A DNA stretch of 64,000 bases from Anaerolineae bacterium (GTDB lineage Bacteria > Chloroflexota > Anaerolineae > UBA1429): the NCBI GenBank assembly GCA_963675785.1, contig OY776562.1, positions 96,001 through 160,000 on the forward strand. The letters are read 5' to 3'. The first letter of the stretch is position 1; every line of letters starts with the position of its first letter. The notes below the pieces were generated by a model. It was not told where the DNA came from. It did not search any database and saw only the letters and a list, made by a program, of their open reading frames with translations. The translations under genes and the position numbers were made by a program. This document shows, piece by piece, positions 1-64,000 of the stretch.

Positions 1-2
1 CC

Positions 3-251
3 GATATGGTTTACCCAGTGGATTACGGCTACCTGCAGGGTACTACCTCTATGGATGGTGGTGGCATTGATATCTGGAGGGGTTCGGATACTCGAGGGCA
101 AATTGATGCCATCATCTGCATTATAGATCTGCTCAAACGAGATTCAGAGATCAAAATATTGATGGGTTGTACGGACGATGAAAAGCGCGTGATTTATCGT
201 TTTCACAACGAGTCCGAGCATATGAAGGGCATTTTGATCAATAGACATTAG
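3..251 (+). CDS. Inorganic pyrophosphatase-like protein (5' partial)
   Basis: YPVDYGYL...DGGGIDIW matches the short family I PPase-like motif; the frame is open to the window start. Confidence 0.7.
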   Translation, partial: DMVYPVDYGYLQGTTSMDGGGIDIWRGSDTRGQIDAIICIIDLLKRDSEIKILMGCTDDEKRVIYRFHNESEHMKGILINRH

Positions 252-279
252 CTCTCAAGCATGAGAGGGGCTATCTTTT

Positions 280-762
280 ATGGAGATCGAGCTGATCAAG
301 GCAAGCTTGGAAGATGCGCCGCAGCTGCATGCTATGCAGGTGCAGGCCTTTATGCCGCTCTTGGAGCGTTACCAGGATTTCGACACCAGCCCGGCCAACG
401 AGTCCCTCGAAAAAGTGGTGGCGCGTATTGCTCAGCCCACTACAGACTATTACCTCATTCATACCGATGGGCAACCTGTGGGGGGTATCCGCGTCGTGAG
501 GCGAGGAGAGGGGCATTATCGCGTCAGCCCGGTCTTTGTTCTGCCAGCCTACCAGGGCCAGGGCATTGCCCAAAGGGTGTTCGGCATGGTTGAGGCCATG
601 TACGCTGATGCTGTGTTATGGGAGCTAGATACTATTCTGCAAGAAGCAGGCAACTGCTATCTGTACGAAAAGCTGGGCTATCGCCAGATGGGCGAGACGC
701 ATATAGTCAATCCTCAAATGACCATCGTCTTTTACGAAAAGCCAGTTACGGCGGCAGAGTGA
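280..762 (+). CDS. GNAT family N-acetyltransferase
   Basis: Acetyl-CoA motif FVLPAYQGQGIA and LYEKLGY; GAGGGG SD upstream. Confidence 0.85.
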   Translation: MEIELIKASLEDAPQLHAMQVQAFMPLLERYQDFDTSPANESLEKVVARIAQPTTDYYLIHTDGQPVGGIRVVRRGEGHYRVSPVFVLPAYQGQGIAQRVFGMVEAMYADAVLWELDTILQEAGNCYLYEKLGYRQMGETHIVNPQMTIVFYEKPVTAAE

Positions 763-775
763 AGGAGATACTGAG

Positions 776-1459
776 ATGGGTTACTCGCTGAGCTTGGAGA
801 ATATATCTCTTGCCAACTACAAAGAGCTACTCAGGGCTAAATATCTGACGCCGGGGCGGCAGATTCTGCACGAGGACATGGACGTTCACTTTGAGGCCTT
901 GACTAACGCCGGCATGGATAATCTGGCAGAGCTCGAGCGAGCAATCTTGACGAGCAAAAAGCTCAAAGCGTTTGCGATCGAGTGTGGCTTGTCCGTTGAA
1001 TATCTGACGATCCTACGGCGCGAGATTGGCAGTCTGGTGCCCAAGGCGGTTGCGCTCGAAGCGCTGTTGCCTGATGATTTGGAAGAACGAACCAAACTGG
1101 CCGAGGCGGGGATCAAAACCTCCGAGGACTATTACACGTTTTACTGCTCCGCAGGCAACGCCAGCCAAGTTGCGCAGAGGCTCGGCATTGGTGAGATGCG
1201 TGTTGATTACCTGTTCAGTCTCTGTGATTTAGTACGTATCAACGGCGTTGGGCCTCAGGCAGCCAGAGCCCTTTACGAGGCGGATTATCATTTGGCGGCG
1301 GATGTGGCGCAGGCTTCCGCCGAAGAAATGTTAGCGCGCGTATCCACCGCCAATGATGCTGGGCAGTATTACAAAGCCAAGCTAGGCCTGAAGGATATGC
1401 AGTTCTGCATCGACCATGCCCGATTGCTGCATTCACAGGACGACGAGCTCTGTGATTAA
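776..1459 (+). CDS. DUF4332-like helix-hairpin-helix protein
   Basis: DLVRINGVGPQAARAL HhH-like motif; AAGGAG SD. Confidence 0.65.
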   Translation: MGYSLSLENISLANYKELLRAKYLTPGRQILHEDMDVHFEALTNAGMDNLAELERAILTSKKLKAFAIECGLSVEYLTILRREIGSLVPKAVALEALLPDDLEERTKLAEAGIKTSEDYYTFYCSAGNASQVAQRLGIGEMRVDYLFSLCDLVRINGVGPQAARALYEADYHLAADVAQASAEEMLARVSTANDAGQYYKAKLGLKDMQFCIDHARLLHSQDDELCD

Positions 1460-1607
1460 TGCTTTGTATGTGCCCCTTTGGCGAGTCGTAAGAATCACCC
1501 ACTTGAAGCTGTCTGATACTCTGTAACCAAGACATAAAAGGAATAGAAATCGAGGGTTTTGGCATTGCGTCACTACAGCAAAAGCCCTCAATTGGAGCAG
1601 AGTTATC

Positions 1608-2309
1608 ATGAAACTGGTAGATTTCAAGGGACTGTTCAAAAAATCAACGGCGACCGTGTTATCAGTCGAGAACCCTTTTGGCGATTATTACACAGTAAAG
1701 CTAAAGGCAGAATCTGGTATGACCTGGCGACCCGGAGAGCACGGCATTTTTACTTTGCCTGATAGTGAAGTGAAGGGCAAAAAGTGGCGAGTCTTCAGTG
1801 TGGCTTCTATTCCCCAAGAGGGCCATCTTTTGATTGGCACACGCACCGGGGCCCAGGTCAGTAGTTTCAAAGAGCATTTGCTTCACATGGAAGCGGGCGG
1901 TCGAGTCAATCTGGTAGGGCCTTTTGGCTGGTTTACCTTGCAGGACGATACTTCTCCGTTGGTGATGATAGCTACTGGCGTGGGCATCACGCCCGCACGC
2001 GCCCTGCTCAAAGCCCTGGAGAAGGTGGAAACGCGTCCTGTCGAGCTAATTTATGCTTCTAATGATTACCATCTATTTGGACCAGAGTTGGTTGAGATGG
2101 CTGATGTCAATTCCCTGATGACCTTGCATCTGTGCGAGCATCGGGAAGATGCGATTCATTTGGTTGAGGCAGCCGCAGCGCGCTATGGAAATCAGGCTTA
2201 TTACTATGTTTCTGGCAAGCCTGATGTGGTGAGCTCTTTCAGAAAGGTGCTTCAAGCCAAATCCATCAAGGGCCGCCGGATTATTCGAGATTGGTTTTTG
2301 GGATACTAG
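1608..2309 (+). CDS. FAD-dependent oxidoreductase (ferredoxin-NADP+ reductase-like)
   Basis: RVFSVAS FAD motif, GPFG, ATGVGITP NAD(P) motif, YYVSG. Confidence 0.85.
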   Translation: MKLVDFKGLFKKSTATVLSVENPFGDYYTVKLKAESGMTWRPGEHGIFTLPDSEVKGKKWRVFSVASIPQEGHLLIGTRTGAQVSSFKEHLLHMEAGGRVNLVGPFGWFTLQDDTSPLVMIATGVGITPARALLKALEKVETRPVELIYASNDYHLFGPELVEMADVNSLMTLHLCEHREDAIHLVEAAAARYGNQAYYYVSGKPDVVSSFRKVLQAKSIKGRRIIRDWFLGY

Positions 2310-2334
2310 ATACCCCCCAAGTAGGTGAGAGCTA

Positions 2335-2874
2335 GTGGATTCTGTCATTTTGTATCGTCAGCTAATTGATCCTCAGGAATGCAAGGGACTTTTGGCAACA
2401 TTTGAGCGCTATCAGGAGACGAACAAAGTTCTCCGCCGCCAGGGAGAACAGTACATTTATCAAGAGGATCATTTCATCGATGATTGGGACGCAGACAAAA
2501 AGGCTGACGTAGAGAGAAAACTGACTGCCTTTATGGGTAAGGGTGGTGCGGTTGCGGCTGCTTTTGATGGCAAAAGGCTGGCGGGCTTTGCCAATATCGA
2601 TGGCAACCTGTTCGGCTCTGGGAATCAGTACTTGGAGCTGATCTATATGCACGTCTCCCGGTTGTATCGCCATGGCGGCATTGGCCGCAGGCTCTTTGAA
2701 ATGTGCTGTGATTGTGCAAGGCAGCGAGGAGCGCAAAAGCTTTATATCTCGTCGCACCCTGCTATCGAGACACAGCAGTTTTATCAGGCAGTGGGCTGTG
2801 TTCTGGCAATCGAAGTGGATGAATCGATCTATGAACAAGAGCCTCTAGATATCCAGCTTGAATATGTTCTATAA
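2335..2874 (+). CDS. GNAT family N-acetyltransferase
   Basis: HVSRLYRHGGIGRRLF motif A; FYQAVGC. Confidence 0.85.
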   Translation: MDSVILYRQLIDPQECKGLLATFERYQETNKVLRRQGEQYIYQEDHFIDDWDADKKADVERKLTAFMGKGGAVAAAFDGKRLAGFANIDGNLFGSGNQYLELIYMHVSRLYRHGGIGRRLFEMCCDCARQRGAQKLYISSHPAIETQQFYQAVGCVLAIEVDESIYEQEPLDIQLEYVL

Positions 2875-2951
2875 GGGGATATGCCAGATTATACGATATC
2901 CATGATGCCTCTATGTATGCTAGAGAGCGCGCGTGCGATTATAGGCCAGAT

Positions 2952-2980
2952 TTGGCATTAGACGAGTGCGCGAGTATACT
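2952..2980 (+). promoter_or_regulatory. sigma70-type promoter of rpsO
   Basis: TTGGCA-17 bp-TATACT, 44 nt upstream of the rpsO ATG. Confidence 0.55.
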
Positions 2981-3024
2981 AGTTCTTGGAGTTGATACGG
3001 CATCAGGAAGGACAAATAGGAAAC

Positions 3025-3294
3025 ATGGCGCTGACCAAGCTGGAAAAAGCGTCGACTGTTGAAAAATACGGACGACACGAGACGGATACTGGTTCGCCAG
3101 AGGTCCAGATTGCGAATCTTACCGAGCGCATCAACCGACTGACGGAGCACCTCAAGGAGCACAAGCACGATGAGCATTCTCGTCGTGGCTTGCTAAAGCT
3201 TGTTGGCCAGCGTCGTCGGCATCTGAACTATCTGCAAAAGACTGATGAAACCAAGTATCGCGAGGTTCTACAGGCTCTAGGTCTTCGACGCTAG
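3025..3294 (+). CDS. rpsO: 30S ribosomal protein S15
   Basis: [16 protein letters not shown]...[20 protein letters not shown]; 89 aa from ATG 3025. Confidence 0.98.
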
Positions 3295-3329
3295 CAAGTC
3301 TGACTTGTTGTTACACACAATTTGCTTTG

Positions 3330-3367
3330 GGGCGGGCAGGTGGTGGACTTTTACCATCTGCCCGTCT
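3330..3367 (+). terminator. Strong hairpin after rpsO (terminator or processing stem)
   Basis: GGGCGGGCAGGTGGTGG/TTACCATCTGCCCGTCT stem; the U-tract is weak. Confidence 0.5.
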
Positions 3368-3396
3368 ATATTGGTAGTAATGGAAAATAAGTAGAT

Positions 3397-3500
3397 GCAC
3401 GCCTTTCCGGGCGTTTTGCACAGGAATTGGGGCATGTGCCTGTCTCATGAGGGCCTATTCCCCAGCTCCTGACGAGATTCCCGGACATGGTATGGCGTGC
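3397..3500 (+). promoter_or_regulatory. Long imperfect hairpin in the pnp 5' leader (candidate RNase III site)
   Basis: Nested pairings GCACGCC/GGCGTGC, TCCGGG/CCCGGA, CAGGA/TCCTG, TTGGGG/CCCCAG ending just before the pnp SD. Confidence 0.55.
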
Positions 3501-3515
3501 GGGAAAGGAACAAAC

Positions 3516-5690
3516 ATGTTAAAAAAGTACAGTTGTAAATTCGGTACCGAGGAGCTAGTTTTTGAGACTGGCGAATTGGCCCCCCAGGCGGGTGGTGCTA
3601 TCTCGGTGCGCTTGGGCGATTCATTTGTTCTTGTTACGGCTACCGGCTCTACTCAGCCTCGTGAGGGAGTGGATTTCTTTCCTCTGACGGTTGATGTCGA
3701 TGAGCGGCGCTATGCCTATGGCAAGATCCCAGGTAGCTTTTTCAGGCGTGAAGGTAGGAATTCAACCGATGGCACGCTTCTTTGCCGCCTGGTAGACCGT
3801 CCTCTCCGCCCACTCTTTCCCCAAGGGTATCGCAACGAAGTTCAGATCGTTATTACCCCTCTTTCTGTGGATGAAGACCATGCTGTCGATATCATGGCTG
3901 TCAATGGCGCTTCTTGTGCTTTGATGATCTCTGATGTTCCTTTTGACGGGCCCATCGGCGCTGTGCGCATTGGCTACATTGATGGCGAGTACATCGTTAA
4001 TCCCACCGTTCCACAGATCGCACTGAGTGACTTGGACCTGCGTGTTGCTGGTACAAAAGAATCGGTCCTCATGATCGAGGCTGGGGCTAATGAATTCCCT
4101 GAGGACAAGATGGTTGAGGCAATTGCCCTCGGACATCGCTCTATTCAGGATGTCATCGCTCTTCAAGAGCAGATGGCTGCTGAGATCGGCAAGTCCAAGA
4201 TCGAGTATACACCGCACATCGTGGATGAAGATGTGCTGACCTCTGTTCGTGCAAAAGTGGAGGACGCTCTTCGTGAGGTCATCTACTCTGATCTCGACCG
4301 CGAGGCTCGTCAGGAACGTGAGAACCAGGTCAAGAAAGAGCTGTTCGACTCTCTCGATGAAAATATTGATACCAAGCAGGTTGCTGAGGCCTTTGACTCT
4401 ATCTTTAAATCGTTGATGCGCAACCGCATTTTGGATGATGGTTTCCGTGTCGATGGGCGTGCACCAGACGAGGTTCGTCCGCTCAGTGCCCAGGTGGGGC
4501 TGTTGCCTCGCACTCATGGCTCTGGCTTGTTCAACCGCGGGCTCACGCAAGTGCTCAACGTAACAACGCTGGGCTCCTCAAAGGAGGCACTCTCTGTTGA
4601 GGGCTTGAACGGCGATATGTCCAAGGTCTATTTCCATCACTATAACTTTCCGCCCTATTCAACGGGCGAGACTTATCCTATCCGTGGGCCACGACGCCGT
4701 TCGATTGGCCATGGCGCCCTCGCAGAGCGCGCGATAGAGCCGGTTCTGCCGAGCTTTGACGAGTTCCCCTATGTCATTCGCACGGTTTCAGAATGCTTGT
4801 CCTCCAACGGCTCAACCTCAATGGCTAGCACTTGTGCTTCAACACTCTCGTTGTTGGATGCAGGTGTACCGCTCAAGGCTCCTGTGGCGGGCATTGCCAT
4901 GGGCGTCATCACCGAGGGTGATCGCTATTGCGTTCTGACCGATATCCAAGGGCTTGAAGATCATCTCGGCGACATGGATTTCAAGGTGACTGGCACTGAG
5001 GCGGGCATCACGGCTATGCAGCTCGATTGCAAGATTTCGGGCTTGCTTCCAATTATCATTGAAGAGACACTCGCCGGAGCACGCAAGGCGCGCATGCAGA
5101 TTCTGGATGTCATCAATGCTTGCATTCCTGCGCCGCGTTCTGAGCTTTCTCCATATGCACCTCGTATCCAGATGGTCAAGATTCCTGTAGACAAGATTGG
5201 TGCTCTCATTGGGCCGGGTGGCAAAAACATCCGCAGCATCATTGAGGATACCGGTGTGACCATTGATGTGGATGAGGACGGTACTGTTCGCGTAGGCTCA
5301 ACAGATGGCCCCAGTGCCATAGAGGCTATTCGACGAATTGAGGGGCTCACCGCAGTCCCAGAATTGGGGCGCGTCTATACTGGCAAAGTTACACGTATTC
5401 AGCCATTTGGCGCTTTTGTGCAGATTATGCCTGGCCAAGAAGGTCTGGTACATATCTCACAATTGGCTGATTATCGCGTAAACAGCGTCGAAGACGTTGT
5501 GCAAGAGGGCGATGAGATCATGGTTATGGTTACTGGCGTCGATTCGGGCGGTAAGATCAGGCTCTCGCGCCAGGCTGTGTTGGCGGGTTGGACTTTGGAA
5601 GAGGCCCAGTCTCACGATCGTCCGCCTAGTGGTGGTTCGCGTGGTGGCGGGCGTAGTCGAGATGGTGGCGACCGTCGGCGTCGCGACTAG
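3516..5690 (+). CDS. pnp: Polyribonucleotide nucleotidyltransferase (PNPase)
   Basis: FFRREGR, two RNase PH domains, [17 protein letters not shown] (IGPGGKNIR) and S1; ATG 3516 follows an AAGGAA SD. Confidence 0.98.
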
Positions 5691-5712
5691 ATAGATATCA
5701 GTTAAGGGGAAT

Positions 5713-5737
5713 CCAGACGGGGCTTTGCCCCGTCTGG
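5713..5737 (+). terminator. Perfect 11-bp hairpin between pnp and lepB
   Basis: CCAGACGGGGC-TTT-GCCCCGTCTGG; the U-tract is poor. Confidence 0.45.
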
Positions 5738-5744
5738 CTGTTAT

Positions 5745-6281
5745 ATGGGCATTCAAGAGCAACCTAAAATAACTCAGATTGGGTGGGCAGGCGAGCTTTT
5801 TCGAACGGTTGTGCCAGCTCTGGTCGTTGTGGTTTTACTCAATCTTTTTGTGGCGCAAGCTACCCGTGTCGATGGGCATAGTATGGACCCCACGCTCATG
5901 GACGGCGAGCGAATCATTATCGAAAAGGTCACCCTGGCTTTTTCTCTCCCCGCTCGTGGAGATATTGTTGTTCTATCGCGCCCCGAGACACCGGACGAGC
6001 CCCCTCTGATCAAGCGTGTCATCGGTTTGCCTGGAGAGACTGTTGAAATCCGCGATGGCAGCGTGTGGATTGATGGTGAGATGCTTGCGGAGGATTATTT
6101 GGATCAATCCACAGCAGGAACTATACCGTCCTTGCTTGTTCCCGAAGGTCATATTTTTGTACTAGGTGACAATCGCGGCCACAGTAACGATTCTCGCAGT
6201 TTTGGTGTAGTTTCTGTTGAGAATATCATTGGGCAGGCTTGGCTTGCTTATTGGCCACTCTCGGCCTGGCGCATTTTCTGA
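5745..6281 (+). CDS. lepB: Signal peptidase I
   Basis: N-terminal TM helix, GHSMDPTL (catalytic Ser), IKRVIGLPGE (Lys), GDNRGHSNDSR. Confidence 0.95.
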   Translation: MGIQEQPKITQIGWAGELFRTVVPALVVVVLLNLFVAQATRVDGHSMDPTLMDGERIIIEKVTLAFSLPARGDIVVLSRPETPDEPPLIKRVIGLPGETVEIRDGSVWIDGEMLAEDYLDQSTAGTIPSLLVPEGHIFVLGDNRGHSNDSRSFGVVSVENIIGQAWLAYWPLSAWRIF

Positions 6282-6367
6282 AATATCACTTTGTGCACTT
6301 TGCACTATTCATAAAACGACCTGTTTCGTTATGTGGTTTGAAATGGGTGTGCATAGTGCCCTGATGC

Positions 6368-6397
6368 TTGACCGAATGGCCCTAGTTATGCTATCAT
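6368..6397 (+). promoter_or_regulatory. Candidate sigma70 promoter upstream of the opp operon
   Basis: TTGACC-18 bp-TATCAT with extended TG; a second candidate TTGACG-16-TAAAAT lies at 6598-6625. Confidence 0.4.
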
Positions 6398-6831
6398 TTA
6401 TCTCAAGTTTGGATTATCATTTCTAGTGCGGTTTATTGACATCTACCGCCTCGTCCCTGATAGCTACGGTTGCCGTTCATGATCAGAAGAGAACATAAGG
6501 GTTTCGCTCGAAACTAAAATGGCGACTATGCCCCTCTATTATTATAAAATCTATGCAAGCAATGTTGCACGAGAATCCGCTTTATACATCAAGTGATTTG
6601 ACGTAGATTTTACTCTGTTTAAAATTGGTTCAATTAGTGGCTGGACCGGGGCGTTCTGTTTGGAACGTTTCCCGTTATACCGGTAAGTTCGAGCACAATG
6701 GCGTGACTGGAACTGTCATGAGGTAGGCGACAAAATCCGAAGGGAGGTGGGGTTCCCACCGTTTGTGACTTACTGAATGACAGAAAGAACAAGCATTGTT
6801 TTTCTACGACAACTTTACCTGAGGAGGAAAG

Positions 6832-8505
6832 ATGTTGCGTAACAAAAAGCTTTATGCACTGATTGCCGTCGTTATGGCTGTAACGACAGTGCTCACTGCG
6901 TGTTCCCCCAAGAGTGCCACAGTTGGCGACGACCCGGCTCTCGAAGTCTATTTGAACTATAATATTAGCACAGAGCCCCCGACGATTGACCCGAACTTGG
7001 CTACTGACACCACGTCGAACATGGTCATCCAGCAGCTTTTCTTGGGGCTCACGGATTATGACGACACGACTTTGGACGTCATCCCCGAACTCGCCACAGA
7101 ATGGTCAGTTTCGGACGACGGCCTAGTCTGGACGTTCACCATGCGTGACGACATTTACTGGGTGCATTACGACCCCGAGACCAAAGAAGTCGAGAAGAAG
7201 GACTCTGTTACTGCTAATGACATCGTCTATAGCGTACAGCGTACTTTGAACCCCGAGACGGCTTCGGACTATGCCTATGTTGACTATATCATCGCTAATG
7301 CCCTTGAAGTCAACACTGCTGAGAGCACTGATCTTTCCAGCATTGGTGTGCGTGCAGTCGACGATTACACCGTCGAATTCACCCTCACCCAGCCAGCTGG
7401 TTACTTCCCTGGCATCGCTGGTATGTGGGTCAACCGCCCGCTGCCCCAGACCGTCATTGAAGAGTTCGGTGATGAGTGGACTGAGCCTGGTAATATTTGG
7501 ACCAACGGCCCGTACCTCTTGGACACTTGGGAGCATCAGAACAAGATTATCCTGGTCAAGAACCCGTTCTACTATGATGCTGACAACGTTCAGATCGGCA
7601 CTGTGAACTTGTATATGGTTGTTGAAGAGTCCACAGCGTTCTCTATGTACGAGAATGGTGAGTTGGATGTTGCTAGCCCGCCGCTTGATGACATGGATCG
7701 CGTTAAGGCTGATCCGACCCTTTCGGCCGAGCTTTACACTGCTCCTTCGCTCTGTACTTATTACTATGGCTTTAACACCGAAAAAGCTCCGTTTGATAAT
7801 GTTCTGGTCCGCCAGGCATTCTCTTACGCCATTGACCGCCAGAAGCTGATCGACACTGTCACCAAGGGTGGCCAGGTGCCTGCCAAGAGCTTTGCTTGCC
7901 TCGGTATCTTTGGCTCACCGTCGACAGACGATAGCTACGAGGGTGTCTACTATGATCCCGAAAAGGCTCAGGCTCTGTTGGCCGAAGCCGGTTACCCCAA
8001 TGGCGAAGGTCTGCCCGAGATCACGTTGATGTACAACACCAGTGAAGGTCACCAGAAGATTGCTGAATTCGTCCAGCAATGCTGGAAGGATGTCCTTAAC
8101 GTCGAAGTTACCTTGGCTAACCAGGAATGGGCCGTCTTCCTTGACACCGTTAACGAAGATGCCCCGCAGATCTATCGTTCCGGTTGGTGTGCGGACTATC
8201 CTGATGAGAACAACTGGGTTACTGAAGTATTCCATCCCGAGATTGGTTCTAACGATACCAATTGGTCGGTGGATGATCCTCTTGCCCAGGAGTTCATGCA
8301 GGTTACTGAGGATGCCGCTGCGGCTTCAGATCCTGACGAGCGCGTCGACCTTTACTATCGCGCTGAGGAAATCCTCTGCGTCGATGCTGCTATCATCGCG
8401 CCAGTCTACTACTACACCACGGTTGTTTGCACCAAGCCGTATGTTGAGCGCACCTACTCTCCTTTGGGTGGTGAGCATTTCAACACATGGACCGTCAACC
8501 GCTAG
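6832..8505 (+). CDS. oppA: Oligopeptide ABC transporter substrate-binding lipoprotein
   Basis: Lipobox LTAC; family 5 SBP motifs (EPPTIDP, PELATEWSVSDDGLVWTF, NGPY, GWCADYPD); GAGGAGG SD. Confidence 0.93.
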   Translation: MLRNKKLYALIAVVMAVTTVLTACSPKSATVGDDPALEVYLNYNISTEPPTIDPNLATDTTSNMVIQQLFLGLTDYDDTTLDVIPELATEWSVSDDGLVWTFTMRDDIYWVHYDPETKEVEKKDSVTANDIVYSVQRTLNPETASDYAYVDYIIANALEVNTAESTDLSSIGVRAVDDYTVEFTLTQPAGYFPGIAGMWVNRPLPQTVIEEFGDEWTEPGNIWTNGPYLLDTWEHQNKIILVKNPFYYDADNVQIGTVNLYMVVEESTAFSMYENGELDVASPPLDDMDRVKADPTLSAELYTAPSLCTYYYGFNTEKAPFDNVLVRQAFSYAIDRQKLIDTVTKGGQVPAKSFACLGIFGSPSTDDSYEGVYYDPEKAQALLAEAGYPNGEGLPEITLMYNTSEGHQKIAEFVQQCWKDVLNVEVTLANQEWAVFLDTVNEDAPQIYRSGWCADYPDENNWVTEVFHPEIGSNDTNWSVDDPLAQEFMQVTEDAAAASDPDERVDLYYRAEEILCVDAAIIAPVYYYTTVVCTKPYVERTYSPLGGEHFNTWTVNR

Positions 8506-8523
8506 GGTAGTATCGTAATCGAA

Positions 8524-8560
8524 GACAGCCACATGGCCCGTGGGTCGTGTGGCTGTTTTT
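8524..8560 (+). terminator. Rho-independent terminator after oppA
   Basis: GACAGCCACATGGCCC/GGGTCGTGTGGCTGTT followed by a T-run. Confidence 0.7.
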
Positions 8561-8664
8561 ATAGAGTTTCTCTGCCAGGCAGTCACTGTGCTATAATGCC
8601 CCTACGTTGAATCTCACTTGAGGCGAACGCACAAGTGCTTGCGGAGGGAGAATTAAGGTAAAAT

Positions 8665-9615
8665 ATGGGTCGATATATAATGCGTCGTGTCTTGGACATG
8701 ATCCCAGTGCTCCTCTTTATTTCCATCATTACTTTTGCACTGGTTCATGCTGTTCCCGGTGGTCCTTTTGACCGCGAAAAACCTCTGCCTGCAGAGATTC
8801 AGGCCAACCTCAACAAGTATTATGGGCTCGACCAACCCCTTTGGAAGCAATACACCGACTATATGGGCTTTACACGGAATCCGTCGGGTGAGTTTTCGGG
8901 CATCATCCAGGGTAATTTTGGCCCTTCCTACACTTCGCGTACTCGCGGAGTGAACGAGATTTTTGCTGACCACCTACCAATCTCTGCGCAGTTAGGTTTT
9001 TGGGCTCTTGTTGTAGCCCTGGGCATCGGTATTCCTCTGGGTGTACTTGCAGCTCTTAAGCAGAACACTTGGATTGACTATCTCTCAATGGGCATTTCAA
9101 TTTTTGGTGTCTCGGTACCGAGTGTAGTTTTGGGCCCTTTGTTCATCATGATTTTTGCACTTGGCCTAAAGTGGCTACCTGTGGCTGGTTGGGGTGAGAG
9201 CTGGACCCAAGTCATCATGCCTTCAGTCGTTCTGGGCCTTGGTAACTCTGCCTTAATTGCCCGATTGACACGTGCTAGCATGCTTCAAGTGATTCGCGAG
9301 GATTATATCCGCACTGCTCGCGCCAAGGGCTTGAGTGAGAAGATTGTTGTAGTACGTCACGCAATGAAAAATGCTTTTATCCCTGTGGCTACTATTCTCG
9401 GCCCCATGTTTGCGGCTTTGTTAACTGGCACCCTTGTCATTGAACAGATTTTTGCTATTCCGGGTATGGGCAAATACTTTATCACGAGTATTACGCAGCG
9501 TGATTACCCCGTTGTAATGGGTACTACGTTGCTTTATGCCATATTCCTGGTTATCGCTAACTTGTTTGTTGACATTACCTATGCTTTCTTGGATCCACGA
9601 ATTGAGTACAGCTAG
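8665..9615 (+). CDS. oppB: Oligopeptide ABC transporter permease
   Basis: PGGPF N-terminus, EAA loop DYIRTARAKGL, YAFLDPRI. Confidence 0.93.
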   Translation: MGRYIMRRVLDMIPVLLFISIITFALVHAVPGGPFDREKPLPAEIQANLNKYYGLDQPLWKQYTDYMGFTRNPSGEFSGIIQGNFGPSYTSRTRGVNEIFADHLPISAQLGFWALVVALGIGIPLGVLAALKQNTWIDYLSMGISIFGVSVPSVVLGPLFIMIFALGLKWLPVAGWGESWTQVIMPSVVLGLGNSALIARLTRASMLQVIREDYIRTARAKGLSEKIVVVRHAMKNAFIPVATILGPMFAALLTGTLVIEQIFAIPGMGKYFITSITQRDYPVVMGTTLLYAIFLVIANLFVDITYAFLDPRIEYS

Positions 9616-9629
9616 GGAGGCTGGAACAT

Positions 9630-10694
9630 ATGACTCGTCAAGAACGAGCGGCAAAAAAGCTAGCCTCTGGAGCTGACGCCGCAACTGGAACTACACAAAA
9701 ACCTGACAGCTTGTGGGCAGATGCCTTTCGACGTTTGGCAAAGAACCGTGCTGCTATAGTCGGCTTGGTTATCATCGTGCTCATGGTGTTGGTTGCTATC
9801 TTTGCGCCTCTTGTTGCACCTTATAGCTATACCAACGGCGACTCTGCTGAAGCTCGCATGGTGCCTCTGTGGCTAGCGCACCTTATGCCGGGCAACATGG
9901 AAGATTATGCTCAGATCGGCGACAAGTTTCCTATCGGATCGGATTATCTGGGGCGTGATTTGCTTTCCCGCGTTATCTACGGGGCTCGTGTTTCGCTGCC
10001 TGTTGGCTTTATGGGGGCCTTTATCGCTCTTGTGATTGGTCTCGTGTATGGCTCCATTTCGGGCTACTATGGTGGTAAGGTAGATAACTTTATGATGCGC
10101 ATTGTAGACATCATGTATGCCTTCCCCACCATGCTGCTCATCATTTTGCTCATGGCCTTTTTCAAAACAAGTTTTGGTGGAGAAGCCGACCCTGGCTCTG
10201 CTGCAGCCGTGTTCAATGCTATCAATAATGCTGTGGACTCTTTCCTTGGTTTGAACGGCGGTGGTATGCTCTTTATCTTTATGGGCATTGGTATCACTGC
10301 ATGGATGGGCACAGCACGACTTGCCCGTGGCCAGATTCTCTCGTTGAAGCAAAAAGAGTTTATCGAGGCTTCACGTATGATCGGTGCCCGGGATGGACGC
10401 ATTATCGTGCGCCATGTTTTGCCTAACATCATTGGGCCAATCCTTGTTAGTGTTACTCTTGCTATTCCTGGCTTTATCAACACTGAGGTCTTTCTATCCT
10501 TCATCGGTCTTGGTGTGGATGCTCCAACGCCGAGCTGGGGTTCCATGATCTCTGATGGCGCCAAGTCTTTGCGTTCGTATCCTCATGAGGTCCTTGCCCC
10601 GGCTCTTGCCTTGGCAGTTCTCATGTTTGCCTTTAACTTTTTGGGTGATGGCCTGCGCGATGCTCTTGATCCGCGTATGAAGGGCACTTCGTAA
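9630..10694 (+). CDS. oppC: Oligopeptide ABC transporter permease
   Basis: GSDYLGRDLLSRVIYGAR, EFIEASRMIGA, GDGLRDALDPR. Confidence 0.93.
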   Translation: MTRQERAAKKLASGADAATGTTQKPDSLWADAFRRLAKNRAAIVGLVIIVLMVLVAIFAPLVAPYSYTNGDSAEARMVPLWLAHLMPGNMEDYAQIGDKFPIGSDYLGRDLLSRVIYGARVSLPVGFMGAFIALVIGLVYGSISGYYGGKVDNFMMRIVDIMYAFPTMLLIILLMAFFKTSFGGEADPGSAAAVFNAINNAVDSFLGLNGGGMLFIFMGIGITAWMGTARLARGQILSLKQKEFIEASRMIGARDGRIIVRHVLPNIIGPILVSVTLAIPGFINTEVFLSFIGLGVDAPTPSWGSMISDGAKSLRSYPHEVLAPALALAVLMFAFNFLGDGLRDALDPRMKGTS

Positions 10695-10708
10695 AGGCTG
10701 GATAATTG

Positions 10709-12346
10709 ATGGTGTCATCGGGTAGCAGCAAACAGAGTATTTTAAAGCTTGTACTCACACTGGGGTTATTGGTAGGTTCTCTGTCCGGCTGCGGACTGGA
10801 CGGTTTGTTGTCGCTACCCGATGATGGCACTGAACAGAATACCGTAACTTCTGATGCTACGCTTCGTGTGTATGGGAGTCTTCCCCCTACGTTGGATCCG
10901 GCGATGGCTCAGGATGCTACTTCGGCTGAGTATATTGTTCATCTGTTCAGTGGCCTTGTTCGCTTGAACGCGGATATGGAAGTGGTGGCTGATCTTGCTT
11001 CTGAATGGTCGTTGAATGATGCGGGTGATGTCTATACTTTTACAATTCGAGATGATGCCTGTTTCGCCGATGGTCGTTCAATAACGGCAGAGGACATCTT
11101 GTACTCTTGGGAACGTGCTCTTTCACCAGAGCTTGCTTCGCCTGTAGCTCTCAGCTATCTGGGAGATATCCGCGGTGCTGTGGAATATGCTACTGGCGCC
11201 TCCGCGGAGGTAAGTGGGATCTATGTTACCGGAACCCACGAATTGCGTGTCGAACTCAACGAGCCGCGTTCTAGTTTTATCTCTTGTCTCACGTATCCTG
11301 TCGCTTTTGTGGTGGACAGTGAGCAAATCGAGAGTGAGGGCGCTCGGTGGTTTGTGGATCCCAATGGTAGTGGACCCTTTGTACTGGAAAGCATTTCTGC
11401 AGAAAAGCTAATTCTTGAACGTAACGGGAATTATTACGGTCCGGAAGTAAGCTTGGATCATGTCGAGTATCTGGTCGGTAGCGGTTATCCTGTCACGCAA
11501 TATGAGACTGGCGAGTTGGACATTGTACCGATACCGGCCGATGAGTTGGAACGGTTACTTGACCCGGCGAATGACCTCTCGGATCAAGTAGTTGGTTCAG
11601 CAAGCCTGGATATCCAGTATATTGGGCTCAATGTCGAGAAGGCTCCTTTCGACGATCCTCTGGTAAGGCAAGCCTTTACTGAGGCTATCGATCGTGAGCG
11701 AATTGCGGAACAGATTCTCAAGGGGATAGGGGTTGAGGCACTGGGAATTTTGCCTCCAGGCCTATCGGATTATAACGAGAATCTGCAGAGTATTCCTTAT
11801 GATCCTGAGCATGCCCGTGAGCTTCTTGAGATGTCGAGTTATGGAGGTGCCGAAGGGTTACCGCCCATTGTTCTTGCCGAAAGCGGCACGAGTGGATACC
11901 TTGACGATATTGCTGCTGCCGTGATCGAACTACTTGAAGAAAACCTTTCAATTGAGGTTACAGTGGAACAGGTCGAGTGGAGCGATTTTTTAGACGATCT
12001 CACCGAGATGCGCTATCAAATGTACTTTACAGGTTGGATCGCAGATTATCCAGATGCTGATAATTTTCTCGATTTGTTGTTCTATTCAAGCAGTAGCCGG
12101 AATCACACGGGATATGCAAATACCGAGGTGGATTCACTCCTTGATGCGGCTCGATCCGAACAAGATGCCAATGTTCGGCGTGGCCTATATCAAGCGGTAG
12201 AGCAGATTATTGTAGATGATGCAGCATGGATCCCTCTCTATCACAGTTATAACTATTACCTTGTTAGCCCTCGCGTAAAAGGTTATCAGGGACAAGCAGT
12301 AGTTTATCCGTGGTTGATGGATATTGAACTGGCGGATGCCAGTTAG
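10709..12346 (+). CDS. oppA: Second peptide ABC transporter substrate-binding lipoprotein
   Basis: Lipobox LSGC; PPTLDPA, GSGPF, GWIADYPD family 5 motifs. Confidence 0.88.
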   Translation: MVSSGSSKQSILKLVLTLGLLVGSLSGCGLDGLLSLPDDGTEQNTVTSDATLRVYGSLPPTLDPAMAQDATSAEYIVHLFSGLVRLNADMEVVADLASEWSLNDAGDVYTFTIRDDACFADGRSITAEDILYSWERALSPELASPVALSYLGDIRGAVEYATGASAEVSGIYVTGTHELRVELNEPRSSFISCLTYPVAFVVDSEQIESEGARWFVDPNGSGPFVLESISAEKLILERNGNYYGPEVSLDHVEYLVGSGYPVTQYETGELDIVPIPADELERLLDPANDLSDQVVGSASLDIQYIGLNVEKAPFDDPLVRQAFTEAIDRERIAEQILKGIGVEALGILPPGLSDYNENLQSIPYDPEHARELLEMSSYGGAEGLPPIVLAESGTSGYLDDIAAAVIELLEENLSIEVTVEQVEWSDFLDDLTEMRYQMYFTGWIADYPDADNFLDLLFYSSSSRNHTGYANTEVDSLLDAARSEQDANVRRGLYQAVEQIIVDDAAWIPLYHSYNYYLVSPRVKGYQGQAVVYPWLMDIELADAS

Positions 12347-12374
12347 ATTTTGATAATGACGCTGGGAGGCATGA

Positions 12375-13343
12375 ATGGCACCATTGCTTCAGGTAAAAGA
12401 CCTGCGAACAGAGTTTCACACTCAAGATGGAGTGGTGAACGCCGTGAACGGGGTCGGATTTGATCTCGGGGAAGGCGAGACACTCGGCGTAGTTGGCGAG
12501 AGCGGTTGTGGCAAGAGCGTCACCATGCTCTCTATCATGCGTCTGGTGCCCAGTCCTCCTGGCGAAATTGTGGGCGGTCAAGTTCTCTTTGAGGGGCAAG
12601 ATCTGCTCAAACTCAAAGATGAAGAGATGCGCAAGATTCGAGGGCATCGAATGGCCATGATTTTTCAGGACCCCATGACTTCACTCAATCCCGTGCTTAC
12701 TATTGGCCGACAGTTGGGTGAGGCTCTGGAATTGCATCTTGGTATGGATAAGGATCAGGCTCGTGAGCGCTCGATTGAGCTGCTAGAGATGGTCAATATT
12801 CCTGAGGCAAGAGGGCGTATTGACAGCTATCCCCACCAGTTTTCGGGTGGTATGCGTCAGCGCGTGATGATTGCCATGGCTCTTTCTTGTAATCCGCAGC
12901 TCTTGATTGCTGATGAGCCAACAACAGCCCTCGATGTGACCATTCAGGCCCAGATTGTCGATATCATCAAAGATCTGCGTAAAGAACTGGGTATGGCCAT
13001 TATCTGGATCACCCACGATCTTGGTATTGTCGCGGGGCTTGTGGATAGGGTTCAGGTTATGTATGCAGGCACTGTTGTAGAACGCGCTGCGGTCAAAGAG
13101 TTTTACGCTCATCCCAAGCATCCATATTCGCTGGGCCTTCTCAACTCTTTGCCTCGACTTGATGCGGACACACATCAACGGCTTGAGCCGATCAAGGGTC
13201 TTCCCCCTGACTTGCTGCATTTGCCAGTGGGATGCCCCTATTATGATCGTTGCGATTACCGTTTGCCCAAGTGCCTGGAAGAGCGCCCTCAGCTTCGTGA
13301 GGTGAGTACTGATCATGTAATCGCTTGCTGGGTGGACGTATAG
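12375..13343 (+). CDS. oppD: Oligopeptide ABC transporter ATP-binding protein
   Basis: [26 protein letters not shown]-terminal Cys cluster. Confidence 0.95.
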
Positions 13344-13357
13344 AGGAGACCAGATAT

Positions 13358-14344
13358 ATGAGCGCGACTGACAACATTTTGCTTGAGGTTGAAGGCCTCA
13401 AGATGTACTTTCCAATTACCCAAGGCATTGTTTTCCAGCGGCATGTGGGCGACATCAAGGCTGTGGATGGACTTAATTTTTTTATCAAGCAAGGTGAGAC
13501 TCTGGGCCTTGTGGGCGAAAGCGGTTGTGGCAAATCAACCACGGGTCGTGCCATCCTTCAACTCTACCAACCAACTGCGGGCTCGGTTCGCTTGAAGGGT
13601 GAAGATCTGGTGACGCTCAAGGGCGAAGATCTTCGCAAAAAGCGTCGCGAGATGCAGATGATTTTTCAGGATCCCTATGCATCTTTGAATCCGCGTATGA
13701 CTGTTGGTGGCATTGTTGGTGAGCCTCTTGAAGTACACAACCTTATGCCCGCCAACGAACGGCGTGCACGCGTTCAGGAGCTGCTCGAGATCGTGGGGCT
13801 GAACCCCTACTTTGTCAATCGCTATCCCCACGAGTTTTCGGGCGGTCAGCGGCAGCGGATTGGTGTGGCTCGCGCTTTGGCGGTCCAACCCGAATTTATC
13901 GTTTGCGATGAGCCTATCTCAGCTTTGGATGTTTCTATCCAGGCGCAGATCATCAACCTGCTCGAAGACCTGCAGGATCAGTTTGGCCTGACGTATCTGT
14001 TCATCGCCCATGACTTGTCTGTGGTGCGTCATATTAGCGATCGTATCGCGGTGATGTACCTTGGTAGGTTGGTTGAGTTGGCGGATCGCGCAGATCTCTA
14101 TTTGAGCCCACTACATCCTTATACGCAGGCGCTACTCTCGGCTGTGCCTATCCCGGATCCGGTCATTGAGGAATCGCGACAGCGCATTATTCTTCAAGGT
14201 GATGTGCCCAGTCCGGCCAATCCCCCCAGTGGGTGTAATTTCCGAACACGCTGTCCGGTGGCGATGGAAATTTGTGCTGAAAAAGAACCCGAGTGGTCCG
14301 AAGTTAAACCTGGTCACTGGTGTGCTTGTCACCGCGTCAAATAA
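13358..14344 (+). CDS. oppF: Oligopeptide ABC transporter ATP-binding protein
   Basis: [32 protein letters not shown]; ATG 13358 follows GAGGAG. Confidence 0.95.
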
Positions 14345-14356
14345 TCGCATCAACAG

Positions 14357-14388
14357 AAAAGGGCATCTCACAGGAGATGCCCTTTTTT
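14357..14388. terminator. Bidirectional terminator between oppF and the convergent sigma operon
   Basis: AAAAGGGCATCTC-ACAG-GAGATGCCCTTTTTT. Confidence 0.8.
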
Positions 14389-14398
14389 ACTAGTGCCC

Positions 14399-14746
14399 TT
14401 ATTCCTTGGTTTTATCCTGTTCAAAAAGACGAATCAGCACAAAGACCAAGATAACCGATAACCCACCTAGCACCAAGCCACGTGCTAACTTGTGTTTGGC
14501 AACGGCTTTGTAGTCAAAAGTAATCTGTGAACGCTGATTTTCTGCTGCAACGCGCAAATTGGCCTCAAGTTTCTCTCGAAAGGCATCAGGAGCGGTACCA
14601 GCGATTTTGACCTGACCTTGTATTGCATCTTCGACAGGCCCCAAATCGCGTGGGCGTAGAATACCGGCCTTTTCAAGCCGTACGCGTGCTTTGTTGTGTA
14701 AGGATTCTAGTTTGGTGGAAGCAGGCCGATTCTTGAATTCTTGCAT
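14399..14746 (-). CDS. Hypothetical single-TM protein, putative anti-sigma factor
   Basis: Overlaps the ECF sigma stop by 1 nt; cytoplasmic N-region with PDAFREKLEANL, then a C-terminal TM helix. Confidence 0.55.
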   Translation of the reverse strand: MQEFKNRPASTKLESLHNKARVRLEKAGILRPRDLGPVEDAIQGQVKIAGTAPDAFREKLEANLRVAAENQRSQITFDYKAVAKHKLARGLVLGGLSVILVFVLIRLFEQDKTKE

Positions 14747-15312
14747 CAGAGATCAAGCCCTCTCTTTATCATGCTCTTGCGCAGAGCAAGGAGCGTGCGG
14801 TGGTAGAGCGATTTGATCGCCCCTTCGGATTTGCCCATAATCTCGCCTATCTCTGCGTTGCTGAATCCCTCGATAAACTTGAGAAAGATTAACTCTTGGC
14901 GTCGGGCATCTAGTTCTTGTATGGCTTCATTTAAATACTCGTTGTCATCATCAATTAACGTAATTGTCTCTGGCCGGGTTTCATGTCGATCGGGCAGAAT
15001 GAGGGCATCGATAGATACCGTTGGGCGGCGCTTGTGATCACGGTGCCAGTTCGAGAGAAGATTATGCGCAATGCGATATAGCCAAGCCGAAAAAGGATAG
15101 CCCTTATCTTCATAGCTTTGAATGTGTGAGAGGGCCCTAAAGAATGTACGGGATGTGATATCCTCGGCATCATGCACGTTGCCGACGCGGTGATAAATAT
15201 ACCGATAGATGCGATCCACATAGAGGGCGTAAAGCTCGCCAAAAGCATCGGGATCTTGTTGCGCTCTTGAGACAAGCTCTCGCTCGTCAGTTGTGTTTTC
15301 CTCGATGCCCAT
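14746..15312 (-). CDS. ECF-subfamily RNA polymerase sigma factor
   Basis: AFGELYALY, DAEDITSRTF, FSAWLYRIAHN (region 2); EIGEIMGKSEGAIKSLYHR (region 4). Confidence 0.93.
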   Translation of the reverse strand: MGIEENTTDERELVSRAQQDPDAFGELYALYVDRIYRYIYHRVGNVHDAEDITSRTFFRALSHIQSYEDKGYPFSAWLYRIAHNLLSNWHRDHKRRPTVSIDALILPDRHETRPETITLIDDDNEYLNEAIQELDARRQELIFLKFIEGFSNAEIGEIMGKSEGAIKSLYHRTLLALRKSMIKRGLDL

Positions 15313-15442
15313 GGCAGAATACCCTTCTCTCTCTGAAAACCCGCAAGGCTGCTAAAAGTTGCATCACTCTGCGAATCACGCATAGTCTATCAAAACCAAG
15401 AGGTTGCTCCAAGTTTTGGGGTACGGATTCTGGCTGGCAACG

Positions 15443-15472
15443 TTGACATATGCTATTAGCGTGTCTTATAAT
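15443..15472 (+). promoter_or_regulatory. Consensus sigma70 promoter for the SH3 gene
   Basis: TTGACA-18 bp-TATAAT. Confidence 0.7.
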
Positions 15473-15514
15473 GGCGCCAGTACTCTGGGGACATGAGGCA
15501 AAGGAGGCGCTTGG

Positions 15515-16045
15515 ATGTCGCCCAATCAAAAACAAGATCTTTGGCCAAAGTGGATGTGGATTGCTGCGCCTGTTCTGGTCGTTGTGGTTACAGTCGGGCT
15601 TTGGTGGGCCATCATCCCGCGTGACTCTGACGGCGCGGATGTAGATCCTACTGCCACAGCGCAGGCTTTGGCAGATCAGCCAACGCAAGCACCAACACTT
15701 GTCAGCACGCTTTCGGCATTGCCGACGACAACTGCAGATGTTCCTGTGCTGCCGACTGTTGGTTCCCCAAGTGCTGAGGCTGCTGCCACACCTTCTGCTG
15801 CGCCGACCGTAGATGCAGGTATCGTGATCGGTGATGATGTTGAGGTGTCTGGCACCAGTGGTGTTCTGAACATGCGCGATGGCGCTGGCACCAGCTATTC
15901 GGTGGTTGGTACCCTTTCGGAGGGGGCCATAGTCGAAGTAGTTGGCGGTCCGCAAACGGCTGACGGCTATACCTGGTTCCAGGTTCGTACAGATGATGGT
16001 ACGGTTGGCTGGGCTGCCGACGATTGGCTGGAAGAAGTCAAGTAG
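15515..16045 (+). CDS. Membrane-anchored SH3 (SH3b) domain protein
   Basis: N-terminal TM, Pro/Thr-rich linker, LNMRDGAGTSYSVV...WFQV...GWAADDWL; AAGGAGG SD. Confidence 0.85.
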   Translation: MSPNQKQDLWPKWMWIAAPVLVVVVTVGLWWAIIPRDSDGADVDPTATAQALADQPTQAPTLVSTLSALPTTTADVPVLPTVGSPSAEAAATPSAAPTVDAGIVIGDDVEVSGTSGVLNMRDGAGTSYSVVGTLSEGAIVEVVGGPQTADGYTWFQVRTDDGTVGWAADDWLEEVK

Positions 16046-16058
16046 GAGAACCGCTAGT

Positions 16059-16093
16059 AAAAGAGCGGAGATACACTATCTCCGCTCTTTTTT
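16059..16093 (+). terminator. Rho-independent terminator
   Basis: AAAAGAGCGGAGATA-CAC-TATCTCCGCTCTTTTTT. Confidence 0.8.
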
Positions 16094-16141
16094 GTTGTCC
16101 ATTGCGCAGAGGGGGCGCTCTGCTAGAATGTATATAAATAG

Positions 16142-18226
<2,085 letters not shown>

Positions 18227-18233
18227 GGCGGCA

Positions 18234-20822
18234 ATGGAACTAGAGCATTTATCGGATCGCAATAGTGCTGTTACGAGCATCCTGGCAGAGCTACTCGAGG
18301 ATTCGCAGTATGCAAAACAGGTTGCGGCCCATGCCGTGATTCCTGCACGTGTGGCGAGATATGGACCTTGGCCTGAAGGCTTGGATGAGTGCATTATTGC
18401 TATGCTCGCGCGAGAGGGGTTCAATGCTCTTTACAGCCACCAGGCTCAAGCTGTAGAGACGGCGCTGCGGGGCGAAAACGTGGCTGTGGTGACGCCTACG
18501 GCTTCGGGCAAGTCGCTATGTTATGATTTGCCGATCTATCAGGCATTGCTGCATGAGCCGGGGGCCGCTGCACTTTTCCTATTCCCTACCAAGGCACTAG
18601 CACATGATCAGTTGGATACGCTGAATCGTGAGATGGGTATGCTAGGCCTGAGCAATCAGGTTGACGCCTATGACGGTGATACGCCCACGTCCAGACGCAC
18701 AGCGATACGTGAGAATTGTCGGGTTATTGTTTCCAATCCCGATATGCTGCATGCCTCTATCCTGCCCTCGCACCCGCGCTGGCAGCGTTTTTTCTCCGGT
18801 CTTTGCTATGTGGTCATCGACGAGATGCACCAATATCGTGGTGTGTTTGGCAGCCATGTGGCCAATGTCATTCGTCGTCTCAAGCGGCTGGCGGCTTTTT
18901 ATGGCAGCAATCCACAGTTCTTGTTGGCCTCGGCTACTATTGCCAATCCGCAGGAACTAGCCGAGACGCTCGTGGGGCAGCGGGTTACCGTGATTTCGGA
19001 AAACGGCGCGCCCTCGGGCGAAAAGCACCTCATCTTCTACAACCCCCCGGTCATTGATGCAGCTCTGGGCATTCGCCGCTCGTATACGTTCGATGTGGCT
19101 TCTATTGCCCAGCGGGCACTGGTGGCAGGTGTGCAGAGCATTGTTTTTACCCGCTCGCGCCTGGTAACAGAGTTGTTGCTGCGTGTGCTGCGAGAGAATG
19201 CGCCGATTGGGACTCGGGCCGATGGGGTTATCGCCGGATACCGCGGTGGTTACCTTCCTGTAGAGCGCCGCGCCATAGAAAAGGGCTTGCGTGAGGGAGC
19301 GATTCGGGCTGTAGTGGGAACCAATGCCCTGGAATTGGGCGTTGATATTGGGGGACTAGATGTGGCCATTATGAGTGGCTATCCCGGCTCTATTGCTAGT
19401 ACCTGGCAACAAGCCGGACGTGCTGGTCGCGGACAGGCTCCCAGTGTGGCCGTACTCGTGGCTTCGCCAGATCCCTTGGATCAATACATCGTCAGACACC
19501 CCGAGTATGTGACGGGGAGTTCGCCAGAGCGTGCTCTGATCGATCCCAATAACGTTTATTTGTTATTGCAGCATCTGAAATGTGCCTTGTTTGAGCTTCC
19601 GCTTGAGCAGGATGATGCTCCCAACGGATCGGCGGTACGTCAGGTGCTTGATTATTTGGTAGAAGAAGGCTGGGCCTCTAGGCGCAATGGCCGCTGGCAT
19701 TGGGCAGGCACAGGGCATCCACCATCGGATATCTCACTGCGCACCAGCCAACCAGACATCGCTACTGTGGTGGCGCAGGACGAGACGGGCAAAAGCGTAA
19801 CCATTGGCCAGTGCGATTGGGCTAGCGTGCCCAGGCTTTTGCACGAGGGTGCGATTTATATGCACTCTGGGCAGCAATATTTGGTTGAGCATTTGGATTG
19901 GGAGCAGGGATTAGCCGAGACGCGTCTTGTCGAGATGGATTATTACACGCGAGCTTCCAGCAACACCAAGCTCTTGGTTCAAGAGGTTTGGACAGAGACG
20001 CCGTATACTGGCATGTTGCTGGGTTATGGACAAGTTAGCGTGACCTCGCAGGTGACAGGATATCGGCGCATCCGCTTGGATACCAACGAAACCTTGGGTT
20101 GGGGTGAGATAGATTTGCCGCCACAGACCATGATGACGACGGCTACCTGGTGTGAGTTGTCTGCTGAGCTGATCCAGCAACTCGTTTTGCAGGGCGTTGA
20201 TCAAGTGATCACTCTGGGCTCTCGCGGCCCAAATTGGCCCACCCAGCGAGAGGCTGCTCGCCAGCGCGATGGCTTTTGTTGCGTGCGTTGTGGCGCACCA
20301 GAGCAACCTGAGAGGCCGCATCACGTACATCATTTGGTACCGTTTCGCGAGTTTCATTGGGTTCCGGGGCATAACCAGAATTATGCACGGGCCAACGATC
20401 TGGATAATCTGATTACCCTCTGTCCTGATTGTCATCGTGAAGCCGAAAAAGTTGTGGTTGCCCGCAGTGCTTTGGCTGGGCTGGGGCGTGTATTAAATAA
20501 TTTGGTGCCACTGTTTGCCATGTGTGACCGGAACGATGTGGGCATTCTTACTGAGGGCGCTGTTTTGGGAGCGACTCGACCGCGTCTCTACATCTATGAC
20601 GAGATCCCGGCTGGTGTAGGCCTGGCCGAACGCGTAATGCAGGTCTTTGTGGAATTGATGGATGCGGCTGCCGAGTTGGTGGCGAACTGTGGTTGCGAAG
20701 CAGGCTGTCCATCTTGTGTTGGCCCGGTAGAAACATCTGGTGCAGAGACCAAGCGCCAGGTTGTATTGCTAGCGCAGGCCCTTGGTAGAGCCATGCGTGT
20801 GGAATTCGAGAAGGAAAATTAA
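18234..20822 (+). CDS. DEAD/DEAH-box helicase of MrfA/Hrq1/SftH type (DUF1998 Zn domain) with an inserted HNH nuclease domain
   Basis: TPTASGKS, DEMH, SAT, QQAGRAGR; C-terminal C...CGCEAGCPSC; insert CVRC..HVHH..DNLITLCPDCH. Confidence 0.9.
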   Translation: MELEHLSDRNSAVTSILAELLEDSQYAKQVAAHAVIPARVARYGPWPEGLDECIIAMLAREGFNALYSHQAQAVETALRGENVAVVTPTASGKSLCYDLPIYQALLHEPGAAALFLFPTKALAHDQLDTLNREMGMLGLSNQVDAYDGDTPTSRRTAIRENCRVIVSNPDMLHASILPSHPRWQRFFSGLCYVVIDEMHQYRGVFGSHVANVIRRLKRLAAFYGSNPQFLLASATIANPQELAETLVGQRVTVISENGAPSGEKHLIFYNPPVIDAALGIRRSYTFDVASIAQRALVAGVQSIVFTRSRLVTELLLRVLRENAPIGTRADGVIAGYRGGYLPVERRAIEKGLREGAIRAVVGTNALELGVDIGGLDVAIMSGYPGSIASTWQQAGRAGRGQAPSVAVLVASPDPLDQYIVRHPEYVTGSSPERALIDPNNVYLLLQHLKCALFELPLEQDDAPNGSAVRQVLDYLVEEGWASRRNGRWHWAGTGHPPSDISLRTSQPDIATVVAQDETGKSVTIGQCDWASVPRLLHEGAIYMHSGQQYLVEHLDWEQGLAETRLVEMDYYTRASSNTKLLVQEVWTETPYTGMLLGYGQVSVTSQVTGYRRIRLDTNETLGWGEIDLPPQTMMTTATWCELSAELIQQLVLQGVDQVITLGSRGPNWPTQREAARQRDGFCCVRCGAPEQPERPHHVHHLVPFREFHWVPGHNQNYARANDLDNLITLCPDCHREAEKVVVARSALAGLGRVLNNLVPLFAMCDRNDVGILTEGAVLGATRPRLYIYDEIPAGVGLAERVMQVFVELMDAAAELVANCGCEAGCPSCVGPVETSGAETKRQVVLLAQALGRAMRVEFEKEN

Positions 20823-22580
20823 ATGAAGAGCCTGTGGCGTTCGCTGCGTTACCTAAAGCCTTATTGGCTTTTGGCGTTGGCGACACTGATCACTCTGTTT
20901 ATCTCTGTTGGCGGCATGTTGGCCATACCATCATTTGCTCAGCGCCTTGTCGATGAGGGCATCAACGGCGGTGATTTGAATGCTGTTTGGCGCTGGATGA
21001 CGTTCATGATCATTGGTGCCATCATCTATGGCGTTTTTGCATTCTTGCAAGGCGCTCTGGCCGCACGGACGGCGCAAGGTGTGGCGTATGATCTGCGCAA
21101 CGATGTCTATGAAAAGATTCAATCGCTGTCCTTTAGTTACCATGATAAATCACAGACCGGGCAACTGCTGACACGGGCGACCTCGGATGTGGATCGGGTA
21201 CGCATGTTTGTGGGCAGCGGGGCCGTGCAATTCATTAGCGCCATCGTCATCATGGTTGGCACTCTGATGCTCATCTTTTCGGTGAACGCTCGGCTTTCGC
21301 TCATCATGGTAGCAGCCATGCCCTTAACCTTTGGCGTATTTTGGGCCTTTTCTCGGGCGGCCATGCCCCTGTTTAGAACCATCCAGGAGCGTTTGGGCGT
21401 GCTCAATACCATTTTGCAGGAAAATCTGGCCGGTGTGCGCGTTGTCAAGGCTTTTGTTCGTCATGATTATGAGATTGAGCGTTTTGCCGCGGCCAATACG
21501 GATTATTACGACGTCAACGTAGAGGTCAACAACATTCTTTCGCTGGCCTTTCCCACAGTGTTTGGCATTTCTAACCTCATCACATTGTTCGTCTATCTTT
21601 TTGGGGGACAGCAGGTCATTGGCGGGATATTGACCACTGGCGAACTGGTGGCTTTTGCCAGTTACGTGCTGATGGCTTTTTTCCCAGTGCTGCAGTTGGG
21701 CATGATCATCGCCATGGTTTCGCAAGCAGCTGCCTCGGGTGAACGCGTATTCGAGATTCTCGATGCGCGCTCCGAAGTCGAAGAAAAATCGGGTGCTGTC
21801 GAATTGCCACAGGTTGAGGGCCGGGTGAGTTTCGAGGACGTGACCTTTCGCTATGTTTCTAGCGGCGATCCAGTTTTGTGCGGCATTACGCTGGAGGCAG
21901 AACCGGGACAGATGGTGGCTCTGCTGGGTTCTACTGGTTCTGGCAAGTCAACCATCATCAATCTCATCCCTCGCTTTTACGATGTGACAGAAGGGCGCAT
22001 TCTGATCGATGGCTATGACATTCGCGAAGTCACCATCGAGTCGTTACGCCGGCAGATTGGCATTGTGCTGCAAGAGACAAACCTGTTTGAAGGTTCTGTA
22101 CGCGACAACATTGCCTTTGGCAGACCTAATGCTTCGCTAGAAGAGGTTATCGCGGCGGCTCGAGCGGCTGAGGCTGACGAGTTTATCACAGCGTTTGAAC
22201 ATGGCTATGACACCCGTGTTGGCGAGCGTGGAACAACACTTTCGGGTGGCCAAAAGCAGCGTATTGCCATCGCACGCGCGCTTATGCTGGATCCAAGAAT
22301 TCTCATTCTCGATGATGCTACTTCTAGCGTTGATCTATCTACTGAGCTGCGTATTCAAAAAGCGTTGGACAGGCTGATGGCAGGAAGGACCAGTTTCGTC
22401 ATTGCTCAGCGAGTGGCTACAGTGCTGAATGCCGATCAAATTCTAGTGCTCGACGGTGGGCGCATCGCGGCCAAGGGTACTCATGAAGAGCTGCTGAGGG
22501 ATAGCGAGTTGTACGCCGAGATTTATAGCTCGCAGCTTCAGCGGCCAGAAGATAATAGCGACGCGGAGGTCATGCGATGA
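20823..22580 (+). CDS. ABC exporter, fused permease/ATPase (heterodimer subunit A)
   Basis: TM domain plus GSTGSGKS, LSGGQKQR; degenerate Walker B LDDA and switch AQR. Confidence 0.92.
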   Translation: MKSLWRSLRYLKPYWLLALATLITLFISVGGMLAIPSFAQRLVDEGINGGDLNAVWRWMTFMIIGAIIYGVFAFLQGALAARTAQGVAYDLRNDVYEKIQSLSFSYHDKSQTGQLLTRATSDVDRVRMFVGSGAVQFISAIVIMVGTLMLIFSVNARLSLIMVAAMPLTFGVFWAFSRAAMPLFRTIQERLGVLNTILQENLAGVRVVKAFVRHDYEIERFAAANTDYYDVNVEVNNILSLAFPTVFGISNLITLFVYLFGGQQVIGGILTTGELVAFASYVLMAFFPVLQLGMIIAMVSQAAASGERVFEILDARSEVEEKSGAVELPQVEGRVSFEDVTFRYVSSGDPVLCGITLEAEPGQMVALLGSTGSGKSTIINLIPRFYDVTEGRILIDGYDIREVTIESLRRQIGIVLQETNLFEGSVRDNIAFGRPNASLEEVIAAARAAEADEFITAFEHGYDTRVGERGTTLSGGQKQRIAIARALMLDPRILILDDATSSVDLSTELRIQKALDRLMAGRTSFVIAQRVATVLNADQILVLDGGRIAAKGTHEELLRDSELYAEIYSSQLQRPEDNSDAEVMR

Positions 22581-24415
22581 GCTTTCGGAGTGATGTACGA
22601 CACGCCTCGAACTCTTCACATGTAATAAGGCGTTTGTGGCACTATTTCTCGCCTTTTTGGAAGAGATTGGTCGCCCTGTTTTTGCTTTTGATCGTCAGCA
22701 CTGTGGCTGAAGTTGCTTCGCCGTATCTCATCGGTGTGGCCTTGGATGGTTTTATCGACCCTGGGTTGGTTGATCTGCCCGGCTGGTTGCTATGGTTGGC
22801 AGGTGGAGATCCTACTCGGATCGAGGGCCTAGCTATTACGGCAGCCTGTCTTGGCGGCGTATACGCCATAAGCTGGCTGATGAGTGTGGTTCAATTCAGG
22901 CTGATGGTACGCATGTCTCAGCGAGTACTGTTAGATTTGCGAGCAGACATTTTCGACAAAGTACAGCGGCTTTCCCTCTCTTTCTTTGATACCCATGAAG
23001 CCGGCGACCTGATGAGCCGGCTGATCAATGATACACGCGTAATCAATGATGTGTTTGGGCCAGGCATTATGCGCATGCTGCGTATGGCTATGGGCATGAC
23101 GGGCATTTTGGCCACCATGTTCACGCTCAGCTGGCAGCTTTCGCTGGCTTCATTCGCACTGGTTCCTTTTGTGCTGGTACTTACGGTGGTGCTTTCACGC
23201 CGAGTGCGTACTGCCTATCGTGTAACCCGCAAGACCGTGGGTGATGTGAGCGCTGAGCTTCAAGAGAACATCTCTGGCGTGCGTGAGGTGCAGGCTTTTG
23301 CCCGTGAGAATGAGACTTTTGAAGAGTTTCGTGCGGTCAATGCCCGTAACCGCGAAGCGAATGTGCGTGCTGAAACCATCATGGCCGGATTCGGTCCTGC
23401 GCTCAGTGTGCTGAGCACCGTGGCCCAGGCCATGGTGGCCGGTATCGGTGGCTATCTTGTACTAGGTTTTGACCCACCCATAGTTTCCATCGGTTTGATC
23501 GTCTCGTTTGTTACCTATGTGGATCGCTTTTATTCGCCCATCCGCGAGATCGCTCAATTGTGGGGTCAGTTCCAATCGGCCATTGCCGGTGCAGAACGCA
23601 TTTTTGAGCTGCTCGATGAGCCAGAGACCGTGAAGGATGCGCCGGATGCTGTTGAGCTAGGATCAATTCAGGGGCAAATCGCTTATGACGGCATTTGCTT
23701 CTCTTATGTCCCCGAAGAGCCTGTGCTGCAGGATGTCTCGCTCAAGATCGAACCGGGGCAAACAGTGGCTTTTGTGGGGCCCACTGGTGCTGGCAAGACC
23801 ACTATGGTCAACCTGCTCATGCGTTTTTATGATGTGTGCGGCGGGGCGGTTCGAGTGGATGGTCATGATGTGCGTAAAGTAACGCTGGCCAGCTTGCGTT
23901 CGCAGATCGGCATTGTGCTGCAGGATACTTTTCTCTTTTCCGGCACGGTGATGGATAATTTGCGTTACGGCCGACTGGATGCCACTGATGACGAAGTGGT
24001 GGAAGCGGCGCGAGTGGCCAACGCCCACGCCTTTATCGAGCGCTTGCCCGAAGGTTATCAGACCTTGATCGGCGAGCGCGGCTCCAATTTGAGCCAGGGC
24101 AATCGGCAATTGCTCTCCATCGCTCGCGCGGTACTCAATAATCCGCGAATTTTGGTGCTAGACGAGGCCACCAGCTCGGTGGATACGCGCACAGAGCTAC
24201 TCATCCAAGACGCGCTCTCGCGCTTGCTGGATGGCCGTACCAGTCTGGTTATCGCCCATCGCCTCAGCACCATTCGCAGTGCAGATCTCATTGCCGTGAT
24301 CAAAGGGGGACGCATTATCGAATCGGGCAAGCATCAGGAATTGTTGGCCCAGGACGGTGTTTACCACGAGTTGTACATGAGCCAGTTTCGCCGTGAGACT
24401 GACGAACCTGCCTAG
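22577..24415 (+). CDS. ABC exporter, fused permease/ATPase (heterodimer subunit B)
   Basis: GPTGAGKT, LSQGNRQ, LDEATSS, AHRLST; ATGA overlap with subunit A. Confidence 0.92.
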   Translation: MSFRSDVRHASNSSHVIRRLWHYFSPFWKRLVALFLLLIVSTVAEVASPYLIGVALDGFIDPGLVDLPGWLLWLAGGDPTRIEGLAITAACLGGVYAISWLMSVVQFRLMVRMSQRVLLDLRADIFDKVQRLSLSFFDTHEAGDLMSRLINDTRVINDVFGPGIMRMLRMAMGMTGILATMFTLSWQLSLASFALVPFVLVLTVVLSRRVRTAYRVTRKTVGDVSAELQENISGVREVQAFARENETFEEFRAVNARNREANVRAETIMAGFGPALSVLSTVAQAMVAGIGGYLVLGFDPPIVSIGLIVSFVTYVDRFYSPIREIAQLWGQFQSAIAGAERIFELLDEPETVKDAPDAVELGSIQGQIAYDGICFSYVPEEPVLQDVSLKIEPGQTVAFVGPTGAGKTTMVNLLMRFYDVCGGAVRVDGHDVRKVTLASLRSQIGIVLQDTFLFSGTVMDNLRYGRLDATDDEVVEAARVANAHAFIERLPEGYQTLIGERGSNLSQGNRQLLSIARAVLNNPRILVLDEATSSVDTRTELLIQDALSRLLDGRTSLVIAHRLSTIRSADLIAVIKGGRIIESGKHQELLAQDGVYHELYMSQFRRETDEPA

Positions 24416-25227
24416 AGCTGGGCACCCCATTCTTGTTGCAGGCGGCGTACGCTGTATAGCATGCCCAGAGGCAGCCCACCTGCGATGATTTCAAAGGTGA
24501 GCAGTTCCTCATAGCGAATGTCTTTGAGGGCGGACAGAAAAGCTTCCCAATCGATAGTTCCACGGCCAAGGCGTAGGTGTTCGTCGTTCTGGCCGTGGTT
24601 ATCGTGAATATGAATGTTCAGCAAATCCGCGCCAGCGGCACGCACCTCATCAGCGAGGTTGAGGCCGCTGGCGTGTGTGTGTCCTGTATCTAAACAAATG
24701 CCCATCACATCACGATGTGGCGCAATAAAGGTTTTTACTTCCGCAATGGTCGTAGCGGGGCGGGCTGGGTTTCTACTGGGCATGTTTTCCAGAGCCAGTT
24801 TGAGGCCTAACCTGCGTGCTTCCTCGGCCAGTACGGCCATCGATGCCTTGGTTCGCTCACAATCTTGAGCACGTGTTCCTTCTAGATACTCGGCTTTATC
24901 GCGATTGGGGTGCACCACCACGACGCGCGCGCCCAACTCGGCACATTGCCGCAGTGAGGCCAACCCTGTTTCTAGAGCGATGCGCCACAAATCTTTATCT
25001 TCGGCGGCCATGTCCCAGGCAGCTTGGGCGATATGCACCGAATCATAGCGGATGCCGGCCGTATCCAGCTCTATCTTTAGCGCTTTGGGGTTATCAATCC
25101 ATCCATCCAGAGCATCCGGATAAGCACCCGGTTCGATGCGTTGGATGCCCATTTTCTTGAATATCTTGATAGCCATACTGCGCCTGAGTGCATGGAATCC
25201 GCCTGTTGCCATGCCAAAGTTTGTCAT
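24412..25227 (-). CDS. Sugar phosphate isomerase/epimerase (xylose isomerase-like TIM barrel)
   Basis: LALENM, CLDTGH, IHIHDN, DEHLRLGRG, TFEI metal-ligand motifs. Confidence 0.85.
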   Translation of the reverse strand: MTNFGMATGGFHALRRSMAIKIFKKMGIQRIEPGAYPDALDGWIDNPKALKIELDTAGIRYDSVHIAQAAWDMAAEDKDLWRIALETGLASLRQCAELGARVVVVHPNRDKAEYLEGTRAQDCERTKASMAVLAEEARRLGLKLALENMPSRNPARPATTIAEVKTFIAPHRDVMGICLDTGHTHASGLNLADEVRAAGADLLNIHIHDNHGQNDEHLRLGRGTIDWEAFLSALKDIRYEELLTFEIIAGGLPLGMLYSVRRLQQEWGAQL

Positions 25228-25318
25228 AATTGTCTCATCCCCCTCTACATTAGGGTCACATTATATATAACCTGGTGAGAATGGGTATTTCAACGGATGC
25301 TTCTCAGTTTTTATCCTG

Positions 25319-25348
25319 TTGACATAAGATAAGACCATCTGCTATGAT
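25319..25348 (+). promoter_or_regulatory. sigma70 promoter for the small DUF1059-like gene
   Basis: TTGACA-18 bp-TATGAT with extended TG. Confidence 0.65.
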
Positions 25349-25435
25349 AAGAGTGTTGATGAGACAAACTTTCAATTGCCCTGTGGTATCTTGGGCAATT
25401 GATATCGTGTTTGTTTTGATAACAAGGAGGTTATC

Positions 25436-25594
25436 ATGGCAGAGTATTCAGTAACTTGTCCGGCGTGCGGTGGCACGCTTCACGCTCATAGCGAGGCCGA
25501 GATCATCAAAATGACCAAGGAACATGCCAAGGAGCACCACGATATGGTGCTGACGGACGACAAAGTCAAAGAGATGATTCAAAAGAGTAAATAG
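25436..25594 (+). CDS. Small DUF1059-like metal-binding protein, 52 aa (not in ORF track)
   Basis: MAEYSVTCPACGGTLHAHSEAEIIKMTKEHAKEHHDMVLTDDKVKEMIQKSK; AAGGAGG SD, own promoter and terminator. Confidence 0.85.
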   Translation: MAEYSVTCPACGGTLHAHSEAEIIKMTKEHAKEHHDMVLTDDKVKEMIQKSK

Positions 25595-25605
25595 AAAAAC
25601 TCATG

Positions 25606-25651
25606 AAACAGAGTGGGGCAGCAAGCGATAGCGGGCTGCCCCACTCTGTTT
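25606..25651 (+). terminator. Terminator after the DUF1059-like gene
   Basis: AAACAGAGTGGGGCAGC/GCTGCCCCACTCTGTTT 17-bp stem. Confidence 0.7.
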
Positions 25652-25670
25652 ATATAGAGGAGGTATTTGC

Positions 25671-27047
25671 ATGGTTGTCAAGCATTATGATGTCATCGTC
25701 GTTGGGTCGGGCAGTGGGGCAGCGATTGTAGATGCGGCTTTGTCTCATGATATGTCTGTCGCACTTGTGGAAAAGGATCAGCCTGGGGGCACTTGCCCCA
25801 ATGTGGGGTGTATCCCCTCTAAAATGCTGGTTGCTCCGGCAGATCGGGTGATGGAGATCGAAGAGGCGCGCAATATGGGGCTTGTGGCTAGCGTTGAGCG
25901 AGTTGATTGGCCGGCTATCATGGGCCGTATGCGCGATGTGCGGCGAGAGAATCAGGAGCATATGCAAGATGCTCTGAACCATGCACCTAGCCTGGATTAT
26001 TATCACGGCATAGCCCACTTTATCGACAAGGCAACGCTAGAGGTGGATGGAACCCATCTGAGCGGCAAAACGATCTATCTGGTGGCTGGTGTTCGCCCTT
26101 CCATTCCGCCCATCGAGGGTCTCGACAAGGTCGATTATTTGACCAACGAGAATGTGTTCGACCTCGAAGAACAACCTCGTTCCATCATCATTGTGGGCGG
26201 TGGCTATATTGCCAGTGAGTTTGCCCACTTTTTTGCGGCTATGGGCACACGCGTCACTATCGTGGGGCGTAACACGCGCCTTGTGCCACAAGAGGATACA
26301 GAGGTTTCTGAGCTGCTTAAAGAGCGTTTGAGCGAACGGATGCTGATCCATACCCATGCCGAAGCAATCCGCGTGGTTCGCTCTGGAACTGAGCTCATCC
26401 TTACCGCTCGCGACCTCGATAACTGTCAAACCTTTGAGGCTCATGGCGAGGCCTTGTTAGTTGCTGCTGGGCGCACCTCGAATGCGGATCTGCTCGAGGT
26501 GGAAAAAGCAGGTGTAAGGGTTGACAGGCACGGTTTTATTCAAGTGGACAAGTATTTACGGACTAGCAATCCTAATATCTGGACTTTTGGCGACATTACC
26601 GGGCGGCATATGTACAAGCACGCGGCCAATCGCGAGGCCATTTATGCCTGGCATAATAGCCAAAATGAGGAAAAGGTGGCCATGCATTTTGGCGCTATGC
26701 CCAGCGCGGTATTTACTTGGCCTCAGATTGCTTCTATAGGTCTGCGGGAGAAGGATATTCGTCCGGATCAGCACGTGCATATCGGACGAGCCTATTATGC
26801 CGATGTTGCCAAGGGTATGGCCATGGGTGTGCAGTACGGCTTTGCCAAGGCACTGGTGGATGGCAAAAGCGGACGAATTCTGGGTTTCCATATCATTGGT
26901 CCAGAGGCATCCACACTGATTCAAGAAGTGATCAACGTCATGGCCAGACGTGGCACGGTGGAGGATATTGATGCCGGTTTACATATTCACCCGGCTATGC
27001 CCGAACTGGTTCTGACGGCATTGGGGAATGCCATGCATATTCACTGA
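25671..27047 (+). CDS. Flavoprotein disulfide reductase (dihydrolipoamide dehydrogenase/mycothione reductase family)
   Basis: GSGSG FAD motif, GGTCPNVGCIPSK redox disulfide, GGGYIASE, HIHPAMPE. Confidence 0.88.
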   Translation: MVVKHYDVIVVGSGSGAAIVDAALSHDMSVALVEKDQPGGTCPNVGCIPSKMLVAPADRVMEIEEARNMGLVASVERVDWPAIMGRMRDVRRENQEHMQDALNHAPSLDYYHGIAHFIDKATLEVDGTHLSGKTIYLVAGVRPSIPPIEGLDKVDYLTNENVFDLEEQPRSIIIVGGGYIASEFAHFFAAMGTRVTIVGRNTRLVPQEDTEVSELLKERLSERMLIHTHAEAIRVVRSGTELILTARDLDNCQTFEAHGEALLVAAGRTSNADLLEVEKAGVRVDRHGFIQVDKYLRTSNPNIWTFGDITGRHMYKHAANREAIYAWHNSQNEEKVAMHFGAMPSAVFTWPQIASIGLREKDIRPDQHVHIGRAYYADVAKGMAMGVQYGFAKALVDGKSGRILGFHIIGPEASTLIQEVINVMARRGTVEDIDAGLHIHPAMPELVLTALGNAMHIH

Positions 27048-27516
27048 GGGTAGAGTGTTTTGTGCGAGGTTGTAGTAGCTCTATTTATTGTCAACGAGCA
27101 CATGCTGAAACGATTTTTTGAGCATATCTACATCCACGCGGTCAGCCTATTGATCAGAAGCAGGATATATTGGCCTTGTGTTGCCCAATCTGGTCAATAT
27201 ATCTGCGTAGGTCTTGCTAAGATAAGATTACGTTTGCGTGGAAAAAGCCTAGCTGGAACCATTCACTCTGGCGGCTGGTTGCATAGATAAAGGGGTTAGA
27301 ACCAAACCCATGATATTGTCACTCCACATAGCGGGCTCTTGCCTAGAATATGCGCACCAGCGCTAGAATCGCCTAGCTGTCTCAGCGTTTTTGCTCGTCG
27401 GCGTCAATATGAATAAAGGCCTCGGACCGGCTTTATTCTTTTGAGTTGACACACTGCTTGCGCCCAATTGTCGGGTAGCATCAAAGACTTGATCGGGGTG
27501 TTGCAATAAAGAGAAG

Positions 27517-27599
27517 TAGGGCGGGAGGGGGTCGAACCCTCACGGTGTTACCACCAGCGGATTTTAAGTCCGAAGCGTCTGCCATTTCGCCACCGCCCC
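27517..27599 (-). tRNA. tRNA-Leu (anticodon UAA), CCA not encoded
   Basis: GGGGCGGTGGCGAAATGGCAGACGCTTCGGAC-TTAAAA-TCCG...GGGTTCGACCCCC-TCCCGCCCTA; long variable arm. Confidence 0.95.
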
Positions 27600-27608
27600 A
27601 TGAACTCT

Positions 27609-27637
27609 ATGTTAGGTCTTGGCGCCTCTGATGTCAA
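27609..27637 (-). promoter_or_regulatory. tRNA-Leu promoter
   Basis: TTGACA-17 bp-TAACAT on the minus strand, ending 9 nt before the tRNA. Confidence 0.65.
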
Positions 27638-27710
27638 AAGAGCAGTGCCCCAAGTTGGCGGGTGAGTATCGTCTCGCTAGAATAGGTAAACATTGTGTTG
27701 GAGGTAGCGA

Positions 27711-28850
27711 GTGCGCGTTCTTCTGGTTTCCAAGGCTTGTGTGGTAGGCGCCTATCAAACCAAACTAGAGGCCATTGCCCGTGATCCAGATATCGAGCTG
27801 ACCGTTGTTGTGCCGCCTTCTTGGCGGGAGAAAGGGAACACCCTGACGCTGGAGCGCGTTCATACGCAGGGTTATGAACTGCGGATCGAACCCATTCGCT
27901 TCAATGGTCAATTTCATCTGTTCTATTTCCCGCATCTCGGTCGTTTGATTCGCCAGCTTCGGCCCGATGTTGTTCATATCGACGAAGAGCCGTATAACCT
28001 GGCCACCTATTTAGCTGTTCGTGCGGCTAAACGCAGTGGGGCAAGCGTTGCCGCCTTTACCTGGCAAAACCTCAATCGTGCTTATCCCTGGCCTTTTGCC
28101 GGGTTTGAGCGTTATGTGTATGCCACCGTGGATGCCATCATTGCCGGCAACCATCAAGCAGTGGATGTGCTGAGAGCCAAGGGTTATATGGGGAGTGCGC
28201 CGGTAATTCCTCAGTTTGGCGTTGATGAACTGCATTTCGCCCCACAGCTTCGTGCATTGCGTCCTTTTACTATTGGCTATGCTGGCCGGCTGGTCGAATC
28301 CAAAGGGTTGGACACGCTCATGCAGGCACTGGAGTGTCTTACGGGTGACTGGCGGTTGTTAGTGGTTGGTTCGGGGGAGATGGCCACGAATATCGAATCT
28401 TGGGCACAAGAACGGGGGCTGGCTGAACGCATTGAGCTGCGTTCGCGGGTACCTTCCACTGAGATGCCCGAGGTGTATAACGAGATGGATGTGCTGGTGT
28501 TGCCTTCACGAACGACAACCAACTGGATGGAACAGTTTGGCCGGGTGCTTACGGAAGCTATGAGTTGTGAGGTGCCGGTGGTGGGCTCAGATTCGGGCGA
28601 GATCCCCAATGTAATTGGCGATGCTGGCCTAATATTCCCCGAAGGGGATGCTGCTGGATTGGCCGAGCGCTTGCAGCGACTAAAGAGTGATCGTTTATTT
28701 GCCGATTCGTTAGGCCATGCCGGGCGGGAGCGTGTTTTGCAATATTATACCCAGGATAGTATTGCACGGCAGACTGCGGCTGTCTATCGCGGCTTGAACG
28801 AAGCCAGCGGCCTTGTTGGTCTGGATGAACGTGGTATAATCGCCTCGTGA
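27711..28850 (+). CDS. Glycosyltransferase family 4
   Basis: YAGRLVESKG, EQFGRVLTEAMSCEVPVV; GGAGG SD, GTG start. Confidence 0.9.
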   Translation: MRVLLVSKACVVGAYQTKLEAIARDPDIELTVVVPPSWREKGNTLTLERVHTQGYELRIEPIRFNGQFHLFYFPHLGRLIRQLRPDVVHIDEEPYNLATYLAVRAAKRSGASVAAFTWQNLNRAYPWPFAGFERYVYATVDAIIAGNHQAVDVLRAKGYMGSAPVIPQFGVDELHFAPQLRALRPFTIGYAGRLVESKGLDTLMQALECLTGDWRLLVVGSGEMATNIESWAQERGLAERIELRSRVPSTEMPEVYNEMDVLVLPSRTTTNWMEQFGRVLTEAMSCEVPVVGSDSGEIPNVIGDAGLIFPEGDAAGLAERLQRLKSDRLFADSLGHAGRERVLQYYTQDSIARQTAAVYRGLNEASGLVGLDERGIIAS

Positions 28851-29983
28851 AAAGCTTCCGTGTTGGCTTGAATGCCCATTTGCTATCGCAGAGTCAATCC
28901 TATCGACAGGCCGGTGTGAGTCGTTACATACATGGCCTGCTTGATTATTTGCCACTGGTCGACCCGACGCTCGATTTCCATGCTTATCTTGGCCAGAGCC
29001 ATGATGCCTTTCTTGGTTGGACGACGCATCATGCGGCAGATTGGACATCTACGAATCCTGCGGGGCGTATTCTTTGGGAGCAGACTGTGTTACCGGGGCA
29101 GACTCAACGCGACCGACTGGACCTTCTTCACGTCCCAGTGAATATTGCGCCTTTGTCTCACCACGGGGCCCTAGTAGCAACGATTCACGATCTGACTTTT
29201 ATGCGCTTTCCAGAAGCGTTCAAGCCAGAACGCCGTTTTTATCAGACTCAGTTTACGCGTTGTACGGCCAAACGAGCCGACAAGATCATTACGGGCTCTG
29301 GTACGAGCTACAATGATCTTGTTGAGCTACTGAATGTGCCGCCAGAGCGCATTGCTCTTGTGCCCGATGGCATCGACCCTCGGCTAGCGCGGGCGTCGCA
29401 AGCAGAGATCGAACGGTTTCGTGCTCAAAAAGAGTTGCCGGAGAGATTCTTTCTGTATGTAGGTACGCTTGAACCGCGCAAGAATCTCCCCTTCTTGTTA
29501 GAGGCTTATGCGCTGGCTTGCCGAGAGTTGCCGGCAGGCCACAAGCTGGTTCTGGCCGGAGGCAAAGGTTGGTACTATGAAGCGGTTTATGCGGCTGTAG
29601 AGCGCCTCGGCCTGAGTAAACGGGTTATCTTGCCAGGTTTTGTGCCTGATGAGGAATTAGCACTTTGGTATTCGGCGGCCGAGGTATTTGTTTACGCTTC
29701 GCTGTATGAAGGATTTGGTTTACCTCCGTTGGAGGCTATGGCCTGCGGCACGCCAGCTATTGTCTCTGATACCCCGGCTTTGTGCGAAGTCGTTGCTGAT
29801 GCGGGATTGATTGTTGGCACCGGGGATGTTGAGGCTATGGCCAGCGCTATGGTCAGTCTCGATCAGGATTTTGAACTGAGAGCCAGGCTCACTCACGCTT
29901 CTTTGAAAAGAGCCAGCCTCTATTCGTGGGAACGTACTGCCCGAGAGACCGCAGCAGTATACCGCACCATTCTTGGAGAATAA
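28847..29983 (+). CDS. Glycosyltransferase family 4 (group 1)
   Basis: TIHDL, VGTLEPRKN, EGFGLPPLEAMACG. Confidence 0.9.
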   Translation: MKSFRVGLNAHLLSQSQSYRQAGVSRYIHGLLDYLPLVDPTLDFHAYLGQSHDAFLGWTTHHAADWTSTNPAGRILWEQTVLPGQTQRDRLDLLHVPVNIAPLSHHGALVATIHDLTFMRFPEAFKPERRFYQTQFTRCTAKRADKIITGSGTSYNDLVELLNVPPERIALVPDGIDPRLARASQAEIERFRAQKELPERFFLYVGTLEPRKNLPFLLEAYALACRELPAGHKLVLAGGKGWYYEAVYAAVERLGLSKRVILPGFVPDEELALWYSAAEVFVYASLYEGFGLPPLEAMACGTPAIVSDTPALCEVVADAGLIVGTGDVEAMASAMVSLDQDFELRARLTHASLKRASLYSWERTARETAAVYRTILGE

Positions 29984-31418
29984 CTTGCCTGGTAATGACG
30001 ATTCGGGTTATCGCGTATGGCGCAAAATCAAACCTGCAGTCGATGCGGCTTTGATTCTGGCGGCTTTTGCGATTGCTTATTGGTTCCGCTATGATTTACA
30101 GCTCATACGACAGGTTGAACCTGCCTTTCACGTTCGCTTTGGTGTCTATATTCCCAGTGTTTTGACCCTCATCGTGATTGTCCTCTTTTGGCTTTGGACA
30201 GAAGGATCCTACCACTCGACGCGAGGCCGTCTGCTAATCGACGAATGGGTGATCGTGTTCAAAGCTTCCATTACTGGTGTCGCCGTCGTCATTGTTCTCG
30301 TTTTTATGGCTACGCCCAGTTATTATTCACGGCTTATCTTTGCCTATGCGGGTGTAGCTATGGTTCTGCTATTGGGAGCTGCCAGAACCGTAGAACATGC
30401 AGTTCTTCGTAGGCGTCGACGTGTTGGAATTGGTGTGCGTCACATTCTGATTGTGGGTGCGGGTGAGATTGGCCGCACCCTTATGCGCAACGTTGTAGCA
30501 CGACCAGAGCTTTTCTATGTGATTGTGGGTTTTGTTGACGATGATCCACTCAAATCTCATACCGATATTGGGCCCTGTCCGGCTCTGGGCACAATAGACT
30601 CGCTTGATCGTATCATCGCCGAGCGCCAGGTAGATGAAGTGATTGTCACTCTTCCGTGGGTCTATCATGATAGAATCAGCGAGATCATGGGCACGTGCGA
30701 AGAAATCAATGTCGAAGTGAGAATTGTCCCCGACCTATTCCGCACACGCCTTAGTAGCGTCAAGATAGAGACCATCAATGGTGTGCCACTCTTGAGTCTG
30801 GCCGATACGCGGCTGAGCGAAACACAATCTGTGCTCAAACGCGTGATCGACATTGTCATCTCGATTGTGGGGCTGATCATTCTTAGTCCACTTATGTTGC
30901 TCATTTCTCTGGCAATCAAGATCGATTCCCGGGGGCCTGTTTTCTTTAGACAAGAACGTGTGGGCATGGGCGGGAAACCCTTTACGATTACAAAGTTCCG
31001 CACCATGTGTGCCGACGCTGAGAATCTCAAGGCATCTTTGGTCGACAAGAATGAGGCAACAGGCCCCATATTTAAAATCAAAGATGACCCTCGCCGAACA
31101 CGTTTGGGGCGCTTTTTGCGGCATGGCCTGGACGAGCTGCCTCAGCTCTGGAATGTGCTTTGCGGTGAGATGAGTTTCATTGGTCCTCGTCCGCCTACGC
31201 CGGATGAAGTTGAAAAATACGAACCCTGGCATATGCGTCGACTTGAGGTGCGGCCCGGTATTACCGGGCTCTGGCAGGTGAGCGGGAGGAGCGATCTCTC
31301 GTTCGATGAGATGGTTTTACTCGACACATATTACATTGAGAATTGGTCCCTCATGCTCGACTTTCGGATCGTTTTTAAGACGATTCCGGCTGTTCTTACT
31401 GGTAGCGGCGGGTACTAG
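29973..31418 (+). CDS. Polyprenyl-phosphate sugar phosphotransferase (WcaJ/WbaP-like priming glycosyltransferase)
   Basis: N-terminal TMs, GAGEIG CoA-binding-like domain, KFRTM, DELPQLWNV, PGITGLWQVSGRS. Confidence 0.9.
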   Translation: MENNLPGNDDSGYRVWRKIKPAVDAALILAAFAIAYWFRYDLQLIRQVEPAFHVRFGVYIPSVLTLIVIVLFWLWTEGSYHSTRGRLLIDEWVIVFKASITGVAVVIVLVFMATPSYYSRLIFAYAGVAMVLLLGAARTVEHAVLRRRRRVGIGVRHILIVGAGEIGRTLMRNVVARPELFYVIVGFVDDDPLKSHTDIGPCPALGTIDSLDRIIAERQVDEVIVTLPWVYHDRISEIMGTCEEINVEVRIVPDLFRTRLSSVKIETINGVPLLSLADTRLSETQSVLKRVIDIVISIVGLIILSPLMLLISLAIKIDSRGPVFFRQERVGMGGKPFTITKFRTMCADAENLKASLVDKNEATGPIFKIKDDPRRTRLGRFLRHGLDELPQLWNVLCGEMSFIGPRPPTPDEVEKYEPWHMRRLEVRPGITGLWQVSGRSDLSFDEMVLLDTYYIENWSLMLDFRIVFKTIPAVLTGSGGY

Positions 31419-31448
31419 TCTCGACAAGATGTTGTTCGGAGAGGCTCT

Positions 31449-32629
31449 ATGGCAATTGATGCAAGACAGATTAAAAGTGATGCGGTAACTGCACTGTGTC
31501 AGGAACTCGTTCGTATCCCCAGCATTTCAGGTTCAGAGGGGGCGATTGCAGACCTATTACAGCGCGAGCTCTCACAGTTGGGTTTGGATGTGTTGGTCGA
31601 TGATTACGGCAATGTAATCGGCCGCATGGGTCCGACATCGGACAAGACCCTACTTTTTGATGGGCATATGGATACCGTTACAGCCATGTACCCCGAAACG
31701 TGGACTCATGCTCCTTTTGGCGGCGAATTGGCCAATGGTGCTGTGTATGGCCGCGGTAGCACGGATATGAAAGGCAGTATCGCCTCCATGGTGGCTGCAA
31801 TACGTGCCCTGGTTGAAGGGGGTTTTGCGCCCAATGGGCAGCTTGTGGTGGCTTTTGTCGTGCAAGAAGAACCTTGTGAAGGGGCCGCTATTGGCCACGT
31901 ACTGGAGGGTCAGGATATCCATCCTGATTGGGTAGTCCTAGGTGAGCCGACCCATCTACAGCTGGCCCGCGGACATCGGGGTCGTTTAGAGATAGAGATC
32001 AATGTACAGGGCAAGGCTTGTCATGCAGCCAGTCCCTCACTGGGTGTCAATGCTATCTATGGTGCTTCTCGCCTGATCGTGGGCTTGGAAATTCAGTCGC
32101 TGCAGTTGGGTACGGACGATTTTTTGGGGCGAGGTACTTTTGCGGTAACGGATATATCCAGCAGTGCGGCCAGCCGCAACGCGGTGCCCGAGTTGTGCCA
32201 GCTTTTGGTGGATCGAAGGTTGACGGCAGGCGAAACAGAGGCTATGGCATTGGCAGAGATTCGCCGCATCGCTGCACGCGAGGATATTCAGGCGACGATT
32301 GATGTGGCCGAGACCGTTATTGAGACATACAAGGGCGGCCAGATCAGACAGCGCCAGAGTTATCCTGCTTGGGCTACGCCCGCCACCAGCCCCTTGGTCA
32401 AGACGGTGGCTAGTGTGGTTGAGAACGCTCTGGGCTTTGTTCCTCGCATCAGCCGTTGGGAGTTTTCGACCGACGGTGTGTACACCGCCGGTCAGGTTGG
32501 CATTCCACAGTGGGGTTTGGCCCGGGAGATGAGAAATTGGCTCACGCTATCGACGAGCATGTCGCTGTCAAGGATATGGCAGCTGCGGCACTGGTTTATG
32601 CCCGTCTGGCAGAGCGCTTGCTTAGCTAG
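31449..32629 (+). pseudogene. M20 family metallopeptidase/amidohydrolase (YgeY/ArgE-like) with a 1-nt frameshift near 32506
   Basis: DGHMDTV, GRGSTDMKG, QEE motifs; the conserved C-terminus TVGFGPGDEKLAHAIDEHV lies in another frame ending at TAG 32627-32629; may be a sequencing error. Confidence 0.7.
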
Positions 32630-32638
32630 TGAATAGAG

Positions 32639-33871
32639 TTAAGTGCGGTAGTTGGCGTTGATGTTGACGTATTCGTGCGTCAGGTCGCAGGTCCACATCG
32701 TCGCGGATTGATTGCCTAATCCGAGATCGACCGCAAAGCGCACTTCTTTTTGGGCGAGAAGCTGGGAGGCGTGCTCTTCGTCAAAGTCAATGGGTGTGCC
32801 TTTGCTGAATAGCGCCATATCCCCTAATTTTAGGCTTACCTTCTCGGGTTCTATTGTGGCGCCGCTATAGCCGACGGCGCAGATTACTCGTCCCCAGTTA
32901 GCATCTCTGCCATAGATGGCGGTTTTGACTAGCGATGAATTAGCAATTGATCTGGCAACCGCTCGCGCATCTTCTTTGGTTACCGCCCCTTCGACGACGA
33001 TTTCAACCAGGTGTTCTGCACCTTCGCCATCGCGTACGATTTCTCGCGCCAGATGGGTGACAACCTCATCCAGGGCAGTCAGCAAGGCAGGATAAAGCGG
33101 GTGGGCTTCGCTCTCGATTGCTGATAGGTCAGCAGCGCCGTTGGCTAGAACCAGTACAGTGTCATTGGTGCTCGTGTCACCATCCACTGTGATCATGTTA
33201 AAGCTGGAATCGATCACCTTATTGAGCATCGTTTGAAGTTGCTCTGCGGCTATGGCGGCATCGGTGGTGATAATGCAGAGCATGGTGGCCATATTGGGGT
33301 GGATCATCCCCGATCCTTTGGCCATGCCTGCGACTGTAAAACTTCCCTCATCGGTATTGACCCGAACGGCTACTTCTTTGGAATGGGTGTCGGTTGTCAT
33401 AATGGCTTTGGCTGCGTTGGCTCCGCCAGCGCGTTCGCCACATAGCGTGGTAGCTGCCTGGTGAATCCCCTTGTTGATCGTATCCATGGGCATGTGTTGG
33501 CCGATGACGCCTGTTGACATGACGTAAAAGGTTCCCGGTGTCGCTTCCATGGCTTGTTCTGCGATCTGGGCCATCTCGCGGGCATCTATCATACCCTGAT
33601 CGCCTGTGCAGGCGTTAGCGCAGCCGCTGTTCACAGCGACACCATGCACTAGCGCACCTGAGGATAGGACCTGCATGTCGTACCAAACGGGAGCCGCCTT
33701 GAATGCATTGCGGGTAAATACGGCAGCGCTTGTGCAAGGGGCCGACGAATAAACCAGAGCCAGATCCAGTTTACCGCTCTTTTTCAGGCCGGCAGCAATA
33801 CCATTTGCTTTAAAACCACGACATGTGGTAATGCCTGCATCATTGAGGTATTCGAGTGTGTAATGAGCCAC
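32639..33871 (-). CDS. argJ: Bifunctional ornithine acetyltransferase/N-acetylglutamate synthase
   Basis: NSGCANACTG, STGVIG, KGSGMIHPNMATML, DGDTSTND, DGEGA, INANYRT. Confidence 0.97.
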   Translation of the reverse strand: MAHYTLEYLNDAGITTCRGFKANGIAAGLKKSGKLDLALVYSSAPCTSAAVFTRNAFKAAPVWYDMQVLSSGALVHGVAVNSGCANACTGDQGMIDAREMAQIAEQAMEATPGTFYVMSTGVIGQHMPMDTINKGIHQAATTLCGERAGGANAAKAIMTTDTHSKEVAVRVNTDEGSFTVAGMAKGSGMIHPNMATMLCIITTDAAIAAEQLQTMLNKVIDSSFNMITVDGDTSTNDTVLVLANGAADLSAIESEAHPLYPALLTALDEVVTHLAREIVRDGEGAEHLVEIVVEGAVTKEDARAVARSIANSSLVKTAIYGRDANWGRVICAVGYSGATIEPEKVSLKLGDMALFSKGTPIDFDEEHASQLLAQKEVRFAVDLGLGNQSATMWTCDLTHEYVNINANYRT

Positions 33872-33885
33872 AGTGTGATTCTCCT

Positions 33886-35643
33886 CTATTCAGCAAAGAT
33901 TCCGGGAACGTAAAGTAGCATTGTCAAAACAGCATCAGATAAGGCAAAGATAGCAAATCCTGCCAACAGCGAAGCGCTGGATTTTCTATGTACATACCAC
34001 GCCGTAAAGACGCCTGCAAGCAATGCCAAAGCAGCAGGAGAAAATAGTACGATTTTATCGGCCATGGTAGCACTGATAAAAGCGGGCACTGGCAAGTCAA
34101 GCAGCCAGGATGGTCGGAAAATGTATTTGGTGACGATGTACAATACACCGGATACGATCAGCACAATGCGGGGACCACTACGTTCGAGATCACCTTCTGC
34201 GCTGATAAGCATATAAATGGAAATGAGAACCAATCCAGGGAAGAGCCAGACGACGGCCATTGGCAAAAAGCTGAGACTCTGGATCAATCCCCAAATTACA
34301 TCCGCGACCGTTTCACCAATATCCCCAAGACTTAATTTATTCAGATATGCTACTGCTTCAGCAGAAGTGCTGGCATAATAGACCTGATGAATACTCGATG
34401 TGCCTATATCGATCCAGGCGAGATGCCAATCATCTTGTGAATCAACGGCTAGCGTGGGCTTTTGTGAAGTTGTGGTAGTGCGTGCTGCTACCTGGTAGGA
34501 AACAGGTGCACCATTCTGCCAGACTGAGGTGATGATCTGGATGATTTCTGTGGTACGCCCCACCTGCTGAACGGAAAAGGCAATATAGACTGGTTCCTGT
34601 GATGTCTGCAATGTGTTGGGAAAATAACAGAATGATGAACCGCTTATATCACCTTCTAGCGGGGCGGTATCGAGTCCAAGCGTTGACTCGGCAACCGTAT
34701 AAACGGGCTCACGCGTTGTGGGCAGCTCTACTTGACCTGTGGTGGCGTTTGCAGGATCCCCAATGGGGAACCAGGCGTAAAAGGTCTCTGCCATCGGAGA
34801 GGTGAGGCCGCCGCCACGGCGTTCTCTTGTCCAAAAGACATAAACACTCTCGTCTTCTATGGCGATGGCCGGTGCTCGCGCGACCAGTCCTGTGCTGATC
34901 GCAAACATCGTCAAAACAGAACTCTGCTCAAGGTCGCCAGTCTGAGCATTAATGATGCCATAGTTCACATTGCGACGCGATAGTTCTGGCGAGCTATACC
35001 ACACAACCTGAATAGAGCCGTCGTTTGCTAAAGCGGCGGCGATATCCGACGCCTCTATGCCAAGATCTGTCGGGGCCATACGCAATGTGCCCTGAGCAGA
35101 GAGTGCGCTGTAGAATAGGGAGGCTGTATCTTGGACTTTGCCGCTCCACAAGAGGGCAACTGCGCCTTCATCGAGGGGCACAGTTGCGCAGGTCAGGTCC
35201 GTGATGCCTTCTGCTAGGGTTTGTTCAGCGCGGATTGTTCCATCAACAGAAACGAGTGCATACATGAGGTCGGTCTGGCCGGATACCCACACCAGATGAA
35301 ATTGATCATTGCCAGCTGGAATCAGTGTAAGCTGGGAGGGTGCATTGGGAGAAGCAACAACGTAATCTGCCAGCGGGGTTCCACTTTTATCTAGGGTTTG
35401 GATGCGAATCTGCTTTGTGCCCGTACTGATATCAACCCAGGCCAATATGGGGGAATCTTGGGTCGTTAGAGCAAGCTGTACGTTTTCCGCATTGCTTGTT
35501 TCTCCTACTAGAACACCACGGCTCCAATCAGAGCCGGTAGTTTCACTGCGCTGCAAGCCAGTTCCGCAGCTCGCACAGGATAAAACAATAACAATAGCTG
35601 TCGCGAGGAATAGCACTCGCCTCTTGGTTTTCATCTGTGGCAT
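33886..35643 (-). CDS. Hypothetical lipoprotein with a large extracellular beta-rich domain and about 5 C-terminal TM helices
   Basis: Signal peptide with lipobox-like LSCASC; repeated HLVW/HLAW strands; hydrophobic C-terminus; start uncertain (35643 has an AAGGA SD). Confidence 0.65.
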   Translation of the reverse strand: MPQMKTKRRVLFLATAIVIVLSCASCGTGLQRSETTGSDWSRGVLVGETSNAENVQLALTTQDSPILAWVDISTGTKQIRIQTLDKSGTPLADYVVASPNAPSQLTLIPAGNDQFHLVWVSGQTDLMYALVSVDGTIRAEQTLAEGITDLTCATVPLDEGAVALLWSGKVQDTASLFYSALSAQGTLRMAPTDLGIEASDIAAALANDGSIQVVWYSSPELSRRNVNYGIINAQTGDLEQSSVLTMFAISTGLVARAPAIAIEDESVYVFWTRERRGGGLTSPMAETFYAWFPIGDPANATTGQVELPTTREPVYTVAESTLGLDTAPLEGDISGSSFCYFPNTLQTSQEPVYIAFSVQQVGRTTEIIQIITSVWQNGAPVSYQVAARTTTTSQKPTLAVDSQDDWHLAWIDIGTSSIHQVYYASTSAEAVAYLNKLSLGDIGETVADVIWGLIQSLSFLPMAVVWLFPGLVLISIYMLISAEGDLERSGPRIVLIVSGVLYIVTKYIFRPSWLLDLPVPAFISATMADKIVLFSPAALALLAGVFTAWYVHRKSSASLLAGFAIFALSDAVLTMLLYVPGIFAE

Positions 35644-35771
35644 GTTCCTTTCCATACTGCAAGTATACGAGCCCTGCCGTGTACTGCCAACAAGACTTGC
35701 CTCATTGACCATGTCTTGAGGCTATTGGTATAATCAATAGTCAGTTTTGTAAGATTGCTAGTGAGGCATTG

Positions 35772-36143
35772 ATGACGCGTATTCGTATTTGTGTTGGCCC
35801 AGTGAGTGTTGCGGCCGAGCTTGAAGATAATCAGACGGCTGCCCGTATCGTTGAGGTTTTACCCTTGAACGCCCAGGCTGCATTGTGGGGCGATGAGATC
35901 TATTTCGGGTTGCCAGTGTTCATGGCTGTAGATGATACCGTGGATCAGGTGGAGGTCGGCGATATCGCTTACTGGTCGCCGGGGCATGCGTTCTGCATCT
36001 TTTTTGGGCGAACGCCCATGAGCAGAGGCAACGAAATTCGACCAGCCAGCCCGGTGAGCGTTTTTGGCCACATCCTCGGCGATGCGCGGACTTTTACTGC
36101 TTGTGCGGCTGGTGATCTGGTGAGCGTCGAACTCGTTCAATAA
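35772..36143 (+). CDS. Cyclophilin-like fold protein
   Basis: WGDEIYF, GDIAYWSPGHAFCIFFGRTP, PASPVSVFG. Confidence 0.8.
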   Translation: MTRIRICVGPVSVAAELEDNQTAARIVEVLPLNAQAALWGDEIYFGLPVFMAVDDTVDQVEVGDIAYWSPGHAFCIFFGRTPMSRGNEIRPASPVSVFGHILGDARTFTACAAGDLVSVELVQ

Positions 36144-36158
36144 ACGGAAGGATAGGTG

Positions 36159-36941
36159 ATGGACATGGCCTTTGAAAAAGAACGTCGGATTCTTGTAGCG
36201 GCTGAGGAGGCAGCGGAGCCAGTGGGCCCTATCTCTGACCTCCTGCCGGGTGGGCTGACGCTGGATGCCGCACATATGATCTGTGAGGGAAATATCCAGG
36301 CCAGGCTCGACGCGGGTGCGAAATTGGCTGGCTATAAAGTCGGATTCACCAACATTCCCGTGCGAGACAACATGGGTCTGCCCGATTCTACCTATGGCTA
36401 TATTCTAGATGAGATGGTGCTGCAGTCCGGTGGCACAGTGAATATGTCCAAACTGGTGGCGCCCAAAATCGAATGTGAGATTTGCTTTAGACTGGGTGAG
36501 GATATCAACCCTGATGGATTGACGATAGCGCGTGTGCTGGCTCAAAGCGATGGTGTCTGCGCTGCCTTTGAGATCTGCGACGCACGCATCAAGGATTGGA
36601 AGTGCCCCTACCCCGATTTCTTCGCAGATAACGGTTTTTCTGCCCGTATTGTGCTCTCCGGGGAATGGTTCGCCCCTTCTCAGGTTGATCTGCTGGGGGA
36701 GATGGTGACACTCTATAAGGATGGCGTTGAGCTTGCCAGCGGCAAGGGCGAAATGGCCATGGGACATCCAGCAAATGCCGTTATCTGGCTGGCGAACAAA
36801 CTCAAGGATCGCGGGCGCACTCTGAAGGCGGGCAATGTGGTGATGACGGGCACACTCACGCCCATTATTCTCGTCGAAAAGGGCGCCGAATATGTGGCGC
36901 AGTTTTCAACGTTGGGGGAGGTCACTCAAAAGTTCAAGTGA
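36159..36941 (+). CDS. Fumarylacetoacetate hydrolase family protein (2-keto-4-pentenoate hydratase-like)
   Basis: GYKVGFT, PKIECEI, FEICDARI, ADN, MGHPANAVIWLAN, MTGT. Confidence 0.85.
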   Translation: MDMAFEKERRILVAAEEAAEPVGPISDLLPGGLTLDAAHMICEGNIQARLDAGAKLAGYKVGFTNIPVRDNMGLPDSTYGYILDEMVLQSGGTVNMSKLVAPKIECEICFRLGEDINPDGLTIARVLAQSDGVCAAFEICDARIKDWKCPYPDFFADNGFSARIVLSGEWFAPSQVDLLGEMVTLYKDGVELASGKGEMAMGHPANAVIWLANKLKDRGRTLKAGNVVMTGTLTPIILVEKGAEYVAQFSTLGEVTQKFK

Positions 36942-37032
36942 CCTGTTGGTTTACCAAAAGCTCTGTGCTAGAATGCCGCAGATATGCTAGCTTGCCTGTT
37001 GGCATCTAGCATACGTCATTGTGGGGTGATAT

Positions 37033-37749
37033 ATGTCTGTTCGTGCGTTATTGTTGGATCTCGATGATACACTCTTGATAAACGATATCGAGAGCTTTTT
37101 CCCCGCTTATTACGGGGCACTCGTTGAGTGTTTCAAGGACGTTCTTCCACCTGTCAAGCTGCTTGATGCTTTAAAGATTGGCACCAAGGCCATGATGGCT
37201 AATACCGGTACTGGGCGCATCAACAGCAAAGTGTTTTGGCACGAGTTTACGCCTCGTGTCGAGCGGCCTCAAGAAGAGATGGAGCCCATCTTCCAGTCGT
37301 TTTATGAGAATGAATTCGATGCTCTAGCTTCAGTAACGTCAGTAGATCCAGCAGCTCGACGGCTGGTTCAGATAGCTCGCGAAAAGGGCTATGCTCTGGC
37401 TGTTGCTACACAGCCGGTTTTCCCGCTTCCGGCCGTCTTGGCTCGATTGCGCTGGGCTGGTGTGCCTCATGAAGAAATTCAATACGATTTTATCTCAACC
37501 TATGACGATTTGAGTGCCTGTAAACCGCATCCGGCCTTTTTTGAGCAAGTGCTTGATGCCCTGGGCCTAGAGCCTTCGGAAGCCGTGATGGTTGGAGATA
37601 GTCTTACGTCGGATATGCCTGCTTCCAAGCTGGGCATCCGTACCTTTTGGGTAACGCGCAATGGAGGCGTGGCATCAGAAGCAGATTGGAGCGGCGATCT
37701 GAATGCGTTGTGTGAGCTTGTTTTATCGGGGGGATTGGATGAAGAATGA
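37033..37749 (+). CDS. HAD family hydrolase
   Basis: DLDDTL motif I, KPHPAFF, MVGDSLTSD. Confidence 0.88.
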   Translation: MSVRALLLDLDDTLLINDIESFFPAYYGALVECFKDVLPPVKLLDALKIGTKAMMANTGTGRINSKVFWHEFTPRVERPQEEMEPIFQSFYENEFDALASVTSVDPAARRLVQIAREKGYALAVATQPVFPLPAVLARLRWAGVPHEEIQYDFISTYDDLSACKPHPAFFEQVLDALGLEPSEAVMVGDSLTSDMPASKLGIRTFWVTRNGGVASEADWSGDLNALCELVLSGGLDEE

Positions 37750-38912
37750 CCACAGATAGCGGTCGGTTGATGCAAATAGCAGACAATGTGCGCAGCAGCT
37801 TTGTGAAGGCTTTTGAGTGCGAGCCCGAGTTTCTGTTGGCTGCGCCCGGGCGCGTGAATCTCATCGGTGAACATACAGATTACAACGATGGTTTTGTTCT
37901 ACCTGCCGCTATTGACCGCCATGTTGTAATGGCTGTTCGTCGCCGAAGTGATCACCATGTTCGCATCAGCGCCGTGGATTTTGATGACCTTTCAGCATTC
38001 GATTTGGATAACATCGAGCGGGTGAATCACGCGACCTGGAGCAACTATGAGCGCGGTGTGGCTTGGGTGTTGCAGGACGAAGGGTACGCTATAAGCGGCC
38101 TGGATTTGGCTGTCTCTAGTGATGTGCCCATTGGTTCCGGCCTCAGCTCTTCAGCGGCTATTGAACTGGCCACGGCTTTTGCTTTCCAAACTGCCTATCA
38201 GCTCGAATTGGACGGTGTCAAGCGGGCACTCCTTTGTCAGCGGGCCGAGAATGACTTTGTGGGTATGCGTTGCGGCATAATGGATCAATATATCATTTCA
38301 TTGGCTGAAGCCGAGCGGGCGCTGCTGATCGACTGCCGCAGTTTGCAGTACGAGCTGGCTAGGCTGCCCGAGGGTTGCAGTATGATCATCTGCGATACAC
38401 GCAAAAAACGCGGTTTGGTTGATTCCGAGTACAACACGCGTCGTGAGGAATGTGAGCGTGGCGCTGCTATCCTAGGCGTCAAGGCCTTGCGGGATGTTTC
38501 TGTAGAGACTTTTGAGGCACGGGCAGTCGAGTTGGATGAGGTAACTCGTAAGCGTTGTCGGCATGTGGTGATGGAAGATCAGCGTGTGCTGGATGCTGTC
38601 AAGGCGCTGGAAGATAGCGATGCCGCAGCCTTTGGCAAGCTGATGAATGCTTCGCATGTGAGCCTGCGCGACGATTACGAGGTGAGCTGCGCAGAGTTAG
38701 ATGCTATGGTCGAGGCGGCCTGGGCTTGTGAGGGTGTTTTGGGAGCACGTATGACTGGTGCCGGTTTCGGCGGCTGTACTGTCAACTTGGTATGTGACGG
38801 GGCCGTAGACGCCTTTTTGGCGAGTGTGCCAGCGCAGTATCAGGTGAAAACGGGGCTCACACCAAATGTGTATGTTTGCAGGGCAGTCCAAGGAGTTGGC
38901 CTGCTGGGCTAG
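37746..38912 (+). CDS. galK: Galactokinase
   Basis: PGRVNLIGEHTDYNDG, PIGSGLSSSAA, CGIMDQ, GARMTGAGFGG. Confidence 0.97.
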   Translation: MTTDSGRLMQIADNVRSSFVKAFECEPEFLLAAPGRVNLIGEHTDYNDGFVLPAAIDRHVVMAVRRRSDHHVRISAVDFDDLSAFDLDNIERVNHATWSNYERGVAWVLQDEGYAISGLDLAVSSDVPIGSGLSSSAAIELATAFAFQTAYQLELDGVKRALLCQRAENDFVGMRCGIMDQYIISLAEAERALLIDCRSLQYELARLPEGCSMIICDTRKKRGLVDSEYNTRREECERGAAILGVKALRDVSVETFEARAVELDEVTRKRCRHVVMEDQRVLDAVKALEDSDAAAFGKLMNASHVSLRDDYEVSCAELDAMVEAAWACEGVLGARMTGAGFGGCTVNLVCDGAVDAFLASVPAQYQVKTGLTPNVYVCRAVQGVGLLG

Positions 38913-38930
38913 GATAAAAATAGGAATAAC

Positions 38931-38964
38931 AAAGAGCGCCAGCCTACGAGGTTGGCGCTCTTTT
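38931..38964. terminator. Bidirectional terminator between galK and the convergent GT2
   Basis: AAAGAGCGCCAGCCT-ACG-AGGTTGGCGCTCTTTT. Confidence 0.65.
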
Positions 38965-39930
38965 CATGATCCAAAAGCTCCAGATGCCTTTTGCCATACC
39001 AAGCCCCAGTGCTAAGGCACGGACGAGGAGCAGGAAGGGGGCAACATAGGCTACTGTTCGGTCGTGCTGCCAGGCATAGCTGATGAACGTGAGGCAGTTG
39101 ACGGCAAAGGCGATCAAGACGACTGCTGCGCCGGGCCAGGCACTTGGCCAAAAGAGAGTGGCGATAAGCATTAAAAGTAATAGATAGGCCAATACCATCT
39201 GTGATTTCTGGGTTGGAGGTGTATGCGAATCGTTGCTAGCCTTGCTAGGATGCAACTTTAGAATGTAGGCCTTCCAATAGCCAATGCTGACTTTTTTGCG
39301 GGCATACCATGCTACTGTATCGGCGTGAACATGCTGAACAACCGCTTTTGGCACAAAGATGAGCTTGTAACCTGCCTCGGCTACTCTAAAGGAGAGTTCT
39401 TGATCTTCCAGTGAGGTTGAAGGAAGAGTCTCGTCAAAACCGCCCACCGTCAGCAGTACCTCGCGGCGATAGATGGCCGAATACGTATCGACAAAATCGA
39501 TGCGCTCTGTACCACGCATGCGCTCGTATTTGGTCTCATATTCGGTTTGAACAAAACGGGCTACTAGGCCGGTTTGTTTACTGGTGTAGGTGCCCTTGCC
39601 GCCGTCAGCATCAGCAGTCTGCACGGCTTGCAATAGAATGTCGATCCAGTTTGGCGCGGGGATGCAGTCGGCGTCAGTAAAGAGCACCCATTCGCCATTC
39701 GCCTCCCGAATACCCGTGTTCCTGGCCTTGGCGGGGCCGCCAGGGTTCTGGGAGAGTAGAGTGACGTGGCCAAAGCGCTGCACGGCAGTAGCGGTGCCAT
39801 CGGTTGAGCCGTCGTCCACCACGATAATTTCGTACTCGTCAGTGGGGATGGATTGATTCTCCAGTGCCAGCAGGCACTGGGAAATGGTGTTGACGCCGTT
39901 TCGCACGGGGATGACGACGGAGGCCTTCAT
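38944..39930 (-). CDS. Glycosyltransferase family 2 with C-terminal TM helices
   Basis: SVVIPVRN, VVDDGSTD, FTDADC, EDQELSFR; ATG 39930 overlaps the upstream stop (ATGA). Confidence 0.9.
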   Translation of the reverse strand: MKASVVIPVRNGVNTISQCLLALENQSIPTDEYEIIVVDDGSTDGTATAVQRFGHVTLLSQNPGGPAKARNTGIREANGEWVLFTDADCIPAPNWIDILLQAVQTADADGGKGTYTSKQTGLVARFVQTEYETKYERMRGTERIDFVDTYSAIYRREVLLTVGGFDETLPSTSLEDQELSFRVAEAGYKLIFVPKAVVQHVHADTVAWYARKKVSIGYWKAYILKLHPSKASNDSHTPPTQKSQMVLAYLLLLMLIATLFWPSAWPGAAVVLIAFAVNCLTFISYAWQHDRTVAYVAPFLLLVRALALGLGMAKGIWSFWIMKRAPTS

Positions 39931-40916
39931 GTCTGTTTCTCCTCGGGCGCTTTTGGGCCCAATTTCCACAGAGCGCTAATATCGATGCTCTTGAGCCACA
40001 CGGCTAATGCACCCAAAATCAGGATAGTACCATAGATAAGAGCGTGTAATACCAGGGCATAAGACATGCCGGTAGTATCACTGACACCGAATAGCCCGAG
40101 GCAGAGTACAGTGACGTAGTGGAACACGCCTACCTGGGCTGGTACGCCGGGAATGAGCGCCGAGATGTAATGGCTGACGATAATCAGCAGGGCTCCGGCG
40201 GCGGTTGGGGAGATGTTCAGACCGTAGAACAGAGTGTATTCGGTGGCAAAGCTGGTTAGCCAGATGAGGGCGGTGAGACCAAGAGCTGGCAACAGGCGAC
40301 CAGAATCCAACAGCATACTGAGGCCGTCAAGGCCGGTAGAGAGCAAGTGCCCCAGGCGTTGGGGCAAACGGTTGGCGAATTTGGTGAGCGGTTTACGCAG
40401 CCACAGCACCAGGGCCAGTACTATAAAGATGATAGCGAACACGCCGATAAAGGCCCATGATGCAGTGCGAAACCAATCCGGTAAGGCCAGTACAAAGCCG
40501 AGTACCAGCGTGCTGCCCAACACAGCCAAGGCATCCATGAATTTTAAGACGACCACAAGAGATAGATTAGCGCCCAGGGGCGTTTGCGAGCTTTTGCTGG
40601 CTAGATAGGCCTGGGAGAGTTCGCCAAAGCGGAGTGGCACCACAGCGTTGAGAAATTGTCCGATGATTAAAAAGGCGGTCAGGTCGTTCCAGCGTGGTGC
40701 GATATCGGCAGTATAGAGGCTTTTCCAACGCAGACCTTTGAGGGCTGTGCCGCCCAGAATAAAGAACCAACTGACGATCACCCAGACGATGTTAGCCTGA
40801 CCAAGAGCATCCCACAGGCTTTGCCAGTCGACTGAGCGAGCCGCAAACCAAAACAGGGCTCCTGCAATCAGGAGCCCTATGATGCTCTGCAAGACTCTTT
40901 TTCTATCCATAGACAC
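39927..40916 (-). CDS. Lysylphosphatidylglycerol-synthase TM domain / flippase-like membrane protein
   Basis: Polytopic; LRWKSL, FLNAVVPLRFGE, PGVPAQVGVFH motifs typical of LPG_synthase_TM (UPF0104). Confidence 0.8.
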   Translation of the reverse strand: MSMDRKRVLQSIIGLLIAGALFWFAARSVDWQSLWDALGQANIVWVIVSWFFILGGTALKGLRWKSLYTADIAPRWNDLTAFLIIGQFLNAVVPLRFGELSQAYLASKSSQTPLGANLSLVVVLKFMDALAVLGSTLVLGFVLALPDWFRTASWAFIGVFAIIFIVLALVLWLRKPLTKFANRLPQRLGHLLSTGLDGLSMLLDSGRLLPALGLTALIWLTSFATEYTLFYGLNISPTAAGALLIIVSHYISALIPGVPAQVGVFHYVTVLCLGLFGVSDTTGMSYALVLHALIYGTILILGALAVWLKSIDISALWKLGPKAPEEKQT

Positions 40917-40918
40917 TC

Positions 40919-41953
40919 TCAGCCTTTGGTTGGCTTGTCTACTTCGCGACCGGCATAGTGGGCGGCATAATACTGATTATACAGCTCGCCTGACTTGATC
41001 TTGCGCCACCACCACTCGTTGTCCTCATACCAACGAACGGTTTTTTCCAGCGCCTGCTGAAAATCGTGGCGAGATCTCCAGCCCAATGCGTTGATTTTGT
41101 CTACGTTGAGCGCATAGCGGCGGTCGTGGCCAGGGCGGTCGGTGATGTATTGCAGCAGCGATTCGGGTTTGCCCAGCATATCCAAAATCATGTGCGCCAT
41201 ATCGATGTTTCGAGTCGAGGTACCGGTGCCCAGGTTATAAATCTCGCCCAAGGCGCCCTTGTGCATCACAAAATCGATGCCCTCGCAGTGATCCATCACA
41301 TACTGATAGTCGCGCATCTGCAGGCCGTCGCCATAGATGGGCAGCGGCTTGTCATCGATGGCATTGGTTACAAAGACCGGCACTACCTTTTCAGGGTACT
41401 GGTAGGGACCAATGTTGTTCGAGCCGCGAGTAATGGTAACCGGCAAGCCAAAACTGGTGTAATAGGCCAATACCATCAAGTCTCCGCCGGCCTTGGATGC
41501 TGAGTAGGGACTGCGCGTTTCGATGCAATCGGTCTCTACCGAAGCGCCTTCCAGCACCTGGCCATATACTTCGTCAGTACTCACTTGGTGGTAGCGTTCC
41601 AGGCCCAGGTCTTTGGCTGCCTCGAGCAGGGTAAAGGTGCCAAACACGTCCGTCTGCACAAAACTGCCAGCGTCGGTCAGTGAGCGGTCTACATGGGTCT
41701 CGGCTGCAAAATTGATGATGGTGTCGATTTTATGCGCTTGCAACGTCTCGCGTACCAGCTTGTCGTCGCAAATATCGCCCTGCACAAAAGTGTAACGTGG
41801 GTCATCGGCGATGTCTTTGAGGTTATCGAGGTTGCCGGCGTAGGTCAGCTTGTCGTAAACCAGAATAGAATAATCGGGGTGTTGTTCAAGTGCATAATGG
41901 ACATAGTTCGAGCCAATAAAACCGGCTCCGCCAGTTACCATCAGTCTCTTCAT
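40919..41953 (-). CDS. rfbB: dTDP-glucose 4,6-dehydratase
   Basis: TGGAGFIGSN, DKLTYAGN, AAETHVDRS, STDEVYG, YSASK, DRPGHDRRY. Confidence 0.95.
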   Translation of the reverse strand: MKRLMVTGGAGFIGSNYVHYALEQHPDYSILVYDKLTYAGNLDNLKDIADDPRYTFVQGDICDDKLVRETLQAHKIDTIINFAAETHVDRSLTDAGSFVQTDVFGTFTLLEAAKDLGLERYHQVSTDEVYGQVLEGASVETDCIETRSPYSASKAGGDLMVLAYYTSFGLPVTITRGSNNIGPYQYPEKVVPVFVTNAIDDKPLPIYGDGLQMRDYQYVMDHCEGIDFVMHKGALGEIYNLGTGTSTRNIDMAHMILDMLGKPESLLQYITDRPGHDRRYALNVDKINALGWRSRHDFQQALEKTVRWYEDNEWWWRKIKSGELYNQYYAAHYAGREVDKPTKG

Positions 41954-43368
41954 GACAGGCCCTCTGTATTTTGCGCTTGTTGATTGCGGCGGAATGGGCT
42001 GGTGAGTTTGCGCCATATCTTTTTCGGGTTGGCGTAGCGATGCCACAGATAGCGCGTACGCCGCTTGACGCGGTTTTTGAACTTGCGCTTTTGCGATTCT
42101 TCAACCGCCCAATGCAACCACTTGTAATCTACACCAACGATCTTTTCTTCATCGGGGTTGCGACGATAGCTGCCATGCTCTTTGATGAGGGAAAGGCCGC
42201 TCTCAATGCAATAGTCATAAAGGTCACTGCCCGGGTGCGGCGTGTAAAAAGCTGGACTGTAATAGTCAGGATCGATCTCTTTGAGCATCGAGATCGTCTC
42301 CAGCACCTCTTCTTTAGTCTCGGTAGGCAGGCCCATCATATAGTTGGCCCAGATGGCGATACCGTATTTTTTACAGATTCTGCCAGCTTCGATGTTATGC
42401 CAGCGTTTGGTACCCTTACGGATGAAGCGTAAAACGCGGTCGCTGCCGCTCTCAAAGCCGATGAAATAACCGCGCAGTCCTGCTTTGGCCATCAATGCTA
42501 CCAGATCCTCGTTCTTGACGATGATATCGGCGCGGCTTTGGCAGAAAAAGGGCTGGGTAAAACCTTCAGCCATGTATTTTTCGCAGAACTCGATGACCCA
42601 TTCACGATCCTCGGTGAGGCAGTCATCATGGAACATGAAACTGGCGAAATGATACTTGGCCTGTTTTTCTTTGAGCTCGGTAATAATGTTATCGGGGCTG
42701 CGGTGTCGCACTTTGCGACCAAAGATGTAACGTTCTGCGGGTTGGCAATAGCTGCAATTGTACATGCAGCCGCGCCCGGCAATAAGGGTAATGAATGGTG
42801 CTGGCAATTCTACAGCAAAGGGGGCCTCGGGTGAGACGGCGTGAAAGCCCTGCGCGGCCCACTCATCGAGAAACAGGTCATGGTCGGAAAAGGGAATGGT
42901 GTCCAAGTCAGGATGAGTACCCGTGATGACATGGGGAATCTTTTCCCCGCGCGCCAGTTTGTCCAAGGCATCTGGTAGGCTTTCTTCGCCTTCACCAACA
43001 AACACATAGTCGATGTTGGGGTTATCGGTCATCTCTTGAGGCATAATGGTGGGGTGTGGCCCGCCAACAAAGGTGATGATATTGGGGTTTACCTCACGGA
43101 CGATCTCTAAAACCTGCATAGCCGGATCAAAGTCGACACTCATGAGGGAGACAGCAATGATGTCGGGGTTGCGCTCGCTTACGAGTTGACGAAAGTGATC
43201 CCAACCCTTTAGCGCGCGAAGGTCGAGCAGGTCGGCTTCGTGGCCGACGCGCTTGACGCAAGCCGCCAGAATGGCGATACCGTGACTGATCCAGCCCGAA
43301 TCCATGCCTTTGCCAATGCTATCAAATCCTTGTCCTCCAATTCCTGGATAGACAAATGTTACTTTCAT
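41950..43368 (-). CDS. B12-binding domain radical SAM protein
   Basis: GGPHPT cobalamin-binding-domain motif, RGCMYNCSYC CxxxCxxC, GFESGS; GGAGGAG SD. Confidence 0.9.
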   Translation of the reverse strand: MKVTFVYPGIGGQGFDSIGKGMDSGWISHGIAILAACVKRVGHEADLLDLRALKGWDHFRQLVSERNPDIIAVSLMSVDFDPAMQVLEIVREVNPNIITFVGGPHPTIMPQEMTDNPNIDYVFVGEGEESLPDALDKLARGEKIPHVITGTHPDLDTIPFSDHDLFLDEWAAQGFHAVSPEAPFAVELPAPFITLIAGRGCMYNCSYCQPAERYIFGRKVRHRSPDNIITELKEKQAKYHFASFMFHDDCLTEDREWVIEFCEKYMAEGFTQPFFCQSRADIIVKNEDLVALMAKAGLRGYFIGFESGSDRVLRFIRKGTKRWHNIEAGRICKKYGIAIWANYMMGLPTETKEEVLETISMLKEIDPDYYSPAFYTPHPGSDLYDYCIESGLSLIKEHGSYRRNPDEEKIVGVDYKWLHWAVEESQKRKFKNRVKRRTRYLWHRYANPKKIWRKLTSPFRRNQQAQNTEGLS

Positions 43369-43621
43369 CAACTCCTCCAACTGGCAATGCGCAGTGTTTC
43401 AACTGAGACGTGTGAGTTATCTGGCAGGTTCCTTTGCCGCCGGCGTAAATTTGTTTACGGCCAACGCTGATGGTTTTGTGTTTGCTAAGAACAGTAGCAA
43501 GCTTATACAAGTGTTGTTCTGCACTTGCATCATATCTCTGATCTTGCCCTCTTGCGATTATACAACCTGGAGGGGCCATCTCAAATTGCCTATCGCATGT
43601 CGGATAGGGTTTAGCGTGTTC

Positions 43622-43650
43622 TTGTCACAAGGGCGGCGCATGAGTATAGT
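43622..43650 (+). promoter_or_regulatory. sigma70 promoter of queD
   Basis: TTGTCA-17 bp-TATAGT. Confidence 0.55.
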
Positions 43651-43668
43651 TGTGGAATCGGAGGTTTT

Positions 43669-44031
43669 ATGTACACAATACGCGTAAGACGGCATTTTGA
43701 CGCCGCTCATGCATTGCGTGGGTATGGCGGCAAATGTGAGAATTTGCACGGCCACCGATGGCAAATTGTTGTTGCGGTTGCTTCAGATGAACTGGATGAC
43801 GTTGGTCTTGCATTTGATTTCACTCGACTCAAGCACGAGCTGGATGTTATTCTCTCCCGTTATGATCACCAGTTCTTGAACGAGGTTCCCCCTTTTGATG
43901 AGCTGAACCCGAGCTCTGAGCATATTGCCCGCACCATATTCTGTGAATTGCAGGAACGTGTTCCAGAGGCCAATATTCTAGAGGTGGAATCGTGGGAATC
44001 GCCGGATGCTTGGGCGACGTATAAGCCTTGA
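43669..44031 (+). CDS. queD: 6-carboxytetrahydropterin synthase (6-pyruvoyl-tetrahydropterin synthase family)
   Basis: FDAAHAL, CENLHGH, YDHQFLNE, NPSSEHIA, WES. Confidence 0.9.
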   Translation: MYTIRVRRHFDAAHALRGYGGKCENLHGHRWQIVVAVASDELDDVGLAFDFTRLKHELDVILSRYDHQFLNEVPPFDELNPSSEHIARTIFCELQERVPEANILEVESWESPDAWATYKP

Positions 44032-44104
44032 CCTCACGATTGTTGTGTTTGGTACAAGGCGTGGTATATTGGACGGCCTATTTTAGACGGAGGCATTACG
44101 CCGA

Positions 44105-46519
44105 ATGTCCAGAGATTCTTTTCCCGAGTTAGACAGCCTTGAATCCTGGCTGGACGATGGTTTTGAGACAGATGAAGAGCCGCTCGACTATGAGCGCGGC
44201 GAATTCCCTGTGTTGCCGCTTCGCGATACGGTTATCTATCCACAGACCGTAACGCCCCTTTTTGTTGGGCGTGAGGCTTCGGTGAGAGCTGTTAATGAGG
44301 CCACAGAAGGCGATCAGCGCCTGATTGTAGTGGCTCAGCATGATCCCGAGATTGAGAAACCCGGCCCTGATGACCTTTATTCGGTAGGCACCGAAGTTAT
44401 CATCGGGCGAAAACTGCGCATGCCGGATGGCTCCTTGAATATCTGGGTGCAGGGGCAGCGCCGTGTAGAGCTGATCGAGTTTCGCCAGACCGAGCCTTAT
44501 TTACGTGCCGTGGCTTCGCCGGTTGAGGAAAGCTATGATATGGGGCTTTCGACCGAGGCGTTAATGCGTGCGGTGTTGGCCCTCTTTGAAAAGGTGGTGC
44601 ACCTGAGCCACTCGATCCCCGAGGATGCCTACATTGCGGCGATGAATGCCGACGATCCGGGAACACGCGCCGACCTTATTGCTTCGGTGACGGGCTTTGA
44701 TGTCATTCAAAAGCAAGAAGTGCTCGAGATTGCCGATGCTTCACGGCGTTTGCAGCGGGTAAGCATGATGCTGGCCGCCGAGCTGGATGTGCTCGAACTC
44801 GAGAACCGCATCAATTCGCGCGTGCAAGAAGAGGTTGATCGGTCTCAGCGAGAGTATTACCTGCGCGAGCAGATGCGAGCCATCCAGACCGAGCTTTCCG
44901 AGGCTGATCCCTCACTGGAAGAAGTGTCCGAGCTGCAAGAGCGCCTTGAAGAGAAAAAACTACCCGATGATGTTCGTGAAAAAGCAACCAAAGAGTTAGC
45001 CCGGCTGTCGAGCATGTCATCGGCCCAGCCAGAAAGCACCATCGTTCGTTCTTATCTCGATCTGATCTTGGACCTTCCCTGGGCCGAGTTATCTCAGGAT
45101 CGCCTGAACATCAAAGAGGCTGCCAAGATTCTCGAGTCGTCGCATTACGGGTTGCCCAGGGCCAAGGAACGTGTTCTGGAGCACATTGCCGTTTACCACT
45201 TGGCACCTGACAAGATGCGCAACCCCATCCTTTGCTTTGTAGGCCCTCCGGGTACCGGCAAGACCTCATTGGGCAAATCGATTGCCGAGGCATTGGGCCG
45301 CGAGTTTGTGCGCATCAGCCTGGGTGGCATTAAGGATGAGGCCGAGATTCGCGGACACCGCCGTACCTATATCGGTGCACTGCCAGGGCGTATCCTTCAG
45401 GGTATGCGTCGGGCTGGCACAAAGAACCCGGTGTTCATGCTGGACGAGATTGACAAGGTAGGCCAGGATTTTCATGGCGACCCGGCGTCGGCATTGCTTG
45501 AGGTGCTCGATCCGGAACAGAATAATTCGTTCTCCGATCACTATTTGGAGATGCCTTTTGATCTATCCAAGGTGATGTTTATCACTACAGCTAACTTGTT
45601 GGATCCCATTCCCTCTGCATTGCTCGACCGCATGGAAGTCATTGAGTTCAGCGGCTATATGGAAGAAGAAAAGATCGAGATTGCGCGCCGCTTTTTGATT
45701 CCTAACCAAATCGAACAGAACGGACTCGAAACTCTCCGCTTTTCGGATGGCTCATTGCAGACACTTGTGCGGGAATATACGTTTGAGGCGGGGGTTCGCA
45801 ATCTGGATCGTGAAATTGCTACCATCTGCCGCAAAGTGGCCAGGATAGTAGCGGAGGATAAACCTGCTCCTGCTGCTATCGGCAAGCAATCACTGACCAA
45901 GTACCTGGGCCCTCCCAAGCGACTATACCAGGATCTGGAAAAGATCGATATGGTGGGTGTGGCCACTGGTCTGGCTTGGACTGAAGCAGGCGGCGATACG
46001 CTCTATATTGAGGTGACAGTGATGGAGGGCAAGGGCTCTCTGACACTAACCGGGCAGTTGGGCGAGGTCATGCAGGAATCTGCACAAGCGGCGCTCTCTT
46101 ATGCGCGCTCCCATTCACGGGAGCTGGGCATCGGCAGCACCGATTTCGATAAAATCGATATCCACATTCATGTGCCCGAAGGTGCAGTCCCCAAGGATGG
46201 TCCTTCGGCGGGTGTCACCATAGCAACGGCCCTTATTTCGGCTTTGAGCGATCGCCCTGTGCGCCATGAAGTGGCCATGACGGGTGAGATCACCTTACGC
46301 GGACGAGTTCTGGGTATTGGTGGACTGCGCGAAAAGGCTTTGGCTGCGCGTCGCGCAGGTCTCAAAACCATGTTGGTGCCGCGCCAAAACGAACGCGATA
46401 TGGTGGATATTCCCCGGCCACTGCGCCGTGGTTTGGATTTTGTGTTCGTCGATTCAATGGACCAGATTCTGCCCCTCGCGTTGCAAACACCAACAAACAA
46501 GAGAGGGCGAGCTCAATAG
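44105..46519 (+). CDS. lon: ATP-dependent Lon protease (endopeptidase La)
   Basis: LON N-domain, [29 protein letters not shown] (Ser), GGLREK (Lys). Confidence 0.97.
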
Positions 46520-46531
46520 GCTTGCTAAAGT

Positions 46532-46567
46532 AAAAGAGGGGACGCTCAATGCGTCCCCTCTTTTTTA
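46532..46567. terminator. Bidirectional terminator between lon and mfd
   Basis: AAAAGAGGGGACGC-TCAAT-GCGTCCCCTCTTTTT. Confidence 0.8.
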
Positions 46568-49500
46568 TTGTACTTGAGCAGGTACGAGTTCTAGATCGGC
46601 AATGAGCGCTAAAAGCCGCAATAGCCGATCTTGCCAATCATTCCCCATGGACATTTCCAGACGTGTTCCCCGGGCAACAAGCCCCGATATGCGTTTGGTG
46701 AGCACGGTTGCGCCCTGACTTGTAAGGGGTATCGGCAGCATGATAACCAAAAGCTGTTGTTCTGGCCTAATGGCCTGGATGCCAGCTTGGTCGGCCAACA
46801 CTTTGACGCGTAATGCGTACACCAGCCCCTGCACCGGCTCGACCAACTCGCCAAAGCGATCTTGCAGTTCTTGCTCCAAAGCATCCACCTGATCGAGTGT
46901 AGAAATAGCTGCCATGCGTCGGTAAAAACGCAGTCGCAGATTGTCGTCAGAGATGAACGAATCAGGAATATAGGTCGAGATGGGCAGATCCAGACTGGCT
47001 GCTTCAGGAGTGGCCAATTGTTGTACTGCAATCTCGTGTTGGGCTTTGCTGGCTGCCTCGTGTAAATCGCCGTGGGTGCTTTTTAAATTGTCGATAGCCT
47101 GACGCAGCAAACGAGTATAGAGGTCGAAACCTACGGCGGCGATATGCCCGTGCTGTTCAGCCCCGAGGATATCACCAGCACCGCGAATCTCGAGATCGCG
47201 CATGGCTACCTGATACCCAGCCCCGAGTTCCGTCGCCTCCTGAATCGTCTCTAGACGTTGTTGGGCGATTTCGGAGAGGGGCGGCTTGTAGAACAGGTAG
47301 GCATAGCCGCGATTAGTACCGCGTCCCACGCGCCCACGCAGTTGGTAGAGCTGGGCCAGGCCAAACATATCGGCGCGGTCGATGATGATAGTATTGGCGT
47401 TGGGGATATCTAATCCGCTCTCGATGATAGTGGTGCATAGCAGAATGTCGTGTTCGCCGCGGGCAAAGCCCAACATCACCTGGGCCAACTCGCCTTCGCC
47501 CATTTGGCCATGCCCAATGGTGAGAGATGCCTCTGGCACCACTTCGCGAAGCTTTTCGGCCACACTATCGATATCGTGCACACGGTTGTGTACAAAGAAT
47601 ATCTGCCCGCCGCGGTCGATCTCACGAAGAATGGATTTGCGCACCAACGACCAGTCCAGTTTGGCTACAGAGGTGTGCACCGGCAGCCGTTCTTCAGGTG
47701 GTGTATTGATGATGCTCATATCTCGGGCGCCACTCAACGCCAGAGAAAGCGTCCGGGGGATGGGAGTGGCGGTCATGGTGAGCACATCCACCTGACGGCG
47801 CAGATTGGTCAACGTTTCCTTATGCTGCACGCCAAAGCGCTGCTCTTCGTCAATAACGACTAACCCCAAATCCTTAAAGGAGACATCTTTGGAGAGCAAA
47901 CGGTGTGTGCCAATGACGACATCAACACTACCATTGACCAGTCCTTCAATAACGCGTTCTTGCTCTTGCGGGGTGCGGAATCGGGAAAGCATTTCAACCG
48001 TGACAGGAAAAGCACGCAACCGGCGGCGGAACGTATAAAAGTGCTGTTGGGCCAGTACGGTGGTGGGCACCAGAATAGCTACCTGTTTGCCGTCTATTAC
48101 CGCCTTGAAAACGGCTCGTAGGGCGACTTCAGTCTTGCCATATCCCACATCGCCACACAGCAGGCGATCCATAGGGCGGGGGATTTGCATATCTTCTTTG
48201 ACTTCGATCAGTGCCGTAAGCTGGTCGGCTGTCTCTTCATAGGGAAAGGAGGCTTCGAGTTCCCGTTGCCAGGCGTTGTCGGCTGAAAAGGCATAGCCGG
48301 GAAGAATCTGGCGAGAGGCATAGAGTTCGAGCAAGTCGACGGCTAATTTGCGGACAGCCTTCTCAGCTCGTTCGCGAACGGTCTTCCATTCTGTGCCACC
48401 CAGTCGGTGTATGCGCGGCGATCTCTCATCTGCGCCAACATAGCGGGTCACATTATCGGCCTGCTGTATGGGCACATACAGCCGATCCGTATCGGCGTAA
48501 ATAATCTCTAGATATTCTCGTGTTACCGGGCCAATGCTCTTTTGGGTGATGCCGTTGTATTGGCCGATGCCATGATCCACATGGACAACATAATCGCCGG
48601 GCTTGAACTCGAAAAAGCGGCTTTCAGGGGCAAATTCTCGCCTCGTCTTGCGTCGGCGTTGAACCCGCGCCCAGCCAAATAGCTCGGCATCGGTGAGCAC
48701 CACAAGTTTTTGAGAGGGCAACATCCAACCGCGATCAAGAATGCCATCAACCAGTGTAATCCGGCCCTCAGCGGGCATATTTTCAAGATCGCGTACTGGC
48801 GTGACTATGGTATTGTGGTCGCCGAGGAGATCAGCCAGGCGCTCAGCCTGCCGACTTACTAGCACAACACGCTCTCCACGCTGTTGCCGCTCGACGAGTT
48901 CGTCAATGGCCGTATCGATCTGGCCACTGTATAGCGGTGAGGGGATAAAGAAGCGGCTGTCTACTTCGGTCGTTTCCCCCTCGGCATAGGTAAGATTGAC
49001 AATGCTCGACCGTGCCAGGCGATTGTAGGCAGCATTCCAATCCAGGTAAGCCTGAGGCCATTCTTGAGGGAGTCTCCCGGCGGCACAGAGTTCTTGCCGT
49101 AGTGCGCTGGATTGTTCCTCCAAGCGTCCGGCTTCTGCTTCTACGGCGACGGCATCATCGAATAGAACCAGCGTATCCTGTGGCATGTAATCCATAATGC
49201 AGGATATGCGTGGGTAGAGGTAGGGCATATAGTATTCGATGCCAGCAAAGATGTGTCCCTGTGTCAGCCTTTCAATATGATCTCGAATACGTTGCTGTGT
49301 CTCGGCATCACAGGTGGAAAGATCTAGTTTGGCCAGGGCCGCTGCTGCTGCCGGTCCCCATTCGGGCAAGGCTTCTACCGTTGGCGCGAGCATGATTTCT
49401 TGCAGTGTTTGCAATGATCGCTGGCTTGAGGGAGAAAAGCTGCGGATTGAGTCAATTTCATCGCCGAAAAAGTCAATGCGGATAGGATGTTCTTCTGTAG

Positions 49501-50092
49501 GTGGAAAGAAATCAACGATGCTACCCCTGTGGCTGAATGTGCCGCGTTCTTCCACCACAACAGCCGGTTCGTAACCGAGTTTGACACAATATTCCAGCAG
49601 CTGGTACTGCGAAAGCTGCTGCCCGACGGCCAACTTGATGGGGGCGCGCCGAAAAGCGAGTCGTGAAGCGCTGAGGCTCATCAAAGCCCACACAGAGACG
49701 GAAACGATAGTTCCTGTCTGGGATTGATCTGGAGCTGTTAACGCCGAAAGGACGCCTGCTCGCGCTTGTGAAGTACTAGGATCCCATGGTGTAGGGTCGT
49801 AAAAGAGGGCATCGGGAGCGTGAAAGCAATGTACGGGGCCGTTGTCATTGCCAAGGTATTCGATCTCATCCGCCAGTGCCCGCGCACGCTGGGGGCTGGC
49901 GCTAATGACTAGCATGGCTCCCTGCCAGTCAGATTGGAGGCATGATAATATAGCCCCTCGGCTGGAGCGTAGGATGCCCAGACCGGGTGCAGTTGTTGAT
50001 TCGCTGCTTTGTCGAGGTTCTTTTAGGCTGCGCAACAAGTCGATGTATTCGTTGCTGCGCCTGATGGTTTCGATAATGCCCTGTAGCGGCAC
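46565..50092 (-). CDS. mfd: Transcription-repair coupling factor
   Basis: UvrB-like module, [12 protein letters not shown] (RID), [28 protein letters not shown] domain. Confidence 0.97.
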
Positions 50093-50113
50093 GTCAGTAT
50101 CTCCTGCCCTGCA

Positions 50114-50683
50114 TCAGCTGCCGTTAAAAATGTTCATGGTCTCGGTGACACTATGATCCAGCAGATACACGACGGCATCCGCAGCGCTATCGATGGCATT
50201 AGCGATATCGATGCCTTCGTCGATGGTAAATCGTTCGAGAACGTGATCAACTGCATCACGGCCAGGATTAGGCCTGCCAATGCCAATGCGTACCCTGCAA
50301 AACTCGTTTGCCCCCAACCGATCGATGATGGATTGAATGCCTTTATGGCCGCCGCTACTTCCACCGAGACGGATGCGCAATCTGCCTACAGGCAGGTCAA
50401 GGTCGTCATAAATGACGATGATGTTCTCAACAGGGATCTTGAACCAGTGAGCAATGGCCGCTACAGACTCGCCGCTGGCGTTCATGAACGTTTGCGGTTT
50501 GGCAAATAGTACTGCATGGCTAGCGATCATCGTCTCGCCGTAAAGTGCGTTGAACCGCCGGGTCTCTCGTTGTATAGGATATTGTTCGATCAAGCGGTCG
50601 ATGGCCATAAAGCCGATATTATGGCGTGTCTGAGCATACTTGCGTCCCGGATTTCCGAGCCCCACAACGAGTCGCTTTTCCAT
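50114..50683 (-). CDS. pth: Peptidyl-tRNA hydrolase
   Basis: VGLGNPG, TRHNIGF, KPQTFMNASG, YDDLDLP, GGHKG. Confidence 0.97.
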   Translation of the reverse strand: MEKRLVVGLGNPGRKYAQTRHNIGFMAIDRLIEQYPIQRETRRFNALYGETMIASHAVLFAKPQTFMNASGESVAAIAHWFKIPVENIIVIYDDLDLPVGRLRIRLGGSSGGHKGIQSIIDRLGANEFCRVRIGIGRPNPGRDAVDHVLERFTIDEGIDIANAIDSAADAVVYLLDHSVTETMNIFNGS

Positions 50684-50755
50684 ATTTTCCCTGTTACAGC
50701 GTAAGACGGGGGCTAATCTATTGACTAGCCCCCTAAAAGTCAAACGAGTTTCTGC

Positions 50756-51427
50756 CTAGAGCAGTCGCCGAATAGCAAACACAATGCCAGCGACGGCGAA
50801 TACGGCTGCCATGGCAATAGCCCCAAAGATAAAGGCGTCGCTCCATCCACTGGGGTCAATGGGCAGAACTGTCGTATCGGTCTCAGGTCGACTCAATGTC
50901 GGTGTTGGTGTTGGGAGCGAGAGATCTGCAGTAGGCGTTGCTAGTACCAGAGTCGCAGTAGGCTGCCCCGTGATAGATGTTGAGCCTGCCAGTGTGGGCG
51001 TTGCTGTTGGTGCTTCAGTCGGTGTCGGCGTGGATGTTGGCCGGGTATTGGCGATGACAACGCCCCGGACATAGAACTCTTCATAGTTACCGTCTGTTTT
51101 GACGGCTCGCAATCGCAGGCTATAGACGCCATCAGGCAGCGTTTCTGTATTCCAAGTGGCCAGCTGATTGTTGAGAACGGAGGTCTCGTGCATCTGTCCA
51201 ATAATCGCCCAATCGGTAGGGTTGGGACCTACGCCGTATTCGACCTTGTAATACTGAAAACCATCAACAGACGCAGAGCCGACTATAGAGACGAGTCCGC
51301 GGATTTCTTCGTTAATGCCTGGTGATGTGATCTGAATTTGACTTTGCTGAAGCGGCTCAGCCATGACGGGAAATACCATGCTGAACAGCAAGACGAGCGC
51401 AAGCACCAGAATGCTGCGAGATCTCAT
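50756..51427 (-). CDS. Secreted Ig-like domain protein with Pro/Thr-rich stalk and C-terminal membrane anchor
   Basis: Signal peptide, QITSP...WNTETLPDGVYSLRLRAV beta-sandwich, TPTPT repeats, TM helix plus RR tail. Confidence 0.7.
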   Translation of the reverse strand: MRSRSILVLALVLLFSMVFPVMAEPLQQSQIQITSPGINEEIRGLVSIVGSASVDGFQYYKVEYGVGPNPTDWAIIGQMHETSVLNNQLATWNTETLPDGVYSLRLRAVKTDGNYEEFYVRGVVIANTRPTSTPTPTEAPTATPTLAGSTSITGQPTATLVLATPTADLSLPTPTPTLSRPETDTTVLPIDPSGWSDAFIFGAIAMAAVFAVAGIVFAIRRLL

Positions 51428-51627
51428 TTATGCTCCTTATGAGATAGATATAGCGAGTCTACCACAGAACGCAACTTGAGCCAAAGCGTTCCATAGGAAT
51501 TACAATGTTGGCATCAGCATTTCGTTCAAATTTATCAGCATTATTGTCAATAGACTATTGCATTCCTGGTTCAAAGGTGTTAGCATAACCTTTTGCAGGT
51601 GGTGAGAGCCTATAGCAGGTATATTGC

Positions 51628-51656
51628 TTGACACGGTTATTGGCGTGTGATACGCT
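51628..51656 (+). promoter_or_regulatory. Candidate promoter of rpoD
   Basis: TTGACA-17 bp-TACGCT with extended TG. Confidence 0.5.
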
Positions 51657-51808
51657 AATAGTGCGATAGGGATATATGCTATTGAGGCAAGGTTCATGGT
51701 GACGGGGGGTGTCACTAGAGCTGTACTCTTCGCAGTCCGCCGCTGGCACGTGCGCGGCGGTTTGTTTTGTAGAGATTGTCTATTCGGAAATAGATATAGG
51801 TTGCTGAA

Positions 51809-53086
51809 ATGCCAGACCAAAAGGGACAAAAATCTTTAGAAAAGTTATATGCCAAGGCTGAAAGTCAGGGCTATGTCACACTTGATGACATCATGGAGGT
51901 GTTTCCTGAGGTAGAGGAAAATATCTCTGAGCTTGAGGATTTATTTATTACCTTGAGTGAAGAAGGTGTCCAGGTGGTAGACGAGAAAGGCGCTGACGAG
52001 CCTGAGGTCGAGGTAGGCGAACAGCCTCCTATCGAGTCATTGGCTGATGCTGATGTCGAAACCGATGTTGACAACGACATCGATACTGACATTGACACAG
52101 ACGAGGCCATGGAAGCTGTGCAAAAATCGCAACGAGCTCGCAAGAGTGCCGGCGATGCCCAATTTGACCTCAGCGAGATATCGAGTGATGACACCATTAG
52201 CTTGTATCTCAAAGAGATGGCACGTGTGCCGCTCTTGACGGCCGATGAGGAGGTGTCGTTGTCCCGTGCCTACGAACAGGGACAATTTGCCATGCAAGCC
52301 CTGGAAAAGGGCACGGACCTCACAGAGGACGACAAAGATCGTCTTGCTATCTTGGTTGAGGAAGGCGAAGAGGCACGTGCACACCTGATCCGGGCTAATA
52401 CCCGCCTTGTGGTGAGCATTGCTAAACGTTACCTTGGTCAGGGGGTACCTTTCTTGGATTTGATCCAAGAAGGTAATCTGGGTTTGATCAAAGCCGTCGA
52501 AAAGTTTGACTATCACCGCGGGCACAGGTTTAGCACCTATGCAACATGGTGGATTCGCCAGGCTATTACCCGAGCCTTGGCCGACCAGGGACGTGTGATT
52601 CGACTGCCAGTGCACCTCAGTGACCGGATTCGTAAGGTATATCAGGTTGCCCAGCAGTTGGAACAGGATTGGGGCAGGCAACCCACGCCCGAAGAGATTG
52701 CCGAAGAGCTTCAACTTTCGCCGCAAAAGGTGCAGTGGATGCTCAAGGTATCTCAGCGACCACTTTCTTTGGAAAAGCCTGTTGGCGAAGAAGAAGATAG
52801 CGAGTTGGGTAGCTTTATTCCTGATGATGAGACGCCTTCTCCGACGGATGCGGCCTATCACGATTTGCTGCATGACAAGCTAGAGGAAATTCTTTCTACG
52901 CTTACACCACGTGAGGCGCGTATTTTGCGGCTTCGTTTTGGTTTGCAGGATGGTCGCAGCTATACCCTGGAAGAAGTAGGACGCAAATTTGGTCTGACGC
53001 GTGAGCGCATTCGGCAGATCGAACATGAAGCCTTGGATCGTTTGCGCCATCCCAGTCGCGCCAGGCAGCTTCGCGACTATCTATAG
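51809..53086 (+). CDS. rpoD: Primary-type (group 1) RNA polymerase sigma-70 factor
   Basis: Region 1.1, acidic linker, [40 protein letters not shown]. Confidence 0.88.
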
Positions 53087-53097
53087 ATTCGAGCTTT

Positions 53098-53130
53098 TAC
53101 GAGCCGGACATTGTCCGGCTCGTTTTTTTT
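53098..53130 (+). terminator. Terminator after rpoD
   Basis: ACGAGCCGGAC-ATT-GTCCGGCTCGTTTTTTTT. Confidence 0.85.
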
Positions 53131-53185
53131 GTTGCCTTGATGTGTTGACTTGTATACAATGCTGACAACAGGGGAGGAGAAGGGC

Positions 53186-54091
53186 ATGATGCGCCTGGGC
53201 TTTCCGGGGCGGGTGTATGGGCTTGGTATTGCAGGAACAGACGAAGAATCCGACCTGGGCAAGTGGCTTGCTCATCTCTCCGATCTCGTTCGTTATTTGA
53301 CCAAGCATCAAATACGGCTGTATAGGCCTATTTTCCCCGACTTTTCTTCAGCCGCCGTATATGAGAGCGAATTGCTCGATCAGTCGGCTTTTGTGGCCTT
53401 GCTGGCGCAAGAGATTGCCAACGCGGATATTCGCTTGACAGCGCACATGCCCCTAACTCTTGTGTTGAGTACGGCCGACGATGCACAGGCAGATGCGACC
53501 GCGGACTGGCTCACTTGGGCTTCTCATTTGCTGAGTTTGTTGACACCTGGCAATGATGGTCTTCTGGTTGCCCATTTTGGGGGTATCTATGCAGATAAAG
53601 AGGCCGCGATAGCGGCCTTTTGCAAACGCTATGAGGCGCTTCCAGAAAGAGTGCGCGGCATGTTGTGCTTGGAGAACGATGACCACGGCCTTTCTTTTGC
53701 CGAAGTGATGTGCATCCATCAGCGTGTGGGTGTTCCCATCGTTCTGGACAATCTGCATTTCTGTGTAAACAATCCAGAGAGGATGCCGCTGGCGACAGCC
53801 TTGGAGCAGGCTATGGCAAGTTGGCCCCTTGATAAGGTGCCCAAAGTACACTATTGTGATCCCAGAACTGAGGCACGAGGGTTGGGGCGTGGTCGCGTCA
53901 AGCTGCCGACCTGGACCGAACACAGCGATTTTGTAAATCCTTTTGCACTGATCGATTTTGCGCAACGGCTCGCTAATTTGGGGCCTGTTGATATAATGCT
54001 TGAAGCTAAGGCACGCGATTTAGCCTGGCTCAAGCTGCGGGATGACCTGATGCGTTATGCTCCAGCCCTGAACGGAATGTTTGCGGGATAA
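53186..54091 (+). CDS. uvsE: UV-damage endonuclease (UVDE)
   Basis: MRLGF start, HFGGIY, LENDD, LDNLH, PKVHY, EHSDFV, DIMLEAKARD; GGAGGAG SD. Confidence 0.85.
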   Translation: MMRLGFPGRVYGLGIAGTDEESDLGKWLAHLSDLVRYLTKHQIRLYRPIFPDFSSAAVYESELLDQSAFVALLAQEIANADIRLTAHMPLTLVLSTADDAQADATADWLTWASHLLSLLTPGNDGLLVAHFGGIYADKEAAIAAFCKRYEALPERVRGMLCLENDDHGLSFAEVMCIHQRVGVPIVLDNLHFCVNNPERMPLATALEQAMASWPLDKVPKVHYCDPRTEARGLGRGRVKLPTWTEHSDFVNPFALIDFAQRLANLGPVDIMLEAKARDLAWLKLRDDLMRYAPALNGMFAG

Positions 54092-54119
54092 CTGGCTTTT
54101 ATAGTTGACGCAAGTTTCA

Positions 54120-54149
54120 TTGACAATCATTTTTGGATTATGTTATCAT
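54120..54149 (+). promoter_or_regulatory. ftsZ promoter
   Basis: TTGACA-18 bp-TATCAT with extended TG. Confidence 0.6.
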
Positions 54150-54253
54150 ATCCCATACTTGGTGCTGGCGGACGAGCTGCTGCAGTTTTGTCTACGAGGC
54201 CATGTTGATTCGTAGATGGGTGCGGCAGAGGTATCGTCGGGGAGGAGAAGCAT

Positions 54254-55423
<1,170 letters not shown>

Positions 55424-55438
55424 AAACATCTTCTAAGC

Positions 55439-55476
55439 AAGAGGTCCGCAGTATATACTGCGGACCTCTTTTCTTT
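55439..55476. terminator. Terminator between convergent ftsZ and aroQ
   Basis: AAGAGGTCCGCAGTA-TA-TACTGCGGACCTCTTTTCTTT. Confidence 0.8.
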
Positions 55477-55905
55477 TCATTCGGACAGGGCTTCTAGGGC
55501 CAGTTTGTAGCCAGCCCAACCTAGGCCGCTGATTTGTCCGCGGCACACCGGTGCCGTTACGGAATGATGCCTCATCTCTTCACGCGCATAGATGTTAGAG
55601 AGGTGCACCTCAATGACCGGCACGGGAATGGCGGCGATGGCGTCGCGAATGGCCACACTATAGTGCGTATACCCCCCCGGATTGATAACAATGCCTTCAA
55701 ATTCGTTCGACGTTTGTTGCAACCAGTCGATGATTTCCCCTTCGTGGTTGGATTGACGACATTCCAGCCCGATCCCTCTTTCTCTTGCCCAGTTCAGCAG
55801 GCGCTGGTTGATATCTTCCAAAGTGTCGGCGCCATAGATATCAGGCTCGCGCATGCCCAGCATGTTGAGATTAGGTCCATTGATGACCAGGAATCGCTTG
55901 CTCAT
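55477..55905 (-). CDS. aroQ: Type II 3-dehydroquinate dehydratase
   Basis: NGPNLNMLGMREPDIYG, QSNHEG, EVHLSN. Confidence 0.96.
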   Translation of the reverse strand: MSKRFLVINGPNLNMLGMREPDIYGADTLEDINQRLLNWARERGIGLECRQSNHEGEIIDWLQQTSNEFEGIVINPGGYTHYSVAIRDAIAAIPVPVIEVHLSNIYAREEMRHHSVTAPVCRGQISGLGWAGYKLALEALSE

Positions 55906-57476
55906 GCTCTACTCCTCTCGAGCGCTTGCCGAACAACGGCAAGATCGTCGATGCTGTACAGATCTACCTGCCCAATATCATGGGGCAATACCAACCGCAT
56001 TACACCCTTGAGCGTTTTTTTATCGGATTGCATGGCCTGGATGACGGCTTTGATGCTCTCTGCCGGCCAGCGAACGGGCAGGTTATGGCGCTGCAATGTG
56101 TTTTCGATGCGTTGACACGTTTCACTGTTGCATAACCCCATGATCTCAGCGGTGCGGGCTGCTGTCGCCGTGCCCATGCTCACGGCAAAGCCATGGGGCA
56201 GGGTGTAGTTGCTGAGCAGCTCAAAAGCGTGGCCAAAGGTATGGCCCAGATTTAGAACAGCGCGCAGGCCGTGTTCCTGTGGATCTTGCTGCACAATGCG
56301 GATCTTAACTTCCAGGGCACGTTCGACCATCCAACGCAAAGGGGCATCGCCCTGTTCCAGGCGTTCGAACAGCTCGGGGTCATCAATGATGCCAGCTTTG
56401 ATGATCTCGGCGAGGCCGCACTGTACTTGCGTCTCATCCAAAGTGCTGGCTAAGGCGGGATCGATGGCCACCAATCGAGGTGCCATAAAAGCACCTACGA
56501 GGTTCTTGCCGCTAGGCAAGTCCACCGCCACCTTGCCCCCCACGGAAGCGTCAACCATGCCCAATAGGGTGGTGGGCATTTGTATCAAGCCTATGCCGCG
56601 CATATAGGTGCTGGCTGCAAAGCCCGCCATATCGGTGATAACGCCGCCTCCCAGCGCGACGACGGTACTGGAACGATCCAATCCTGCAGCTACAAAACCC
56701 TCGTACAGTTGTGAGAGGGTATCGAGGTTCTTGTGTTGTTCACCGGGCGGTAGAATAAGGCGGTGAACGGGTCTGTCCATAGTCTTGAGCGCGCCCTCAA
56801 CGGCTTTGCCGTAATAATGCCAGACGTTCTCATCACTCACTATCATAACGGCACCTTGTCCACAGTGGGCTTGTAGCAAGCTGGGCAGGTTGGGGGTGAT
56901 GTGATCGGCTATGACAATGGCGTAATCGCCCGCGGTGGAGCTGATATGATAACTGTTCGGTTGGCCTCGCCACATTGAGAGGATCTGCGCAACAATCTCG
57001 TTCTCGCTTCGTTTCGTGGTGTCGATATGCCAGGGGATGCGCGCATAGGCGCTACGCCGTGCGGCTAGGAGTGTGCGAATGCTGGTCAGCGTATCGCCCT
57101 GCTGTAGCAGTGGGCGCGATTCATCGCCCTCCAGTCGCTCGGCCAGCGCCTCTGGCGATGCGTCCAAGCAGATGACCAGCCCCGAGTCCTCGGCAAGGAT
57201 GAGGTTTTCTTCGGAGACAAGAGCCCCGCCGCCAGTGGCGATGACCTGTCCTTGTTCTGCAACAAGATCGCTCAACACCTGTCTCTCGATCTGTCTAAAG
57301 ACAGTCTCGCCATCTTGGGCAAATATCTCACTGATGGTCTTGCTGGCACGCATCTCGATGAGACTGTCCATGTCGGCAAAGGGTCTGCCGAGTTCGTCTG
57401 CCAGCAGCTGGCCAATGCTGCTTTTGCCGGTGCCCATAAAGCCCGTAATGACAATGCTGCGCTTATCGACGATCAT
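55902..57476 (-). CDS. aroKB: Fused shikimate kinase / 3-dehydroquinate synthase
   Basis: N-terminal GFMGTGKS and ATGGG (AroK); C-terminal GGGVITD, PTTLLGMVDASVGGK, LNLGHTFGHA (AroB). Confidence 0.93.
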   Translation of the reverse strand: MIVDKRSIVITGFMGTGKSSIGQLLADELGRPFADMDSLIEMRASKTISEIFAQDGETVFRQIERQVLSDLVAEQGQVIATGGGALVSEENLILAEDSGLVICLDASPEALAERLEGDESRPLLQQGDTLTSIRTLLAARRSAYARIPWHIDTTKRSENEIVAQILSMWRGQPNSYHISSTAGDYAIVIADHITPNLPSLLQAHCGQGAVMIVSDENVWHYYGKAVEGALKTMDRPVHRLILPPGEQHKNLDTLSQLYEGFVAAGLDRSSTVVALGGGVITDMAGFAASTYMRGIGLIQMPTTLLGMVDASVGGKVAVDLPSGKNLVGAFMAPRLVAIDPALASTLDETQVQCGLAEIIKAGIIDDPELFERLEQGDAPLRWMVERALEVKIRIVQQDPQEHGLRAVLNLGHTFGHAFELLSNYTLPHGFAVSMGTATAARTAEIMGLCNSETCQRIENTLQRHNLPVRWPAESIKAVIQAMQSDKKTLKGVMRLVLPHDIGQVDLYSIDDLAVVRQALERSRA

Positions 57477-58581
57477 GTTCGAGTCTTTCTAACAGATCTT
57501 GCATGGTGTCGCCACCAAAACGTTCCAGTAGGACGGCCATTAGCGTCCAGGCAACCATAGCCTCGCCTACGACGGCCGCCGCGGGTACTGCACATACGTC
57601 CGAGCGCTGGTACTGTGTTTCGGCTGCCTCGCCGCTGTTCAGGTCGATGGTGGGTTGATTCTTGATGGTGGTAGGGATGGGTTTCATGGCTGCTCGCACG
57701 ATGATGGGCTCACCATTGCTCATGCCGCCCTCTAGACCGCCTGCACGATTGGTTTTGCGCGTGTAGCCGCCTTTACCATCGGGGTAGAGGGCATCGTGAA
57801 CCTTGGTGCCGGGCAGGCCGGCGTTCTCAAAAGCAGGACCAATCTCGATGCCTTTGACGGCTTGAATGCTCATCATCGCCTGAGCCAGACGAGCGTCCAG
57901 ACGGTCTTCCCAAACGGCATAGGTGCCCAGTCCCACGGGTAAATTCTGAGCGGTTACCACAAAGATGCCTCCCAGTGAATCCCCCGCGGTTTTGGCATTA
58001 TCGATGGCTTGACGCATGTCTGCGGCAGCCCGGGTATCAGGACAAGAGACGTCAGAGTCTAGAGCGGCAGCGATGCGCTCGTCGAGGGACATATGCTCCA
58101 ATGAGGCACAAACGCCACCGATGGATTCGACATAACTGCCGACGGTAATGTCGGCTGCAGCCAGCACCTGAGCGGCGATAGCCCCCACGGCCACACGTGC
58201 AGCAGTCTCACGAGCGCTGGATCTTTCAGCAATGAGCCGTAGGTCGTCGATGGCGTATTTATGGGCTCCAGCCAGATCGGCATGGCCTGGGCGAGGGCGG
58301 CGCCAGACTGGCACTACTTTTTCCTGCCAGTTCTCGTAATCGCGATTAGGCACTACGAGTGCTAACGGTGAACCGATGGTGACACCCTGAACTACACCGC
58401 CAAGGATGCGTACGGTATCGGTCTCGATGCGCTGACGTGCACCGCGGCCATAACCGCCCTGACGTCGCGTGAGCATGGCGTTCATGGCGTCAGTATCAAT
58501 GGTCAAACCGGCGGGCAGCCCTTCGAGGATGGCCGTCAGGCAAGGACCGTGGGATTCACCAGCTGTTGTGAACTTGATCAT
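57463..58581 (-). CDS. aroC: Chorismate synthase
   Basis: TAGESHG, RPGHADL, ERSSARETA, GGLEGGMSNG, RSDVCAVP. Confidence 0.97.
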   Translation of the reverse strand: MIKFTTAGESHGPCLTAILEGLPAGLTIDTDAMNAMLTRRQGGYGRGARQRIETDTVRILGGVVQGVTIGSPLALVVPNRDYENWQEKVVPVWRRPRPGHADLAGAHKYAIDDLRLIAERSSARETAARVAVGAIAAQVLAAADITVGSYVESIGGVCASLEHMSLDERIAAALDSDVSCPDTRAAADMRQAIDNAKTAGDSLGGIFVVTAQNLPVGLGTYAVWEDRLDARLAQAMMSIQAVKGIEIGPAFENAGLPGTKVHDALYPDGKGGYTRKTNRAGGLEGGMSNGEPIIVRAAMKPIPTTIKNQPTIDLNSGEAAETQYQRSDVCAVPAAAVVGEAMVAWTLMAVLLERFGGDTMQDLLERLEHDRR

Positions 58582-59453
58582 TTTGCAGCCTCCATGGCGC
58601 TGCAGCAGGCCTCGTACATCCTCTTTACATTGGGTCGCCGCCCGGTCCATAGCTCAAAGGCGGCAGCTCCCTGATGTACAAGCATACCCAACCCATTGGA
58701 CACCTGAGCACCAACGCTTCTGGCTTGTTGCATCAAGCGGGTCTCGGTAGGATTGTAGACGAGGTCGAACAAAAAAGCCTCTGTTGGGAATGCCAAGTCC
58801 TCTGGCCAGACCGTGGTACCTTCTTTGGGGTGCATACCCATCGAGGTGCAGTGGACTATCAGGTCTACCCCTTTTGAAGCGCTGTCCAGGGTCTCAGTGG
58901 CCAAGGGGATAGCTTCCACAGAGACCTGTGAATTGACACTTCTCATGGTTTCAGCCAGTTCTTCGGCGCGGGCCGTTGTGCGGTTGGCGATGCGCACCTG
59001 GTAGCCCTGACTAAGTAGAGCATAGACAATAGCTCTGCTGGCCCCGCCGGCTCCCAAAACCAGAGCGCGTCTTTTCCCGGGGATATAGCCCGCTTCCAGA
59101 AGCGCTGCCCAGAATCCTTCCGCGTCGGTGTTGTGTCCCAGCAGTCCTTCTGGGCGAATAGCCACGGTATTCACAGCGCCAATAGCTCTGGCGGCGGGTG
59201 TTAGCTCGTCCACCAACGAGAGCAGGGCCTGTTTGTGGGGAATCGTGGCATTAAACCCCTTGATTCCTAGGGCCACCATGCCTTGGACGGCTTCCGGCAA
59301 ATTGTCGGGATGCACGGAAAAGGGCACATAACACCAGTCTATGCCTAGATCAACAAAGGCAGCGTTCTGCATTTGCGGTGAGACACTGTGTTCGATGGGG
59401 TAGCCAATGACAGCGGCAATGTGCGTTCTGCCTCTTGGCCAGAGCTGTTTCAT
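58578..59453 (-). CDS. aroE: Shikimate dehydrogenase
   Basis: HSVSPQMQN, NATIPHK, GAVNT, NTD, GAGGAS, GLGMLVHQG. Confidence 0.95.
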   Translation of the reverse strand: MKQLWPRGRTHIAAVIGYPIEHSVSPQMQNAAFVDLGIDWCYVPFSVHPDNLPEAVQGMVALGIKGFNATIPHKQALLSLVDELTPAARAIGAVNTVAIRPEGLLGHNTDAEGFWAALLEAGYIPGKRRALVLGAGGASRAIVYALLSQGYQVRIANRTTARAEELAETMRSVNSQVSVEAIPLATETLDSASKGVDLIVHCTSMGMHPKEGTTVWPEDLAFPTEAFLFDLVYNPTETRLMQQARSVGAQVSNGLGMLVHQGAAAFELWTGRRPNVKRMYEACCSAMEAAK

Positions 59454-60742
59454 ACGTTGATTTCTCCTAGGCGATCGAGGATCTCGCTGAACCCCGGAAA
59501 CGAATCGGGTATACATTCCGCGTCGTGGATGGTGGTTTCGCCGTGAGCGACGAGTCCGGCAATGGCCAGGGTCATTGCCAGGCGATGGTCGCCATAGCTT
59601 TGTACCGTAGCGCCCTGAAGCTGCCCAACACCCTCGATGATGAAACCATCCTCTGTCGGCTGGATTTGTGCACCCAGTGCAGTCAATTCGCGACTGACGG
59701 TATCGATGCGATCAGACTCTTTGTGGCGCAATTCGGCGGCATCGCGCACGATAGTGCTACCCTGGGCACAGGCTGCCGCCAGTGCCAGAACGGGTAATTC
59801 GTCGATCATCCGCGGTACTATGCTACCGCTCACCTCGATGCCGTGTAGCAGAGCGTGCTCTACTACAATATCGCCTACGGGTTCGCCGCCCGCATCGTGA
59901 ATATTCTCTAACGCGATGTGCGCGCCCATAGCATTGAGCACGTCGATGAGGCCAGTACGCGTGGGATTGACCCCCACGCCCTGGATACGGACCTTGCTTC
60001 CCGGCACTAATGTGGCGGCGGCAATAAGATAGCTGGCTGAAGATATATCGCCGGGGATGGTCATATCCATGGAAAGTAAACCTTCGATAGGGCCGCGCAG
60101 GATGTGGTGCAGATTCTCACTTTGCAAGTTCACGCCGCGGGCGCGCAGCATACGCTCGGTGTGGTCTCTGCTCGGGCCCGGTTCGACGACAATGGTCTCC
60201 CCTTTGGCATACAGGCCGGCCAGCAGCAGGCAAGATTTGACCTGGGCACTGGCAACGTTGAGATAGTGCTCGTAACCGCTCAACACTGTTCCTTCGATCT
60301 CAAGAGGCGGTGTGCCTTCGGGTTTGCAGATAATTCGGGCTCCCATGCAGGCCAGAGGTTCGGTGATACGGCGCATGGGGCGTTTTAGCAATTGAGGATC
60401 ACCGTTTAGCACAGAGGTGAATGACTGTGCCGCCAGAACACCCGCCCCCAGGCGCATCGTTGTACCTGAGCGAAGGCAGTTGATCGGCCCTTTAGGGGGG
60501 GTGAGACCGTGCAATCCGCGGCCGTGAACGACGATTTTGCTTCCCTGTTCTTCTACTCGGACACCCAATGCGCCCAGCATGCCCACGGTGGCGCTGCAAT
60601 CGCCCTCCATCAGCATGTGCTCAAGGTGTGAATCGCCAGAGGCCAGTGCAGAGAGCAACAAGGCGCGATGGGATATGGATTTGTCTCCGGGTACCGTTGT
60701 CTCGCCGATCAAAGGGCCGGAAGGGCGGCTAGTCATCTTCAT
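59450..60742 (-). CDS. aroA: 3-phosphoshikimate 1-carboxyvinyltransferase (EPSP synthase)
   Basis: PGDKSISHR, SGTTMRL, SAQVKS, RDHTE, KESDR, DHRLAM. Confidence 0.97.
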   Translation of the reverse strand: MKMTSRPSGPLIGETTVPGDKSISHRALLLSALASGDSHLEHMLMEGDCSATVGMLGALGVRVEEQGSKIVVHGRGLHGLTPPKGPINCLRSGTTMRLGAGVLAAQSFTSVLNGDPQLLKRPMRRITEPLACMGARIICKPEGTPPLEIEGTVLSGYEHYLNVASAQVKSCLLLAGLYAKGETIVVEPGPSRDHTERMLRARGVNLQSENLHHILRGPIEGLLSMDMTIPGDISSASYLIAAATLVPGSKVRIQGVGVNPTRTGLIDVLNAMGAHIALENIHDAGGEPVGDIVVEHALLHGIEVSGSIVPRMIDELPVLALAAACAQGSTIVRDAAELRHKESDRIDTVSRELTALGAQIQPTEDGFIIEGVGQLQGATVQSYGDHRLAMTLAIAGLVAHGETTIHDAECIPDSFPGFSEILDRLGEINV

Positions 60743-61611
60743 CGGTACAACTCCTGGCGAAGATCACGGGCAGCTTCAAGCTTTTGACGCAGGGCCTCCA
60801 GGTTGTTGCTTTTCAGCGCACCAGATATGCTGGCCAGCACACTGCTGGATTGGTCGAGGCATTCGCCCACATAATCGGCGTTAGTAGCCAGAATGTCCAT
60901 CATCATGGTGACATCACTAGCGGCTATACGGCTGGTATCGCGGAACCCTGAAGAGGCCAACTGCCAGGTCATTTCATCGTCACCACTTGCTGTGTTGGCT
61001 GCGCTAACCAGCGTAGCCGACAGCAAGTAAGGCAGGTGGCTGATAGCGGCCACAATGCGATCGTGTCGATCCGCTTCCATATGCAGCGGTCTGGCGCCGA
61101 TAGTCAGGATAAGTTGTTCAAGAATCGCGCTCTCTCTGTCACTGGTTCGAGCGTTGGACGTCATGACGTAGGTTTTATCAAGGAATAGACCGGGATCCGC
61201 CATGGCAAGGCCCGGCCGTTCTTTGCCGCACATGGGGTGACCGCCAATGGCGCCGATTTCTTTGGGCAGAGCCGACATGGTCTCGCAAATGACCCGCTTG
61301 GTGCTGCCCAGATCCGTAAGTATGGATCCCGGTTTCATCAGGGGGCCATACTTACGGATCTGTTCGATAATAGTGATTACAGGCGTTGCCAGCACTACAA
61401 GGTCGGCTTCGGCCACAGCTTTTTCGGCATCCATGGTGCCTTCATCAATGTAGCGCAGGTCTCGGGCTGTTTCGATGCTCGTTTCTCTGCGAGAGACGCC
61501 AATGACGTGTTTGCAGGCTTTACGCGTCGATAGTGCTGCCGCAAGAGAACCTCCCATAAGCCCGAGACCGATGATTGCTACAGTAAAGTCTCCAAAGTCA
61601 GGCTCCTTCAT
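60739..61611 (-). CDS. tyrA: Prephenate dehydrogenase
   Basis: GLGLMGGS, DLGSTK, HPMCGKE, SHLP, GFRDTSRIA. Confidence 0.93.
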   Translation of the reverse strand: MKEPDFGDFTVAIIGLGLMGGSLAAALSTRKACKHVIGVSRRETSIETARDLRYIDEGTMDAEKAVAEADLVVLATPVITIIEQIRKYGPLMKPGSILTDLGSTKRVICETMSALPKEIGAIGGHPMCGKERPGLAMADPGLFLDKTYVMTSNARTSDRESAILEQLILTIGARPLHMEADRHDRIVAAISHLPYLLSATLVSAANTASGDDEMTWQLASSGFRDTSRIAASDVTMMMDILATNADYVGECLDQSSSVLASISGALKSNNLEALRQKLEAARDLRQELYR

Positions 61612-61613
61612 GG

Positions 61614-62630
61614 TCAGGCGACCTCCCGGCCAACCGCGGCGGCGACAGCACGCACGTTATTCATCAGCGTCGAGAACCTTTCGGGTGTGAGTGATTGAGC
61701 GCCGTCTGAGAGAGCATGCTCGGGATCCGGATGCACCTCAATGAGCAATCCATCTGCGCCGACGGCAATGGCTGCCAAAGAGAGCGAAGGCACATAATGC
61801 CAATCGCCAGCGGCATGGCTAGGGTCGACGATGACGGGCAAGTGGCTGAGTTGCTTGAGGACGGGCACTGCCGAGAGATCCAGCGTATTGCGCGTGGCGG
61901 TCTCAAAAGTGCGAATACCCCGCTCACAGAGGATGACCTGGTCGTTACCGCGTGAGAGAATGTACTCGGCCGACATGAGCAATTCTTCGAGTTTGGACAT
62001 CATGCCACGTTTGAGGATGACAGGCTTATCGGTGCTGCCTACGGCGCAGAGCAGATTGTAATTTTGCATATTGCGCGTGCCGATTTGGAAGGCGTCGGTG
62101 TACTTGGCGACGATATCGACTTGCTCAGATGACATTACTTCGGTGACGACGGGCAATTCCGTTGCCAGTCTGGCCTGGGCCAAAAGCTTGAGTCCTTCTT
62201 CACCGAGCCCCTGGAAGCTGTAGGGCGATGTGCGTGGCTTGTAGGCTCCTGCTCGGATAACCGAGGCTCCGGCTTTTTTGACCGCCTGTGCTGCGGCCAT
62301 GATTTGTGATTCGCTCTCGATCGCGCAAGGACCGGCCAGAGCTACGACTTGATTGCCGCCAATAGCCACTGTGCCAATGTGAACGATTGTATTTTGGGGG
62401 TGGAAATCGCGGCTGGCCAACTTGTACTTGGTTAATACGCGTACTGTCTTTTCCACACCCTCCATGAGACTGAAAGCATCATCATCCACCGGACGTTCGT
62501 CACCGATGATACCAATAATTGTACGTTCTTCACCAACAGAGAGATGGGTGTCAAAGCCCAGTGACTTGACGCGTGCGACAACATGATCGACCTGGGCTGT
62601 AGTGGCACTACTTTTCATCACGATGATCAT
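61614..62630 (-). CDS. aroF: DAHP synthase, type I-beta with N-terminal regulatory domain
   Basis: N-terminal ferredoxin/ACT-like segment, [30 protein letters not shown]. Confidence 0.95.
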
Positions 62631-62998
62631 TCCTTCACCTCCTTGAGGTCAGGCCTGAGCTTGGATGCCTCTTTGAGGTAACTATGCTTGATCTCTGATT
62701 GGGCTTTGTCGGTATTCCATAACAAAAGCACGCGGATACAATGTGCAAGGCTTTCCTCCACCGGGATCTCACAGCTGTCCATCAAGGGAACTGTGGTCCA
62801 GCCGAGCATGCGTGCGGCCCGGGCGGGGAATGCTGCCGTCAAATCTGGGGTCACTGTAAACAGTGCTGCTGCCAGATCATCTACGTTAAAGTCATTTGCC
62901 TGCTGCATGGCTACCAATAACTCGCTCGTCGCTTCATAAATGCAATTGGCATCATTGCCGTCAGTGGTGGTGGCCCCTCGAATACCGCGTGTTGTCAT
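62627..62998 (-). CDS. aroH: Chorismate mutase, AroH class
   Basis: [27 protein letters not shown]; AAGGAG SD. Confidence 0.95.
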
Positions 62999-63016
62999 GC
63001 ATTTCTCCTTACAAAC

Positions 63017-63049
63017 AAAAAAAGCGTGAGGCTGTGAGCCTCACGCTTT
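63017..63049 (-). terminator. Attenuator terminator in the aro operon leader
   Basis: Minus strand AAAGCGTGAGGCT-CAC-AGCCTCACGCTTTTTTT, 18 nt before the aroH start. Confidence 0.85.
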
Positions 63050-63080
63050 GGGTTACTTTTCCCCCTTCTTTGCCTACGCG

Positions 63081-63206
63081 CTAAGCCGCACCTCCCGAGT
63101 TTGGGCTGCTAAAATAGTAATAATAAAAGGCAAAGCGATAATCCGGGCAGCTGTTCTGCTGTCCGCAAAGAAGGTTATTCAATTGGCGATCGTGACTATG
63201 TTGCAT
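63081..63206 (-). CDS. Tyr/Phe-rich attenuator leader peptide, 41 aa (not in ORF track)
   Basis: MQHSHDRQLNNLLCGQQNSCPDYRFAFYYYYFSSPNSGGAA; GAGGAG SD 10 nt upstream; alternative in-frame ATG at 63224. Confidence 0.8.
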   Translation of the reverse strand: MQHSHDRQLNNLLCGQQNSCPDYRFAFYYYYFSSPNSGGAA

Positions 63207-63236
63207 AAAAAGACCGCTCCTCATGAATATGAGCCT

Positions 63237-63265
63237 AGACTAACACGTGAACCAGAGAGTGTCAA
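63237..63265 (-). promoter_or_regulatory. aro operon promoter
   Basis: TTGACA-17 bp-TAGTCT with extended TG on the minus strand. Confidence 0.7.
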
Positions 63266-63352
63266 GTGGCAATTCCAGCACGTTTATCCCGCCAAAACTT
63301 TGTGTTATACTTGCCAGCGCACCGGCTAGTCAGTCCGATTCTGGAGACGCCC

Positions 63353-64000
63353 ATGTATACCCCTGCCAGTTTGTATGCCCGTACGCAATGTACGCAGTTG
63401 AACCAGCCACCTCTTAGTGAGGTCATGTTGGAGAATATCGGTGTGGATAGCACAGCTTTGGGACGAAAAGGGCGATTGTACCTTTTGTGCGACCCGGATA
63501 GCAACCTTGGTATGCCGCTGGCTTTTGCACAGGCTTATTATGATTCACCGGTTTTCGATATTCTCCCCGCGCTTGAAGCATCGTATGTGGACGCATTTTG
63601 TGCCGCCGACGAGTATGGTGATGGGCGGATTCTGGCGGCGCTTGTTCTGCAGGGTTTGGATATTTATGTTCTGGCCGCAACGGATGCTGACGTCTATTTG
63701 TTGCGGGAGGGGACGGTCAGCCACCCCTTGCGTGAACTGCATACCCGCACTGAATCATTGGACGAGCTACCTGAAGACCAGTGTGAGATCAGATTGGTGC
63801 GTGCTCGTGCCATGATGGGCGAGCAGATTGTCATGGCTTCTCGGGGATTGACAGACAAGTTATTAAGCAGAGATGATCGCTCAGCGCGATTGCGTGGGGG
63901 CAACAATTCTCTGGCCCGGCGGATTGCCCAGCTCTCTAGTGTTGATGGCCGAGAAGGCCCGGTAACGGTGATTAGCCTACCGGCGATTACGCCGACGGCG
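63353..64000 (+). CDS. PP2C/PPM phosphatase-like domain protein, degenerate active site (3' partial; not in ORF track)
   Basis: 216 stop-free codons from an ATG after GGAG; KGRLYLLCD, DADVYLLREG, IVMASRGLTD, PVTVI echo PPM motifs. Confidence 0.6.
   Translation, partial: MYTPASLYARTQCTQLNQPPLSEVMLENIGVDSTALGRKGRLYLLCDPDSNLGMPLAFAQAYYDSPVFDILPALEASYVDAFCAADEYGDGRILAALVLQGLDIYVLAATDADVYLLREGTVSHPLRELHTRTESLDELPEDQCEIRLVRARAMMGEQIVMASRGLTDKLLSRDDRSARLRGGNNSLARRIAQLSSVDGREGPVTVISLPAITPTA

Follow-up and report, generated by a model that had tools for sequence, protein, structure and literature searches.

The leader upstream of the aroH-aroF-tyrA-aroA-aroE-aroC-aroKB-aroQ operon of this Anaerolineae bacterium is very probably a ribosome-mediated (leader-peptide) transcription attenuator. 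The same interpretation had been proposed from a sequence-only reading of the window, by which we mean the whole stretch of 64,000 nucleotides analysed here, and it is now supported by the anatomy of the leader, by its conservation across the class and by covariation of both terminator and antiterminator within the family. To this is added a constraint on the leader frame to encode Tyr and Phe. The leader is not peculiar to its own genome; it belongs to a class-wide family.

Anatomy of the leader and its operon

The promoter, the GAGGAG Shine-Dalgarno (SD) sequence, the 41-codon open reading frame (ORF), the Tyr/Phe cluster and the 13-bp terminator with its U-run, all claimed by the sequence-only reading, were each found in place on the minus strand (Table 1). 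The predicted promoter combines a perfect -35 element with a weak -10 element, and it is absent from the consensus scan list because this -10 element agrees with TATAAT at only 3 of 6 positions. Directly before it, a TGn motif at 63245-63243 can be read as an extended -10. Transcription is predicted to start near 63230. At the corresponding place in the loci of three relatives (L004, L005 and L010), TTGAC(A/T)-17-TAnnCT with TGn is readable, and a fourth locus (L018) carries TTGACT-17-TATAAT there.

The leader contains a short ORF, equipped with an SD and a start codon and situated 5' of eight aro/tyrA genes. Its predicted translation product is MQHSHDRQLNNLLCGQQNSCPDYRFAFYYYYFSSPNSGGAA, with 5 Tyr, 3 Phe and no Trp; starting instead at an in-frame ATG at 63224 would lengthen it to 47 aa. 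The aromatic residues are confined to one cluster, in which Tyr or Phe accounts for 8 of 10 consecutive codons (63140-63111). Aromatic codons this dense are rare: when the whole 3.22-Mb genome was scanned in all six frames, 2 places, this leader among them, had 8 or more in a stretch of 10, and 21 places had 7 or more.

The terminator follows the leader ORF and precedes aroH, the first structural gene. Its arms lie at 63049-63037 (5') and 63033-63021 (3'), and the 5' arm together with the loop (63049-63034) also constitutes segment 3 of the antiterminator. As segment 2 spans the leader stop codon, it would be covered by a terminating ribosome. In the case of the antiterminator, the earlier proposal held in part: a stop-spanning segment can pair with the terminator, but this pairing does not reach into the 3' arm, the partner being the 5' arm and loop (63046-63034) in a duplex of 12 pairs interrupted by one mismatch and one bulge. 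The small hairpin that follows the control codons may possibly act as a pause or coupling hairpin.

Downstream of the leader, Pfam assigns the eight ORFs to the shikimate pathway, chorismate mutase and tyrA, which matches the eight-gene aro operon that had been claimed. The aroH start codon (ATG at 62998) is preceded by an AAGGAG SD at 63010-63005. The lack of Trp codons in the leader fits an operon with chorismate mutase and tyrA and without trp genes, and it fits as well with three Trp-pathway families not being found in the genome.

Table 1. Features of the leader and of the operon that follows it, in window positions.
Feature	Positions	Strand	Details
Promoter-like site (predicted)	63237..63265	-	-35 TTGACA 63265-63260; 17-nt spacer; -10 TAGTCT 63242-63237
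Leader ORF Shine-Dalgarno GAGGAG	63217..63222	-	10 nt 5' of ATG 63206
Leader ORF	63081..63206	-	41 codons + TAG (63083-63081); homologous open frames in 30/30 relatives' loci
Long-range helix, 5' strand	63165..63174	-	CCUUCUUUGC; codons 11-14; seen in MFE folds
Control codons	63111..63140	-	UAU CGC UUU GCC UUU UAU UAU UAC UAU UUU (Y R F A F Y Y Y Y F)
Small hairpin	63094..63105	-	just 3' of control codons; CCC-6 nt-GGG in the window
Segment 2, antiterminator 5' strand	63078..63092	-	duplex with 63046-63034, -13.9 kcal/mol
Long-range helix, 3' strand	63064..63073	-	GCAAAGAAGG; between segment 2 and terminator; seen in MFE folds
Intrinsic terminator hairpin	63021..63049	-	13 bp; loop CAC; -20.9 kcal/mol
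Terminator U7 tract	63017..63023	-	read from the sequence
aroH, chorismate mutase type I, 123 aa	62627..62998	-	Pfam CM_1, 144.8 bits
DAHP synthase type I-beta, N-terminal ferredoxin-like domain	61614..62630	-	Pfam DAHP_synth_1, 262.5 bits; DAHP_snth_FXD, 89.6 bits
Prephenate dehydrogenase (tyrA)	60739..61611	-	Pfam PDH_N, PDH_C
EPSP synthase (aroA)	59450..60742	-	Pfam EPSP_synthase, 375.7 bits
Shikimate dehydrogenase (aroE)	58578..59516	-	Pfam Shikimate_dh_N, SDH_C; listed start is the first ATG, the true one may be later
Chorismate synthase (aroC)	57463..58650	-	Pfam Chorismate_synt, 392.4 bits; start may be later
Shikimate kinase-3-dehydroquinate synthase fusion (aroK-aroB)	55902..57476	-	Pfam SKI, DHQ_synthase, DHQS_C
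Type II 3-dehydroquinase (aroQ), last gene of the operon	55477..55905	-	Pfam DHquinase_II, 207.9 bits

From this anatomy we infer a mechanism that would involve translation of the leader, stalling, a kinetic order of folding and a response to starvation. Transcription would begin near 63230, and a ribosome would translate the 41-codon leader. With ample Tyr-tRNA and Phe-tRNA, this ribosome would pass the ten-codon Tyr/Phe cluster, reach the TAG at 63083 and cover segment 2 (63092-63078), whereupon the 13-bp terminator (63049-63021 plus U7) would form and RNA polymerase would stop before aroH. With charged tRNA-Tyr and/or tRNA-Phe scarce, the ribosome would stall in the cluster (63140-63111), some 20-45 nt 5' of segment 2, and the free segment 2 would pair with the terminator 5' arm and loop directly upon their synthesis. 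With the terminator blocked, the whole pathway plus the Tyr branch would be transcribed. Either amino acid, or both, may be what matters in vivo: Tyr sensing is not to be assumed from the codons alone, because Tyr availability had no effect on the aroR leader of Corynebacterium glutamicum, the one analogue that has been put to the test, according to the review section dealing with it (PMC11802643).

Conservation and coding constraint across Anaerolineae

Homologues of aroH were found in 49 of 61 related genomes. In each of the 30 relatives' aroH loci that were fetched, an F/Y-rich open frame and a terminator-like hairpin lie upstream of aroH, and the frame ends 23-59 nt before the hairpin. Among these loci, L029 was added after a length filter had missed its leader, the hairpin of L027 was assigned by hand, and the hairpin of L013 has a poor U tail. 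The Tyr/Phe cluster, whose conservation had been put forward as a check, is kept in 30/30 loci, and the covariance model R1 matches 93 of the 151 genomes sampled across the class and 72 of the 101 genera. Overall, the aromatic-codon leader is present in most of the families sampled in Anaerolineae. A second covariance model, R2, was made from 29 relatives with the window left out; it finds the leader of the window at 63150-63010 on the minus strand with 48.5 bits (E 1.1e-10), the next non-overlapping match having an E value of 0.09. Public records assign those relatives that they name to Anaerolineaceae, Anaerolineae or Chloroflexota, in line with the 'Chloroflexota-like' genome of the earlier reading. 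No relative above about 65% aroH identity was found in genome contigs, metagenome contigs or relatives' genomes, and among 80 metagenome loci the leader occurs in only 4.

Tyr and Phe differ in number and order from locus to locus, while the reading frame is maintained, as is a stop close to segment 2. Taken together, the 30 clusters comprise 235 codons, of which 113 encode Tyr, 63 Phe and 3 Trp. Their third positions are nearly all pyrimidines (T 123, C 94, G 17, A 1), and TTT/TTC outnumber TTG/TTA by 63 to 1, as is predicted if Phe and Tyr are being encoded and not if an RNA motif is being kept. These observations bear on an alternative in which the ORF and the terminator are real and the ORF senses no amino acid. 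The terminator would then be a brake that is constitutive or otherwise controlled, for example by translation-transcription coupling, Rho or growth-rate effects, and the Tyr/Phe richness of the leader a by-product of a U/A-rich RNA element. The third-position pattern, the variable cluster within a maintained frame and stop, and the paralogous copies before tyrS, pheA and amino-acid transporters all argue against such a brake; the folding results given in the next section argue for it.

In other genomes, copies of the leader family are located in front of tyrS, pheA-DAHP synthase and Liv-type transporter genes, which is the expectation for a Tyr/Phe sensor. The window's own genome has one copy according to model R1. 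Weaker R1 matches in this genome were considered as further leaders and rejected, as they correspond to coding regions or gene-end terminators. The regions upstream of its pheA and tyrS were both looked at and hold no leader, and its pheA overlaps an Aconitase_C-family gene. A genome-wide scan in which other leaders were sought through runs of codons for W, H, Y, F, T, I, M or C was far too noisy.

The 41-aa product could also be a functional micro-protein, with its position before the operon unrelated to attenuation. An ORF of 41-47 codons exceeds enterobacterial leaders in length, and some of the peptide stretches after the cluster recur, e.g. Y-Y-P-x-x-I-x-G. However, the N-terminal parts are conserved neither in length nor in sequence, the recurring C-terminal residues coincide with conserved RNA helices (the CCCCG hairpin arm and segment 2), and the adjoining terminator would be left without a role. 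We give this explanation hardly any weight, the least of all those considered.

Pairing and folding of terminator and antiterminator

The second check that had been put forward, for compensatory changes, gave support to the terminator and to the antiterminator. The terminator is 90.5% paired, 9 of 13 pairs have changed on both sides and 0 of 500 shuffles score as high; with 74 distinct sequences, it is 91% paired and 8 of 13 pairs have changed on both sides. In the loci examined, segment 2 adjoins or crosses the leader stop codon, and in the relatives it covaries with the terminator 5' arm and loop. This antiterminator is 73.7% paired with double changes in 6 of 12 pairs, and its score of 0.240 compares to 0.144 in shuffles (0/500) and to at most 0.069 when slid. 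For terminator and antiterminator alike, the covariation controls leave the kinship of the sequences in. One terminator column (154) covaries with both of its partners, 87 and 176.

Because many rows of the alignment made with the covariance model (A2) have segment 2 out of register, column counting was replaced by an alignment-free swap test on 72 leaders. Here, the pairing of each leader with its own partner averaged -20.3 kcal/mol versus -16.9 kcal/mol for swapped partners, and 0 of 2000 permutations were as low. The window ranks 17th of the 72. The small hairpin also varies among the relatives (CCCCG/CGGGG, CCCTG/CAGGG, GCCTGC/GCAGGC), with 5 of 5 pairs changed on both sides and 60% of cells paired, a value affected by register problems. 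Pairing of segment 2 with the sequence just before the cluster (1:2 pairing, a possible pause or anti-antiterminator hairpin) is weakly supported, with a mean z of -1.0 and 9 of 30 loci below -1.64.

Conservation of segment 2 and the terminator arm is strong at the level of sequence and not only of pairing. This would also suit a factor acting in trans, be it an uncharged tRNA as in a T-box, an RNA-binding protein comparable to TRAP or PyrR, or a small ligand, that binds the segment 2/segment 3 region and for which the ORF is incidental. A T-box is indeed in use before trpS in the same genome, where the Rfam library detects it with 115.2 bits. With the same library and E values up to 10, however, neither a T-box (RF00230) nor any other family matches positions 62500-63600, the best-scoring entries being Hrs12 (20.7 bits, E 1.5) and Phe_leader RF01859 (18.9 bits, E 2.9). 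In addition, the leader is too small, neither a specifier loop nor a T-box sequence was seen in it, and the in-frame Tyr/Phe cluster is conserved across the class together with its start and SD. We therefore regard a trans-acting factor as highly improbable.

Returning to the attenuator, the leader region of the window folds better than shuffled sequences (z -3.9, 0/200). Within it the antiterminator is the weak link compared to the terminator (-13.9 versus -20.9 kcal/mol), and its best duplex has a z of -1.3, with 11% of shuffles doing as well. The long-range helix seen in the MFE folds (63174-63165 with 63073-63064; duplex -20.5 kcal/mol, z -2.0 in the window) encloses segment 2, so that the antiterminator could arise alongside it only as a pseudoknot. 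This helix is not conserved in the relatives (mean z +0.1, 3 of 30 below -1.64).

Folding with a masked ribosome, likewise proposed as a check, brought about no structural switch: whichever control codon the masked 30-nt ribosome footprint was placed on, the MFE of the window kept all 13 terminator pairs. In folds of window transcripts cut before the terminator 3' arm, the pairing of segment 2 with segment 3 was never seen, because the long-range helix encloses segment 2. Applied to the whole family, the test with truncated transcripts failed to distinguish the two states ('stalled' 17/30 versus 'at stop' 19/30). That the masked folds never open the terminator of the window, and that the family test gives such similar counts, is what speaks for a brake without amino-acid sensing. 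We do not count the masked-ribosome folds as a refutation of attenuation, since attenuation is a kinetic process and a pseudoknot is beyond what nested folding can show. Set beside the coding constraint described above, a non-sensing brake seems to us very unlikely, albeit the first of the alternatives to be kept in mind.

Relation to known systems and wider meaning

Leader-peptide attenuation is textbook knowledge in enterobacteria and has been shown in a few actinobacteria. In Escherichia coli pheL-pheA and pheM-pheST, as outlined in the review section on these leaders, the position of the ribosome chooses between antiterminator and terminator hairpins (PMC11802643). Going by that outline, the leader described here resembles pheL in having a short ORF with a run of aromatic codons, proposed alternative hairpins and a chorismate-mutase-containing gene downstream. 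It differs from pheL and pheM in lacking detectable homology (its Phe_leader match falls short of the gathering score of 55 bits), in the dominance of Tyr codons and in an ORF that is about three times longer. Whereas pheL acts on pheA, the leader here would act on the entire common pathway together with tyrA, and the phylum is Chloroflexota.

A functional parallel is offered by C. glutamicum aroR, upstream of aroF, which is a ribosome-mediated attenuator with Phe-Tyr-Phe (Neshat et al. 2014, as reported in the relevant section of the review PMC11802643) that responds to limitation of Phe and not of Tyr (PMC11802643). As far as that section describes it, both are mixed Phe/Tyr leaders before an operon opening the shikimate pathway, the likeness being functional only; aroR has three control codons versus ten here, is actinobacterial and has a different operon content. 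The uORFC-13-1 motif of Acholeplasma, a predicted uORF upstream of aroF whose U-run encodes at least one Phe, is known from 24 representatives in one genus (PMC8632094). As in our leader, Phe codons of a uORF are there followed immediately by an intrinsic terminator and then by a gene for DAHP synthase, and the description makes no mention of a Tyr run; nothing comparable to it was among the Rfam matches to the region. In the case of the Tyr/Phe/Trp T-boxes of Firmicutes, a shortage of charged tRNA likewise switches on biosynthesis, tRNA synthetase and transporter genes via an antiterminator/terminator choice, but a T-box reads the uncharged tRNA directly, without translation.

We found no published account of this leader or of such an attenuator in Chloroflexota, although Lopatovskaya et al. 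2010 (cited in PMC4833913) may bear on priority. A leader mixing Phe and Tyr ahead of an aro gene was already known from C. glutamicum, as the review section presents it (PMC11802643). Rfam has no matching family, and the leader is a clean candidate for a new one, which would improve the annotation of a class known mostly from metagenomes. A comparative study of the four Rfam amino-acid attenuator motifs then available (histidine, leucine, threonine, tryptophan) suggested, in the part concerned with their origin, that they arose in gamma-proteobacteria (PMC3766115). A Tyr-dominated and well-conserved leader in Anaerolineae would extend the leader-peptide mechanism to Chloroflexota and would tie the entire shikimate pathway to Tyr/Phe supply in this class. 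It also provides a natural test of Tyr codons as control codons; in C. glutamicum, only Phe mattered in the account available for aroR.

Finally, the leader could belong to a modular, class-wide scaffold, in which the design of segment 2 with terminator arm and loop has been duplicated and re-coded, and in which antitermination in the window would need a second, queued ribosome covering codons 11-14, because the long-range helix encloses segment 2. We advance this only tentatively, as a possibility that we consider rather doubtful. If it were true, ribosome-read leaders would take in Anaerolineae the regulon-wide role that T-boxes have in Firmicutes. The runs differ with the genes that follow: aro operons, tyrS and Liv-type transporters have Tyr/Phe runs ahead of them, pheA has one of Phe type (F-S-T-F-T-F), and aspartokinase-asd has a Thr run (T-T-T-T-G-T-P-A-T).

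Anatomy of the leader and of its operon

The promoter-like site, the GAGGAG, the 41-codon ORF with five Tyr and three Phe codons and the 13-bp terminator that the sequence-only reading had placed on the minus strand upstream of aroH are all present (see the table below). The leader peptide is MQHSHDRQLNNLLCGQQNSCPDYRFAFYYYYFSSPNSGGAA; its aromatic residues, five Tyr and three Phe without any Trp, are confined to ten consecutive codons (63140-63111). When all six frames of the 3.22-Mb genome are scanned, at least eight aromatic codons in ten occur at two places, this cluster being one of them, and at least seven in ten at 21 places. Folding of the 227-nt leader was 3.9 standard deviations better than that of dinucleotide shuffles.

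The -10 element is weak (3/6 match, with a TGn extension at 63245-63243), and the promoter-like site was therefore not listed by the consensus scan. An alternative in-frame ATG at 63224 has no Shine-Dalgarno sequence and lies about 6 nt from the predicted transcription start. Because the upstream neighbour, an ORF at 63350-63997 (+) of 216 aa within the window, is divergent, the 13-bp hairpin is not the terminator of another gene; this ORF runs off the window end and showed no Pfam match.

The eight-gene aro operon claimed downstream was borne out by Pfam assignments. Besides the complete common pathway it covers the first step towards Phe/Tyr and the branch to Tyr, with pheA and trp genes absent from it. 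For both aroE and aroC, the ORF counted from its first ATG overlaps the upstream neighbour by about 70 nt, so that the true starts probably lie later.

Features of the leader and operon in the window, and family copies before other genes (L numbers, fetched loci in other genomes)
Feature	Position	Strand	Basis or remark
Promoter-like site	TTGACA 63265-63260, 17-nt spacer, TAGTCT 63242-63237	-	read in sequence
Shine-Dalgarno GAGGAG of leader ORF	63222-63217	-	ATG 63206 ten bases downstream
Leader ORF, 41 codons	ATG 63206 to TAG 63083-63081	-	sequence
Terminator hairpin, perfect 13 bp	63049-63037, loop CAC, 63033-63021	-	-20.9 kcal/mol
U7 run of terminator	ends 63017	-	sequence
AAGGAG before aroH	63010-63005	-	aroH ATG at 62998
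ORF 1, chorismate mutase type I (aroH)		-	Pfam
ORF 2, DAHP synthase I-beta with ferredoxin-like domain		-	Pfam
ORF 3, prephenate dehydrogenase		-	Pfam
ORF 4, EPSP synthase		-	Pfam
ORF 5, shikimate dehydrogenase (aroE)		-	Pfam
ORF 6, chorismate synthase (aroC)		-	Pfam
ORF 7, shikimate kinase-dehydroquinate synthase fusion, 524 aa	55902-57476	-	Pfam
ORF 8, type II dehydroquinase		-	Pfam
Tyr-rich copy before tyrosyl-tRNA synthetase with N-terminal B3_4 domain	L155:1170-3146	-	
Tyr-rich copy before tyrosyl-tRNA synthetase with N-terminal B3_4 domain	L161:163-2232	+	
Phe-type copy F-S-T-F-T-F, no Tyr, before pheA then DAHP synthase	L156:3032-3180	-	
Copy before pheA-DAHP synthase	L158		
Tyr/Phe copies before Liv-type periplasmic binding proteins and permease/ATPase genes	L150, L151, L152, L153		
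Copy of the same scaffold, 31-codon leader	L159:3101-3258	-	genome G162; R1 44.9 bits

Conservation and coding constraint

Homologues of aroH were present in 49 of the 61 related genomes. Conservation of the Tyr/Phe codons, the check proposed beforehand, was found throughout: an open frame with such a cluster lies upstream of aroH in 30/30 fetched loci, the window's own included (L029, with a frame open further upstream, was counted though outside the 90-codon length filter). Typical clusters in relatives are A-F-Y-Y-Y-F, F-T-F-Y-Y-Y and A-F-Y-F-Y-Y-P, and 23-59 nt separate the frame end from a terminator-like hairpin, which in L027 was assigned by hand in place of a wrong automatic choice and in L013 has a poor U tail. 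No relative above about 65% aroH identity was found in related genomes, public records or metagenome loci. Among 80 public-record loci with close aroH genes, the leader was present by the codon criterion in 10 and absent in 70; the carriers are Anaerolineaceae, Anaerolineae, Leptolinea or Chloroflexota, and the leaderless loci mostly Eremiobacterota/Vulcanimicrobiota, Dehalococcoidia, Gemmatimonadaceae and Bacillota, with one Anaerolinea locus in which DAHP synthase precedes aroH.

A covariance model of the 30 leaders (R1) matched 93 of 151 genomes sampled evenly from the class (72/101 genera; 70/113 high-quality genomes) and 4/80 metagenome loci. Its match was full-length in 74 of 77 chosen loci; the terminators of the remaining three (L036, L037, L056) differ. 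On one metagenome contig, a leader-like match (L163:1139-1312 (+), 42.9 bits) lies downstream of aroH, between it and the next gene. As the window's leader was in the R1 seed, a second model (R2) was built from the 29 relatives alone. R2 matched the window at 63150-63010 (-) with 48.5 bits (E 1.1e-10), the next non-overlapping match having E 0.09. These conservation results, the R2 match included, make the window's leader a genuine, if fairly diverged, member of a family found across the class.

The 30 clusters hold 235 codons, among them 113 Tyr, 63 Phe and 3 Trp, with T at 123 third positions, C at 94, G at 17 and A at 1; TTT/TTC occur 63 times, TTG once and TTA never. Loci differ in how many Tyr/Phe codons they have and in the order of these, whereas the reading frame is kept, as are the region of the start and a stop codon near segment 2 (the 5' strand of the proposed antiterminator). 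Such a pattern, with third positions mostly pyrimidines, is expected if the cluster is read as codons and selected for Phe/Tyr; a U/A-rich RNA motif under selection would not give rise to it. Trp codons are nearly absent from the relatives' leaders (4/185). TAT and TTT are the commoner synonymous codons in long ORFs of the own genome, so that no rare-codon effect is at work in the leader.

Terminator and proposed antiterminator

Compensatory changes, likewise looked for among relatives, were seen in both helices. In the case of the terminator, 90.5% of cells are paired in 30 sequences and 9 of 13 pairs show double-sided changes, with a covariation of 0.347 vs 0.185 in shuffles (0/500 as high) and lower values when slid; 74 distinct sequences gave 91% and 8/13 on a model-made alignment fitted to the terminator helix. 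In the case of the antiterminator, segment 2 (consensus GCGCUGCACG) is complementary to the terminator 5' arm and loop (CGUGGAGCGC). On a MAFFT alignment, not fitted to this helix, 73.7% of cells are paired and 6/12 pairs double-changed, the covariation being 0.240 vs 0.144 in shuffles (0/500) and no higher than 0.069 after sliding. For column 154, the pairs formed with segment 2 are AU 17, CG 4, GC 4 and GU 4, and those with the terminator 3' arm are UA 21, CG 4 and GC 3; three-way covariation of this kind is the hallmark of a pair of alternative helices.

Across the wider set, changes in the terminator loop are accompanied by changes in the 5' portion of segment 2 (for example, loops CAACC, CAUACC and CACAG with matching segments). 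Since segment 2 is misregistered in the model-made alignment, a swap test was used: the mean energy of pairing between the segment-2 region and the arm and loop was -20.3 kcal/mol within a leader vs -16.9 with the arms of other leaders, the own pairing being better in 65/72 leaders. No permutation of 2000 was as low, a figure which, like those of the shuffles, shows co-variation and gives no probability, because the controls leave sequence relatedness in. Segment 2 lies within about -27 to +21 nt of the leader stop in 30/30 loci (extended duplex ends), so that it would be hidden under a ribosome at the stop and exposed with the ribosome stalled on the cluster. A small hairpin directly 3' of the cluster (63105-63094 in the window) recurs in relatives with compensatory changes and may be a pause hairpin. 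Family-wide, pairing of segment 2 with upstream sequence is weakly supported, and truncated-transcript folding was uninformative on the antiterminator.

The antiterminator is the least secure part of the window's copy. The duplex of segment 2 (63092-63078) with 63046-63034 reaches only -13.9 kcal/mol, and 11% of shuffles do as well as the window's best segment-2 duplex, which ranks 17/72 in the swap matrix. The antiterminator never appeared in nested MFE folds of the window, from full or truncated transcripts, and masking of the ribosome-covered codons, as had been suggested, produced no switch. A 10-bp helix, 63174-63165 : 63073-63064 (-) (CCUUCUUUGC : GCAAAGAAGG), joins leader codons 11-14 to the spacer after the stop and encloses segment 2, so the antiterminator would have to be a pseudoknot or form before this helix, which is not conserved in the 29 relatives (none above about 65% aroH identity). 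A purine motif, AAAGAAG, directly after the stop recurs in five relatives (L007, L015, L021, L022, L027), with no conserved partner.

Known systems, the own genome and further copies

No Rfam 15 family, T-box included, matches the leader region; Phe_leader scores 18.9 bits vs a threshold of 55. A review (PMC11802643) describes the attenuators pheL and pheM of E. coli and a Phe-Tyr-Phe leader at C. glutamicum aroR-aroF that responds to Phe, not Tyr. Other papers predict, for Acholeplasma, a Phe uORF upstream of aroF (PMC8632094), find no RNA element at the Phe/Tyr genes of Actinobacteria (PMC1262725) and treat amino-acid attenuators as essentially gamma-proteobacterial (PMC3766115). For Anaerolineae/Chloroflexi, the literature search (Lopatovskaya et al. 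2010 and Neshat et al. 2014 being outside its scope) found no description of such a leader. Altogether, anatomy, class-wide conservation, codon constraint and covariation support the proposed Tyr/Phe ribosome-mediated attenuator, i.e. a classical attenuator with Tyr as the putative main control codon, in a phylum where this search found none described.

R1 finds one copy in the own genome; weak extra matches were not leaders, and no leader was found at tyrS. The gene pheA (prephenate dehydratase, L118:1207-2554 (-), outside the window) overlaps an upstream Aconitase_C-family small-subunit gene by 11 nt, and a PALP enzyme gene also precedes it; pheA stands neither under the aro leader nor behind a separate one. 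A T-box leader (RF00230, 115.2 bits; L120:2400-2622 (-), about 3109158-3109380 of the genome, outside the window) stands before the shorter of the tRNA-synt_1b genes, a frame of 366 aa that is presumably trpS. Searches for the families Chorismate_bind, Trp_syntA and IGPS gave no match in this genome (single contig, completeness estimate 94.8%), with matches in 14/14 control genomes. This may be a Trp-auxotrophic bacterium in which Trp-tRNA charging is still gauged. If Trp synthesis is truly missing, chorismate feeds Phe and Tyr, and a Trp-free leader would be a sensible governor of the whole pathway.

In other genomes, second and third family copies precede tyrS, pheA-DAHP synthase and Liv-type transporter genes. 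The tyrS-B3_4 fusion of two Anaerolineae genomes (L155, L161) is unusual, with 659-690 aa. Two of the transporter copies (L150, L151) lie 3 kb apart on contig 93 of genome G046, and the Liv-type systems suggest aromatic amino-acid uptake under the same control. The L159 leader, which carries a Thr run, T-T-T-T-G-T-P-A-T, in place of Tyr/Phe, appears to be a re-coded paralogue. Downstream of it are aspartokinase and a further ORF, by its N-terminus a putative aspartate-semialdehyde dehydrogenase.
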